Shown here: positions 1 through 64,000 of the stretch, in pieces
Layout: each line of letters opens with the position of its first letter
Position numbering within the stretch: position 1 is the first letter of the stretch
Assembly (NCBI GenBank): GCA_030704615.1
Contig: CM060733.1
Coordinates: 9,238,001-9,302,000, forward strand
Direction of reading: 5' to 3'
Length of the DNA stretch: 64,000 nucleotides
From: Takakia lepidozioides
Taxonomy: Eukaryota > Plantae > Bryophyta
The notes under the pieces: model-generated
Seen by the model: the letters and a program-made list of their open reading frames with translations, nothing else
What the model was told of the DNA's origin: nothing
The model's database searches: none
Position numbers and translations under genes: made by a program

Positions 1-214
1 TCCCAGTACTCTAGTCCAGTTTCCAATATCTGGTACTCCAGTCCAGTTCCAGTAGTATTCAAGTCGAATTCCAATATCTTGTACTCTTGTCCATTGTTAT
101 AAAGATCATCTTGATTCTTGTTTACTCATCATGCATTCGTCCACACCAACCTTGACTTTTTGTCTAGTCTTGTATCTTTAGTCTGATCTCTTGTTTGTGT
201 CAGTCATGTTCTCG

Positions 215-1255
215 TCCATGACATGATCTTGCCTGCCTTAGCGAGCCAAAATATTGATCAGCTTTATGTGGGCTAAAGTAGGTAGTGGCTCCTAGTGGGC
301 ATATGAGGGGGTTGGAGTAGTATGAGCGGGTGAGTTGTAGCTCTGTAGTAAGAAAATCAAGGAGGGTAGTTGGGAGTGTTGAGTGTTGAGTGTGCAGTGT
401 TAAGTTTGCTTGTTGTTCGGGGGCATTTGGGAGGGAGATATAGCTTTCATGTAGCGTTGCAGCATTCTGGATGTTTCAAAAACAAAGGTTGCGGCTAGGT
501 TTTGGGCATGGAGACCCTTATGTTTGGGGTTTTGTCGGAATTTGGCCCAAAGCCATATCAGTCTGTTGAGTGATATGCTTCCAACATAGAATCCTAATGG
601 TCCGTAAATATGGGCCATGCCAGAGTGTGTTTGAATATGGGGGTCGGTTTTTGCAATGTCTTTGTCTGGGTTGCATTCCACGGTTGAGATATGGATGTTC
701 GTCAAGTTTCTTGGGGGGCGTCTGTAGCAATTGTCCTTGGGCTGTAGTTCTGTAGCATGTTGCTGGTGGGTATATGTTAGATATGTGGTATTGGTGCGTC
801 TGTGGTAGTCGATGACTGTTTGTATGTTGCGCTCTAGGTCATGATAGTGAATATGCAGGCCAAATAGTTTGTCGTCGGGCTCCCAAGTACGGTTTTTATC
901 TGGCCGGTTTTTCCATTTGCAGTGGTATAGTGTGGTTGTGTGTGGTGCCCCATATTGGTCTGTTTGTGTCTGTCGGGTTATCCCATGGATGTCCTCCAGT
1001 TCATGGGTATTAGATGAACTGGCCTCTATGGTGGTGAGGGGCATGTTAAGTGTTGCTGGTGTGTTGTTAGGTGTTTGTGGTTGTCCATTGGCGGGTGGGT
1101 GTGGGTGCGTAGGGGGATTGGGAGTTCGCGTCAATATCATGAGTCGTGACTGTGTGCGTGCAGAGCGGTATTGTGGTAGTAGTTGTAGTGGGTGGTGGGG
1201 GCAGTTTGGGGGGCATGTAGCAGAGCATGACGGGGTGTTGTGACTGCATGATATT
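215..1255 (-). pseudogene. Retroelement-like ORF relic with chromodomain-like and PCIF1-like segments
   Basis: ORF 400-1272 contains LEDIHG...YHCKWKNRPDKNRTWEPDDKL (chromodomain KW..TWEP pattern). After a stop and frameshift it continues SYYSNPLICP...YFSPHKADQYFGS. Confidence 0.5.
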
Positions 1256-1258
1256 GAG

Positions 1259-1698
1259 CATGTGATTGTCAATATTGACGGTCACACGCATGTAAAAAAA
1301 ATTGAAAAAAAAATTGAAAAAAAAAAAACATGCGACCACCAATACTGACGGTCGCACTTATTTCAAAAAAATCAGGAAAAATAATAAAAAAGCTGTAATC
1401 GCCAATATTAGTAGTCGCACACCTTTTTAAAAATTGAAAAAACATGTGGCTGCCAATAATGGCGGTCGCATATATTTTAGAAAAATAAAAAAAACATGCA
1501 TCTGCCACCAGCATTATTGGCGGTCGCACACATTTACAAAACTAGAAAAAAAAACAAAAAAGCATGCGACCACCAATATTGGCGATCGAACGTCTTTTAA
1601 AAATTGGAAAAACATTCGATCGCCACTATTGGCAGTCGCATGCATTTAAAAATAAAATAAAAATAAAACATATGACCATTAATATTGGCGGTCGAATG
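1259..1698. repeat. Array of 8 ~30-bp palindromes (consensus CATGCGACCGCCAATATTGGCGGTCGCATG) with A/T-rich spacers
   Basis: Copies start near 1259, 1329, 1393, 1443, 1496, 1563, 1613 and 1669. Two further copies at 6550-6630. Confidence 0.9.
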
Positions 1699-2310
1699 CA
1701 TTTTAAGGGCTGCTTTACACCAGGCCCAAGCCCAAGGATTCATGGGCCCAATTTGTACCACTCTTGGGCTGGTCTTGGACCAACTTCATTAATTAAAATA
1801 ATATATTTCTTGGGCCCAAGATGGATGTGTGTGTAAAGCCATTGGGCCCAAACCCACGGCCTAAGAACCATCAACCATATATTCTAGGCTCGACATTTAT
1901 ACGCTTCATCTCTAATTAACCTACGCCTCATCTCCAACCTTGTTCTTTCTAAGGTTCAGTAGTATCAATAGGTATCAGAACCTACCAGTCGGGCAGGCGG
2001 TAGGTCAAATACCCAGGGCATACCATAGATTATGGTTTGGGGCTCCCATTTCGTATCAGGCCGTTACACTAAAACAAAAAACAAAAAAACAAAAAAATAA
2101 ATAAATATATCTTTTTTGCCTTATATACGTCTATTTGTCTTGATCGTGAATGATCGTGGATTTGGCATCATGTAGCTAAGGCCAAAAGGTGGAAAAAAAT
2201 AAAAAAAATAAAAAAATCTTACATCAATTGTATGTGTAGGTGTTGGGAACCATGATCGTTGATGATCATGGTAGCACTACCTTTTACAGTATTGCCCTGA
2301 TAGTGGAAAA

Positions 2311-2398
2311 GAGAAGAAAGAAGACTCTGGCCGAGGCCGGCGTAACTAAGAGCCACTTCGTCTTACAGCTACTGCCCCTTTTCAGGAGTGAGCACTAT
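2311..2398 (-). mobile_element. Short structured retroposon (SINE-like or LINE 3' end), copy 1
   Basis: 14-bp TSD CTGATAGTGGAAAA at 2297-2310 and 2399-2412; pyrimidine-repeat tail; homologous to 5422-5507 and 6095-6171. Confidence 0.85.
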
Positions 2399-2639
2399 CT
2401 GATAGTGGAAAAAATAAAAGTTTCCATGTCTACAACCTTTCTGTCAGTCTGACAAATATCTAATTTCCTGCGGTATTAGGTCTGCTTTCGCCTGACCTCG
2501 GGTATATGTCTTCTTTCTTTGCAATATCACCTTGCGCTCACGCTTACAAAGCGTGAGCCCAAGCTCACGGTCTGTTGGAAAAGCGTGAGCCTAACTCACA
2601 GGCTCACAAGGCTAGGCTCACGTCGTAGCTGCGCTGGAA

Positions 2640-3545
2640 TTAATGCAATAGTAGCAGAATTTGAAGCTTTACATGGGATTCATTATGTGAAGGGATCGTA
2701 GATGGTCGTCACATTCCCATTACTGGACCTAGCATTGATCATGTTTCATACTATTGTCGTAAATGATACCACTCAGCATTATTGTAAGGGGTGGTAGATG
2801 CAAAATGTAAATTTTGGGACTATGATTTTGGGTGGGCTGGTCGTAGTCACGATTGGGCTCTCTTCCAAAGAACGGAGATTGGAAAAATCACGATGAAATG
2901 TGTTTTTTTGCCCTATAAACTCATTGGAGACGTAGTATATCCAATGCGTCCATGGTTCTATTCACCTTTTAAAGGTGAGGAAAATGGATTGTCTCGAGAA
3001 AAAACCGATTGGAATTTCATCCAATCCAGTACTCGAATGGCAGTTGAGAGGGTATTTGGAATACTGAAGAGAAGGTGGAGAATTCTACTGAAAAGTTTGG
3101 ACATGTCATTGCGTCACTTACCGGATGTTATCACAACATGCATTTGTTTGCATAACTTATGCATAATTCATCATGACAATTTGACATGAAATGGGCTAAG
3201 CAAGCAGAGGATCAGGGTATGCAACAAGAAGCCAACACTTTGTTGGGCAATTTCAAACAAAATGGCATGTTTCACATGGCTGAGAATACAATCAAACAAA
3301 TGTGGTGGCTACGACAACTAAAAATACGAGTGGAGGTTGAAAGAGACTTTGACTCTAATTCAAATTCAGATGAAGATCATGAACATAATTATAAGGCAAG
3401 AAGGAGAATGAAGTGTAAGTGAAAAAAATGCTTGCCGAGTCTACAGTTGCCTATGAAATATTGGCCAATACATTTTAGGAAACCAAAATAAAAAGAGAAG
3501 CCAAAGTCATTTATCTTGGTACATCTGATTCTGAATCTGAGTAGA
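2640..3545 (+). mobile_element. Degenerate PIF/Harbinger DDE transposase
   Basis: DGRHIPI, GWAGRSHD, LIGDVVYP, FIQSSTRMAVERVFGILKRRW, CICLHNLC motifs; in-frame stops upstream of 2791. Confidence 0.9.
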
Positions 3546-3549
3546 CTCT

Positions 3550-4900
3550 CTAGAAATCAAAGCTTGTCTATAAATCGATCCATTTGGCGGTCCATTCTCT
3601 ACAATAAAGCATTGGTCTTTTCAGAATTCATTACTATGATGCCCGCTATTTTCCACCATGTTCCCAAATATCCGAAGAGCTTGGTCATGAAATTTTTGTT
3701 TGATTTTTCCAGCCATTAGTGGGATTGATTCGGGGGTGGATTCTTTTTTTCCCTCACTGATCACCAAAGTGTCTGTACTGTCTTGAGGTAATTCAATGTC
3801 GTTTGCTGATGCACACACATGTTTTATAACTGACCCGGTTTATGCCACCATTGATCAATTGAATTATATAATTTGCTTTCATGACGTCCATCCCCTGACA
3901 TACCATTGGCTACTTTGTCTACTTTGTATTCGCTTGAAGAAAGGGTTGAATTTTTTTTTGTAAACAACATTTGATTTTGTGAAACCTGGAATGGTAGCCA
4001 CAATTCGAGCATAGAGCTTTAACCACATATCCATACCTACAAAACACCCAAACAAAATATGTGGAAAATTAGATGGTAAATTGATACTAGATCGACTAGT
4101 TGTATCAATATATATAGTATTAGTTGTACTAATCTCTAGTAATATAATATATTAGATATTAGACATCTAATATCTAGTAATACTAGTTGTACCAATAAGT
4201 TTGATAAAGAGTACAACTAAATGCTAAAATAAAGTGGGTACAATATAATTACTGGTGTGTTGTATTGGAAGGAGGGTTCCAGTGAAGAGAAGGATGCCCC
4301 ATATTATACACCTCATTGTACAAAGTAATATGCTTAGGTAATTGATAAATACAAGCTGCCCCACAATTTATACTTTGTAAGTACTATAGTTAGGTTGATT
4401 ACAATAGTCAAATGTGTATGTGGTTGGAGGAGGAAAACGAATGCTTGAAAGAAGCTCGAGATACTCTTTAAGCTAAGCTCAAGGCCAATTGTACGATGAT
4501 TGTCATTGCAAGGACTAATTGACGTTGGACTGATTGTCTTTGCTGGTAGAGTGTCATAGTATAATACATAGGATACTTATGGTATCCCTATAAATACTAA
4601 AAATTGACTAATTAAATAGGGTTTGGGGTTTTGTGTGTCATTTACAAGCCTACAAAGATAAAAAATAAATAATCTAACCTTGTTTTTTTGCCATTCTTGA
4701 AATAATCAGGTTCAATTTCACCACGAAGTGTAATCAACACCTCTACATCCGCATATGTTCAATTTTTCTTAGCATCATCGTTTCCATCTCCATCGAATTC
4801 TTTTTTTGTTGTCACCTTCCACATGACCTTATTTCTTGGTGCGCCTCGTTTCTGTTTGGTAGGAGCAATGTTAATTTCCACATCACCATGTTCATTTTCT
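3550..4900 (-). mobile_element. Degenerate Harbinger second ORF (Myb/SANT-like), convergent with the transposase
   Basis: Fragments such as SGDGRHESKLYNSIDQWW; convergent two-gene layout typical of PIF/Harbinger; heavily decayed. Confidence 0.5.
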
Positions 4901-5421
4901 TGGGGATTACGGTGTGAACATGCAACCCTTCTTTTATCTCCCTACTAATTTCTCTCTCACCTCCCAGCCTCCACCAATATCATGTTGATGAGTCACAACT
5001 AGATCTGGATCTTTCTAAAAGAGACACTGTTGCCGGAATGTTCACTGTACTATCAACACTTTGTTGGAATGGCTGAAAAGCATTCGCTTCCCCAAACCTA
5101 TCGATTGCAAAAATTGCATTTTCGGCATTGCTACCTTCACCAACAAAGATAGGGAAAATTTGTGAGTAGCCGTCCATGAGAATAACCACATAAAGATAAA
5201 AGCGGCGTACCGTCTCGGGGAGATCATTCCTTATCATTTTGGTAGACACGTGAGATAAAATGGTATTTTCTTTGGGGTATTAATTAATTATTATTTTAAT
5301 TTTTTCTACACCCTATAATTATATAATTTTCTAATATACATATTTTTTAGTAGGCTATTTTTTTAATATTCAGCAGCAACCATGAATATTTGATATGTTA
5401 TATTAATATAAAAATAAAATA

Positions 5422-5507
5422 TTGGGCCCCCTCTCGAAAGGGGGTAGTAACCGCAAGGTAAAGTGGCTCTTAGTTATGCCGGTTTAGGCCGGAGTCTTCT
5501 CTCTCTC
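5422..5507 (+). mobile_element. Short structured retroposon, copy 2
   Basis: 13-bp TSD TAAAAATAAAATA at 5409-5421 and 5508-5520; (CT)n tail. Confidence 0.85.
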
Positions 5508-5555
5508 TAAAAATAAAATAAAATAAATTACAAAGCAAAAACTTGCATTTTACAT

Positions 5556-5630
5556 TCCCAGATTGGTTGTGTCCACACTGCTTGGGATAGAGGCAGTGGA
5601 CATGACTGGAGGCAGCTAACAAGACATGGG
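5556..5630. other. 75-bp hairpin-forming insert between ~17-20-bp direct repeats
   Basis: AAACTTGCATTTTACAT at 5539-5555 and 5634-5650; TGTCCAC.CTGC pairs with GCAGTGGACA. Confidence 0.6.
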
Positions 5631-6094
5631 AGCAAACTTGCATTTTACATATCATTATTTGCTAGAAACAAACTCATTTATATTAGCGTCACTATGGACA
5701 TCAACGAGGGTAAATATATTTTGACCTTTATCGTAAGTCATAATTACTGAACTAGTAATAGAATCAATATCTATCCATTTACTATCAGTGACATCGTACT
5801 TGAACTTCAGATATAATGTAGACTTAGAGAAGTAATTTAGCACTACCATGATAGTGGTTGTGGGTTTGTTCAAGAGATCTACTGGCTGACGAGAGATCCC
5901 CCATCTAGTGCCCACATTCCTCCTCATCTTCTGTACCTATCCACCAGGTACTCTGATCCACACCAACAGAAACTGATCGCTACCAAATTGCCGTCAAACC
6001 AGGAAACCCTAAACCAAAATCCAAGTTCCACTTGCATCCATAGACTGCTTGACACGTGTCTTTCAAAAATACCTCCACCCTATGAGTAATTCTA

Positions 6095-6171
6095 GAGAGA
6101 GAGAAGACTCCGGCCGAAGCCGACGTAACTAAGAGTCACTTCACCTTGCGCCTACTGCCCCCTGTCGGAGG
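6095..6171 (-). mobile_element. Short structured retroposon, copy 3
   Basis: 12-bp direct repeat TGAGTAATTCTA at 6083-6094 and 6172-6183. Confidence 0.85.
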
Positions 6172-6635
6172 TGAGTAATTCTAAATAAAATGTAATTGCA
6201 GCCTTTAACCTCTACCCTATATTCATTTAAATGCTCCCGCCTATATTTCTCATACCCAATATTACTCTGAAAAATGTTCTAATTTATATAACACCATATT
6301 ATTTTTTGTACGTTAGGTGGTAATTTTTGGAAATGGACCCCCCAAGCGTACCGTGAAGTAACACAAATTTTGGAGGCTCTCTTCCCGCGTTGTTGTGGTG
6401 ATTTCATCCAACGGTCATGATCAAACAAAAATATTATATTTTAATAACAAACTTCTTGGCTGGCTAGAGAGTGTGGAGAGTTGGGTCTCCATTTCAGAAG
6501 GGTTCATTTTTCTTGGGTTGGCCCAGGAAGTTGGTGCCAAAACTTATGCTGCGACCGTCGATATTGGCGTTGCAGACGTTTAATTGTTTTTTAAAAAATA
6601 AAATAAAATGACCATCAATATTGGCGGTTGGAGTA

Positions 6636-7008
6636 CCGTAGAGGTCGCTCTATTTCGACTTTAATTAATTCATTTTAAGATATGATGAATCTCTTAAAAT
6701 TTTACCCTGGAAGCTGTAGATGAAAGATGAGAATAATTTTCATTTTAAAAAGTGAACTTTGGGGGAACAAAAATAAAAAAAATAAAATACAGAATGTAAA
6801 AACATTACAGTAGTGAGTGCTAATACTAATTACTTACTAATTACAAACTACTTACTAATGAAATTTAATGACAAATACAGAATTCCAGAAAAATCTGATG
6901 AAGCTTAGATGAAAAAATTAATATTGTCATTAGGCCTACCGAACCTGGCGACCTGTATGTATTTAATGATTCCGGCAGGGGTCCGTCGAAATAGAGCAAC
7001 CTCTACGG
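6636..7008. mobile_element. Tc1/mariner-type MITE
   Basis: 24-bp TIRs CCGTAGAGGTYGCTCTATTTCGAC (1 mismatch) flanked by TA on both sides. Confidence 0.85.
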
Positions 7009-7189
7009 TAATTTGCAAAAAAATCATTGTGAAGCCACCATGTCTTTGACAAAGCACATGGCGGATTAGGTGGCCATTTTTTACCATAACTTATTTTTTC
7101 TGATATTTCGGTAAAACCGATGAGACGCGGGTCACATCAACGTCATGTCTGACGTGACGTGTGTAACCCTGATCGAAAGGTGTATTTAC

Positions 7190-7473
7190 AAGATGTAAAT
7201 TTGCGTGCATGTGTCATGCAAGATATGTCAAAAATCATGTATAGTACTGCAAAAAGCGAGGATGACGCAGGTGAAACATGGGCAGTGTGCGAACTTGTGA
7301 ATTTGTGTTTCAAGTACCCCACTGTAAGTGAATTTTGTGACTACTTGGAGCAGGAGTGGGTTCCTAAAGCTAAGATGTGGACAATGGGTTCTCGCAACAT
7401 TCCATACGCAAGACAAGACACAAACACCACCATTGAAGCTTATCGTGGCAATCTGAAGGCACAACTGAAATGA
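7190..7473 (+). mobile_element. MULE-type transposase fragment
   Basis: FCDYLEQEW...ARQDTNTTIEAYRGNLK (TN..IE.Y/WH motif); related fragment at 48240-48557. Confidence 0.7.
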
Positions 7474-9902
7474 TGCACAAAGAACAAACTGATCATCTAC
7501 TACATTAATGGTATGTTGTAACTCACGATCCCCCTCAGTTTCCAACATTGTAAAATTGTTAATCACCTGATCCAAAGCTACATCACAACAATAGAGTCTT
7601 GTAAGATATCATAACCCTACATCTTGCATAGCCTCAATGCAAATTCAGAATTCAGCAGAGCACTATCATGCTCGTACTGGATAACATCATTGAGAGTGTA
7701 ATAGCAGAATGTAAAGGACCAGACAACAACAAAAGCATAAATGTAGCATTGTAGCAAAATCAACCTCATTAATGTGGTATTGAAGAACATCTCTCCTGAC
7801 GACCCACAGAAGTAATTTTCAATGGTGTCCAACATCTGTCAAAGATAAAGAATCACATTTCTTTCAGCGCAGTTTGTTCATAGCCCATACATACGAGACT
7901 TATAACGTACGCCAATGCTAGCCACACAGGCAGTTATGGCCCATGTGTATGGTAGAACTGGACCAGCCAAATAATTTGATAGAACGTTGGACAAGTGGGA
8001 GGATGATTATGCATCATACAACCCAATACATTGGAGCATGTTGAATGCGTTGCGAATGTCTGATGGGACTCAACAAAATAAAGCCTAGAAAACAATATTG
8101 GATGAATCTGGAATGGAGCATTTGTCATATACAGTTTCTCGAATGATACCCGGTCCTACATTTGTTAAAGATGCAAATGCATTCATGAGTTGGGAGGTAA
8201 AGTTGAACAGTTGTTTTCTTAATTACTTGTATATCATGTATGTATATAGAAGATGCCCCTAATAGCTCTATGTTTTGTAGATATACCAAGTGCTATTTGA
8301 AAATTATAGGCTTCTTGGCGATGCACTATGCTTAGGATTTTGTTTTAGCATTGAAAGTCTGAAGTATGCAGAGCACATTGATCCATATGCCATCAAAAGA
8401 GCAGATATTCAACAGCTTGAATCATTAGACATAAGTTATATTTTCTGTAGACATTGATGTGGAGGCAATCGATTTTTTAAATTGTTGTCACTTTCTGGGG
8501 CTATCTATGGCTATGGAGGTACAATCATCATATTCTATCATTTGTAAACATGTTGAATTTGTGATGTTCAGTAGATCTCATATTTCAATGACTCTTCACT
8601 AAAGATGATATATGCAATTCTAATTTCTCTCTGTTGTGACAAACATGACGTATGGAGAACACCATCGCTTGAGCCGTTTCATTACTGGATCCAAGTTTCT
8701 CTCTTTTGAGAGCATCATATTGAAGGACAATCTCATATCGGTACGGATTATTATCCCAAAGCGTCGGTGTGCAACAAACTGTTAAAATTATCATTCTTAT
8801 ACGACACTGAGGAAGAGATGCAAATCAAATTAAACATTTCAACCATTCACTCTGGATGGGGGAGGGCATAAGCAAGATTTGGAATGACTCGTTGTTTAGG
8901 TAGGGTCTAGACAAGTGCTTGCATATGGGAGCAACTCGTATCAGATCAGCCCGTATCATATCTCTACTCCACATCCTACCCTGTCTCCATGAACTTATGT
9001 AGGTGAAAGTGGGGAGTGTGCAACTTGCAGTGTCTTATGGCCCCTGAAACTAATGTAGTTTCTACTTTTTGAGTGTGGAATTCGAGACCTATGTTGGAGT
9101 GTGACCCTCCTTGCAGCATTCCAAGCAGACTGACATTTGGGGGTGCTACTTCCAACGGAGCATAATTTTTTTTTATGATTTTCCTCAGTACACTGTACCT
9201 TGACTGTTGACATATCCATAACTTTTTGTTAGGTTGATGTCATCCCATACCTCCTCCATATGAGAAGTGAGAATACCTCATCACTTTAATGCTGTGAGAA
9301 TTGCAGCGTCTAACATAAAAGGTACCTTACAAGTTGGCCCAACAGGTTTGCACTTTGCTCTCCACGATTACTTTCTTGATGATACTAAAACCCACTCTGG
9401 ATGAGCTTGTGAAGAAGAAAATGAAGCAAGAATGGTAGCGGAAAGCCTCTCAAGTATGGATATGACCTAGGCAGGGCAACAACAGGGTGTGGTACAACTG
9501 CTTGCAGTGCCAGTGGAGTAAATCAGTTTATAATTCATTAGCTGCTCTATTGAAGTTGTTAGGAGTCTGAAGGACACGTTGACAGCAAGCACAGATACTA
9601 TCATGCCATTCCGTCACAAATATATGCGGGTACCATTCCATCACATTTCGATTTCAATATTTCTAAGTGTCGCCAATTTGGCTGGGAATTGGAGAATCTT
9701 TTAGGGTTTTCAGAAGCAGCTCTTTGGAAAAACTCCATGATTAGAGCGGTGGCATAAATTTCGAGCATGATGGAATATTTCATGCTAGCAATAACTTCTT
9801 GCATTTGGCTGCAAATTCATGTCAGAGTAAAGGGTACTACCACAACTCTTAGAAATGGCTATTCTGCAACACATGTCAAGGAATCTTATAAGAAGCACCC
9901 AC

Positions 9903-10532
9903 CAGTGTTACGCGGATATTTGATTCAGCCACAGACCCCCGGCGGGTCCCAACCCGGATCTGCCGGAGGTCAAAAAATCAAATATCTGCCTCCTATAAGA
10001 ACCGCCGGATGTGAAAAGATGGGATAAACGGATCCGGTTGAAAACCGGTGATTTTGTGTTTTTTTTAAATTTGATTTGAACCAGAACTAGTGGCCAAAAG
10101 AAGCAGATTACGAGCCCATATATCCGGAATTGAAAACCGGAGGTTATAATCCGGACAATAGCCGGTTATTCATTCACTTGATATAAAGGAGGTGGGCCAT
10201 AGTCATGAGCTGGCCTGTCTTCATTTCATTTCTACTCATCACGTTAAGAGGGACACGCATTTTTTCATTAGTATTCTTAATACATTAGATTTTTAGTTTG
10301 GGTTATTTTATGTTATAAAATAAAATTAGATTTGTTTGATAACCGGATACTGAACCGCCGGAGGCCATCCTGTCCATAACCGCATAGTTTTGTATAATTT
10401 GCTGCCAACCGACATGATATAAAAAAACGGAAAAGCTCCAAAACCCCGGAACCAGAGGATCTGAACACAAAGTTAAAGTTAACCATCCGTAACCGGCTGA
10501 TATTAAGAAAATCAAAGAACCGCACAACACTG
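9903..10532. mobile_element. Non-autonomous hAT-like element
   Basis: CAGTGTT...AACACTG termini, degenerate 8-bp TSD GCACCCAC/GAACCTAC, many ACCGG/ATCCGG subterminal motifs. Confidence 0.7.
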
Positions 10533-12897
10533 GAACCTACCCACAAAGAACTGATAAACCAAACTTACACAGACTATGCAATATATTCACTTGTCAGTAG
10601 GAGGGGTGGTGAATTAGGCAGTGTATCAGGAAGGAGTGGTGAATCCACCACTACCACATCACCATCACTATTTGGAAGGCACAACCAGTCGCAAAGAAAC
10701 TCCACCAGACTGGTTTGCCTACTTTCAAATGCAGCATACAGGCATCAACTTATGAAGTAGCCAATAGATTCCAATGTGCCGCTTACGAGTACAAAGTAGA
10801 AATTCCTAAAGTTACAAAAGAGAGATTTGCTCTTCCAGATGGCCCACTGCCTATCTGTATCTGCTGTGCAGCAGTCTATTTCCCTAATATCACAATAATT
10901 TTTTTTAACATATTAACTGTAGCTCAAAGTCTTGGGAAAAGATTTGTTTTTTTTTAATGTTAAAGGATACATCAAAAAGTGTACATTGCTTCTGGTCAGA
11001 GTCCTGCTGAACCAATACTGTAGCATGAACCTATTGCCACGCACAATTTCAAACGAGACTAATTATCCCATCTATGACATTGGAGCTCTCCAAATAAGAG
11101 ACCAAATAACTGAAAGTCCTCTACTCCAAGTTGAATGAAATGTGCAAGATCAATTACAGTCTACCCTCCATAAATGTTCCCTCCATATCTGTTAACCCTC
11201 TTTATCTGTTATCTATTTTTTTACTCCCAAAGATTTTACAAAGCAAGTGTTAGGTGTTATGTGTTATGATATTTTCTTACTCCCTCCTTTACTAAATGGC
11301 CCTCGATAAGTGTTAATTTTTTTCAAACATATATATATATATAAGACTAGTACTTAGTTTAAGGTCATGACATATATCATTAAACATGTCAGCTTTTAAT
11401 TGAACTTAACATGGGATCATTCAAATTCTTTACTTCCACTAACATGGGACCATTAAAACAGTCAGCTACTGAAACAGATTTTACTAACATGAGCAGCTGT
11501 TTAATTTCACTAAAATGTGATCATTGAAACAGTCAGCTAATGAAATGGGCTCTCATTAATATAAGCAATTTTTTGTGACAGCTTGATGGTTCCTCGTGTG
11601 CCTTATTCAATTGTTCGAGAGGCTTTCGCCAATATTCATAGTTTTTTAGAGCAACGGGATGAAGATGTCATGAAGGTGATAAAAAAAATGCCGATCCTTG
11701 GATAAGGATATCACTAAGTTGCATGTACAAGACTATCGACAATCCACATTGGATTGGATTCCTACTTTGTTGTTGATGACCCTATGTAATACATATAATC
11801 ATTTTTTTCCCCATAAGTGTTACATTCCAGTTTTCAAGCTCTCTATAAGTGTTCCTTCTTTAAGTGTGATTTTTGAAATATTCTTATCTATATCTGTTAT
11901 GATGTTAAATATCTATATGTTACATTTCCTCTACTCCCCAGGTGCAACACATATAGAGGGTAGACTGTACCTGAGAGCCAAGCAACTTCTAGACACAAAT
12001 TTTACTCCACATCTGAGTACAAGAGCAAGTAGCAATAACTGCAATCATGGTCTCAGGTACGCATATCTATTATAAGATCACATAGAGACCACAACCCGAT
12101 TCAAATTCACTTACTAGCACTGGAATGATGGTGCGAAAAACGAAGAAAGATATTTAAGAAAATCCAATTCACAAATGGACAACTGATCCGCTAACGGGAC
12201 AACGTTACATGGACAACTGATCCGCTATGCCATGTGTGGTGGGCCTGTCAACCTGCATGGACCCCGCCCGTCCACTCAAAAACTCATACCCGGAGACTTT
12301 GGAAAATTCCTGCTGGCAGGGAAATCAATTTTCTGGGGTGCTTTCAATTGGAGCATGTACAGGTCTTTGCAGGGTACACGGCTTCATCTCCGGGTCACTT
12401 CATCGTTTAAGGGTTAAAAAGCAAATGATACTTGGGAGTTTTGCTCACTAAGAAGAGGCATTCTTGCAACTGTAGTTGCTATACTCTGAGCAGGAGAATT
12501 GTATGATTAAGATTTTTGTAAGCAGGTTGCATGTAGAATTCTGCAGTACACGTAAGTTTGTCAGGCCCTGGTTGCTAACTTATTTTCCATGTAAAACAGG
12601 TGGAAATCAAAAGTGCAGTTCCCCGTTGTGTACTTCTGAAATTAATCCCGGGGAGGAGCACTCAGCAACTTCTTCTTTCTTGATGTACCAGTGCAAATGT
12701 AGCCTGGAGTTCTCCTCGGCTCTTACATAAATATACGTACCTAACAATGCTGGATTAGGCCACATTAACTTAGCCTGATTTTGCGGAGAGAGGTCACTTG
12801 TGTCGTCGTAGTAGAGCGACACGAGATTTTGTCAAGGTATAGTTTTGCGATAGCAAGAAATGTCCCCATGGGAGACACTCATAATTTTGTACTGGAC

Positions 12898-13068
12898 GGA
12901 CAACCAAGTTGTAGCCAAGTGCTAATGGGCCGGAAGTGGTTGTGGGTTCAATCCACCCTTGGTGTCACAAAGGTGTCCACCTTCCTAGCGGAAGGCAATA
13001 ACCCTTGGGGGGTGAAGAGATACCATAATTTACGCTTCTTTCGGGAGGCGTCAAATATTATTATTATT
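12898..13068 (+). mobile_element. tRNA-derived SINE, family A copy 1
   Basis: A-box-like TAGCCAAGTG, B-box-like GGTTCAATCC, 3' hairpin, (ATT)n tail; head and tail shared with 58438-58573. Confidence 0.75.
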
Positions 13069-14277
13069 GTATTGCAAATGAGAGCTAGGAGAAAATGATA
13101 GGAGCAATGTATCCCTTTTGCAGGTTACATTTGTCTACTGACTCTCAGATATTCATGTTATATGTGAGTGATGACTCCGACCGGATGAGAGCTGATATAG
13201 TTTACAACCAAGCAGTGGTACAATATATGGTATATGGCTGTTTTCTTAAAACTTTTGATGGTGCAAAAATGATTCTAGTACATAGTAAGAGAGTTTCTAA
13301 TTAGGTTCAAGTTCCAAATTTTTATTTTGTAAGGGGGCCTCCTTGCCCACCAAGATAAAATGGAACCCTTACCCTCCTTATATAGTCTTTGGAGGCGGTG
13401 GAGAGCCTTCTAGAAGGGGCCAACCGCTGCTTCTGGAAGGTGGCCCCATCCCATCCATAAAAAGCCCGTGTCTACCTCCCATCGAGACCCCCCTCTTTCT
13501 ACGCGTACCCCCCTACTTCTATGCGTGCAAGTGTGTGCAGCCATTTCCCTCCTCTCCAAGCCTCCCGTCGGCCCTACTGATTGGCTTTTCCCACAATGTG
13601 GGGTTGCCTGACCTTCAACTCTCCCCCCAATTCATCGTGGGTACTAAAGTTATCCATGCGGCTTTGGTGGGCAGTTTGAGCCTATCTGCTAAGTCCAGTA
13701 AACTGGGCACGACTGGAGTAAACTGGGCACGAGAGAGAGAACAAAGTGGCCTGCTTGTGCCAGTTTAGTTGGAAGGTCAACACGATGGGAGCGTGGGCCC
13801 CGTGTCAGGCTCATCCACGCCCGGCGCTAAGGAAGACGGGATCAAACACATTTGGGCTGGTTTTTCTGCTATTTTGAGTTTGCCCTCTCTTTATCTCGCT
13901 TGTACTTTGTGGGCCCGCTTCCACCCTCAGTACCCTGTCTTTTGACCAAACTGGCCGAACTCACCATGCATCCCTCGACTTAACGGATGACAAAACAGAT
14001 AACTTTACTGTATGGTGATGTCTGGCCCGGTTGCAGGAGAGGGGTCTTCTGCGCGTCTTTCGGTACTCTTTCGGTACTCTATTTGGACGATGTCGGAAAT
14101 ACCTAAAGTAAGCTTCCGCCACAAACAATATTTCCATACGGAAGGCTGCAATATCACGCTGCTGTTAGTCATTTTCACTAACCTACAGATGGTGAATGGT
14201 GCGTACGTAGGACGCTGATTATCTCGAAATGTGAGGTGGTGGATGCACCTCTGTTGGACGTAAATCCTGGCATCAGC

Positions 14278-16148
14278 ATGGAGGAACATGGTGCCAAGCT
14301 GTGAGTGCCACCTTTTGCTTGTATTACCGCCCTTCAACTCTCACTGATACCATTGACAGTCTTCTATTGTCTTCCGCACGGTAGACTTCACTGCTCAAGA
14401 TGTTAGCTATTTTAATCTTCAGCAGCTGGACATCGGTCGTTTCTGATCACGCCTTTAGCACTTGCTTCTTTATCATAGTTGATGCACATGACGGAGATTC
14501 GCGTCTCACAGCTCTCTCGTTTGAGATGAAAAGATCGCAGGTGAGGCAGTCATTTCTGACAACATGGGATCGAGACTCGATGCGACCACCCCACACAGAC
14601 GTCATTTTGAGGTCCAGAGATTTTGGAGAGGTCCATGGACACACAGCTGTTTTGGTATTCCTTACTCAATTGTTTCGACATTTGCACATAATACTAGATA
14701 ATGTACATGTTGCTACGATGTATGGTAGGTCACACTAACATCCATGGACTAGAGAGATCTGCGTATATACATGTGTGTGTATTAGTATACCGAACAGTGA
14801 TCAGCGTTTGGCGAGGACAAAATTATGAATGCATAGCCTGTGACCAACGATGTCGACCAATCCAGGTCCTAGCAAGGGAGTTTCGTTGATCCCTCCAACA
14901 AAATTTCCCTAAGAATCACCTCACAATCGTTTTAATGCTGTCAATTAGTCACCAAGTATCAGTGATTGTTGGTCTGGTAAGGGTATCAGACCCGAGTATC
15001 AGCGCTGGTATCAACCCTGGTATCAAGGACCAGACCAGCCTGGTCTTAAGTTCTACATACCAGGTCATATACCAGACCCAGGCTGGTATCCGTTTTCTCA
15101 TACCAGCCACAATAACAGTACCCCCAGCCGTCTTCCTCATTTACTCTGGTATTTGTATTATATTAATTTATGTATGTACTTATTTATATATTTTTATGTT
15201 TATTGTATTTGTTTTCACTGGATATTTGGTAAATTTGTAAGTCAAGATGCTTAGGAATGATACCAGAATTGATATCTCACACGAGCTGGTATTGTGGTCA
15301 TGATACTCATACTCATACCAGTATCTGGGAAAAAATACATCCACCATTATATAGACCAGACTTGGTATGAAAGTTTTGTGATGGGGCTGGTACCTGAAGG
15401 ACCAGTCTGGTATGTCCTAAACCTGATACCAGACCAACACTGGAACCTTGGTACAATGTCGATGCATTCAACATCATGCTGGCATAGTTATGAAGTAGCT
15501 GGTCATGTATTGAGTTATGAGTTGCATTTAAGTGCTGCTACCCCTCCACCTAATCATCGTTGTTAAGAATCAGCTCTGACATATGATCACATGACCGTTT
15601 GTTCTCTCTCTCACACTGACAGCTACATGCTAATATCTTCCTTTGGGTCTCTCTTATATATGTGCAATTCATGTTCACAGGTGGGCAAGTCCAAAGTGTT
15701 CAAGGCTATGTTTCTTCATAACATGGAAGAATCATCCACAAGAATAGTGAAAATGGATATGGAGCATTTGGCCGTTAAAGCATTTGTAAGCTTTTTTTAC
15801 ACAGGTTATGTGGAAGCTGACATCATGCGTGAACACGTGTTTGAGCTCCTGCAAGCTGCAGACATGTATGAGCTTAGTTTGCTGAAATCTGAGTGTGTAA
15901 ATGCGCTGAAGTCGAACATCCCTGCTCACCTCGTCTTTGAAACCTATGTCATGGGGAACCTATACAATGCCGAGGAACTCAAGCAAGCTGTGATTGAATA
16001 TCTGGCCACTCATGTGCCTGATTTGTCTGAAGTTGTTGGTTTTGACACTTTTCTTCGAGAGCACCCAGATATACTGGCAAATCTGACTGTTGCAGTTATC
16101 AGAGAGCTGAATCGAGAAAAGCTATGGATCAGTTTCATAGATCTGTGA
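14278..16148 (+). CDS. BTB/POZ domain protein (At4g08455-like); exons ~14278-14300 (tentative), 14423-14654, 15681-16148
   Basis: PPHTDVIL...HTAVL|VGKSKVFKAMF...FFYTG...LLQAADMYEL..LKSEC; GT-AG intron 14655-15680 at the same position as in the neighbouring paralogue. Start codon uncertain. Confidence 0.8.
14960..15442. mobile_element. hAT-like MITE in BTB intron
   Basis: TIR TGTTGGTCTGGTA / TACCAGACCAACACTG, many ATACC/GGTAT motifs; same termini as 23979-24372. Confidence 0.75.
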
Positions 16149-17130
16149 TCCACCTTTTCTGCAATAGGCCTGATAGAAGAAAAGAAACATCAGACTTCAC
16201 GGCGGAACTGTCAGAAACAGTTAAATGGTGTGATTAAGAAAATCAAGGACTACGAGAATCAACAATTGTCAGCATCAATTTTCAATTTTCATAACTGAAT
16301 TTGCATCTTTGGGGACACTTTACCTTGTTTGCATGTAATTACTTCCCTCTCCTTTGTCAGTGCAAGAGGTTGCCTTCCAAGTGGCCGGTTGGTTCGAAGT
16401 TCAAAGCCCAATACATATTTAATGTAGTCTATAATAACCCATCCAATTATAAAGTAGGGGTTCACCAGGTTCACAATGGAGTTCTACAAGGGGAAGCTAT
16501 GCCCCAACAATTGTGGGCTCTGGCATAACTGCACTGCCAAACAGAAGACTCTAGTACTTCCTCCCCAAGAGACCATCCATTGCACTTTCCATGGTTTGCC
16601 CCACAAGACCTCTCAACTATGATACACATAGATAACAGAATTTCTTGTAAGTTACTGAATTGTTTTCAACATCACAAACTTATCCAGCCATCTGTTGAAG
16701 AACACAGCAAATTATAAATAAGGCTCACCGATTCACTTCTCATAGAGAGATGCACAAATTGAATGGCCACAGCCAACAGACAAAGGGAATCCCCACGGGT
16801 TCATGCCCTCTCTGCTGAAATTTGGTTGGTATTAGAATATTTCTTTCAAGTGTCAATGTCCCTGTGAAGTACATAGAGATGCATCTTCCTGGCAGCTCTA
16901 CGTGGTATAAATACATTTGCTAAGGCCAAGAAAAGATCCTCCAGTACAGAAGCTCCAGATCAAAACAGCAGTCATCAATCAAAGCCAAGCAGGCCACAGA
17001 CAAACCAGTGACAGCATCAACAATATTTTTGAAAATCTGCTTTGATTTTGTAAAGACCCGGCCACACGACCACAAGCCCATGATGTGGAAGTCCTTGGTG
17101 AAAAATTGAACACGATGACATTAGTCCTTG

Positions 17131-18979
17131 TCAGCTAACTCTCCTCCTCTTGACAGCAGCAGCTTCAGCCTCTTTATCCTCACCCCCGCCATCGGCATCC
17201 ACATCTGCCTCTAATGTTGACAAGGTTAGAAAGTTGAAGTTGAAAGTCAACAGTCTCATTGAATGCATGACATTTAACGAAAGTTAGCAAACATAGTGTT
17301 TAGTATTGAATAATTACTGTTCATGTTCGTACGATCAACATAGAGCCCACCCGCAAGGGCGTATTTACGCTGATTTCAGTCAGCGTCACATCTGTATCTC
17401 TCTCTTATGATCATAACAATGGGGCCTGGATAGGTGCAGATTTGCTGCCAGGTGGTCTCTCAAAAATATCTTATCAATATACACACCTACTGATTGAAGC
17501 CACACAGCTGCATCAAGGCACCCTCTTGCACACTTACCCAAGGTGTGTTCAGATAGTTTCTTGCGCTTCAGCCGTTTCACAACCCCGTCATAGAGTTCCA
17601 TTACTGCCTCAGGACACTTTTTTGAGAAGGTGTCATATCCTTCAAGTGCTGAAACATCATCAATTTGTGTTGCAGCATAATCAATCACTCCATCTTTCAC
17701 AATGTCAGAGTTGTGTCTCCAGCCCACAACATAGGTAAGTAGCACCTTGCTCGGATTTAGGGACTTGAGTATTTCTTCCTCGCAGAGTGACTTTAATGCT
17801 TTCACCCCATACTTGTCTGCAGCTTGCAAGAGCTCAACTAAGTGACTTCTCAATGTGCGCTGGTTCACATTGGCTCGGTAAAAGAAGAGCACAAATGCGT
17901 CCAGTGCTGTGTAACCCATATCCATCTTCATGGTGTCAGATTCCGGCATTGGAATACCAAACAAGGCCTTGAATACTTCTGACTGGCTGACCTGTTAACC
18001 CTCCAACAACCATTCAAATAAGTGAGACGACACTAACCTTTTGAAACAGTCAGACCACGTCAATGACAAGTCCTATCCACAAAAGAACTCGACAAAGAAT
18101 CAGTGTAAGAATACATCATCTTCTAGAGTACATGGCAACCATTGATGTCAACAGACGACCTCTATGAGTGAAGACTCACAAAAACCACTTCAGCAGTACA
18201 TTTTGGCTTGCTCTCAGCTGAACCTTTGCATGAGGACAGTTTTAGACAGGAACCCACACAAGCCCATGTTGGCAAAGGACTAGGTGGTGAAAATTTTACT
18301 CTACCATGCAATCCACCAAGACCATGTCCTTCTACAATACTTACACAATGTACATGAAATCACCAATCAGCCACCTACTATCACATATCTATTAGGAAAG
18401 ATGACCAGTAACCGCCTTCCAAAGAAATTCAAACCCAAGGTCCAAAGACATTGGCTTCCGTCATGACAACTCGGATAATTCGTGAAATTGACGAAAATGG
18501 CCAACTCACAAATAAGAGAAGCCAGATTTTTTCCACGAAACAAGATGCCCTCCAGACAGAGATGGACCTGACACAAAGAGTCAAAGACCAGTTGATTCGC
18601 TTGAGGATGTATATAGCCTGGCTCCCTCCACAGTGGCAACACTTACCAAGACAGCTTTATGGGCGTAGACCTTGCGCCCCTCTGTTGACTCAAAAATGAT
18701 ATCCGTATATGGTGGCGGCAAATTGTCGGGATCCTTGTTACTCTCAAATTCCTTGCCTTGCAACTTGCGCTCAATGCTGGCAAGCTTCTCCTTCGTTTTC
18801 TCTAGTTCATCTACCAGAGCACGGTGCTGCTCAAATGAATCTTTACAACGCGCATCTTGTTTGCAAGTATCACAGCATATAATCTCTTTGTAGATAGTTG
18901 ACTCTGAACCTTCACACACAATATCTTGACTCCCGCACACTGTGCATAATTCTTGCTTGAATGGTTGTACAGCCAGGGT
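17131..18979 (-). CDS. BTB/POZ domain protein; exons ~18979/18996-18647, 17991-17538, 17210-17131; 5' end lies further upstream
   Basis: Cys-rich and coiled-coil N-terminal part, PPYTDIIF..AHKAVL|VSQSEVFKALF..LLQAADKYGVKALKSLCE. GTAAGT donors at 18646 and 17537; last exon ends in NLS-like VKRRRVS*. Confidence 0.85.
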
Positions 18980-19406
18980 CTGTATAGTTGCTGTGCCTGA
19001 AGACTAGTAATTGGACAGCTTTTCAGTTGAGGAATGTACAAATATCAGACAGCCACTGACCAAATAACTTCACAAGGTCACCATCAAATACTTCCTTGGA
19101 TCTACTAGAGATCCAATATTATGAAGTCAATAATTACTATGCAGAACCTGAGACACAAGGTCCCCATCAACTACCATCATAGTTCTATATCGATGTCAGA
19201 AATATCACCAAGTTATGTCCTCAATCTTCTCAATTGCATCTTCTAAAAGGTCAGGAGCTCAGCAAATTCAAGAGGATGAGACAACTAAATAGGTATTGAT
19301 CAGAAAAAATGTCCAGGGTAGTTGCATTATCAAGATTCCCCAAACAGTCACATGACCGAGAACAACGCTTCTCCCAAACACCTAATTGACATGAAACTTG
19401 TTTTAC

Positions 19407-21773
19407 CTTTGGCCTTTTGGACAGTTCCATTTCTAGAGCCAATGCCTTAGACCAGTCAATTAATCTCCCTGTAGCTTTGTCTACTTCTCCTGAGACGATT
19501 CGCTGCATTGCTCGTTCACGAATACCATCAAATTCAGCATCATCTCTGTGACAAGCACAAGCATTAGAAGAACACACAAGAAACACACTCCTATAACACA
19601 CCACCAGCATGAATATGCAGCTTTACCCCACCATAAATCCTGCAAACAAATGTACGGTATAAATCGATTGATGAGCAATAACACACCTCAAATATGTTCC
19701 AGCAACTCTAGGGCCTGTGTTAAGCGTATCGGGCTCAATAGGCACTCCTGCATACTGTAACCTGCGTGCCAATAGCACCGTAAATTTCAGAGGGCTTGCG
19801 TGCGAGGCCTGTCATCAAACAACAAACTCAAACTCAATGTGATATGACACAGAGCCTTACCTGCCTAAACCAGTTGTGCGCCCTGTCTTGTTTGTGTAGT
19901 ACTCTCCCCCCAGCCCTGTTTCCTTTGTCATTGTCCTCAACCAACTAGCAAGAGTTCTTACTCCCACGGGTGAGCGAGTGTACCACTGCACACCCAAATC
20001 AAGGAATGAGACCGCGAGGCTGGTATGTTCTTGCAGGAAATATTGACTCTCTGCATGCATGCCTATGATCAAAGAATACTCCATTGTAAATGATTCGTTC
20101 TGTTGATGTACAGATGCTCGAATCATAAGTTGAATTTCTAAACAACTCGCTCACCACGGACAATTTCAAGAACAAAACAGATAATGCATCAAATAGTCAT
20201 ATCAATATACCACAGTTCTCGAGGTTGGGTTCTTGATGTCTGTAAGAAATAACGGATGTGGCGGCGGTTCATCTTCTGCCCACTTCGGTTTGTGCTCTAT
20301 CAAGGTTTTGTACGTTACGACAACATCCTCAACATAGCATGTGACAGGGCGGGTGTACTTCTCTGCTTGGGCATGTTGAAGATCAGACTTCCAACTTTTG
20401 TATTGTTTCTCAAATCTGATAGCAAGAGCACATACTTCATTAAAGGCAAACAGATCACAATTCCCAATAGATCTGACTAAAGCCAAAAAGGTAACAGCAT
20501 CCTATAATCTAATTATTGGTACCTGATTGTCAAAGTAACAATGACCCAAGTACCTGGATCCAAACCATCATCTGCACCTACCCAGTAACAACAGTTTAGT
20601 ATTAGACATCAAAACCAGCCCACCAAAGAGTTTATACCTCAGAAACTCGCCATGTTGGTCTTTTCCCACAGAAAAATCCAGATCGGTGAGTTCATGGAGC
20701 TCAGCAGGACCGCGAATGAAGAAATTTCGTGTTGCAAAATATGCAAATCGCATCGAGCACCCCTTTGCAGTAGTACTCTTATAGCTAGGTAATGCAAGCA
20801 TGGAAGCTTCATCATGAAGCGTCAAGACATCAATGCGTTTTCTTCTCTTTCCCAAACCAAGCCTGCCAGCAGTTGACATGGTTTCAGTTACAGCTACCTG
20901 AGCCTTCTTGAATTTGACATCCGACATGATGTTGAATGGTACCTCAGCAACCCCTGTTTGTGCAACGCGTGCATCTTGGTGAGCACGAATGATTCGACCA
21001 ATAGCCCTCAAGAGACTTCCAGTGCTGTTGAACCATAACACATGCATGTAACACATCAGGACATCCACAATTATCATACAGAGCAAGTGCATACCTGAGT
21101 GCTAGGAAAGAAAAAACAAGCTCATAGGTGGAGGCAACCAACCAAAATACAACAATATCGAGAGGTTCAAATGTACTTACGTTTCAGGAGGATATTCTTT
21201 TCCATTTTGCTTTCGAACTTGGTACAAAAAACTCCCCACCATTTCAGCAAGCTCTTTCATATCTCGGTCACAGAAATCTTCAATGGATTCATTAATGTCT
21301 ATCTTGCAAAGTGAACGCCATGCATCAAATCTGGCGCGAGCCCAGGCCTCTGCACGCTTGCTTCTCGTCCTATCCCTATTGAGAATATTTGGAGACTCCT
21401 CTTCACTGATTCGACGAACACCCTGCCCGAGAGGCTCGGCCTTGCCATCAGACACCATCTGATTACCCTCAGACTCATCGTCGTCAGAAAGGGGAGCATC
21501 ACTATCGCTATTGCCAGGACCTTGGTTATTGATGTCCACCCCTGGTGTGACAGCAGGGCCTTCATCCTCAGATTCCTCCCCGTGATCTTGAGTCAAGACA
21601 AGTGACTGCGGAGGCGGTAATACAGCAGAGGGAAGGTCAGCGTTAACACTCTCAACCTCCAGAGGTTCCGTGCTTGCAGGAGCAACCAGGGATGATGGCA
21701 ATGGAGTTGAACTTAGGCCAAGTGAAAACGTAGGGTCAACATGGGAGCTCAATTCCCCTACAAAATCTGCCAT
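19407..21773 (-). CDS. Crypton/DUF3504-type tyrosine-recombinase-like protein; exons 21773-21181, 21024-20638, 20415-20211, 19985-19861, 19761-19687, 19545-19407 (508 codons, 3' end open)
   Basis: All five introns are GT-AG with matching phases and no stops. Motifs in order: KQNGKEYPPET..SLLRAIGR, NIMSDVKF, FFIRGPAELHEL, PLFL, VWYTRSPVGVRTL, GL..YYTNKTGRTTGLGRLQYAGVP, NTGPR. Confidence 0.8.
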
Positions 21774-22109
21774 CTGGCAATTTAAAAGATGCCAATCCAA
21801 CCGAAATCTGCAACGAAGGACCTGCCACAAAAATTCTAGGGAATAAGGGTCGAGATCACGAACAGGTCAAAATAAATTGTAAGAAAAAACTCACGTTCTC
21901 TGCCGAATAGTAAACAACCTAAAGCGTTCAGGATTCTTTGAGACACAACAAAAAACACATCTTACCAAATCAAACAGGCCATGGCTGAAGCGCTAATATC
22001 TTGAAGTGCAATCGCCGCATGATCTGGAAACGCATTGTGGAGAAAAACACGCTCCCTGATTCCTCCAGCACAATCCCTCCAAAAGCCTCAATGCAATGTT
22101 TCGCAAGCC

Positions 22110-22359
22110 CCTCCAGATGCAGATCACAGAACTCTAATCCTCGTAACCTCCCAAAATTCGACACGAAGACCATTCCACACGTAAAAGACCTCGATGAACA
22201 TGCCACACTGCCCGATTCTATGCCAAACTCTGCGAAAATCTCAATGTAATCCCCCCAACCTCTCCAGACGCAGATCACAACACTCTAATCCTCACAACCT
22301 CCCACAATCCGACACCAAGACTATTCCAAGCGTAAAGACCTCGATGCACAGGCCCTGCC
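22110..22359. repeat. Two diverged ~100-bp direct repeats upstream of the DUF3504 gene
   Basis: CTCCAGAYGCAGATCACA..ACTCTAATCCTC...AAGACCTCGATG at ~22110 and ~22261. Confidence 0.8.
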
Positions 22360-23978
22360 GTGCGTAGAAGACAACAGACGCTGGAATCCAGACCTGGCTA
22401 TGGCCGCTGCTCCCCGGAATGTTGTGTGGCGAGACACCACGGCCCGCCCTGCCTCGGAATCGTCACCGTCGCCCGCCCCTCGCCTGCCCATTTCGCCACC
22501 CTTTCGCCACGGCCTCGCCCGTTTCTTATCGTAATGTTCTCCGTCCTCCCCTCGCTCACCATCCTCCCCAAAACTCAAACCTTCTTCCTTCTCTTTGCTA
22601 CACCAGCCCGAATGTTTTTTTCCTTGGTCTGCCCACTAAATCTGGGCAGTAAGAATAACATTTCAGGGCTTGTTCTCAGGGCGGGCATGTTTGGGCAGTC
22701 CACCTTGTGGGGTGATCTTATTTATAATATGAGCTGAGGCCCCTAACAAATCAAATATTCCTGATGTGTGAAACTTGTCGCTGTTCAACGTCATTTTCCA
22801 CAGTGCATGGAAATCTAAAATAAATTTCTACAAAAAGCAGCAGAATGCTGGATTCCATGTGATGCAATGTCTATTTGGACACATATATTCCCCCCCACCC
22901 CCCACCTCGCTTTCCAAGACAATACTCTGGGCTTATGGATTGGATAACAATCAGTATAAAAGGGGGGCATTATGTGAAATAGAGACGAAGACTGCCCCAG
23001 AGTTTCACGTAGGGGCCCCTACTATTGGCTTAAAGGTGGGGAATGCCCATTTGGCCTACGTTGAACCACATGGCGAGTTGAGCACTATTCACCTAGATGG
23101 TCCACTCACCACGTCACCGGTTGAGCATTCTGCTCATTGAGCGCGTTCCCTACAATGGATAGCAGCTTTCCCCAAATCTGCCACTTGAGCATGGTAGGTT
23201 GGTCAATTCAAAGATAGTGTAATGGCTCAAAATGTTTCAAGTTTAACACCAAATTTTCTAATGAAAACAAAACAACCGCATGGTACATGCTAGCCATGCC
23301 CTTCATCATCTCATAGTAAGGTTCTTGTTCCACATAATGATGTTAGTCTTACAGTCCTGTCAATTTCGGATCAATCTAACCCATAGTTCAATGAGTCTAT
23401 AGCTTTGAATCAGTCTGAGTGCGCGTTCCATGCTTTATTTTCATGCAAAGAATGCAAAGATAAATTCTGTTACTGCTACCCACATGTCACTCATTTTATA
23501 AAATGCCCGTGTGTTTGGTGTCAGTAACTACTATCTACTACCTTCTTCTTTTTAAAACTTGACACAAACAGCAAACTTCAACAAGCAAATATATTTCATC
23601 CAACAGCTGCAATATATTTCATGCAACACCAAATTTGCCTATACTATTTATTTTAACCTCACACAAAAAGCAGCAAACTCTAATTATAAGCAAATATATT
23701 TTGTCCAACTCCAAAATCAATGTATATCCAGAAACAATCATCCAGCGAATTGGTCCCATGAAAAGCTGGTCCCAGACAAGCGGGGAGAGACCATCGCGTC
23801 TTTGCCTAAAGGCAGACCAACAAAATTGTTTTATCGTTCCATATGAAGAACCACTATTTTTCAATTCTTTTCCCCTAGACTTGTTGAGTTGGGGCGAGAT
23901 GAGCACATAGTTGTTTATTTTCTTTGTCCAACTTAGTCGTTGTGTACACACATATGTACTAACTTTATTGGTATGAAC

Positions 23979-24372
23979 CAGTGTTGGTCTGGTATCTTGA
24001 ATTGGAAATACCAGAAGGGTCCTGGTATGAAGTGCTGAATTTTTTTAAGGCAGGTAGGTTTTCCAATAATGCAGCCCCTGATTTTTTCAAGTATGAATCT
24101 GGTATGCATAGAGTGGTTTTAAAAAAAAAATCAATCCGGATATGAGCAATGGTATCTGAATGTCAATAACCTAGAAATATGAACTCGGATATGGTATTAA
24201 GAAAATAATAAAATAAAAATGGTTACTAGTATTCAAATTCAATTTCAATATTGAAATGACCATCTGAACTATTCAAATGGCCATTTGAATATTGTCTCGC
24301 AAATGAAGATCAAAGTGTCATTGTTATAATCAAATAGATACCCGGCGAAACCCAGATACCAGACCAACACTG
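23979..24372. mobile_element. hAT-like MITE
   Basis: 18-bp perfect TIR CAGTGTTGGTCTGGTATC; 8-bp TSD GTATGAAC/GTATAAAC. Confidence 0.85.
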
Positions 24373-24402
24373 GTATAAACCTACGACCATCTTTTTTTCT
24401 AT

Positions 24403-24685
24403 TGAAAAAATGAACAATTTAAAAAACAGTCTAGAGGATGGAATTTCTTTCTTCCGTCCTATCCAATATAGTTTATGCATAATTAGGCCGGGCCCAAAGA
24501 GTCACATAAGGGAACTTTACACATAATTAGACACATCCAAAGAGTCACATAAGGGTCGCTAAAGGTGGATGCCAAAAAAAAATTAGTGTTTTGGGATGTG
24601 TCTAATTATGTGTAAACTATATTGGATAGGACGGAAGAAAAAAAATCCATCCTTTAGACTTTTTTTTAAATTGTTCATTTTTTCA
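24403..24685. mobile_element. Fold-back element with ~84-bp inverted arms
   Basis: 24403-24486 is the near-perfect reverse complement of 24602-24685; internal 19-bp direct repeat CCAAAGAGTCACATAAGGG. Confidence 0.8.
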
Positions 24686-27034
24686 CATATCCTTTTGTTG
24701 CAACTCATTGCAAAGAAGACTGTTATTTTTCTGTGACGCTTGAACTCAACCCCCCAAATAATCTAGCTATGGAAAAACCTAAATTTGACATTTTTTTCCA
24801 TACTCTTTATGCCCACTCCGATGACACAAATAATTAAAACTCTCTTTGAATTTTTTATGCATTGTTTTATATTAACACGTTCAATGTTGGAATGGCTCGT
24901 TCAATGTTGGAATGGCTCTTTCAATTTAGGTGGAGCCTTACTAGTTGCATCTGACAAGGCCATTCTCCATAAGATACATTTGTTGTTTCACGTGAGAGAG
25001 AACGACTCTGAAAAAAGGGGCTAACTATGACAATTTCTTCTCAACATATTTGTTTGGATCATGCACCATTGTGTTCAACAATTGAAAGAGTTGCCACTGC
25101 ATTGGATCTACAATGAGAACATACAAAAGTTCTTTTCAATTAAAAAAACAAATGGCTTAATGATGTGCAATTTGAACAAATGGAAATAGATTTAAATAGA
25201 ATGATTCAACCACATGCACTCTTGGAGCCAACATGTTTTGGAGGAGGTCCTATAGTGTTCAGTGGAGAGGACCTGCTCGAGAGAAAATCCCAGCATTCAT
25301 ATAAACTTTGATAGAGAAAGTGCAGCTTTCATGGAAGCCAGGTGGTTGATTTGTTTAATTCCACGGGTTTGACTACCTTCATCGTGTCTGCATCTTTTGC
25401 CGAAGCTCACGTGAATTTCAAATGTCTTCCCTCTTTGCTTTTCTGAGTTTCAAATGCGTTCTCCTGCAGATATAGATTTTTCTTGTAAGTAAGTCTTGTA
25501 TTTTATTGTTCATTTGATTTTCCATTCTCATGCATGCATTGTTTTCATCTATCACAAACCACATGTGGGGCCTTGTAGAAGTTCCTTCAATTGCGCTCAA
25601 ACCGTCAACAAGTCTTTTTTTCCGAGCCTTCTTCAATCTTATCGTTTGTCTATGTACGTGGAGGAAATGAGATTGCAACTAGCCATGCAGACATCACCCA
25701 ATGGTCTCACTTCGAGCCACAATCGTAGGGGCCGTTCTTATTTTAGGGCTAGGATGTATGATGACAGTGCGTCCAAATTTTGGGGGGACGCCTCTGGCAG
25801 CAACAGTAAGACATCTTCCTAAAGTTGAATATTATATTCGAAAAATGGATGGTATAAAATGATTTTCAAACCTGCACAAACTCTTCAAATCTTTGGATGT
25901 TTGTCTAAATGAGTGGTGCTTAATTTAATCCCAATCCTGCAATTGTATTCCTTAACTTCACTTGTTTTTTTTTCCTATTTGTAACTTTTTAATTTCCACG
26001 CAATTTTAGGTTATTCAATGTTGCAATTTGACTTCTGTTTCTCTACTTCTTTGGTGTCAGCCTTCCATATGTGGGGCCTATTTCCACGGTTATGGGTTTG
26101 TCTTCCGCGATATTAGGCCCTCATAGTCAAGCCTAACCTGGCTGGACTTACGGGCTCACGCTTTAGCATCCCCCAAATCCCACTACCACACGGTATGTTG
26201 ATGTGTTTGTGGGGGCAAATCTTGGAGCTATGGAGGTGAAGCTTGCTGAAGATGAGAGTGAATCCAATTTGTAATTTTTGTGAGTGGGGCCCATTTTCAA
26301 CTGTGGGGTTTTCTTGATCCTAATTGACCTGAAAATTATGAAAGACCACCGGTAGGTAGATATCCACCTAATGTCTACAGTTCAGTCAAATTTAGATTTA
26401 TGTTGACTTTCGCCACCAACTATTTTTTAATAATAGCAGCATGTGGGCCCCCCTAGTACGGCCCATGGGATTGGCTCACAAGCCCACTGCCCATCCACAG
26501 GGTCCGCCCGGGGTCCATTGGGTAGTCTAATTTGTTCTTGAGAGTTTGCTGAAGGGTCCACTCTGGAGTCTAGTTTACTTTGCAAGTTCGCTGGAGGGTC
26601 CACTCTACGTGGGGAGTGGACGTGAGTCCACCTGCCCAGTCCGCTGAAGGATCCATCCAGTCCGTTGGAAGGTCCGTCGCTGTAGAAGAACAAGGACTTA
26701 GGAAAATTTCAAAAAGAACCATTATACAAAACATACAAATAATAACACACATTACTACGACCCATTACCACCTGACAAGAGTTGGACACCGAACCTCATA
26801 CTAGTTATGAATTACTCTTAACCACCACACTACCCACTACTGTCCACAAATCTGAGAAATAACTAATCTTTTATGTGCTTTATTAGTACATGTTTAATGT
26901 GTATTATGGGTCGCAACAGACCAAAAAGAAAAAAGAGACCTACTTGCCCCGTAGACCCAGCAGCAGCAGACTCAGCCACAGCACACCCTCTAACCCTTCG
27001 CGACCCCCTCTACTACACTCGGGCCTGCCATAGG

Positions 27035-27126
27035 TACACGGCATGCATTGAAGACGATATTATCTTTCAATGAGAAGCTCTACACGGCATGCATTGAAGA
27101 CGATATTATCTTTCAATGAGAAGCTC
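27035..27126. repeat. Perfect 46-bp tandem duplication
   Basis: TACACGGCATGCATTGAAGACGATATTATCTTTCAATGAGAAGCTC twice. Confidence 0.95.
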
Positions 27127-30100
27127 TTACGCAGCAGGGGTTGGATTTTCGGGGAAAAAAAATAAAAATGAGCATTGGGCGCTTTAAGGCTTAAAGGACT
27201 AAACTTCGCTTTGGAGGAAGACTAAAATTTTGAGATGAGATCTGCTGAATGGCTAGTGAAGGTTTTAGATTTTCTTAAAAGGATGCAAACCCCTGAGGGT
27301 GGTAGGTGAGATGAGCTTCATCACATCCCTTGGAAAGAGATTTTGGGGTGATAATATGAGAAACACAGATGGCCTCAAACACTAGGTATTGTGTCCAATA
27401 ATAACTCCATTTTGACTGATTTCAACAATCTAATTAATGATGGCATGTGAAGACAGTATCCATATCTGAAGGCCATGTAAAGTGGGTTTGACAACCGTTG
27501 CACAATGAAAACAATGGCCTCTCATGTGGTAATGGGCTGATCCATTTACTCAACACTCCATCTCAGCTGCATCCTTATCATTGACATATTGAAGAAAGTG
27601 TAGTTATACATATAATAAATGTATGCTTTCAGCCAGCTTGGGAGCTCCAAGAAGCCCAACATGCATATCCAAAACTGGCACCTTTGGGAAACCCTTAGTT
27701 CCTGTCTTTTCGCCTCCAGCAGTCCGCTTGGCCCATACCAAGAGTATAGAATCGATTTGGGAATCTATTGTAGGCTAGCAAGATTCCTCACATATCAGCC
27801 CAAAATCCCAGGTCATGGAACCTACACCCAACGAACGTTTGAAGGAATTATAATAGAGTATTCTTGTGGCATTGACAAAGCATGGTTTTTCTTCTGTAAT
27901 TGCTTGAGGTCATTGTGTTTTTTTTTTTGGAAAAGGGAGTGGACACCCATAACCTTTGTATAAAATGGACAAAAACGTGCAAACAGAACAAAGAGGAAAA
28001 ATAACCTCTGGTGGGTGCCATGGAGGCTGATAGAGGAAGCCACTGATTCGTAACCAAAATTCATAAGACAGCAGAGAGAGGAAGTCCCTTAAATGGGAGA
28101 GACCTCAAGGGAGAGAGTCTGCTAAGAGAGGGAGGAAGAGCACCAAAAGAACAGCACCCGGGGGGGGGGTGTGTCCCAGAAGCATAACCAGTCTTAAGTG
28201 ACTGCCTTTGGAATCTATGTATACACATAATACGAACTCATATGTCTTCATAATCCAAGGATATTAGTTCAAGGCAGATTGTGTCAAGCCCAAGGAATCT
28301 TTACCTGTGCTTTTGGAAAATTTCACTCCAGTCCATAGGCTAACGGGCCTAACCACGATGGCTCTTCATAGACGTTCCACGTTCAATGCTTCCTTGCTCC
28401 TGGAGTCCATCTCTTACTCTCTGTGAGCATATATAGGTATGTAAGAACGATAAACCTTCTCCAAGATAATTTGTCCAATCTCTTGACGGTCATTATAATA
28501 AGCTGGATCCACAAACTTAACACAGGCTAAAGTGTGGATATTGATAGAATGAGAGTAATGAGACGAGAACGGGTAGGTGTGGCAGTCGGTGGCAGTTGGT
28601 CAGAGGTCTGGCATGGCGAAACGATGCAATTTCAGATTGCCACTTGTTCTTCGCCCAGGGGAGGATATTCAACTACCCATTATAAATAGCTTAGGTTATA
28701 TAGATTTCGGCTTACCTACAAAATCAGATTGCAAAAACAAATGTTTTGCTTTCCATCCTGGCATGTTGGAGCCATTTTTACGATTGAAGGTTGGGAGTGG
28801 GGACACGGGAAAAATGTGGGTAGAATATTTAAAAAGCACAGTAAAAGAGAATTGTGGGGGCCGATGTTGTCCGGGTAGTAAAGGTGGCATGTGGGGGCGG
28901 TGTAAAGTGCTCCTACCCCACATGCGCAATCACTCGTGCACCATCATTCTTCACGTCTGACGCAGGCCGAGTGACGAAGAACGTGGGCTGGACGAACTGA
29001 CGAGGCCTGACCAAAGACGTTTTCGTCAACGGAGAGGACTGGAGCAACAGAGGGGCTGTGATGGCGTTAGCTAGCGTACCGGAAGTAGTTGGCAGGTGGC
29101 TTCATGTCAGTCTACCTAGGACCTCATTTAGGCGGCTTACTTAACATGACATTTATTGTTGGAATGCGACATCCCAAGCCGCACTACTACCCATGGCTTC
29201 CAGTTCTCTATCACGCTATATTGAAAAAGCACCTACATGCTCTAAACTCTAAACCATGCAAGCTATACTTAGCGGAATTTGGAGTTATTCATAGCCCTTG
29301 GGTGGTGGAACTAAAATCCGATGAGGTGTTGATCACTTTTCTTTTTTCTTTCTGAAAAGAGGGGACTGAGGCCCGCAAAAACGCACTGAGATATGGCACC
29401 TTATTTTGTCACATTCACCCCAATTAGCTTGAACTAGGGAAAGTCATTGCAGTAGTCAGTGATAGTTTTTCTCTATCACACCTTATGTTGTCACATTCAC
29501 CTGGCTGCAGATCAGTGTCGTCTCATATTCAGTACTCAGTGATATTTCCCATTTATTTAAGAACAAATTATACATAGCACCTTATTTAGCCTGCAGAGGC
29601 TGAACTAGCCGGGATGGTGGAAAATAGTCTGACATTTGGGTAGTACCATGTTTTTTGGGGTCTTTAGCTGAGTCAACTGTGCAGGATCTGTGATCGCCTT
29701 GGGCAAGAAATATACCACTAAAGTAAACCAAAACAATACTGAGATATGCAGACAGCACCAATCAATGGCGCAAATCAATCTTCGAGGGGAATCGGCGGTC
29801 CTCGTAAGCAATGAAAATATAAAAATGCGAGAGAGAAAGAGAGGGAGAGAGAGAAAGGAGAGGCTTACCTGCTCGACAGAGTGACGCGAGATAGGGTAGA
29901 AAGTAGATAGGGCCTCGGCCGAAGGATGCGTAGGTGAAGCTTCCGGGGCGTCGCGGGCACGCGCTGGAGATGACTGCCGGCTCTATCTGTGCCTCAATGT
30001 GCGTTGCGTTCGGTCCAATTACTCCCTGTTTCTTAGGGGGATGTTATAGATCGCACAAGAAAGCACTCCGGCTGCTCCTGCTGCCAAGGCTTCTGCAACC

Positions 30101-31117
30101 TGTTCATGTTCCCCTTCTCTGCAACAGTAGCTCTCGCTGTCTGTTGGCATTCCAGCGTATGAAACAGGCCGGTTTGCGGCCCCTGTAGGTGTCATGTCGT
30201 CTCTGTACTGCTCTTGTTGCGAGGTAATCGGCTTGCTAACGCATTCATCGTCTCTCTGTAGCGTCTCGTTGCGGTGTTCCTTGATTGGAATGCTGTCGCA
30301 GAGCGGGCATGTTATCGGCGGTCCATGCTTGTGACATGAGCTTGTTCCTAGCCAAGTGCATTTCAGCCTCGTCTTACCAGAGTTTTTCCCGTGCCTGGAG
30401 TTCACTCTCACGCTCCTGGTTGATTTCATAGTGGATATCTGGCCGTGATGTACCCTCTTAACGCAGCGCTAGCTTGATTTTGGACTTCAATTCTCCCATT
30501 TGCATAGATCGCTGTGTCTGTAATTTACTCTCACATTCACTCCCTACATCATGTGGTTCCAGGATTTCTGTTTCACCTGCTTGATCCTCTTCGCACCTGC
30601 TGGGATGATCGCGGCTTCTTCAGATGCGTAAGGAAATGCCCTAATCTGTATAGGGTGGCGCATCGGTTGCTACTAGACACTCCATGGATACTTTCTGGCC
30701 GTGACAATGTACTAAGAAGGGCATTCAGACGAGACAGGGGGGCGAACAGGGGGTGATTGGCTGGCAGTGCCATGGCCTGTGAAGAGGACGAGCAGTCGCT
30801 GTGCCTATTGTTGGTTGGTTGTCGCAGGGCCTCACTCTGATGGAGAGTTTTGTCGGTACTTGCGGGGGCATTGCAGAAAGAGGAGATCGTTGATCGTGCT
30901 CACAATTTCGCCTTCCAAATTTGTCATATATGTCCTCGATACTTTTACGCATGAGCTATGAAGAGGAGATCCTAGCAAACATCATCTCTTCTCTCGATAA
31001 TTTCTACAGTGTTACCTGACATCTTCACCTTTCGAGAATATCTGTGTCCAGGGGCTTCATAGATTCTTCTTTTCGGTAGCCTCCCTAGTTTCAAAGGGCA
31101 ATAAAACAGTGGATGGG

Positions 31118-34100
31118 ATGAAGAAACTAATGCAGATGCCTTTTGGCCTGGCGACCATGGAGAGAAAGTGGCTGCTACCTCTTGTAGCAAGCTCATTGAT
31201 CTCTATAACTCTGTTCCTGGCGGCAACCCTCAGCTTGGGGGCTTCTTCTCACAGAGCTAAAAACTCTGTTTTCACATTTTTCCCCTTAAAGGAGGAGGAG
31301 CGCATAGTGTATGTTGAAGACAATGGGGTACAACAGCCCCCCACGGGCCTACCAACCCCGCCAAGGCTGGCCTACTTAATATCAGGCACCAAGGGCGATG
31401 GTAGTCGGATGCAAAGGCTTCTGCAGGCTCTCTACCATCCTAGGAATTTCTACCTTCTACACTTGGATCTTGAGGCCCCCCCAAGAGAGAGGATAGAGTT
31501 AGCCAAGTACGTGCGATCTGAATTCACCTTCGGAGAGGCAGGAAATGTGTATGTGGTGGGAAAGGCAAACCTTGTCACCTACCGAGGGCCCACTATGATT
31601 GCATCCACTCTGCATGGAGCTGCAATTCTTTTAAGGCAAAGCAAAGAGTGGGATTGGTTTATCAATCTGAGTGCCTCCGACTATCCCCTCATGACTCAAG
31701 ATGGTCAGTCCGTCTCTCCCCCTGTACTATGTGTTATCTCTGTGATGTCTGTAGAATGTTGTCAAGCTTCTTCTGGTCTGCCGTCGTATTCTCGTCTACA
31801 TTGTGAACTTATAATTAGAGCATCTTATCCAGATGTTCTATTTATAAGTTAAACCCTAGCCATTATACAATGTTTGTTGCTCTTGCAATGTATTCACCTT
31901 TTCTCTCTCGAGCTGTCTTCTGGGTCATGCTTGTAATACCCAACGAATGAAAGGTGTTACGAAAGCAGTGCTTGCAGTGTTTGAAATTGCTCACCGTCTT
32001 TATTGGTGAAAATTTATTATCTGGAAGGAACCTGGTAGGGTTGAGATTAGCATCTTGGCACAGCTGGTTTGCATGGTTTCCATCACATTCACATGTTTCG
32101 AGACTGTGTGGAGCTGACAAGTGAAAACAACTTTGAGGCCTTTTATGTCATTGGCATTTTAGTAAGAGTTTTGCGCCAGTTACTTGATTTAGATTGCCAG
32201 ATTAGTTACAGGCCAAGGATTGATTCTCACATCTTGATTGCAACATGTGTCGATATTAAGCAGCCCTCTGAGCTGCAGTTGGGCTTTCGTGAAACCTTCA
32301 GCAGCACCATTTGTCTCTTGTGCAGATGGAATGGTAGAATAGCAGGTGCTGAGGGTACTTTTTGGCACCTCTTTTATGAGCATTGCAGCAGTCTCTGAAA
32401 ACATGACCTGATATCTATGGATATCCAAATATGTTGTAGCCTTGTTTGGAATTGTACTTTTAAACAGGGTCAAAGAACTGGACATCTGAATACAAAAACC
32501 TGTGGGCATTGATGCTTATGGGGAGTGGAATATCCCATGACGGTCTACTGTCAGCTAATAACTTTCAAAGAAGTGCTTGCTCAGCATCAGGTGCATGAAG
32601 GCAACACTAGTTTGGTTGTCTGGCCCTCTCTCAAACTACATGGCCGAGCTATAACAGAATTGGTGTGGGTACAATTGCTTGAAAGGAAGCACTAGAACTG
32701 ATAATAGTTGCTTGGTGTTTATTATGCAGATCTTCTCCATGTGTTTTCCTATCTGCCTAGAGACCTCAACTTTATAGAGCATACAAGTGATATGGGTTGG
32801 AAAGAGTAAGTTTTCGGACCTAGACCTTGATGATAATAGCAGCGCAGAATTTGTCCTTTCATTATTTGGGTCACTCTTGGTCTTCTTGGTCATTGGTGTT
32901 GTAGGAAGGTTCATTTACTTATGATGCCCTGCCAATGATGGTGATGAAGTACCCTGGAAAAGAGCATTCCCCAGCGTCGAAGTCACCTTCCTGAGCAGGT
33001 TATGGCCACAACTTCTATACCAACAATAGAGGGTTTTGAATGATGATCTATCCTGTGGCCTTGACATCATACAAAATTCTAGGACGTTGGTTCCAGCTCT
33101 GCAGCCCTCTACAGCAGATGTGACAAATGTGGCTGTTATTGAATAGGAGTTGTGTTGTCAAACCCAAAGATTGGGTGCCATTGTCAGATTGTGGTAATTC
33201 AGCCATATATGCTCCGTCTAGAGAGGTCCATGGAAAGCCTTCTGGGGAGGAGGAGGAGGTAGATAGAGTGATCAAGTCATTTACTGATAGTTCTCTGCAG
33301 ACTCTTGACTTGCCACATCCTATGCCATACAAGATGGTTTGGCCTTGATCTTGGAGGTGTCTGTCTGACAGCTCAGTTTGCTGAAAAATCTGGTTGTGGG
33401 GTTTCATCGAATAAGAGTATAGTTGGAGAAATCACTAAGTGTGATGAACCATTTCTAGGGTGACAAACTTTCACATTGACCAGTGTGGGAAGTGCAACTA
33501 TGAAGGCCCTGAATATATCAAGTTACTGGACTTCTTTGTAGGCCGCAAGTTGGCCGCAAGTTGTGACACTGTGATCCCTGTGTTTGCAATTGCACTTTCT
33601 GTATGCTTCACACGGTACGAGGAAGTGAAATTGATGGTGATTCAAAGAGAGTTTATTCTGAAGGATTGTCTTATGCTCAGCAGCTCTGCAAGGTCTATTC
33701 AAACTGAAAATCAGCTTTGACCTAAGGTCTGCACGAGTGAGACTTGGCACTCAAGGATGAACACTCATCCTTTTCAGCATGGACTAACAGGAGCTATGGG
33801 GATAGTTAGTAGCCTTGAGCACTGAAGGGATAGCCCCTAAACAGTAATTTGAAGGTATACGGTGGGCTGTGATTGTGACTTATGTGCAGCTATAACGTTA
33901 GTTGGAGGCATCTTCCCAAAGTTGGTAATCACATAACACTTCTCACTGGTTGTGAAATTGGCAGGTTTCAGCGGGCAAAGCCTATCATCATTGACCCAGG
34001 TTTGTACATGAATAGGAAGACTGACATTTTTTGGGCTACACAACGACGAGCTGTTCCTACGTCATTCCGGCTGTTCACGGGTATGTTAGGTGCCTTTCCC

Positions 34101-34995
34101 ACTTTGTGACCCCATGCTAGCTGAACTCACCTACTGGGACAGGGGACCTGCAATGATGTGGGTGAAGCAATGGACGACAGACTTTAAACCGATATCTTCC
34201 AGAACTTAGACAGGCAGAGAGTGGTGTGGAGATCAGGTAGAGTCAGCTAGAGGCATTGACTTTGCATCCGCCTAGATCGACCCAGATTGGATGGGGATCA
34301 ATTGGGTTGGGCATGCAGACAGGAGAAGTGGGCGGGAAGGCAGTGGTAGAGATGAGGCTTGAAACAGTAGTGGGCGGCTCCATCCCAGGAAAACGTTCAG
34401 GAGGGCATCTGCTGATCTTTCATGAGGTGATTGTATGTGTATAAGCCTGATTCCCTATTGGTTGGGAGGGCCAGGGTCAGCATGGATAGCATTGACGCGG
34501 TCATTCATGGAGTATTGCATCATGGGATGGGACAACCTGCCGCGCACGACGCTCATGTATTATACTAACTTTGTGTCTTCACCGGAAGGCTACTTTCAAA
34601 CTGTGATTTGCAACACCCAGGAGTTTCGCAACACAACTGTGAATCATGATCTCCACTATATTGCATGGGACACCCCTCCCAAGCAACACCCTCTGTCCCT
34701 CACTCTTACGGATTTCCACAATATGACCAGGAGTGGTGCTCCCTTTGCAAGAAAGTTTCCTAGGGAAGATCCAGTGCTTGATTTCATTGACAAGCAGTTG
34801 CTTGGCCGGGGCCAGGGAAAGCTCGCGCCAGGGGGTTGGTGTATAGGTACTGAAGCTGGGCAGGATCCTTGCTCAGTGAGGGGGTCATCAACTGTCCTAA
34901 GACCAGGCCCTGGGGCTAAAAGGTTCGAAGACCTGGTTGTTCGTCTCATTGCACCTGCAACATTTCGCTCCAACCAGTGTGTCACTACATATTAA
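31118..34995 (+). CDS. GlcAT14: GT14 core-2/I-branching family beta-glucuronosyltransferase (GlcAT14-like); exons 31118-31703, 32730-32805, 33965-34080, 34475-34995
   Basis: N-terminal TM anchor; LAYLISGTKGD, LYHPRNFYLLHLD, WDWFINLSASDYPL, DLNFIEHTSD.GWKE, LFTGSAW, SSPEGYFQTVICN, APFARKF; GT-AG introns in phase. Confidence 0.93.
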
Positions 34996-37055
34996 GTAAC
35001 CAATTTGTGGGAGTGGAGTCTCTACAAGTATTTGACTTCACTTGCACATTCAGTGATTTGCTGCCCATCTGATCTACCACTCATGATAGTGTCCAGCGAG
35101 AAACCTGTGGGGCAGCAACCTGCATATCACACATCAGTCAAGTCCCCTAAGTCTGGTTTAGGAGAACTCTGATTTTGCGCAAATGCCATTTTTCCTTCGT
35201 TCAAGAGTCTTGGGGGACACCATTGCATTTGCAAGCCCTTTGACTGCCCTCTCAACTCACGCCCTGGATCTCTTGCTTTCCAGTTTAGTTTCATGGTCAC
35301 CATTGGGGCGATGATGGAGTGTCTCACCTTGAGATTGAGATTAGATCATGGAGGATATCTTCTAGTACAGCAACCAAGACCAAAGAGATGGCCTGGTGGT
35401 GGGGAATGCATTCTATTTGATGGCAGACGGACTTCATTGGCCTCCTCAACAGATCAGTATAGATTTCTCTCCGATTGACATTCAAGGTTGAGAATTCTAA
35501 CGTGAGGAAATGAGAACATTCCTGCAGCAAGCAATTCTGGCACGTACCACTTCAAAGTTGGTAGGTGCTACAACCAGTCCAATGAGAAGCCTGAGATTCT
35601 GCAGTCAGTTTTTATTGAGGTTTCAGAGGCAGGCTTGAATGTAGGATACAGGAGAATGGAAGAGGGATCGTGCTAAGGAAGTTAAAGTCGCGAATATCAC
35701 TTTTGACTTTTTTGTGACAGTGGGTTAGAGGAACATTGGCACCTCCCCAGTAAAGGAAAGCAAATCTTCCAGTTAGAAGATGTATATGCTGTTGTATGCA
35801 CCCTTGCAAGTTTGGTAAATGTATGTGGAAGTCAAGGATCTCCCTCCATCAGGAAGGTCTTTGATTTATATTTGAGCAGAGAGAAAGGGGACATCTCTTC
35901 ACTGCTGTAGTCGAGCATATTATTATCCTGTCTCTGGATTTTATTAAGTCTTCAGGATCTGCCTGCAATTGAATGCTGCATAACACTACCTTACAAACCA
36001 TGAGGTGCTCAGTATATGTGAAAGCAGCAAGGATGTTCCAATGGTTAGAAGTGGGATGCTGCATGCAGCTTCTCATCTGAACTGCTGCAAATTGGGAACA
36101 GGATTGGGTGAAACAAAAGAGCGCGAGAGAGAAATGAAATGAAATTAACGTCCGCAGGAAGCCGAAGAGCTACATGATACGCTGCGGAAGAAGGGGGGAC
36201 AAGGGAAGAAGAGCTTTTGTAGTGGGTATTTTAGCATACGTTTGTTTGGCCATACTTGGCGATACTCGGGCTGAGTGCTTCAGTTTCCACCTCCAACGGA
36301 TGTCCGTCAGGAGGAGCAATTTACCTATCTTTTGTTTGATGTATCGACATTCTCTGTCTGAAAGGCGCGGCATCTGTGGCTGCTTATATCTCAGCACTGA
36401 CTCTGTAGCCATATAATTATTGCGGACGTGAGATATGTGGATATGGTTAGCATTTTGATTTGCTGAGTCGAACTTTTTGTGACGAAACTTATACGAGTGC
36501 AAAACAAGGAAATGCTGTGCCGCCATCTGCATAATGCTGTGAAGCAAACTACAAAGCTAATTTGACAGAATTCAGGTTCTATGTCAATGAATATATGCTC
36601 AGATGCTTTCACTTACAATTTATTTCTTGACAACAATTTTTATGACGAATGACTACCATCTTGGAGCTTTATATAGATCTCCCAGAAATCTGAATGCAGA
36701 GCTAATTTTCACTACTACTCATTTTTACAAACATGCAGGTCCATTTTAATGTCTGCAAGTTCTCCAGGGATTGGAAAGTGTTGTGTCAAGGACAGGTCGA
36801 TTGTGATTACAGGCAGGAGAGCAGATTGATCTGCTCAGGAGTTTGAGAAAGAATAACATTCCATTTTCAGTATGGAATGTAATGGATTCATGATTTGAAG
36901 GCCATGGAAAGTAAAGAGCTCTCAGCAGATGTGTTCAGAGGATTCTCTGCCAGAGAGAATGCAGTCGAAGTCATGGACCGGATGACAGTGTACGTCCATT
37001 TGCTTTTTCAGAAAATCTACTGATGATGACAAACTTGTGAGAAACGTGGTCGAAG

Positions 37056-37673
37056 ATGGGAAAGAATCCAAAAAGGAGATTAGTGGAGCAAGTCATGGAG
37101 CTCAAGATGACAGCCAAAACCTTGTCTAGGCAGGCCAAAAAGTGTGAGAAGGAGCAGAAGAGCGAGAAGCTCAAGGTGAAAAAGGCGATGGAGAAAGGTA
37201 ACATGGATGGCGCTCGCATCTACGCGCAAAATGCCATACGGAAACGCACCGAGGAGCTCAATCTACTTCGTCTTTCATCACAGCTTGACGCTGTAGTAAC
37301 ACGCCTTGACACACAAGCCAAGACAATGACTATCAACAAGTCCATGGACTCGATTGTTCGCGCCCTTGACAAGACCCTTGCCTCACCTAACCTCCAGAAG
37401 ATGATGGAGACCATGGACAAATTTGAGCAGCAGTTTACGAGCATAGAGGTGCAATCTGAGTTTGTGCAGAATGCTATGGCTGGTAGCACGTCTCTCTCCT
37501 CCCCAGAAGAGGAAGTTAATTCTTTGATACAACAAGTAGCCGATGACTATGGCTTGGAGGTTTCCGTGGGATTGCCTCAGCCAGCGTCCCATGATGTCCC
37601 GGTGCATGAACAATCAGAAACTTCAACGGAAGACGATTTAACCCAACGCTTGGCGGAACTCAAGACCAGATGA
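37056..37673 (+). CDS. CHMP1: ESCRT-III subunit CHMP1/VPS46 (Snf7 family), single coding exon
   Basis: [45 protein letters not shown]-terminal [14 protein letters not shown]. Confidence 0.95.
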
Positions 37674-38686
37674 ATAACCTTTGATGTCCTGGAGATGGAT
37701 ATGCAAGGGGACAGACACTTTCTCTCTGCTCCTTCAATGAGAATGGCATCATTTGTTACAAAGCTATCCCAGTTTGTCGCTGAAAAATGCCAGCAGGATT
37801 GGGAAGATACTCTAACCCGAGTACACAAAGCAGGCTTCCAAGGAGTGTAATCTCAAGCAGTAGGTGCAACGCGCTGGTGACAAGATCTCAACCAATAACG
37901 AGAAGACGTTGCTGAGAACTAACAATGTGCTTCAAGATAGACAATTCGGGACAATGATAATGCACGAAGTGTATGGCGATGGGCTCTGTGACTGCACAAT
38001 GCAATCAGCCCCATGCGGTTCCATTTCTTTGTTGCAGTCACACATTTTTTTATGCGTCTCAGTTTATTCGACTACCGCGCTTTCATTTTACAAAGCTACT
38101 TCCAACTGACTCCTTTTTTTCTTATCTGGTTGATGCCATCGAGGGCCACAACGACGCAGCTTACCTGCCTCTTCAGGAGTCCCCGTCCATCAAGACTACA
38201 GATTGAAACAAACACGTCAACCCCAATTTAGTGCCGGTCTGCCAACCAGATCTTTTGGCATTTGCAAAGCAATCAAGACAACAGGCACACGAAAATCATT
38301 TTTCCTGAACTTGGTGTGCAAGGGTTATAGTGCATGGATGCCTTCTAGCCCTTCCCCCCGACAGAACAGTTTAATGTTACATGCTGACACATCGTGAAAT
38401 CCTGCCACAAGGCTTCAGATTTGGGTAAGTTACTCTCTGTGCGATCAGCCTCCTCCACTAACTGTGGATGAAGGATACAAAGGGATGAATGTGGAAGGCT
38501 CTACAGAAGGAGCAGGGAAGGCTAGGTAGACCACCTAGACTCTAGACACGAGGAAGTAGAGTCTACTCTACACTGTAGACTCCCTAGCCATCTACACTCC
38601 CAGCACGCTGCTATGGAGCCTGCAACAGCATTGCAATTCGTTCAAGATTTTGGTAAAGCATGTAGGTGCAGATACATTGATAGCAT

Positions 38687-40282
38687 ATGCCCAGGGATAG
38701 AGGAGGATTCGAAGAGGCGATGACGAGTTTCAGGGAGTTCAGAGGGACGGAGGCATGGGGAGTGGAGGCGTGGAAGGCAATGTGTAGGGTACGAGAGGCG
38801 GCCCCCTTGATCCAATGCATCACCAACTTTGTGAGCATGGATATCATGGCCAACACGCTCTTGGCTGCTGGAGCTTCCCCAGCCATGGTGCATGCGGTTG
38901 AAGAGATCACAGAGTTTACAGCTCTGTCCAATGCGCTTTGTATCAACATCGGTACTCTGTCTCCAGATTGGATCTTCTCAATGAAGGTGCTTCTCTGCAT
39001 TACTGGAATCTTTATGGAGATATAGGCAGATAATGTAACCATCGAGTCACTACGTGCAATTCTGTGGTTGCGTTTCGTAATGATGGTGGGAGTACCATGC
39101 TATAACTCAGTCAGTGGGTTTTGCAAACAGAACTACCATTTATTTTACTAGCACCACCTGTAATTTTCATGTAAAATGTAGCATATCGAGTATCATTAAA
39201 TGGTTGTCTTGTTACCGGGAATAAGGAGACTCGGAAGTTTTCTTACTCTTTTTTATATACTTCCATGAAGGTTGCAGCAGCACGAGCAAATGAATTGCAG
39301 AAACCGTGGGTCTTGGATCCGGTGGGTGTTGGAGCAACCCGTTTTCGCACTGAGAAGTGTATCGAGTTGATCCAGTTGAAACCGACGGTAATTCGAGGGA
39401 ATGCTTCTGAAATTATGGCTCTTGTAGGGGCCACGACGGGATCGACAAAGGTTGTGCCTCAACCCGAGTTTCTGTATCCAATTTTGTTTGAAGTTATCAA
39501 TATCTTCTAGTTGATATTTTCAACGTGGCAGCAGCAACATGAACCTCGACACATCCTGTCTAGCTACAAAATGGTGCTTACAGCAGATTCACTTACAGTC
39601 TCTTCTTTCTTTCTCACATACACTCTTACACATCCAGGCTACTGTAATGAACATTGTGCTGTATACTATGATGGCATCTCATCCCATGATTCAAGACTTA
39701 ATTCTCATCCGCAGGATGCCATGGCAATTGCAATGACGGGCTGAGTTTCTTACTCCGGATGGCATGTCCCCATTATGAGCTACATGAGGTTTGGGACTAA
39801 GATGTTGAAAGGTTGATGTGGTTTATGGAGGGAATCTTGATTTTATTAAGTAGCTGTACATTCTAATTTGGCATGACCTGTTGACTTGCCAGGGGGTTGA
39901 TAGCACACAAGCCTCAACAGATGCTCTTGAAGCAGCTAAGGAATTGGCACGGGCAGCACAATGTATAGTTGCAGTTTCAGGGGCTGTGGATCTGGTGACA
40001 GACGGCAAGCGAGTATTAGGCGTTAGCAATGGGGTTGCACTAATGCAGCGCATCACAGCAACTGGATGTGCTGTCACGTCCCTCATAGCTGCCTTTGTGG
40101 CTGTCCATCCTGGGCGTCCATTAGAAGCTGCTTCCTTTGCATTGGCATTGTTTGGGCTTGCAGGAGAGATAGGGAATGAAAAGGCTAGTGGGCCTGCCTC
40201 GTTGCGTGTGAATTTACTGGATGCACTGCACTCGTTGGATGAGATATCTGTATCTTCTCGAATAAGAATTGCCCAAATTTGA
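38687..40282 (+). CDS. THIM: Hydroxyethylthiazole kinase; exons 38687-38986, 39271-39450, 39893-40282
   Basis: PLIQCITNFVSMDIMANTLLAAGASPAM, INIGTL, PWVLDPVGVGAT.FR, IRGNASEI, KGVDS, ITATGC, GPAS; two phase-0 GT-AG introns. Confidence 0.95.
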
Positions 40283-40727
40283 ACGAACTGGGATTTCTGG
40301 CTTTTTGTCTTCAAGTCTTATTTATCATAACATGTGTGAAGTAACTTTGGTGCACAATCAGCGAATCCTAAGAAACTGTTTGAATTGTAACGGTGCTCTG
40401 CCTTTGTAGGTTACAGGTTTGGATGGGTAGATTGGCTATATTATGTGAGGCAAGTTTGAAGCAGATGTTGTGGTTCAATAACCTCTGCTTAATCCACATC
40501 TGTGGTGGTTACAGTCTCTGGGGCTTACTTCTGTCAATTGTCTCCGTTGCATAGTTTGTTCGTACATGTAGCACTCATTCCATACATCATGTGCTTCCAG
40601 AGTCTCTCTGTTTCAACTACCTGATTCTAGTCTCATCTGATGGTATGATGGTGGCTTTTACAGTTGTGTAAGTGAAAGTGTGGAGTCTCCAGCACCTGCT
40701 GCTAGTCTGGAGGAGCCCTGCCTAGGC

Positions 40728-41455
40728 ACTGATGACTGCTGGCTCTATCCTTGACTTAATGTGTGTGTGCAAGTTGCGTTTAGTCCAATCACTCCCTTTT
40801 TCTTTGGGGCCTTTAGAGACTCTATTCTATTGCACAGAAGAATGCTGCCAAGGTTTCTTTTTGAGCCTGTTCTCTGCTCCCTTTATCTCTCGCAGTCTTG
40901 GCTTTCCAGAGTGTGAAGCAGCCTGGTTTGCTGGCATTGTAGGTGTCTCTCTAATGCTCTTGCTGTCAGGTAATTGGCTGTGTGACACATGCAGCAACTG
41001 CTTACAGCGTCTCATTCTGGTGCTCCTTGATTAGAATGCTGTCGCCAACTAGGCATCTCATCTTCTTGCTATTCTTGTGACATGAGCTCGTTCCTAGCCA
41101 AGGGCATCCAGCCTCAAGAAGCAGGAAATGTATGTGGTGGGGAAACCTTGTAACCTTCCAACACCACTACTGTTTACTCTCTTCCTGAAGCTTCAGTTCT
41201 CCTATGATACAGTGAAGAGTGGGATTCTTTCACCAAGCTGTGAACCTCTGACTAGTCCCTTGTGACTCGAGCTGGTTAGTCACTTCCCCTTCCCCTCTCT
41301 ATATTACGTGTTATCTGTGTCAGTTCTTTACATGCTGTCAAGTTTCTGCCATTGTGTTGTGTTATCAATACATTGCAGATCTTACATGAGGAAGTGCACA
41401 TTTTTCTAGTATACATATGGAGTTGTACTCATTTGGATGCCGTCAAACCCTAGCA
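40728..41455 (+). pseudogene. Decayed partial duplicate of the GlcAT14 5' region
   Basis: 40728-41116 resembles 29967-30370; 41117-41455 resembles 31533-31862 (exon 1 end and intron 1 start) with many indels. Confidence 0.8.
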
Positions 41456-43159
41456 ATCAATCAGTTGAGTGCAACTGCAAATCAGGTCCCTAATGACACA
41501 GGGCCCGCATCTCCAGCCACCAGAGTGTTCCCCTTCCACCCAAAAGATTCAAGGTCCAACACAAAATCCGCTTTGTAAATTGCATTGCCAGACAGCTGAC
41601 TGCAGGTATTGTCTTTGGACCCATCCAAGCTGCGTAAAGATGCTGCATCTTAGTTCTTGTCTTGGTCTATATCCTATATATATTATGTCAACTATAATCT
41701 TTGTAAATAAAATAATTTAGTTAACCGGTGGAACATAGACATCAACCATAGTACTCGATGAGAACCAGAATGGGTCTTTGTATTTATTGGTCTGCTCATG
41801 GAATAGGGCAACGTTAGGCAGTGCACTCATCATGTGGCACACGCCAAAATTTGTAAGCATGGACCAATCTCTATCTCAGTTTTGAGAGGAAGCATGTAGT
41901 CAATCCGCTCTACCTTAACCAAGTGTTTCATCACTCAAAGATGGAGGAAGGAAGTTCAGTTCAAGACCGATATCCATGGAAAAGGCACCATTGTGTTTCA
42001 ATTATTGTCTGGAGTGCCAAAAGAGATCGGTGTTCTCTATGTTTACAGTATTGAACAAAAACCTGTTGTTAGTTAGTCAGATGAAAAAGCCGACCCAGAT
42101 GAAAGATCAATTGGCACCCTTTGCTCCCTAGGTTGCTGTATTGATTTCTGAGATTTGGAGGCAGCTCATTCTCTCTGATATGTGGTGGTTATCTGATTTG
42201 TGAATGCAGCGCATGCGCCTGATGGGAATTTCACCAGCCATAAGTAATCTCAGCAGCCACCGACTAAAGAAAACCCGGAGGGGCCTCCAGGTGGGCAAGC
42301 AGTTCTAGTTTATCTGCACCAAAAGGGTGCTGGAATGAATGTGGGGATAGATTTTCAAGTTGGTGAACAGAGGTGCAGGACAATGTTCTTCATGTTCCTG
42401 AAAAGGGAAAGTGAGAGAATCTACTCATAGAAGTATGTTTCTTGTAGCCTTCTGGCCATAGACCCCAGTGCCCCGCCTCACATAAGCATGGTCTTGTTGT
42501 GTGTAGGCTGCCCATCTCTCTTACGTGGAATGCCAGGCGAAAGTACTCTGTATGTAGCAGTGGTATGGGCCATTGCTGCATGATCCACCTGCCAGTGTTT
42601 TGAGGGTACATGTAGTGATTATTATCATTAGATATTAGTGGGCATCTGACACTTTACAGCTTCAGGTTTTGGTGCACACTATGTTTTTGGAGCATATAGG
42701 GATTATATGCAGGTGCCCTTTTCTAAAGCATTGGGAAAGCAGACATGTTGAATTTTCTGGTAATCAGGTGCATTTTCATCATTCAATTCCTGGATAACAG
42801 GGTCTTGAAATGTGCTCAGTCGTTTATGAAGTTCTAGCGAAGTGGCTTCCTCTGTGTTTTCCCAGGGATTTGAATGAACTTGAGCTTGTCTGAGAGTGAA
42901 GGATGTCCATAAAATTACCATAGCTCGTACCAGCAACTGGGAATTGAGGTAACTAGTGCATTGTGGCGTTGAAGATTCTCCTGCGACTTTAGCAGCTGCG
43001 ATTTCGCATGCACTGTCCTGTTCATGCTGTGTGACGACGGTGTGCTCAGTGCTTCCGGCGTCAGTGGAATACCATGGCGTCTTCAAAGGCAACATTCTGC
43101 TCGGTTGATCAGCCTCTGCCCTTCACGGCGTGTGTGGATGACGATGGTTTCGCCCTTAG

Positions 43160-43490
43160 GGAAATAGAGGAGTAGAATCTGTCAAGCCTTGCCATGCAAA
43201 GATCATTAATATCTCTGTTGTTGGTCCAGGTGAAGAAGGGGTTAGCTCCCATCGGGTCGCTGGGGGGTCCTTCTAATTCTGCCAAGCTGTGAGACTGGAT
43301 TAGAGATTGCCAGGAGAGGTCTTCTTCAGGGCTTAGGTGAGTTGCAGAACTCCCCATTCTGTCAGATTCCTTTTCTACCATGTTGAAATCACCCGCCACA
43401 ATCCATCTACAGATGTCACTGTGATACGCCATCTGGAGGTTTATCTTGGCCCAGAGATCCGCTCTGAGAAGAGAATCGTTTGGCACAAAA
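43160..43490 (-). mobile_element. L1/Tx1-type LINE endonuclease fragment
   Basis: PND...LW, WIVAGDFNMVE..SDR, FTWTN, ARLDRFY. Confidence 0.85.
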
Positions 43491-43713
43491 CTTAAATGTA
43501 ACCATTTTTGTTTGACTAGGTATGGTAGATATTTGAACTCAAGCATACATAGAGCACTTACGATAGATTGCAATTCTAGTGTTTTTGCATACGAAGACAA
43601 AGAATGAAAAGAAGGTTTGTTGGGAGACTTCCTCCTTCCTCCAGGTGTCACGTCCTCTCCTCTGTTGAAAGCTCGTTCCTGATGTGCCTTCTCCTTAGCA
43701 CCTCTCTCAGGGT

Positions 43714-44007
43714 CAGTGTTTTGTTTTTGAAATTTTGGAAAATAACAAGAGTGGCTACTGAGTTTTGCAAGAAATAGCCATATTTTCTGTTCATCCACTG
43801 AAATTTGGATAGAATCACCCTCCTCTGGACTTTCATCAATGTATATTATCCATATTAGGCAAATTCATCCAAGATTTATATTTTATTTGAATTTTTTTGG
43901 CTATTTCATCCATGAGAAAACAGGGAATTTACAATTTACGACAAAATATTCCATTTTATTTTTTGAGGTCGAAAAAGTGCGAAGTTTCGCCAGAAATAAA
44001 AACACTG
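43714..44007. mobile_element. hAT-like MITE
   Basis: CAGTGTTTT...AAAACACTG termini; 8-bp TSD CTCAGGGT/GTCAGGGT. Confidence 0.8.
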
Positions 44008-44105
44008 GTCAGGGTATATCTCTGGCTGAAGAACTTATGAGAAATAAATGGCAATTTTTCAAGTCTATTATGGATGAAAGTAGATTTCATTATTCACAAA
44101 AACTC

Positions 44106-44370
44106 CTGAAAAGGGGTGTGCGGCACCGCACACCTCTTTCAGTGGCACCGCACACTAACAGAAAACCCAAGCCCTAAACCCTAAAAACCCCAAAAAAAAA
44201 AAAAAAAAAACCCTGAAAAGAGGTTTGTGGTACCGCACACCTCCTCTTTCAGTGGCACCGTACACTTAAAAAAAACCCTAAGAAAACCCTTAAAACCCGA
44301 GAAAACAAGAAAAACATTCAGTGGCATCTGTGGGGAAAAAACCCTAGAAACCCTAAAGAAACGCTAAAGA
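44106..44370. repeat. Two ~37-bp palindromes separated by A-rich, telomere-like (AAACCCT) spacers
   Basis: CTGAAAAGRGGTKTGYGGYACCGCACACCTC(CTC)TTTCAG at ~44107 and ~44213; CCCTAAA-like motifs between and after. Confidence 0.75.
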
Positions 44371-44499
44371 ACCTCTAATTACCCATCCATATTATCAACT
44401 TCCTCTTAATTACTAATCTGGATTGGGGCCCACTGTCAATATCGCAACAATTGGTTGGATCCATGGCAACTGTGCTCTACATATAACCTTGTCACTGGC

Positions 44500-47061
44500 A
44501 TGTCTATAGGGACATCCTGCCCGCGGTTATAGCTAACCACTATGCAAGCAATTCGGGCCAGGCTCTTGCCCTTTGGCTCCTGGATTTTGAAAAGGCCTTC
44601 GACAAGGTAGATTGGTCTTTTCTCATGGCGGTCTTGAAGAAATCAGGCATCCCAATTGGCTTTCGCCAGTGGGTTCAGATTCTCCTTCAGGGAGCAACCA
44701 GCAGAGTAATAATCAACGGGCATCTGTCCAAGCCCTTCATGCTACAACGCTCTGTCAGACAGGGGTGCCCTCTAGCGCCCTTTCTCTTCCTTTTTGTAGC
44801 TGATACCCTTGGTCACATGCTGGACAATAACACTCTAGTGAGGGGCCTCAACCTGCAGAACCCAAGAAATAACCACCACAAACAGGTTAAGGATTCCATG
44901 TTTGTTGATGACACATTTCTGCTACTGCAAGCTGACGATCCTTCCCTATCGGCAGCAGAAAGTACACTCTCTCATTTTTGCAGTGTCTCTGGATTTAGAG
45001 TCAACTGGTCCAAAACCAAAGCCATGCTTCTCGGTGACATCTCAAAATCTGCCATAGGGCCCAACCCTACCTGGGGACAACATCTAGGGCTTCAGTGGCT
45101 TAAAGAAGGTGAGCCCACCATGTTATTGGGGCACACTTTTGGTATCAACCTGTCTGAAGAGCAACGAATAGGCCACACAATTCAGAAGCTCAAACGCAAC
45201 CTGGCCTACTGGGGGTCCTGTCACTTGTCCATCACTGGTAGGGCATTAGTTGCCAACCAAATCTTGCTGGCAGGGATCTGGTACTTTGCTTCAACTTGGA
45301 GTCCTGGGTCGAAACTCATCAAGGAAATCAAGAGATTAATTAGGAACTTCATCTGGGAGCGGAGTCTTCCACCCACAATAAAAGGCCCCAAGTATCCTGG
45401 GCCCAAATATGTCTTCCAAAAAAAATGGGAGGCCTAGGTGTTTTGGATCCAGAATTGCAAATCAAGGCTCTTTTGGGAAAATGGATCCCCAGATTCATAG
45501 GGCCAGAGGACAGCTGGTGGAAGCTCATGGTCAATTCCACCATTTCCTCCTCCTCACCCTTGCAACAAGTCCTTGGCCCGCATCCAATCGCTGGCTGCTG
45601 CAAGGCTTCAACCACAAATCTCCTGGTTCCCCTCTTTGGTCTTCAATCTGGAACTCCTGGAATTCCCTCATACCATTCTTGAGGAAACGGGACCCTTCCA
45701 CGTTCCAGGAAACACTAAGACAACACATGTTCCTTAATGAACCTAACCCCTCTCTTCTGGAAAAACAAGAAGCTAAGAAATGGGCAGCTTGGGAATCTAG
45801 GGGTATCTCGACAGTCAACAATCTATGGGTCAACTCCCCCCAATTGCTACAGCAAGCTTTAGGGACCACCCGCCTTAGATCCGGGATTGCTCAAATCATC
45901 CTCTCCATCCCAGACACCTAGAAACTGATTCTCAAAGCAGGGCAAGGTGATTTTCATCCTGGTCAATGGGTTATGCACAATCCTCCCTCTCTACAGGTCT
46001 TCTACGTTTCCGTGGTTTCTCAGCAATTGTTCAAGGGCTTCTACTTCACAGCGGACGACCTCTCCGGACGTCTTTGTCTTTCCAGTCATGACCTAGTCAT
46101 AGTCCCTAATCTCAATTCCACCCTAGTTCGTATTTGCCAATGGACCTCCCAGGACAAAGTATTCAATCCTATTGCACCCAGAGGTATTAACACCCTTACT
46201 TGGCTTAGCAAGGGACCCTTCGTCTTATTTGGGAATTCTGGCATTTCAACATTGCAACTAGACCCATCAGAATGGAAATGGGCTTTCCAGGAAGAGCTCC
46301 ACCCCCTGTTCTCATACACTGCCAAGATGGGCTACAGAGCGATGCTCGGTGCAAGCCCTCCTATCTCAAAATGGGAAGGCAGATGGGCTCATGAAAACTT
46401 CAATCAGGAGAACTGGAAGGGCATTTGGACAACCATCTGGGATAAGACCAAGCCAGCCAAAATTAGTGCATTCTTATGGCAAGTGGCAAACAGGGTTCTC
46501 AAGGTGGGCCAATTTCTGAACTACAAAGATGCACTCCTGTGTCACTGCTGCACAAATCAGACAATAGAAATACTAGAACATTGCCTTCTCTACTGTCTGG
46601 CACCAGCATCCATCTGGCCGATAGTGCAATGCTTCTATAGCTCCTGGGAGGCATTGCAATTTGGATCCATGGCAATCTTACTTAACTATTACAAAAGCCA
46701 AAAATCCAAAGCCACTGACTGCCCTGTCTTTGAGTCTCTCAGGAGCTCGGTACTTTGGAACATCTGGAGAAGTAGATGTGCATGGGCAATCAACAATGAG
46801 AACACCTCTGTGTCAGCAATCTTAACTCTGGTTTTCTTTGATCTGTTGATTGCTGCTAAAAAGGCGTGGGCCACACTGTGTGCAGAAGCTACCAAGAAGC
46901 CTCAGCGTCTGCCTACCCTCATCTCTGCCTTCCGCACCACTTGGGGCAAGGAGGGAATCCTTTGTCGCTGCTATGATGACCTCACCTGTGTATGGGCAGA
47001 CAAACTCCCCTGCTGTTGGGAGGGACACAGAGGACTCCTCTTCGGCCTCCCCAGAATTTGA
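44500..47061 (+). mobile_element. 5'-truncated L1/Tx1-type LINE ORF2 (RT plus C-terminal zinc-finger region), frameshifted
   Basis: LDFEKAFDKVDW, SVRQGCPLAPFLF, MFVDDT, GGLGV, KISAFLW, CHCC...EILEHCLLYC, LWNIWRSR. Confidence 0.92.
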
Positions 47062-48239
47062 AAGACCCGAGATCAACTGAAAACATGTCCGTTCGTCTTC
47101 TGCAATGCGGCTCCACTTCCATCGATAGCTTCTTGATTCATTCTGGCTCGGCTGCCTCTCTCCACCTCCCCTGATCAGCTCCACCGTCCGCCCCGTTCCA
47201 CTTCACAATCTCCACAGCGTTTTCCGTTTCGCGCCTACCCTACCCTCTCGTCTCCCCATCTATCTCGTTTTCTCCTTATTTTAACCCTAGTCAGGCACAT
47301 GTGCAAGTCTCTTTTGAGGCTTCTTCTTCTTGGCATGCAGAAGGCCAGTTTGCGCTTTTCCAATGCTTGGTCTTGGACTGGGAGATTTACTTGCACTTTC
47401 TAGCAGTCCTCTAGTCGACAGTTCGACTTAGTCTATGTCTTCTGTCACGGGGTTTTTTTTTCCAAAGGGGTTCACACACCCTCCCTAGGGCTCGTAAACC
47501 CAATAATAATAGGCAACACGCCGATAGAGCACTACTTCTTCTTACGGAATATCCGGGAAGAATCCTCAGTAACGAAGTTCAGTTATCTTGCATGGCTCTC
47601 ATGCGATATGCCTTATGGCAGCCTCGAGGGTTTTAATTTTTTCCCTCCAATAATTCAGCAATAAACTTACCAACCAGGGCCAAGTCCCCTGTTCTTCTTC
47701 TTCTTCTTCAAAAAAAAAAAAAAAAAAAAAAAAGTTTTGTCTCGGGTTGCCTGGCCCTTTTTTTTTTCTTTTTTTTTTTAACATTGATCAGGGGTCAGCA
47801 GCTCTGGATGGAAATTGTATCTGACCTTCCCAGACTGGCCAGCCTGGTACATAGTCTCTTTATGTGTCTTTTGTGAATAAACTTGGAAATTAAACTTCAG
47901 CAATATTGATTGGACAACGCCCACACAAACTTGGGGGGCTTAATTTGTATTGGTGGGTGGGTCGCAGTGGCCAAAGTCCAAAAATTCACTTACAATTGCT
48001 AAATCCATGGAATCTAGAAATTTGTGGCGGTGAAGAGGTGTGAGGAAATTTCAGGTTTCCTTAAAGATGAATTCTGCTGGGACTTGAGAGCTGTCTTTCC
48101 TTTTTCTAGGAGTACATCTAAATCTCCAGAATATAGAACCTTCCACATGTCCAGAGATGTTGGGCAGGTCCATGGTTGGTAAGTTCATCCCAAAAGGTCT
48201 AACTGGTTTTCAAACACCCAAGCACATGGCTATTTCAGC

Positions 48240-48557
48240 TCAACATGGATCGCGGGGGCTCGTAATGTTCCCCGTGCAAGTCAGGATACTAATGCCGCAA
48301 TTGAATCTTGGCACGGAAATTTGAAGGCTCGTTTAAGCTCGGGAAAGCAAAGGCTTGATGGCAGAAGAATTGATTGGCTGTTCAGCGAACTCGTGGGTCC
48401 TGTTCTAACCCACTATTGGTATAGTGATAACTTGAAATCGAAAGGCTTCAAAAGGAATGTACGACATGAGAAATTTATCAACAATGTTGTTTGGACTGCG
48501 AGGGAGATCCCTGACATCAATGTTCTCTCGCACAGTGCAAAAGACATTATAATATGA
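48240..48557 (+). mobile_element. MULE-type transposase fragment
   Basis: ASQDTNAAIESWHGNLK...GRRIDWL..ELVG.VLTHYWY. Confidence 0.7.
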
Positions 48558-49436
48558 ATCCTTGTCATCTCAAGCCCTCAGAGACTAGCAATGGTGATCT
48601 TTGTAGACAGTCACAGAAAGTATGACTGAAACTCAGAAGTGTTCAAATACCTCCTCGATTTTTTCTTCTCTTGCTAGGTGGGGAATGCAGTATCTGGGGC
48701 ATATGGTTGTTTGAGCCCAATCTGGCTCTATCACTATGTTGTCCTCGAATACAATGAATCACATACATCAAACAGTGTTTGTAGAGAAGAGTCTGGACCA
48801 CGAGAAAACCAACCATTACAGTTGCCAAAGCAAGCATTATATGATCTCTTCACCCTGAAGCACTGTTGCTTTCCAGTTGGAAGGTGGACGCCCTGTGGTT
48901 GTACCCAGAGCAACATGGTTGCTCCGACCTTGCCCAAGGTACCCACATATAGGTGACTAGTTGACTTACTGAACCCCATTTCCATAGCTGGATTGGCTAT
49001 TATGTGTGAAATCCAACATACATCTATGTGCTTTTGAACCCAAGATCACAACAACATGATCAAGCAGAGTACTGAAAAACAACCAAAAATGAACTTGGGA
49101 GTGAGAGTGATACCAAGAAGGCTGGGGAACCACCTTGGCTACAACTTGGGAATTGAATACAAAACTACACAGAAGAAGAACGGGGTCATACCACCAACAG
49201 CACCATCACCCCATGCCAGTCCTCATTGATGTATTTGTTCAGAGTCCACCCTGCTACTCAAGCAGAGATAAGGTAAACGATAGATCAAACCAGCAGTGGC
49301 ACTGCCAGGCACTTCCAAAACCAGCACTGAATTCATTGGCCTGTTAACTAAAACAAGAAGTTCTTCAATACTATATGCCCCTTTCGCACCAAGATCTGGA
49401 CCCTTGTACAGTCAGAAGAAAGCCGTATTACTCCAC

Positions 49437-62860: not shown

Positions 62861-64000
62861 GTTTGTTATTTCATTTTTTGTTTGTAATATAGTGCATTTG
62901 TAATCAGATTTAGGCCTAGTAATTCTTTGTTTACTGTGTACTATACTATTTTTTTATGCTTTGTGACAATCTGATCATCACTATTGATATTATTGTAATC
63001 TGGTCAGAATTATGTTTTGTAATCTGGTCGTTTATTTTCTATAATCTGATCAGATTTCATACAATATTGTGGTCATCAATTGTTCATGATGTTTGCAATT
63101 TGGTCACTCGTTGAATTTTGATGTAGTATTTATGGGGATGGTACATGTTTGCAAGTAGGGTGACGATGTTTGATGGTGCTCTATGTTTCCGAACTGGTGC
63201 TACAGCCGTCAAACACTTGTTTTGCAAGCTCGAGTCCCCCACCGGTAAAACTTGGACTATTGTTGAGGCTGTTGTCAAAACACTATCTCATGTTATCACC
63301 AATTAACCCTATTTTAATCAATTCTGGACTTTTGGCTTAAATCCGGACTAAACTTAATATATATTTGTATTAAATTTAATTGAAATATTAATAATATCAT
63401 GGTGTAATGTGTGATTGAACTTTGTGAAATTTCAGGTGATGTTATACTTGTTTCAAAATGTGTCATAGAAGAGGTCCATTTGACATTGAAGTGCTCAATG
63501 TGAAGTAGTAGTATTGAACAATTCATTGAACGTCCACTTGGAAGTCGAATAAAGTAATATTCCATTGCAGGTCATCATGATAAACAAATGGGTCGCATCG
63601 AACATGGGCCAAACTCGTACTGTACCATACTCGATACAACTTGCTAGTAATTTTATTGATTGAATCTTCATATGAAGCACAATGTTCACATACCACGCCA
63701 TTGGAATGAATCATGTTTTGGATGTGACAAGGGCAGTAAAATATTAGAATAGCATGAAACATTCGGAAGATGTACTAGGTTTGGGGTGTAACTAGATAGA
63801 AGTGTAATAAGGTTTGGGTTTACAGTAAGGGTAAGGGTTTAGGGTTTGGATTTAGGGTACAAAAAGACAAACAAATATGATGGACTCACACTCAGTAGAA
63901 TTAAGAAATGGTTGAGGAATTTGATATCCTTGTAATCATTCTATCATACCTTATCCAACAAAAGAAAATATTAAAAGAGCATGAAACATTGAGAAGATGT

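What the first reader, a model, noticed from the sequence alone, without database searches (positions are those of the whole stretch)
17131..21773. Possible Crypton (DUF3504)-BTB fusion gene: a plant parallel to animal KCTD1
Seen: the minus-strand BTB gene has no ATG between the in-frame stop at 19006-19004 and its first intron (the ORF-track start at 18940 is GTG), so it needs an upstream exon. The nearest substantial same-strand coding sequence is the DUF3504 gene, whose sixth exon ends at a good phase-0 donor (AAG|GTAAAA, 19407). A phase-0 acceptor (TACAG|ACC, 18979) would join it in frame to the BTB gene, giving about 796 aa: acidic N-terminus, recombinase-like fold, Cys-rich/coiled-coil region, BTB, NLS-like tail. 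Known: vertebrate KCTD1 couples a Crypton-derived DUF3504 domain to a BTB domain, and many plant BTB proteins are CUL3 adaptors. Inference: an independent domestication, or a Crypton inserted into the BTB gene's 5' region. Caveats: the AG at 18998-18997 would give an out-of-frame join, and a short ATG exon near 19180-19148 with a weak donor is an alternative start.
Basis: partly seen in the sequence, partly recalled or inferred. Interest (0 to 1): 0.85.

Follow-up and report, generated by a model that had tools for sequence, protein, structure and literature searches.

The report
Dead transposon recombinase fused to BTB
This is one conserved plant (moss-type) gene in which a disabled Crypton-transposon recombinase has become the front half of a SPOP-like BTB ubiquitin-ligase adaptor, an independent repeat of the domain marriage seen in vertebrate KCTD1.

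Summary
On the minus strand, six GT-AG exons (21773-19407) give an open 508-codon recombinase-like reading frame that ends at a phase-0 donor. The next BTB exon has no in-frame ATG.

The acceptor is most likely 19003, not 18979. Both sites join in frame, giving about 804 or 796 aa.

The support comes from relatives:
- Spliced RNA contigs from two related lineages join recombinase exon 6 directly to BTB exon 1 at the homologous site.
- Three other genomic loci keep all eight exons colinear and open, with the same donor and acceptor.
- Physcomitrium patens shares the microsynteny, but its copy is degenerate.
- dN/dS is 0.06-0.14 on the recombinase half, with dS above 1.
- There are no terminal repeats around the recombinase half.

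The recombinase half folds like QRICH1's DUF3504 module (Z 15.2) and like Cre. It appears to have lost the active-site His and Tyr. The BTB half is SPOP/BPM-like.

I found no paper describing this gene. Its function as a CUL3 adaptor with a dead-recombinase recognition module is inferred, not shown.

The parts
21181..21773 (-). Exon D1. Start codon ATG at 21773 (MAD...), a variable acidic N-terminus, then the conserved helical start of the recombinase N-terminal domain, ending ...VRKQNGKEYPPE(T).
   Evidence: The MAD start is conserved in L002, L007, L008 and P0110. Identity to the loci that carry it is 41-54% over the whole exon, and higher in the C-terminal third.
20638..21024 (-). Exon D2. 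Rest of the N-terminal domain and start of the catalytic-type domain, including the box I Arg in FFIRGPAELHEL.
   Evidence: 74-84% identity to L002 and L004. dN/dS 0.08-0.17. Atlas look-alikes are DUF3504 clusters, score 0.97.
20211..20415 (-). Exon D3.
   Evidence: 81% identity to L002. dN/dS 0.05.
19861..19985 (-). Exon D4. Carries the box II-like motif TNKTGRTT, with Lys in place of His and the Arg kept.
   Evidence: 98% identity to L002. dN/dS 0.01. Alignment A2.
19687..19761 (-). Exon D5. Motif TGPRVAGTYL; the position that is His in distant relatives is Pro here.
19407..19545 (-). Exon D6. Starts (R)DD, where distant relatives have the presumed catalytic Tyr. Ends at the phase-0 donor AAG|GTAAAA.
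   Evidence: (donor conserved in L002 and L004). Spliced to BTB exon 1 in L001, L007 and L008.
19004..19406 (-). Intron between the recombinase half and the BTB half (403 nt).
   Evidence: Not conserved at nucleotide level with L002. The read-through tails differ in every lineage. Retained in RNA contig L009.
18647..19003 (-). Exon B1. Variable Cys-containing linker, a conserved coiled-coil-like stretch (HRALVDELEKTKEKL...) and the first strands of the BTB domain. It has no in-frame Met. 18979 is an alternative in-frame acceptor.
   Evidence: The conservation block with L002 starts at 19005.
17538..17991 (-). Exon B2. Rest of the BTB domain plus the BACK/3-box-like helices (SPOP/BPM type).
   Evidence: Pfam BTB 27 bits and BACK_BPM_SPOP 22.5 bits (below cut-off). 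89% identity to L002. The orthologue matches SPOP 206-356 at E 1e-11.
17131..17210 (-). Putative last exon (acidic tail, KRRRVS, stop at 17133-17131). Unverified.
   Evidence: Frame arithmetic only. No homology in L002 or L004. The relatives' RNA contigs end with a stop just past the homologous donor.
14526..16148 (+). Convergent neighbouring BTB-BACK paralogue, given as context. It is 42% identical to B2 and has no recombinase part.
   Evidence: The same convergent arrangement is found at the P. patens locus L011.

Best explanation
The stretch 21773-17131 (minus strand) is one protein-coding gene of about 800 aa.

Architecture:
- The N-terminal ~508 aa (six exons) are an anciently domesticated Crypton-type tyrosine recombinase. 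It keeps the two-domain recombinase fold but appears to have lost the active-site His (now Pro) and the nucleophile Tyr (now Asp). It is therefore a binding module, not an enzyme.
- Exon 6 is spliced from 19407 to 19003, phase 0 to phase 0, onto a linker and coiled coil followed by a SPOP/BPM-type BTB-BACK domain.
- In this genome the BTB half has no start codon of its own.

Inferred mechanism:
- The BTB-BACK half dimerises and recruits a CUL3 ubiquitin ligase, as SPOP and plant BPM proteins do.
- The dead recombinase sits where their MATH domain sits. It would supply target recognition, either of DNA or of DNA-bound or recombinase-like proteins.

What is shown: the gene structure, the fusion in relatives' RNA, conservation under purifying selection, and the folds.
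What is inferred: splicing in this particular species, CUL3 binding, and the target.

The confidence given is for the single-fused-gene claim. The CUL3-adaptor mechanism alone would rate about 0.5.
For: 1. Open six-exon frame, phase-0 donor, and no Met in BTB exon 1.
2. RNA contigs from relatives:
   - L001 reads ...LALEMEMPKKSK|FAGTRIQ... straight across the junction and also lacks BTB intron 1.
   - L007 (3668 nt) carries D1-D6, B1 and B2 on one intron-free molecule.
   - L008 is 97-99% identical to genomic L004 and joins L004 position 5559 to 5870-5872.
3. L002/L003 and L004 keep all eight exons colinear and open, with conserved AG|GTA donors and YAG| acceptors at the junction.
4. Nucleotide similarity to L002 is confined to exons, and the B1 block starts at 19005.
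5. Selection:
   - dN/dS of the recombinase half is 0.057 against L002 and 0.138 against L004.
   - dN/dS of the BTB half is 0.076 and 0.184.
   - dS ranges from 0.96 to 1.58.
6. Microsynteny with P. patens, including the convergent BTB paralogue.
7. No flanking inverted or direct repeats, and only one copy in the window.
8. Fold of the orthologue's D1c-D4 (pLDDT 82.6):
   - QRICH1, PDB 9hjt_H: Z 15.2, 3.2 A over 143 residues.
   - Cre: Z 12.8 over about 256 residues.
   - XerH: Z 10.7.
9. Motifs: GP[RK]....Y..DD in the fused clade against GH[RK].....Y..YD in distant land-plant relatives.
10. BTB half: Pfam BTB 4e-17 on orthologue P0108, and SPOP BTB-BACK at 1e-11.
Against: - There is no transcript evidence from this genome itself.
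- RNA contig L009 retains the D6-B1 intron, which would give a recombinase-only product ending 3 codons later. A short isoform is therefore possible.
- Other lineages have in-frame Mets in B1, or in the intron (L002), so BTB-only isoforms cannot be excluded there.
- L007 carries 16 extra nt between D4 and D5 that break the frame in that contig.
- The P. patens copy is degenerate, so the gene is dispensable in at least one moss.
- CUL3 binding and any target are untested.
- The assignment of the catalytic Tyr column rests on the canonical His+9 spacing, not on a structure of the C-terminal part.
Confidence: 0.82

Rival explanations
1. These are two neighbouring genes, a recombinase-like gene and a BTB gene. 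The joined RNAs in relatives are occasional read-through ('conjoined') transcripts, and the main products are separate proteins.
For: L009 retains the junction intron, and the frame then stops after 3 to 51 codons depending on lineage. Vertebrate KCTD1 also makes a BTB-only isoform (PMC3212892). L002 has an in-frame ATG in the intron.
Against: - In the window the BTB exon has no in-frame Met, and the first Met lies inside the BTB domain.
- Phase-0 to phase-0 compatibility and both splice sites are kept in every lineage at dS above 1.
- The read-through tails and the intronic ATG are not conserved.
- Two independent lineages give spliced contigs.
Confidence: 0.1
2. A recent or lineage-specific Crypton-like transposon copy landed in the 5' region of a BTB gene. 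The apparent fusion is a by-product, and the BTB gene is disrupted or pseudogenised.
For: First-stage notes report Crypton-like elements elsewhere in this genome (unchecked). BTB exon 1 lacks a start codon. The P. patens copy is degenerate.
Against: - The same exon-by-exon arrangement occurs in at least three other lineages, and there is microsynteny with P. patens.
- dN/dS is 0.06-0.14 with saturated dS.
- There are no terminal repeats or target duplication, and intron sequences are not conserved while exons are.
- The catalytic residues are lost in all lineages.
Confidence: 0.03
3. It is a fused gene, but the recombinase half is still catalytically competent: a DNA-cutting or DNA-joining enzyme tethered to a BTB oligomerisation domain.
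For: The box I Arg and the box II Arg are retained. Lys in place of the box II His is family-wide and is tolerated in type IB topoisomerases (general knowledge). A Tyr (GTY) lies three residues before the lost position.
Against: The Tyr column at His+9 is Asp, and the His is Pro, in the three lineages read contiguously and in the window's own exons. Distant relatives keep both. The nearest fold is the non-catalytic QRICH1 module.
Confidence: 0.05

Closest known systems
Vertebrate KCTD1 isoform b (DUF3504 + BTB), Kojima & Jurka 2011, PMC3212892
   Same: An inactivated Crypton-derived recombinase domain sits N-terminal to a BTB domain in one ORF. It arose by a Crypton landing upstream of a pre-existing BTB gene, and it has been conserved for a very long time.
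   Different: - Different kingdom, so the event is independent.
- The BTB here is PF00651 with a SPOP/BPM BACK region. KCTD1's BTB is the KCTD/T1 type; that rests on general knowledge and was not tested here.
- The recombinase part here is split over six exons, whereas KCTD1's lies in one exon.
- KCTD1 keeps the His; this gene has Pro there.
- In this window the BTB half has no start codon of its own.
QRICH1 / ZMYM-type DUF3504 proteins (PDB 9hjt, Zincore; Bianchi et al. 2025 as cited in PMC13538652)
   Same: This is the closest solved fold (Z 15.2, 3.2 A over 143 residues). There are weak Pfam DUF3504 (17.9 bits) and QRICH1-domain (12.8 bits) signals in the right order on orthologue P0109. 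It is likewise a non-catalytic recombinase fold used as a binding module.
   Different: Sequence identity is about 13%. The Pfam scores are below cut-off. There is no BTB in QRICH1, and no glutamine-rich or MYM zinc-finger parts here.
SPOP / plant BPM MATH-BTB CUL3 substrate adaptors
   Same: The BTB plus BACK/3-box region aligns to SPOP 206-356 at E 1e-11, and Pfam finds BACK_BPM_SPOP below cut-off. The recognition module is N-terminal to the BTB.
   Different: There is no MATH domain; a dead recombinase and a coiled coil stand in its place. CUL3 binding was not tested.
Land-plant Crypton-like/DUF3504 proteins (e.g. Marchantia polymorpha MARPO_0141s0031, named 'DUF3504 domain-containing protein'; Riccia, Adiantum, Calypogeia)
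   Same: They belong to the same family, at 25-35% identity over the whole recombinase part. They share the NK[ST]GR motif. Closer exon-ORF relatives (P0012, P0013) share the D2 exon boundary.
   Different: They keep the His and the Tyr. None of those scanned has a BTB domain. Whether they are mobile elements or host genes was not examined.

Membership tests
Pfam DUF3504 (PF12012) / Crypton-derived domain | Sequence match to PF12012 at or above the gathering score (29.7 bits) | tested here: not met
   No hit on any window exon. Orthologue P0109 scores 17.9 bits (E 0.0035), aligned to profile positions 29-160 of 162. Distant relative P0032 scores 24 bits. All are below cut-off. The joined window model was not scanned.
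Pfam DUF3504 (PF12012) / Crypton-derived domain | Two-domain tyrosine-recombinase fold closest to known DUF3504 modules | tested here: met
   AF2 model of the orthologue, pLDDT 82.6. QRICH1 (9hjt_H): Foldseek E 1e-6, VIA Z 15.2. Cre: Z 12.8 over about 256 residues. XerH, Ndc10, lambda and Tn1549 integrases rank lower. Atlas features point to DUF3504 clusters at 0.97.
Pfam DUF3504 (PF12012) / Crypton-derived domain | Loss of most of the catalytic R-H-R-Y tetrad | tested here: inconclusive
   Both Arg are kept. The box II His is Lys family-wide. The second His is Pro, and the presumed Tyr column is Asp, in the fused clade only. Column assignment is by motif spacing, not by a structure of D5-D6.
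Active Crypton DNA transposon | Intact catalytic Tyr and His; multiple copies; no fixed genomic position | tested here: not met
   Tyr and His are replaced. There is a single copy in the window and no flanking repeats. The position next to the BTB exons is conserved in L002, L004 and P. patens.
BTB/POZ domain (PF00651) | Pfam match above the gathering score | tested here: met
   Window exon B2 scores 27.4 bits against a cut-off of 20.5. Spliced orthologue P0108 scores 62.7 bits, E 4e-17, covering profile positions 10-109 of 110 across the B1/B2 junction.
SPOP/BPM-type CUL3 substrate adaptor | BACK/3-box following the BTB; binding to CUL3; a substrate-recognition domain | tested here: inconclusive
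   BACK_BPM_SPOP scores 22.5 bits against a cut-off of 27.4. The SPOP alignment spans the BTB and 3-box/BACK, residues 206-356, at E 1e-11. CUL3 binding cannot be tested here. No MATH domain was found in any Pfam scan.
KCTD1 orthologue | KCTD/T1-type BTB and vertebrate orthology | tested here: not met
   Pfam scans up to E = 1 list PF00651 and no other BTB-type family. The closest named relative of the whole gene is from Physcomitrium patens. The resemblance is architectural only.

The most novel reading that the evidence does not exclude
The protein is a CUL3 adaptor whose recognition module is a dead recombinase. It would dock on DNA-bound partners. One candidate partner is the still-intact Crypton-like recombinases of the same plant family, which act as multimers. 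Another is zinc-finger factors on DNA, as QRICH1 does. The protein would mark its partner for ubiquitylation. That would make a transposon-derived domain a degradation-based controller of its own relatives or of transcription factors. It would also mean the recombinase+BTB pairing was selected twice, in mosses and in vertebrates, for a common functional reason.
Probability: 0.15. Interest if true: 0.85.

Novelty: new variant of a known kind. Interest (0 to 1): 0.66.

Why it matters
- Domesticated Crypton recombinases (DUF3504 genes) were described as an animal and fungal story. Their only known marriage to a BTB domain was vertebrate KCTD1b.
- Here the same two-part architecture arose independently in the moss lineage, with a different BTB class. 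It has been kept under strong purifying selection across deeply diverged species.
- Convergent capture of the same transposon domain by the same partner domain suggests a functional logic, not an accident.
- It also gives a plant system for asking what a dead tyrosine recombinase does in a host protein.
- One practical point: the model moss P. patens carries only a broken copy. That may explain why the gene has gone unnoticed, and it means functional work must use another species.

Tried and rejected
- **Pfam on single window exons** found no DUF3504.
- **Joined model.** Exons were searched apart by reference. The join was used only inside local scripts, to count frames and stops.
- **Cys-rich stretch as a zinc finger.** I considered the Cys-rich stretch of B1 as a zinc finger and rejected it as a conserved feature. 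Its second half is not kept in L008 or P. patens, and Atlas and Pfam gave nothing.
- **Acceptor choice.** 18979 is less likely than 19003. The short ATG exon at 19180 and the out-of-frame AG (exon start 18996) lie in sequence that is not conserved in L002.
- **Transposon ends.** A search for TIRs or direct repeats around the recombinase part found nothing meaningful.
- **Source organisms.** Paper searches for the run and sample accessions gave nothing. The source species of L001-L010 and of the window therefore remain unnamed.
- **Literature.** Paper searches combining DUF3504 or Crypton with moss or land-plant terms found no description of this gene.
- **Complex prediction** was not used. No plant CUL3 reference was available, and the binding claim is only inferred.
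Full report
**1. What is in the window**

All features are on the minus strand.
- Six exons with GT-AG introns are 21773-21181, 21024-20638, 20415-20211, 19985-19861, 19761-19687 and 19545-19407.
- They form an open frame of 1524 nt, or 508 codons. It starts at a conserved MAD... start codon and ends at the phase-0 donor AAG|GTAAAA at 19407.
- Downstream lie the BTB exons: 19003 (or 18979) to 18647, then 17991-17538, then a putative last exon 17210-17131.
- The first BTB exon is open from 19003 and holds no Met. The first in-frame Met of the BTB half lies inside the BTB domain, in the second BTB exon.
- Joined, the frame runs for 804 aa (19003) or 796 aa (18979) without a stop. This join was computed only locally, to count frames. 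The joined model was never sent to any search, family or fold tool; the exons were searched apart.

**2. Evidence that the two halves are one gene**

The evidence therefore comes from relatives.

*RNA contigs, first lineage.*
- A search with BTB exon 2 found P0003, a 314-aa product of a 979-nt JGI contig (L001). Its frame is open from base 1.
- It reads ...EGIRERAMQRIVSGEVDKSTGRLIDWSKALALEMEMPKKSK|FAGTRIQIV... That is the tail of recombinase exon 6 running straight into BTB exon 1. BTB intron 1 is also absent.
- A sister contig, L007 (3668 nt), carries D1, D2, D3, D4, D5, D6, B1 and B2 in order with no introns.
- The only blemish in L007 is 16 extra nt between D4 and D5. They look like use of an upstream acceptor, and they shift the frame in that contig.

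*RNA contigs, second lineage.*
- L008, L009 and L010 are 97-99% identical to the genomic Logan contig L004.
- L008 lacks four of the five introns inside the recombinase half; intron 3 is retained. It joins L004 position 5559 to 5870-5872, which is the D6 donor to the B1 acceptor.
- L009 keeps the D6-B1 intron, so a recombinase-only product or pre-mRNA also exists.

*Genomic loci.*
- L002/L003 and L004 keep all eight main exons colinear and open.
- At the junction they have AG|GTA donors and YAG| acceptors at the homologous positions. After the donor, the read-through tails are unrelated and run for 51, 39 and 3 codons.
- Nucleotide similarity between the window and L002 is confined to the exons. 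The B1 block begins at 19005, which is the acceptor AG. This favours 19003 over 18979.

**3. Domestication, not a fresh insertion**

| Comparison | dN/dS, recombinase half | dS, recombinase half | dN/dS, BTB half | dS, BTB half |
|---|---|---|---|---|
| window vs L002 | 0.057 | 1.38 | 0.076 | 1.58 |
| window vs L004 | 0.138 | 1.06 | 0.184 | 0.96 |

- These are Nei-Gojobori estimates. Both halves have been under purifying selection together over a deep divergence.
- No inverted or direct repeats flank the recombinase part.
- The window holds no second copy.
- The only named relative of the whole gene is Physcomitrium patens: PHYPA_017900, PNR40498.1, A0A2K1JG63, plus an older 606-aa model. Its public models already join recombinase exons to a BTB domain.
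- The P. patens locus (L011, CM009329.2) shares even the convergent BTB paralogue downstream, as in the window at 14526-16148 (+).
- However, the P. patens copy has a frameshift in D1 and a deletion running from mid-D4 to mid-B1. It is a decaying copy.
- The window's organism was not identified. On this gene it is closest to moss sequences.

**4. What the halves are**

*Recombinase half.*
- Pfam does not call DUF3504 on any window exon.
- On the spliced orthologue P0109 it gives sub-threshold DUF3504 (17.9 bits against a cut-off of 29.7) and a QRICH1-domain signal, in the expected order.
- An AlphaFold model of P0109:125-441 (D1 C-terminal part to D4) has pLDDT 82.6.
- Its best structural match is the DUF3504 module of human QRICH1 in the Zincore complex (9hjt_H): Foldseek E 1e-6, VIA Z 15.2, 3.2 A over 143 residues.
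- Next comes Cre recombinase over both domains (Z 12.8, about 256 residues). XerH, Xer, integron, lambda and Tn1549 integrases and Ndc10 follow.
- The language-model look-alikes of exon D2 are DUF3504 clusters, score 0.97.
- The family is rare: 94 hits at E below 1e-3 among 1.84 billion representatives.
- The more distant members scanned (25-35% identity over the whole recombinase part) are land-plant proteins from Riccia, Marchantia (named 'DUF3504 domain-containing protein'), Calypogeia and Adiantum. None of those scanned has a BTB domain.
- In an alignment of the C-terminal motifs, all members share NK[ST]GR. The distant relatives keep GH[RK] and a Tyr nine residues later.
- The fused clade reads GP[RK]..GTY..DD: His to Pro and Tyr to Asp. 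This holds in the three lineages read contiguously, and the window's own exons fit it.
- Taking that Tyr column as the nucleophile rests on the canonical spacing in tyrosine recombinases. It is an inference.

*BTB half.*
- It is a PF00651 BTB (62.7 bits on the spliced orthologue) followed by a BPM/SPOP-type BACK region.
- The closest solved sequences are SPOP BTB-BACK, E 1e-11, residues 206-356.
- Between the halves lie a poorly conserved Cys-containing linker and a conserved coiled-coil-like stretch.

**5. How it most likely works**

- Shown: one conserved gene whose product carries a dead recombinase fold in front of a SPOP-like BTB-BACK.
- Inferred from SPOP and BPM biology: the BTB-BACK half dimerises and binds CUL3. 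The N-terminal module, standing where MATH stands in SPOP and BPM, chooses the target.
- The closest fold, QRICH1, is part of a coregulator complex that binds zinc-finger transcription factors (PDB 9hjt title; Bianchi et al. 2025, as cited in PMC13538652).
- That makes 'recognition of DNA or of DNA-bound proteins' the best guess. An attractive but untested variant is recognition of the intact Crypton-like recombinases of the same family.

**6. Comparison with the known**

- Kojima and Jurka (PMC3212892) showed that KCTD1 isoform b arose when a Crypton landed upstream of a BTB gene, and that it is conserved in jawed vertebrates.
- The present gene repeats that architecture in another kingdom, with another BTB class and a multi-exon recombinase part. 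It is a parallel, not a member.
- Searches of the paper library found no description of it.
- Earlier notes of this scan list Crypton-like elements and one other Crypton-derived fusion in the same genome. I did not check those.

**7. Open points**

- Splicing in this species.
- The 3' terminal exon.
- Whether short isoforms exist.
- CUL3 binding and the target.
- The age of the fusion.
- The identity of the source organisms of the Logan and JGI contigs.

Noticed in passing
L011:18266-21110 (Physcomitrium patens CM009329.2:1742683-1772211, reversed): The P. patens counterpart, annotated as protein-coding PHYPA_017900 / A0A2K1JG63, is degenerate. It has a frameshift in D1 and a deletion that joins mid-D4 to mid-B1, with a further frame change. 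The public gene models bridge these breaks.
   Followed up: partly
window 14526-16148 (+): A convergent BTB-BACK paralogue, 42% identical to B2, lies tail-to-tail with the fusion gene. The same arrangement is present at the P. patens locus (L011:22934-23772, minus strand). This suggests an old inverted duplication of the BTB gene that predates or accompanies the fusion.
   Followed up: partly
window 22108-22354: Two tandem copies (spacing about 151 nt; 78 nt at 85% identity plus an adjoining 21 nt at 90%) lie about 350-600 nt upstream of the fusion gene's start codon, in its presumed promoter or 5' region.
   Followed up: no
L007:2582-2597; L008:1577-1753; L009:2093-2122: The relatives' RNA contigs show splicing variants. 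L007 has 16 extra nt before D5, which shift the frame. L008 retains intron 3 (177 nt). L009 retains the start of the D6-B1 intron, which would end the protein 3 codons after D6.
   Followed up: partly
L006 (ENA ERZ24794433 NODE_27228), 474-1875: Another related copy in a metagenome assembly shows D2 and D3 each split between two frames. These are apparent frameshifts or assembly errors.
   Followed up: no
P0012, P0013: Exon-sized ORFs about 40% identical to D2 end at the same ...YLR| boundary. The wider plant Crypton-like family therefore shares at least this intron position with the fused gene. That points to an intron-bearing common ancestor.
   Followed up: no
P0026 (Adiantum capillus-veneris KAI5068402.1): This 790-aa fern model combines PPR repeats (residues 109-165) with a Crypton-like region (404-527). 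It could be another fusion or a merged gene model.
   Followed up: no

What the first reader, a model, noticed from the sequence alone, without database searches (positions are those of the whole stretch)
19407..21773. Intact, intron-rich Crypton-like tyrosine recombinase gene with apparently substituted catalytic residues
Seen: six exons splice with consistent phases into 508 stop-free codons, unlike the decayed transposases elsewhere in the window. The first catalytic Arg (FFIRG) is kept. The HxxR box reads NKTGR. The expected TGH.S...L..Y box reads TGPRVAGTYLRD, placing Pro (CCT) at the His position and Asp (GAT) at the nucleophilic Tyr position, each one base from CAT and TAT. Known: Cryptons are described mainly from fungi, animals and stramenopiles, and their domesticated derivatives (ZMYM2-4, QRICH1, KCTD1) have lost catalytic residues. 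Inference: a domesticated DNA-binding protein or a recently inactivated Crypton lineage in a land plant.
Basis: partly seen in the sequence, partly recalled or inferred. Interest (0 to 1): 0.78.

Follow-up and report, generated by a model that had tools for sequence, protein, structure and literature searches.

The report
Tamed transposon recombinase-BTB gene in mosses
A spliced moss gene, conserved from peat moss to Physcomitrium, joins a likely transposon-derived recombinase domain that lacks its DNA-cutting tyrosine to a BTB domain; it is predicted to act as a DNA-bound regulator and apparently repeats, independently, the design of vertebrate KCTD1.

Summary
The six exons are real, but they are only the front of the gene. 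Spliced contigs from two studies join them to three more exons, giving an 802-residue protein: a Cre-like tyrosine-recombinase domain fused to a SPOP-like BTB-BACK domain. Orthologues with the same fusion exist in Physcomitrium (69% identical), Ceratodon and Sphagnum. Seven of seven tested introns are shared with the Sphagnum-type loci, dN/dS on the recombinase domain is 0.16, and the locus has single-copy depth. It is therefore an old host gene, not a recently inactivated element. His to Pro454 and Tyr to Asp463 are confirmed and fixed in all full-length orthologues. NKTGR is not a loss: the nearest relatives, from liverworts, ferns, a lycophyte and a moss, carry KxxR, and 19 of 23 keep His and Tyr. 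They form a CryptonA-like plant lineage that ten literature searches did not find described. Best reading: a domesticated, non-cutting DNA clamp coupled to a BTB-BACK oligomer and likely CUL3 adaptor, convergent with vertebrate KCTD1b. Domestication is well supported; the molecular job is inferred and untested.

The parts
21966..22424 (-). 5' UTR exon (at least to 22424; true start unknown)
   Evidence: X5 contig piece 21964-22424 joined across a 144-nt GT..AG intron (donor 21965, acceptor 21822)
21181..21821 (-). Coding exon 1 (ATG at 21773): acidic, predicted disordered N-terminus (residues 1-133) and start of the recombinase core-binding domain
   Evidence: pLDDT under 50 for most of residues 1-123 of the Physcomitrium orthologue
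20638..21024 (-). Coding exon 2: rest of core-binding domain, basic linker KRRKR (257-261), first catalytic Arg302 (20714-20712)
   Evidence: 80% identical to Physcomitrium P0002
20211..20415 (-). Coding exon 3: Lys333 (20399-20397), in the column that is Lys in 40 of 41 plant-type relatives; likely the catalytic Lys
19861..19985 (-). Coding exon 4: KxxR box (Lys428 at 19889-19887, Arg431 at 19880-19878)
19687..19761 (-). Coding exon 5: Pro454 (19712-19710) in place of the second His; Tyr460, non-catalytic position
19407..19545 (-). Coding exon 6: Asp463 (19544-19542) in place of the nucleophilic Tyr; conserved C-terminal helices of the recombinase domain
18647..19003 (-).
   Evidence: joints in X5 and X6
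17538..17991 (-). Coding exon 8 (missed): BTB-BACK body and basic cluster 766-772 (likely nuclear signal, inferred)
   Evidence: Pfam BTB E 8e-9 and BACK_BPM_SPOP E 1.5e-4, the latter below cut-off
16824..17204 (-). Coding exon 9 (stop ends 17131) and 3' UTR to at least 16824
14385..16148 (+). Neighbouring stand-alone BTB gene, tail to tail with the fusion gene; closest unfused relative of the fused BTB among those compared (start not defined)

Best explanation
This is a spliced, conserved moss gene in which a likely Crypton-derived tyrosine-recombinase domain lacking its nucleophilic tyrosine is fused to a SPOP-like BTB-BACK domain, and it is predicted to bind DNA without cutting and likely to bring a BTB oligomer and CUL3 ubiquitin ligase to chromatin. 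Origin (inferred): an intron-bearing KxxR-type plant Crypton came to lie upstream of one copy of a duplicated BTB gene before Sphagnum split from other mosses; splicing joined the two; His and Tyr were lost and the fusion was kept. Working (inferred): the core-binding and catalytic domains clamp DNA as Cre does, using retained Arg302, Lys333, Lys428, Arg431 and the basic linker; with Asp in place of Tyr no phosphotyrosine can form; BTB-BACK multimerises the clamp and takes the place that SPOP-type adaptors give to CUL3, with the dead recombinase standing where their substrate-binding domain stands. My odds: domesticated host gene 0.95; no cleavage 0.93; binds DNA or chromatin 0.7; CUL3 adaptor 0.5.
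For: Shown: fusion transcript in two studies and in two spliced moss-type contigs, L001 and L005; full-length orthologues in Physcomitrium, Ceratodon, Sphagnum, 67-70% identical; 7 of 7 tested intron positions and phases shared with L002 and L003; dN/dS window vs L003 0.16 (recombinase domain, 364 codons), 0.11 (BTB), 0.40 (N-terminus); L003 vs L002 14 synonymous to 1 non-synonymous difference in the recombinase domain; single-copy-level depth, one 5187-nt contig with no differences, against depths in the thousands in flanking repeats. Fold (predicted on the Physcomitrium orthologue): residues about 125-500 at pLDDT mostly over 90 match Cre (E 5.5e-7, TM 0.60 to target) and also QRICH1 in 9hjt; the C-terminal half matches SPOP BTB-BACK (E 2e-9; TM 0.79 to 4j8z). 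Register of His to Pro and Tyr to Asp is gapless against Riccia relatives through the downstream QRI[IV]SGEV motif. R302, K333, K428, R431 are invariant in 6 of 6 orthologue rows. The neighbouring unfused BTB gene shares the phase-0 intron after H[KT]AVL and is sister, with P0144, to the fused BTB (SH 0.986).
Against: No binding, localisation or phenotype data were obtained. Pfam DUF3504 stays under its cut-off (22.7 vs 29.7 bits on P0002) and no single exon of the window hit it. The likely CUL3-contacting loop (motif recalled from SPOP; aligned) is diverged: M-x-E/D is kept but with a Pro in most orthologues and a gap of about 3 residues against free plant BTBs. Mobility of the plant relatives was not shown (no ends, no empty sites). 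Flanking genes are not syntenic with L002-L004, so the neighbour BTB gene as a relic of the origin rests on one genome. The models are of the Physcomitrium protein, not the window's. One diverged contig at single-copy depth also matches short parts of exons 1-2, so a paralogue likely exists.
Confidence: 0.62

Rival explanations
1. The dead recombinase domain works mainly as a protein-binding co-regulator that docks on DNA-bound transcription factors, as QRICH1 does in the Zincore complex, and BTB only multimerises or recruits co-repressors (KCTD1-like), without CUL3.
For: Fold match to QRICH1 in 9hjt, entry title 'Zincore (SEPHS1:QRICH1) binding to ZFP91 on DNA'; KCTD1 represses AP-2alpha through its BTB (PMC3212892, passages); whole-protein feature search ranks KCTD1-like clusters first at 0.87, a lead only; diverged CUL3 loop.
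Against: Phosphate-contacting Arg/Lys positions are invariant, whereas the animal domesticates all lost the second Arg; the BTB is of SPOP/BACK type, not KCTD type.
Confidence: 0.2
2. It is a defence gene: the dead recombinase binds Crypton ends or joins active Crypton recombinase oligomers and hands them to CUL3 for destruction.
For: Free-standing copies found in the peat metagenome contigs are all decayed (11 loci, about 5 distinct); the C-terminal helices are nearly invariant in mosses and resemble those of Riccia-type relatives.
Against: Strong purifying selection with no sign of an arms race in the pairs tested; the scan patterns were moss-gene motifs, so intact elements could have been missed; persistence long after the local elements decayed argues for a host job.
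Confidence: 0.13
3. The domain is still an enzyme and uses Tyr460, three residues upstream, as nucleophile.
For: Tyr460 is kept in all full-length orthologues, with R, K, K, R of the active site.
Against: That column is Tyr or Phe (Leu, Ile, Val in HxxR types) in relatives that also have the true Tyr three residues later; the alignment is gapless on both sides; the second His is Pro.
Confidence: 0.04
4. It is a recently inactivated mobile Crypton copy that reads into a neighbouring BTB gene by chance.
For: Pro and Asp codons are one base from His and Tyr codons; introns 1 and 2 are element-like.
Against: Same fusion, same substitutions and same introns in Sphagnum-type loci, same fusion and substitutions in Ceratodon and Physcomitrium; single-copy depth; dN/dS 0.16.
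Confidence: 0.01

Closest known systems
Vertebrate KCTD1 isoform b (DUF3504 + BTB/POZ; Kojima and Jurka 2011, PMC3212892)
   Same: N-terminal Crypton-derived dead recombinase, C-terminal BTB; proposed origin by Crypton insertion upstream of a duplicated BTB gene; catalytic Tyr lost (passages). Nearest cluster by features for the whole protein, 0.87, a lead only.
   Different: BTB class: PF00651 with SPOP-like BACK here, PF02214 BTB_2 with KCTD1-15 C-terminal domain there. Recombinase from a separate KxxR plant clade (UFBoot 100; KCTD1 itself was not in the tree) and split over six exons, against one exon in KCTD1. Second Arg kept here, lost in all animal domesticates. No BTB-only isoform seen here.
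CryptonA elements and Glomhoppers (DUF3504 recombinases of animals and Glomeromycota; PMC3212892, PMC13465315)
   Same: Same two-domain recombinase; sub-threshold DUF3504 and QRICH1-domain hits; top feature hit DUF3504/phage-integrase cluster, 0.98; Glomhoppers can carry introns.
   Different: Those keep R-H-R-Y and are multi-copy. The plant lineage has R-K-R-Y, like SSV1-type integrases (R...KxxR...Y, PMC8371274). The moss gene has lost the Tyr and is single-locus.
ZMYM2/3/4, WOC, QRICH1 (Zincore), KIAA1958; yeast Gcr1, Cbf2/Ndc10
   Same: Host genes domesticated from Crypton recombinases with lost catalytic sites, acting on DNA or chromatin.
   Different: Other lineages and other partner domains; none is fused to BTB-BACK.
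ALOG (LSH1/G1) plant regulators (PMC3537659, abstract only)
   Same: Land-plant regulators derived from a tyrosine-recombinase DNA-binding domain.
   Different: From DIRS1-type retroposons, N-terminal domain only, with a zinc ribbon; here the whole Crypton-type recombinase is kept.
SPOP and plant BPM-type BTB-BACK CUL3 adaptors
   Same: BTB-BACK fold and sequence (E 4.7e-13).
   Different: No MATH domain; a dead recombinase stands in its place. CUL3 binding untested.

Membership tests
Tyrosine recombinase fold | Core-binding plus catalytic domain fold of Cre/XerD type | tested here: met
   Model of orthologue P0002 matches Cre, Tn1549 Int, XerH
Active tyrosine recombinase | First catalytic Arg | tested here: met
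   Arg302
Active tyrosine recombinase | HxxR box (KxxR in SSV1-type enzymes) | tested here: met
   KxxR form: Lys428, Arg431; Lys in 42 of 47 covered plant-type rows; KxxR variant cited in PMC8371274
Active tyrosine recombinase | Second His/Trp | tested here: not met
   Pro454; His in 35 of 40 covered plant-type rows
Active tyrosine recombinase | Nucleophilic Tyr | tested here: not met
   Asp463; Tyr in 36 of 37 covered plant-type rows
DUF3504 (PF12012) | Pfam score at or above the curated cut-off | tested here: inconclusive
   P0002 22.7 bits (E 1.2e-4) vs cut-off 29.7; relatives P0064 and P0075 pass; no hit on single window exons
Mobile Crypton element | Multiple dispersed similar copies | tested here: not met
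   Single-copy-level depth at 80% likeness; one diverged extra contig. No genome assembly was held
Mobile Crypton element | Defined ends, short terminal direct repeats, empty sites | not testable with these tools
   No allele or genome without the gene; CryptonA elements have no terminal repeats
Domesticated transposon gene | Orthologues in distant species with intact frame | tested here: met
   Physcomitrium, Ceratodon, Sphagnum
Domesticated transposon gene | Spliced expression | tested here: met
   9 of 9 introns skipped in X5, 5 in X6; run type is a guess by the tool
Domesticated transposon gene | Purifying selection on the transposon-derived domain | tested here: met
   dN/dS 0.16 vs L003; 14:1 between L003 and L002
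Domesticated transposon gene | Conserved synteny | tested here: not met
   No shared neighbours with L002-L004 within the 3-10 kb held; little weight at this distance
KCTD1b orthologue | BTB_2 (PF02214) with KCTD1-15 C-terminal domain; DUF3504 in one exon | tested here: not met
   PF00651 with BACK; six exons
BTB-BACK CUL3 adaptor | BTB plus 3-box/BACK helices | tested here: met
   Pfam BTB E 1.3e-16; SPOP match by sequence and fold
BTB-BACK CUL3 adaptor | Intact CUL3-contact loop (phi-x-E, recalled) | tested here: inconclusive
   M-x-E/D kept, surroundings diverged
BTB-BACK CUL3 adaptor | Binding to CUL3 | not tested

The most novel reading that the evidence does not exclude
Non-seed land plants host their own, undescribed, possibly still active CryptonA-like lineage with an R-K-R-Y active site; it was domesticated several times (this moss gene, Marchantia Mp5g04240, a Diphasiastrum-containing clade), and in mosses it produced a DNA-anchored CUL3 ubiquitin-ligase adaptor whose targeting module is a dead recombinase clamp, an independent re-invention of the KCTD1b design.
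Probability: 0.35. Interest if true: 0.85.

Novelty: new variant of a known kind. Interest (0 to 1): 0.68.

Why it matters
Crypton domestication is described for animals and yeasts; this would be a land-plant case, as old as the split of Sphagnum from other mosses, and a second independent recombinase-BTB fusion, suggesting the pairing is repeatedly useful. What domesticated DUF3504 domains do is largely open; Physcomitrium has the orthologue (XP_024387143) and easy gene targeting (recalled), so the question becomes directly testable. The finding also exposes a plant Crypton-like lineage with an unusual KxxR active site and apparently intact members in liverworts and ferns.

Tried and rejected
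No assembly of this genome was held, so copy number rests on contig depth, which the tool warns is no true copy number. No listed run is on record as RNA. Pfam found nothing on the six recombinase-half stretches one by one. Word-based searches with P0002 125-500 and with alignment A3 returned only 3 and 6 proteins. A first alignment was too diverse for a locus scan. The second structural aligner was busy four times and gave no result. Homodimer prediction of the recombinase domain gave no verdict. Inverted repeat arms 15398-15443 and 23978-24023 were considered as element ends and rejected: both lie in repeats with depth in the thousands and the left one is inside the neighbour gene's intron. 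A zinc site in the Cys-containing linker was considered and not supported: second CxxC absent in Sphagnum, pLDDT under 50. The donor sub-lineage could not be fixed (UFBoot 53); transfer from Glomeromycota was not tested, as no Glomhopper was identified among the rows. Searches were uninformative. Earlier-finding look-ups returned nothing. Literature search was too loose to be useful.

Full report
Observation. But 19407 is followed by a donor. Contigs of two runs from two studies (X5, X6; RNA by the tool's guess) skip GT..AG introns 19406-19004, 18646-17992 and 17537-17205; X5 skips all 9 introns including one in the 5' UTR, X6 skips 5. One X5 contig runs from 22424 into exon 8, and one X6 contig from exon 6 to the 3' UTR. 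The spliced frame is 802 codons, stop ending at 17131. Exons 7-8 encode a BTB domain.

Orthologues. Exon 2 retrieved 7 proteins among 451 candidates, among them an 824-residue Physcomitrium patens protein with BTB, 69% identical over the whole length. Cluster look-ups added Ceratodon purpureus and Sphagnum magellanicum proteins with the same architecture; databases call them uncharacterised, hypothetical or BTB domain-containing. A metagenome scan gave 18 loci from 323 pattern matches; 6 are orthologues. L002 and L003, 99-99.6% identical to the Sphagnum protein, share 7 of 7 tested intron positions and phases (intron 8 not tested); L001 and L005 are spliced and span both halves. Nei-Gojobori dN/dS, window against L003: 0.16 for the recombinase domain, 0.11 for BTB, 0.33 linker, 0.40 N-terminus (dS about 1, partly saturated); L003 against L002 shows 14 synonymous and 1 non-synonymous difference in the recombinase domain. 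In DNA runs of one sample the gene lies on contigs of depth 25-38 (X1), one of 5187 nt without differences, while flanking repeats reach thousands; one diverged contig also matches short parts of exons 1-2, likely a paralogue. The host is a moss or close sister by these relations: the window protein is sister to the other eight rows of the fusion clade (UFBoot 84 for those eight, 100 for the clade).

What the N-terminal half is. Pfam gives DUF3504 at E 1.2e-4, under the cut-off, and a weak QRICH1-domain hit on the orthologue. An AlphaFold2 model of P0002 with a 78-row alignment is confident over residues about 125-500 and matches Cre and other tyrosine recombinases, and QRICH1 in 9hjt. The feature search ranks a DUF3504/phage-integrase cluster first at 0.98. 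So it works like, and descends from, a DUF3504-type recombinase; formal Pfam membership is not reached.

Catalytic residues and the plant lineage. A full-library search gave 3720 hits at E up to 0.001; I examined the best 150. The nearest non-orthologous recombinase domains are 29-43% identical. Of 19 such clusters looked up, 12 carry names, all non-seed land plants: Riccia, Calypogeia, Marchantia, Adiantum, Diphasiastrum, Ceratodon; 7 are unnamed. In a 50-row tree (359 columns; rows under 230 columns and 20 near-duplicate or multi-domain rows left out) 36 rows including the moss gene are split from 14 mostly HxxR-type DUF3504 rows, whose taxa I did not look up, with UFBoot 100; the moss gene's place inside is unresolved, 53. 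Among 81 plant-type non-orthologue rows, the HxxR His column is Lys in 42 of 47 covered, the second His is His in 35 of 40, the nucleophile is Tyr in 36 of 37. After removing near-duplicates, 19 of 23 rows covering all three sites have Lys, His and Tyr, and 8 of 14 that also cover the first Arg have the full R-K-K-R-H-Y set. KxxR is the consensus of active SSV1-type integrases (PMC8371274, passages). NKTGR is therefore inherited, not a lesion. The real losses are His to Pro454 and Tyr to Asp463, in a gapless register against Riccia relatives, fixed in every full-length orthologue (one unspliced fragment, P0113, and the frameshifted P0004 differ where they leave the frame). Eleven metagenome loci, about five distinct, are decayed free-standing copies with stops and frameshifts; L008 has introns where the window has introns 1 and 2, and five protein fragments of relatives end exactly at the intron 2 position. 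Part of the intron richness came with the element. Mobility of the intact relatives is inferred, not shown.

What the C-terminal half is. BTB passes Pfam (E 1.3e-16); best solved relative by sequence and by fold is SPOP BTB-BACK. The tail-to-tail neighbour at about 14385-16148 is an unfused BTB gene with the same phase-0 intron and, with P0144, is sister to the fused BTB among 64 rows (SH 0.986), which fits origin from a local duplicate; it is absent from the flanks of L002-L004.

Mechanism. Shown: splicing, fusion, conservation, selection, residue states. Predicted: both folds. Inferred: DNA binding without cleavage (R302, K333, K428, R431 and the basic linker invariant; a recombinase without its Tyr cannot form the phosphotyrosine intermediate, established knowledge), nuclear location (basic clusters), BTB-BACK oligomerisation and CUL3 recruitment (by likeness to SPOP; contact loop diverged). 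I commit to a DNA-anchored BTB adaptor; rivals are a QRICH1/KCTD1-like co-regulator, an anti-Crypton trap and residual catalysis.

Comparison and novelty. Kojima and Jurka (PMC3212892; read: parts 1-2 of 7 and passages) list Cryptons in fungi, animals and stramenopiles and describe KCTD1b as DUF3504 plus BTB, born by insertion upstream of a duplicated BTB gene. The Glomhopper paper (PMC13465315; abstract, first part of Results, passages) reports DUF3504 in animals and Glomeromycota, with no plant copies in the passages seen. Active CryptonF is known in Chlamydomonas (PMC9977147, passages). ALOG is a plant precedent from another element class (PMC3537659, abstract). PMC11630846, PMC9406493, PMC5753468 and PMC13538652 were seen as passages only; the Zincore paper itself was not read. 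Ten full-text searches, judged from listings, showed no description of land-plant DUF3504 elements or of this gene; none of the 19 papers holding DUF3504 has a plant subject by title. The library lacks most subscription papers, Repbase was not searchable, and no supplements were opened; the Glomhopper and Kojima supplements may list plant hits. UniRef already labels the Marchantia relative as DUF3504 domain-containing. Verdict: new variant of a known kind; interest 0.68.

Noticed in passing
window 14385-16148 (+): Stand-alone BTB gene, tail to tail with the fusion gene, about 40% identical to its BTB half, same intron position, a high-copy repeat in its intron; start codon not defined and no cover of its second exon in X5 or X6.
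   Followed up: partly
window 20728-21707 (joints): A diverged contig at single-copy depth in DNA runs and in X5 matches short parts of exons 1-2: likely an expressed paralogue or related copy.
   Followed up: no
L007-L017: About five distinct decayed copies of the plant Crypton-like lineage in metagenome contigs; L008 9890-10480 keeps introns at the window's intron 1 and 2 positions.
   Followed up: partly
proteins P0067/P0208 (Marchantia Mp5g04240) and P0102/P0108/P0110/P0197 (Diphasiastrum-containing clade): Conserved relatives with altered catalytic residues; candidates for further independent domestications.
   Followed up: no
ESM Atlas cluster, rank 2: A mostly mollusc cluster with BTB (PF00651, 100% of members) and DUF3504 (11%): lead for a third recombinase-BTB fusion.
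   Followed up: no
protein P0065 (Adiantum): PPR repeats joined to an intact-looking recombinase domain; may be a gene-model artefact or an insertion.
   Followed up: no
window 21774-22424 (-): The spliced 5' UTR (at least 507 nt) holds five upstream ATGs and a 78-nt direct repeat at 22108-22185 and 22259-22336, 85% alike.
   Followed up: no
window 19266-19419: A low-depth X6 contig runs from exon 6 into intron 6: unspliced precursor or an alternative end giving a protein without BTB.
   Followed up: no
window 49437-50876 (-): 479-codon open frame with a group II intron maturase domain (Pfam Intron_maturas2, E 3e-17); likely organelle-derived DNA.
   Followed up: no
proteins P0006/P0007: A diverged, apparently damaged Physcomitrium paralogue of the fusion gene.
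   Followed up: no
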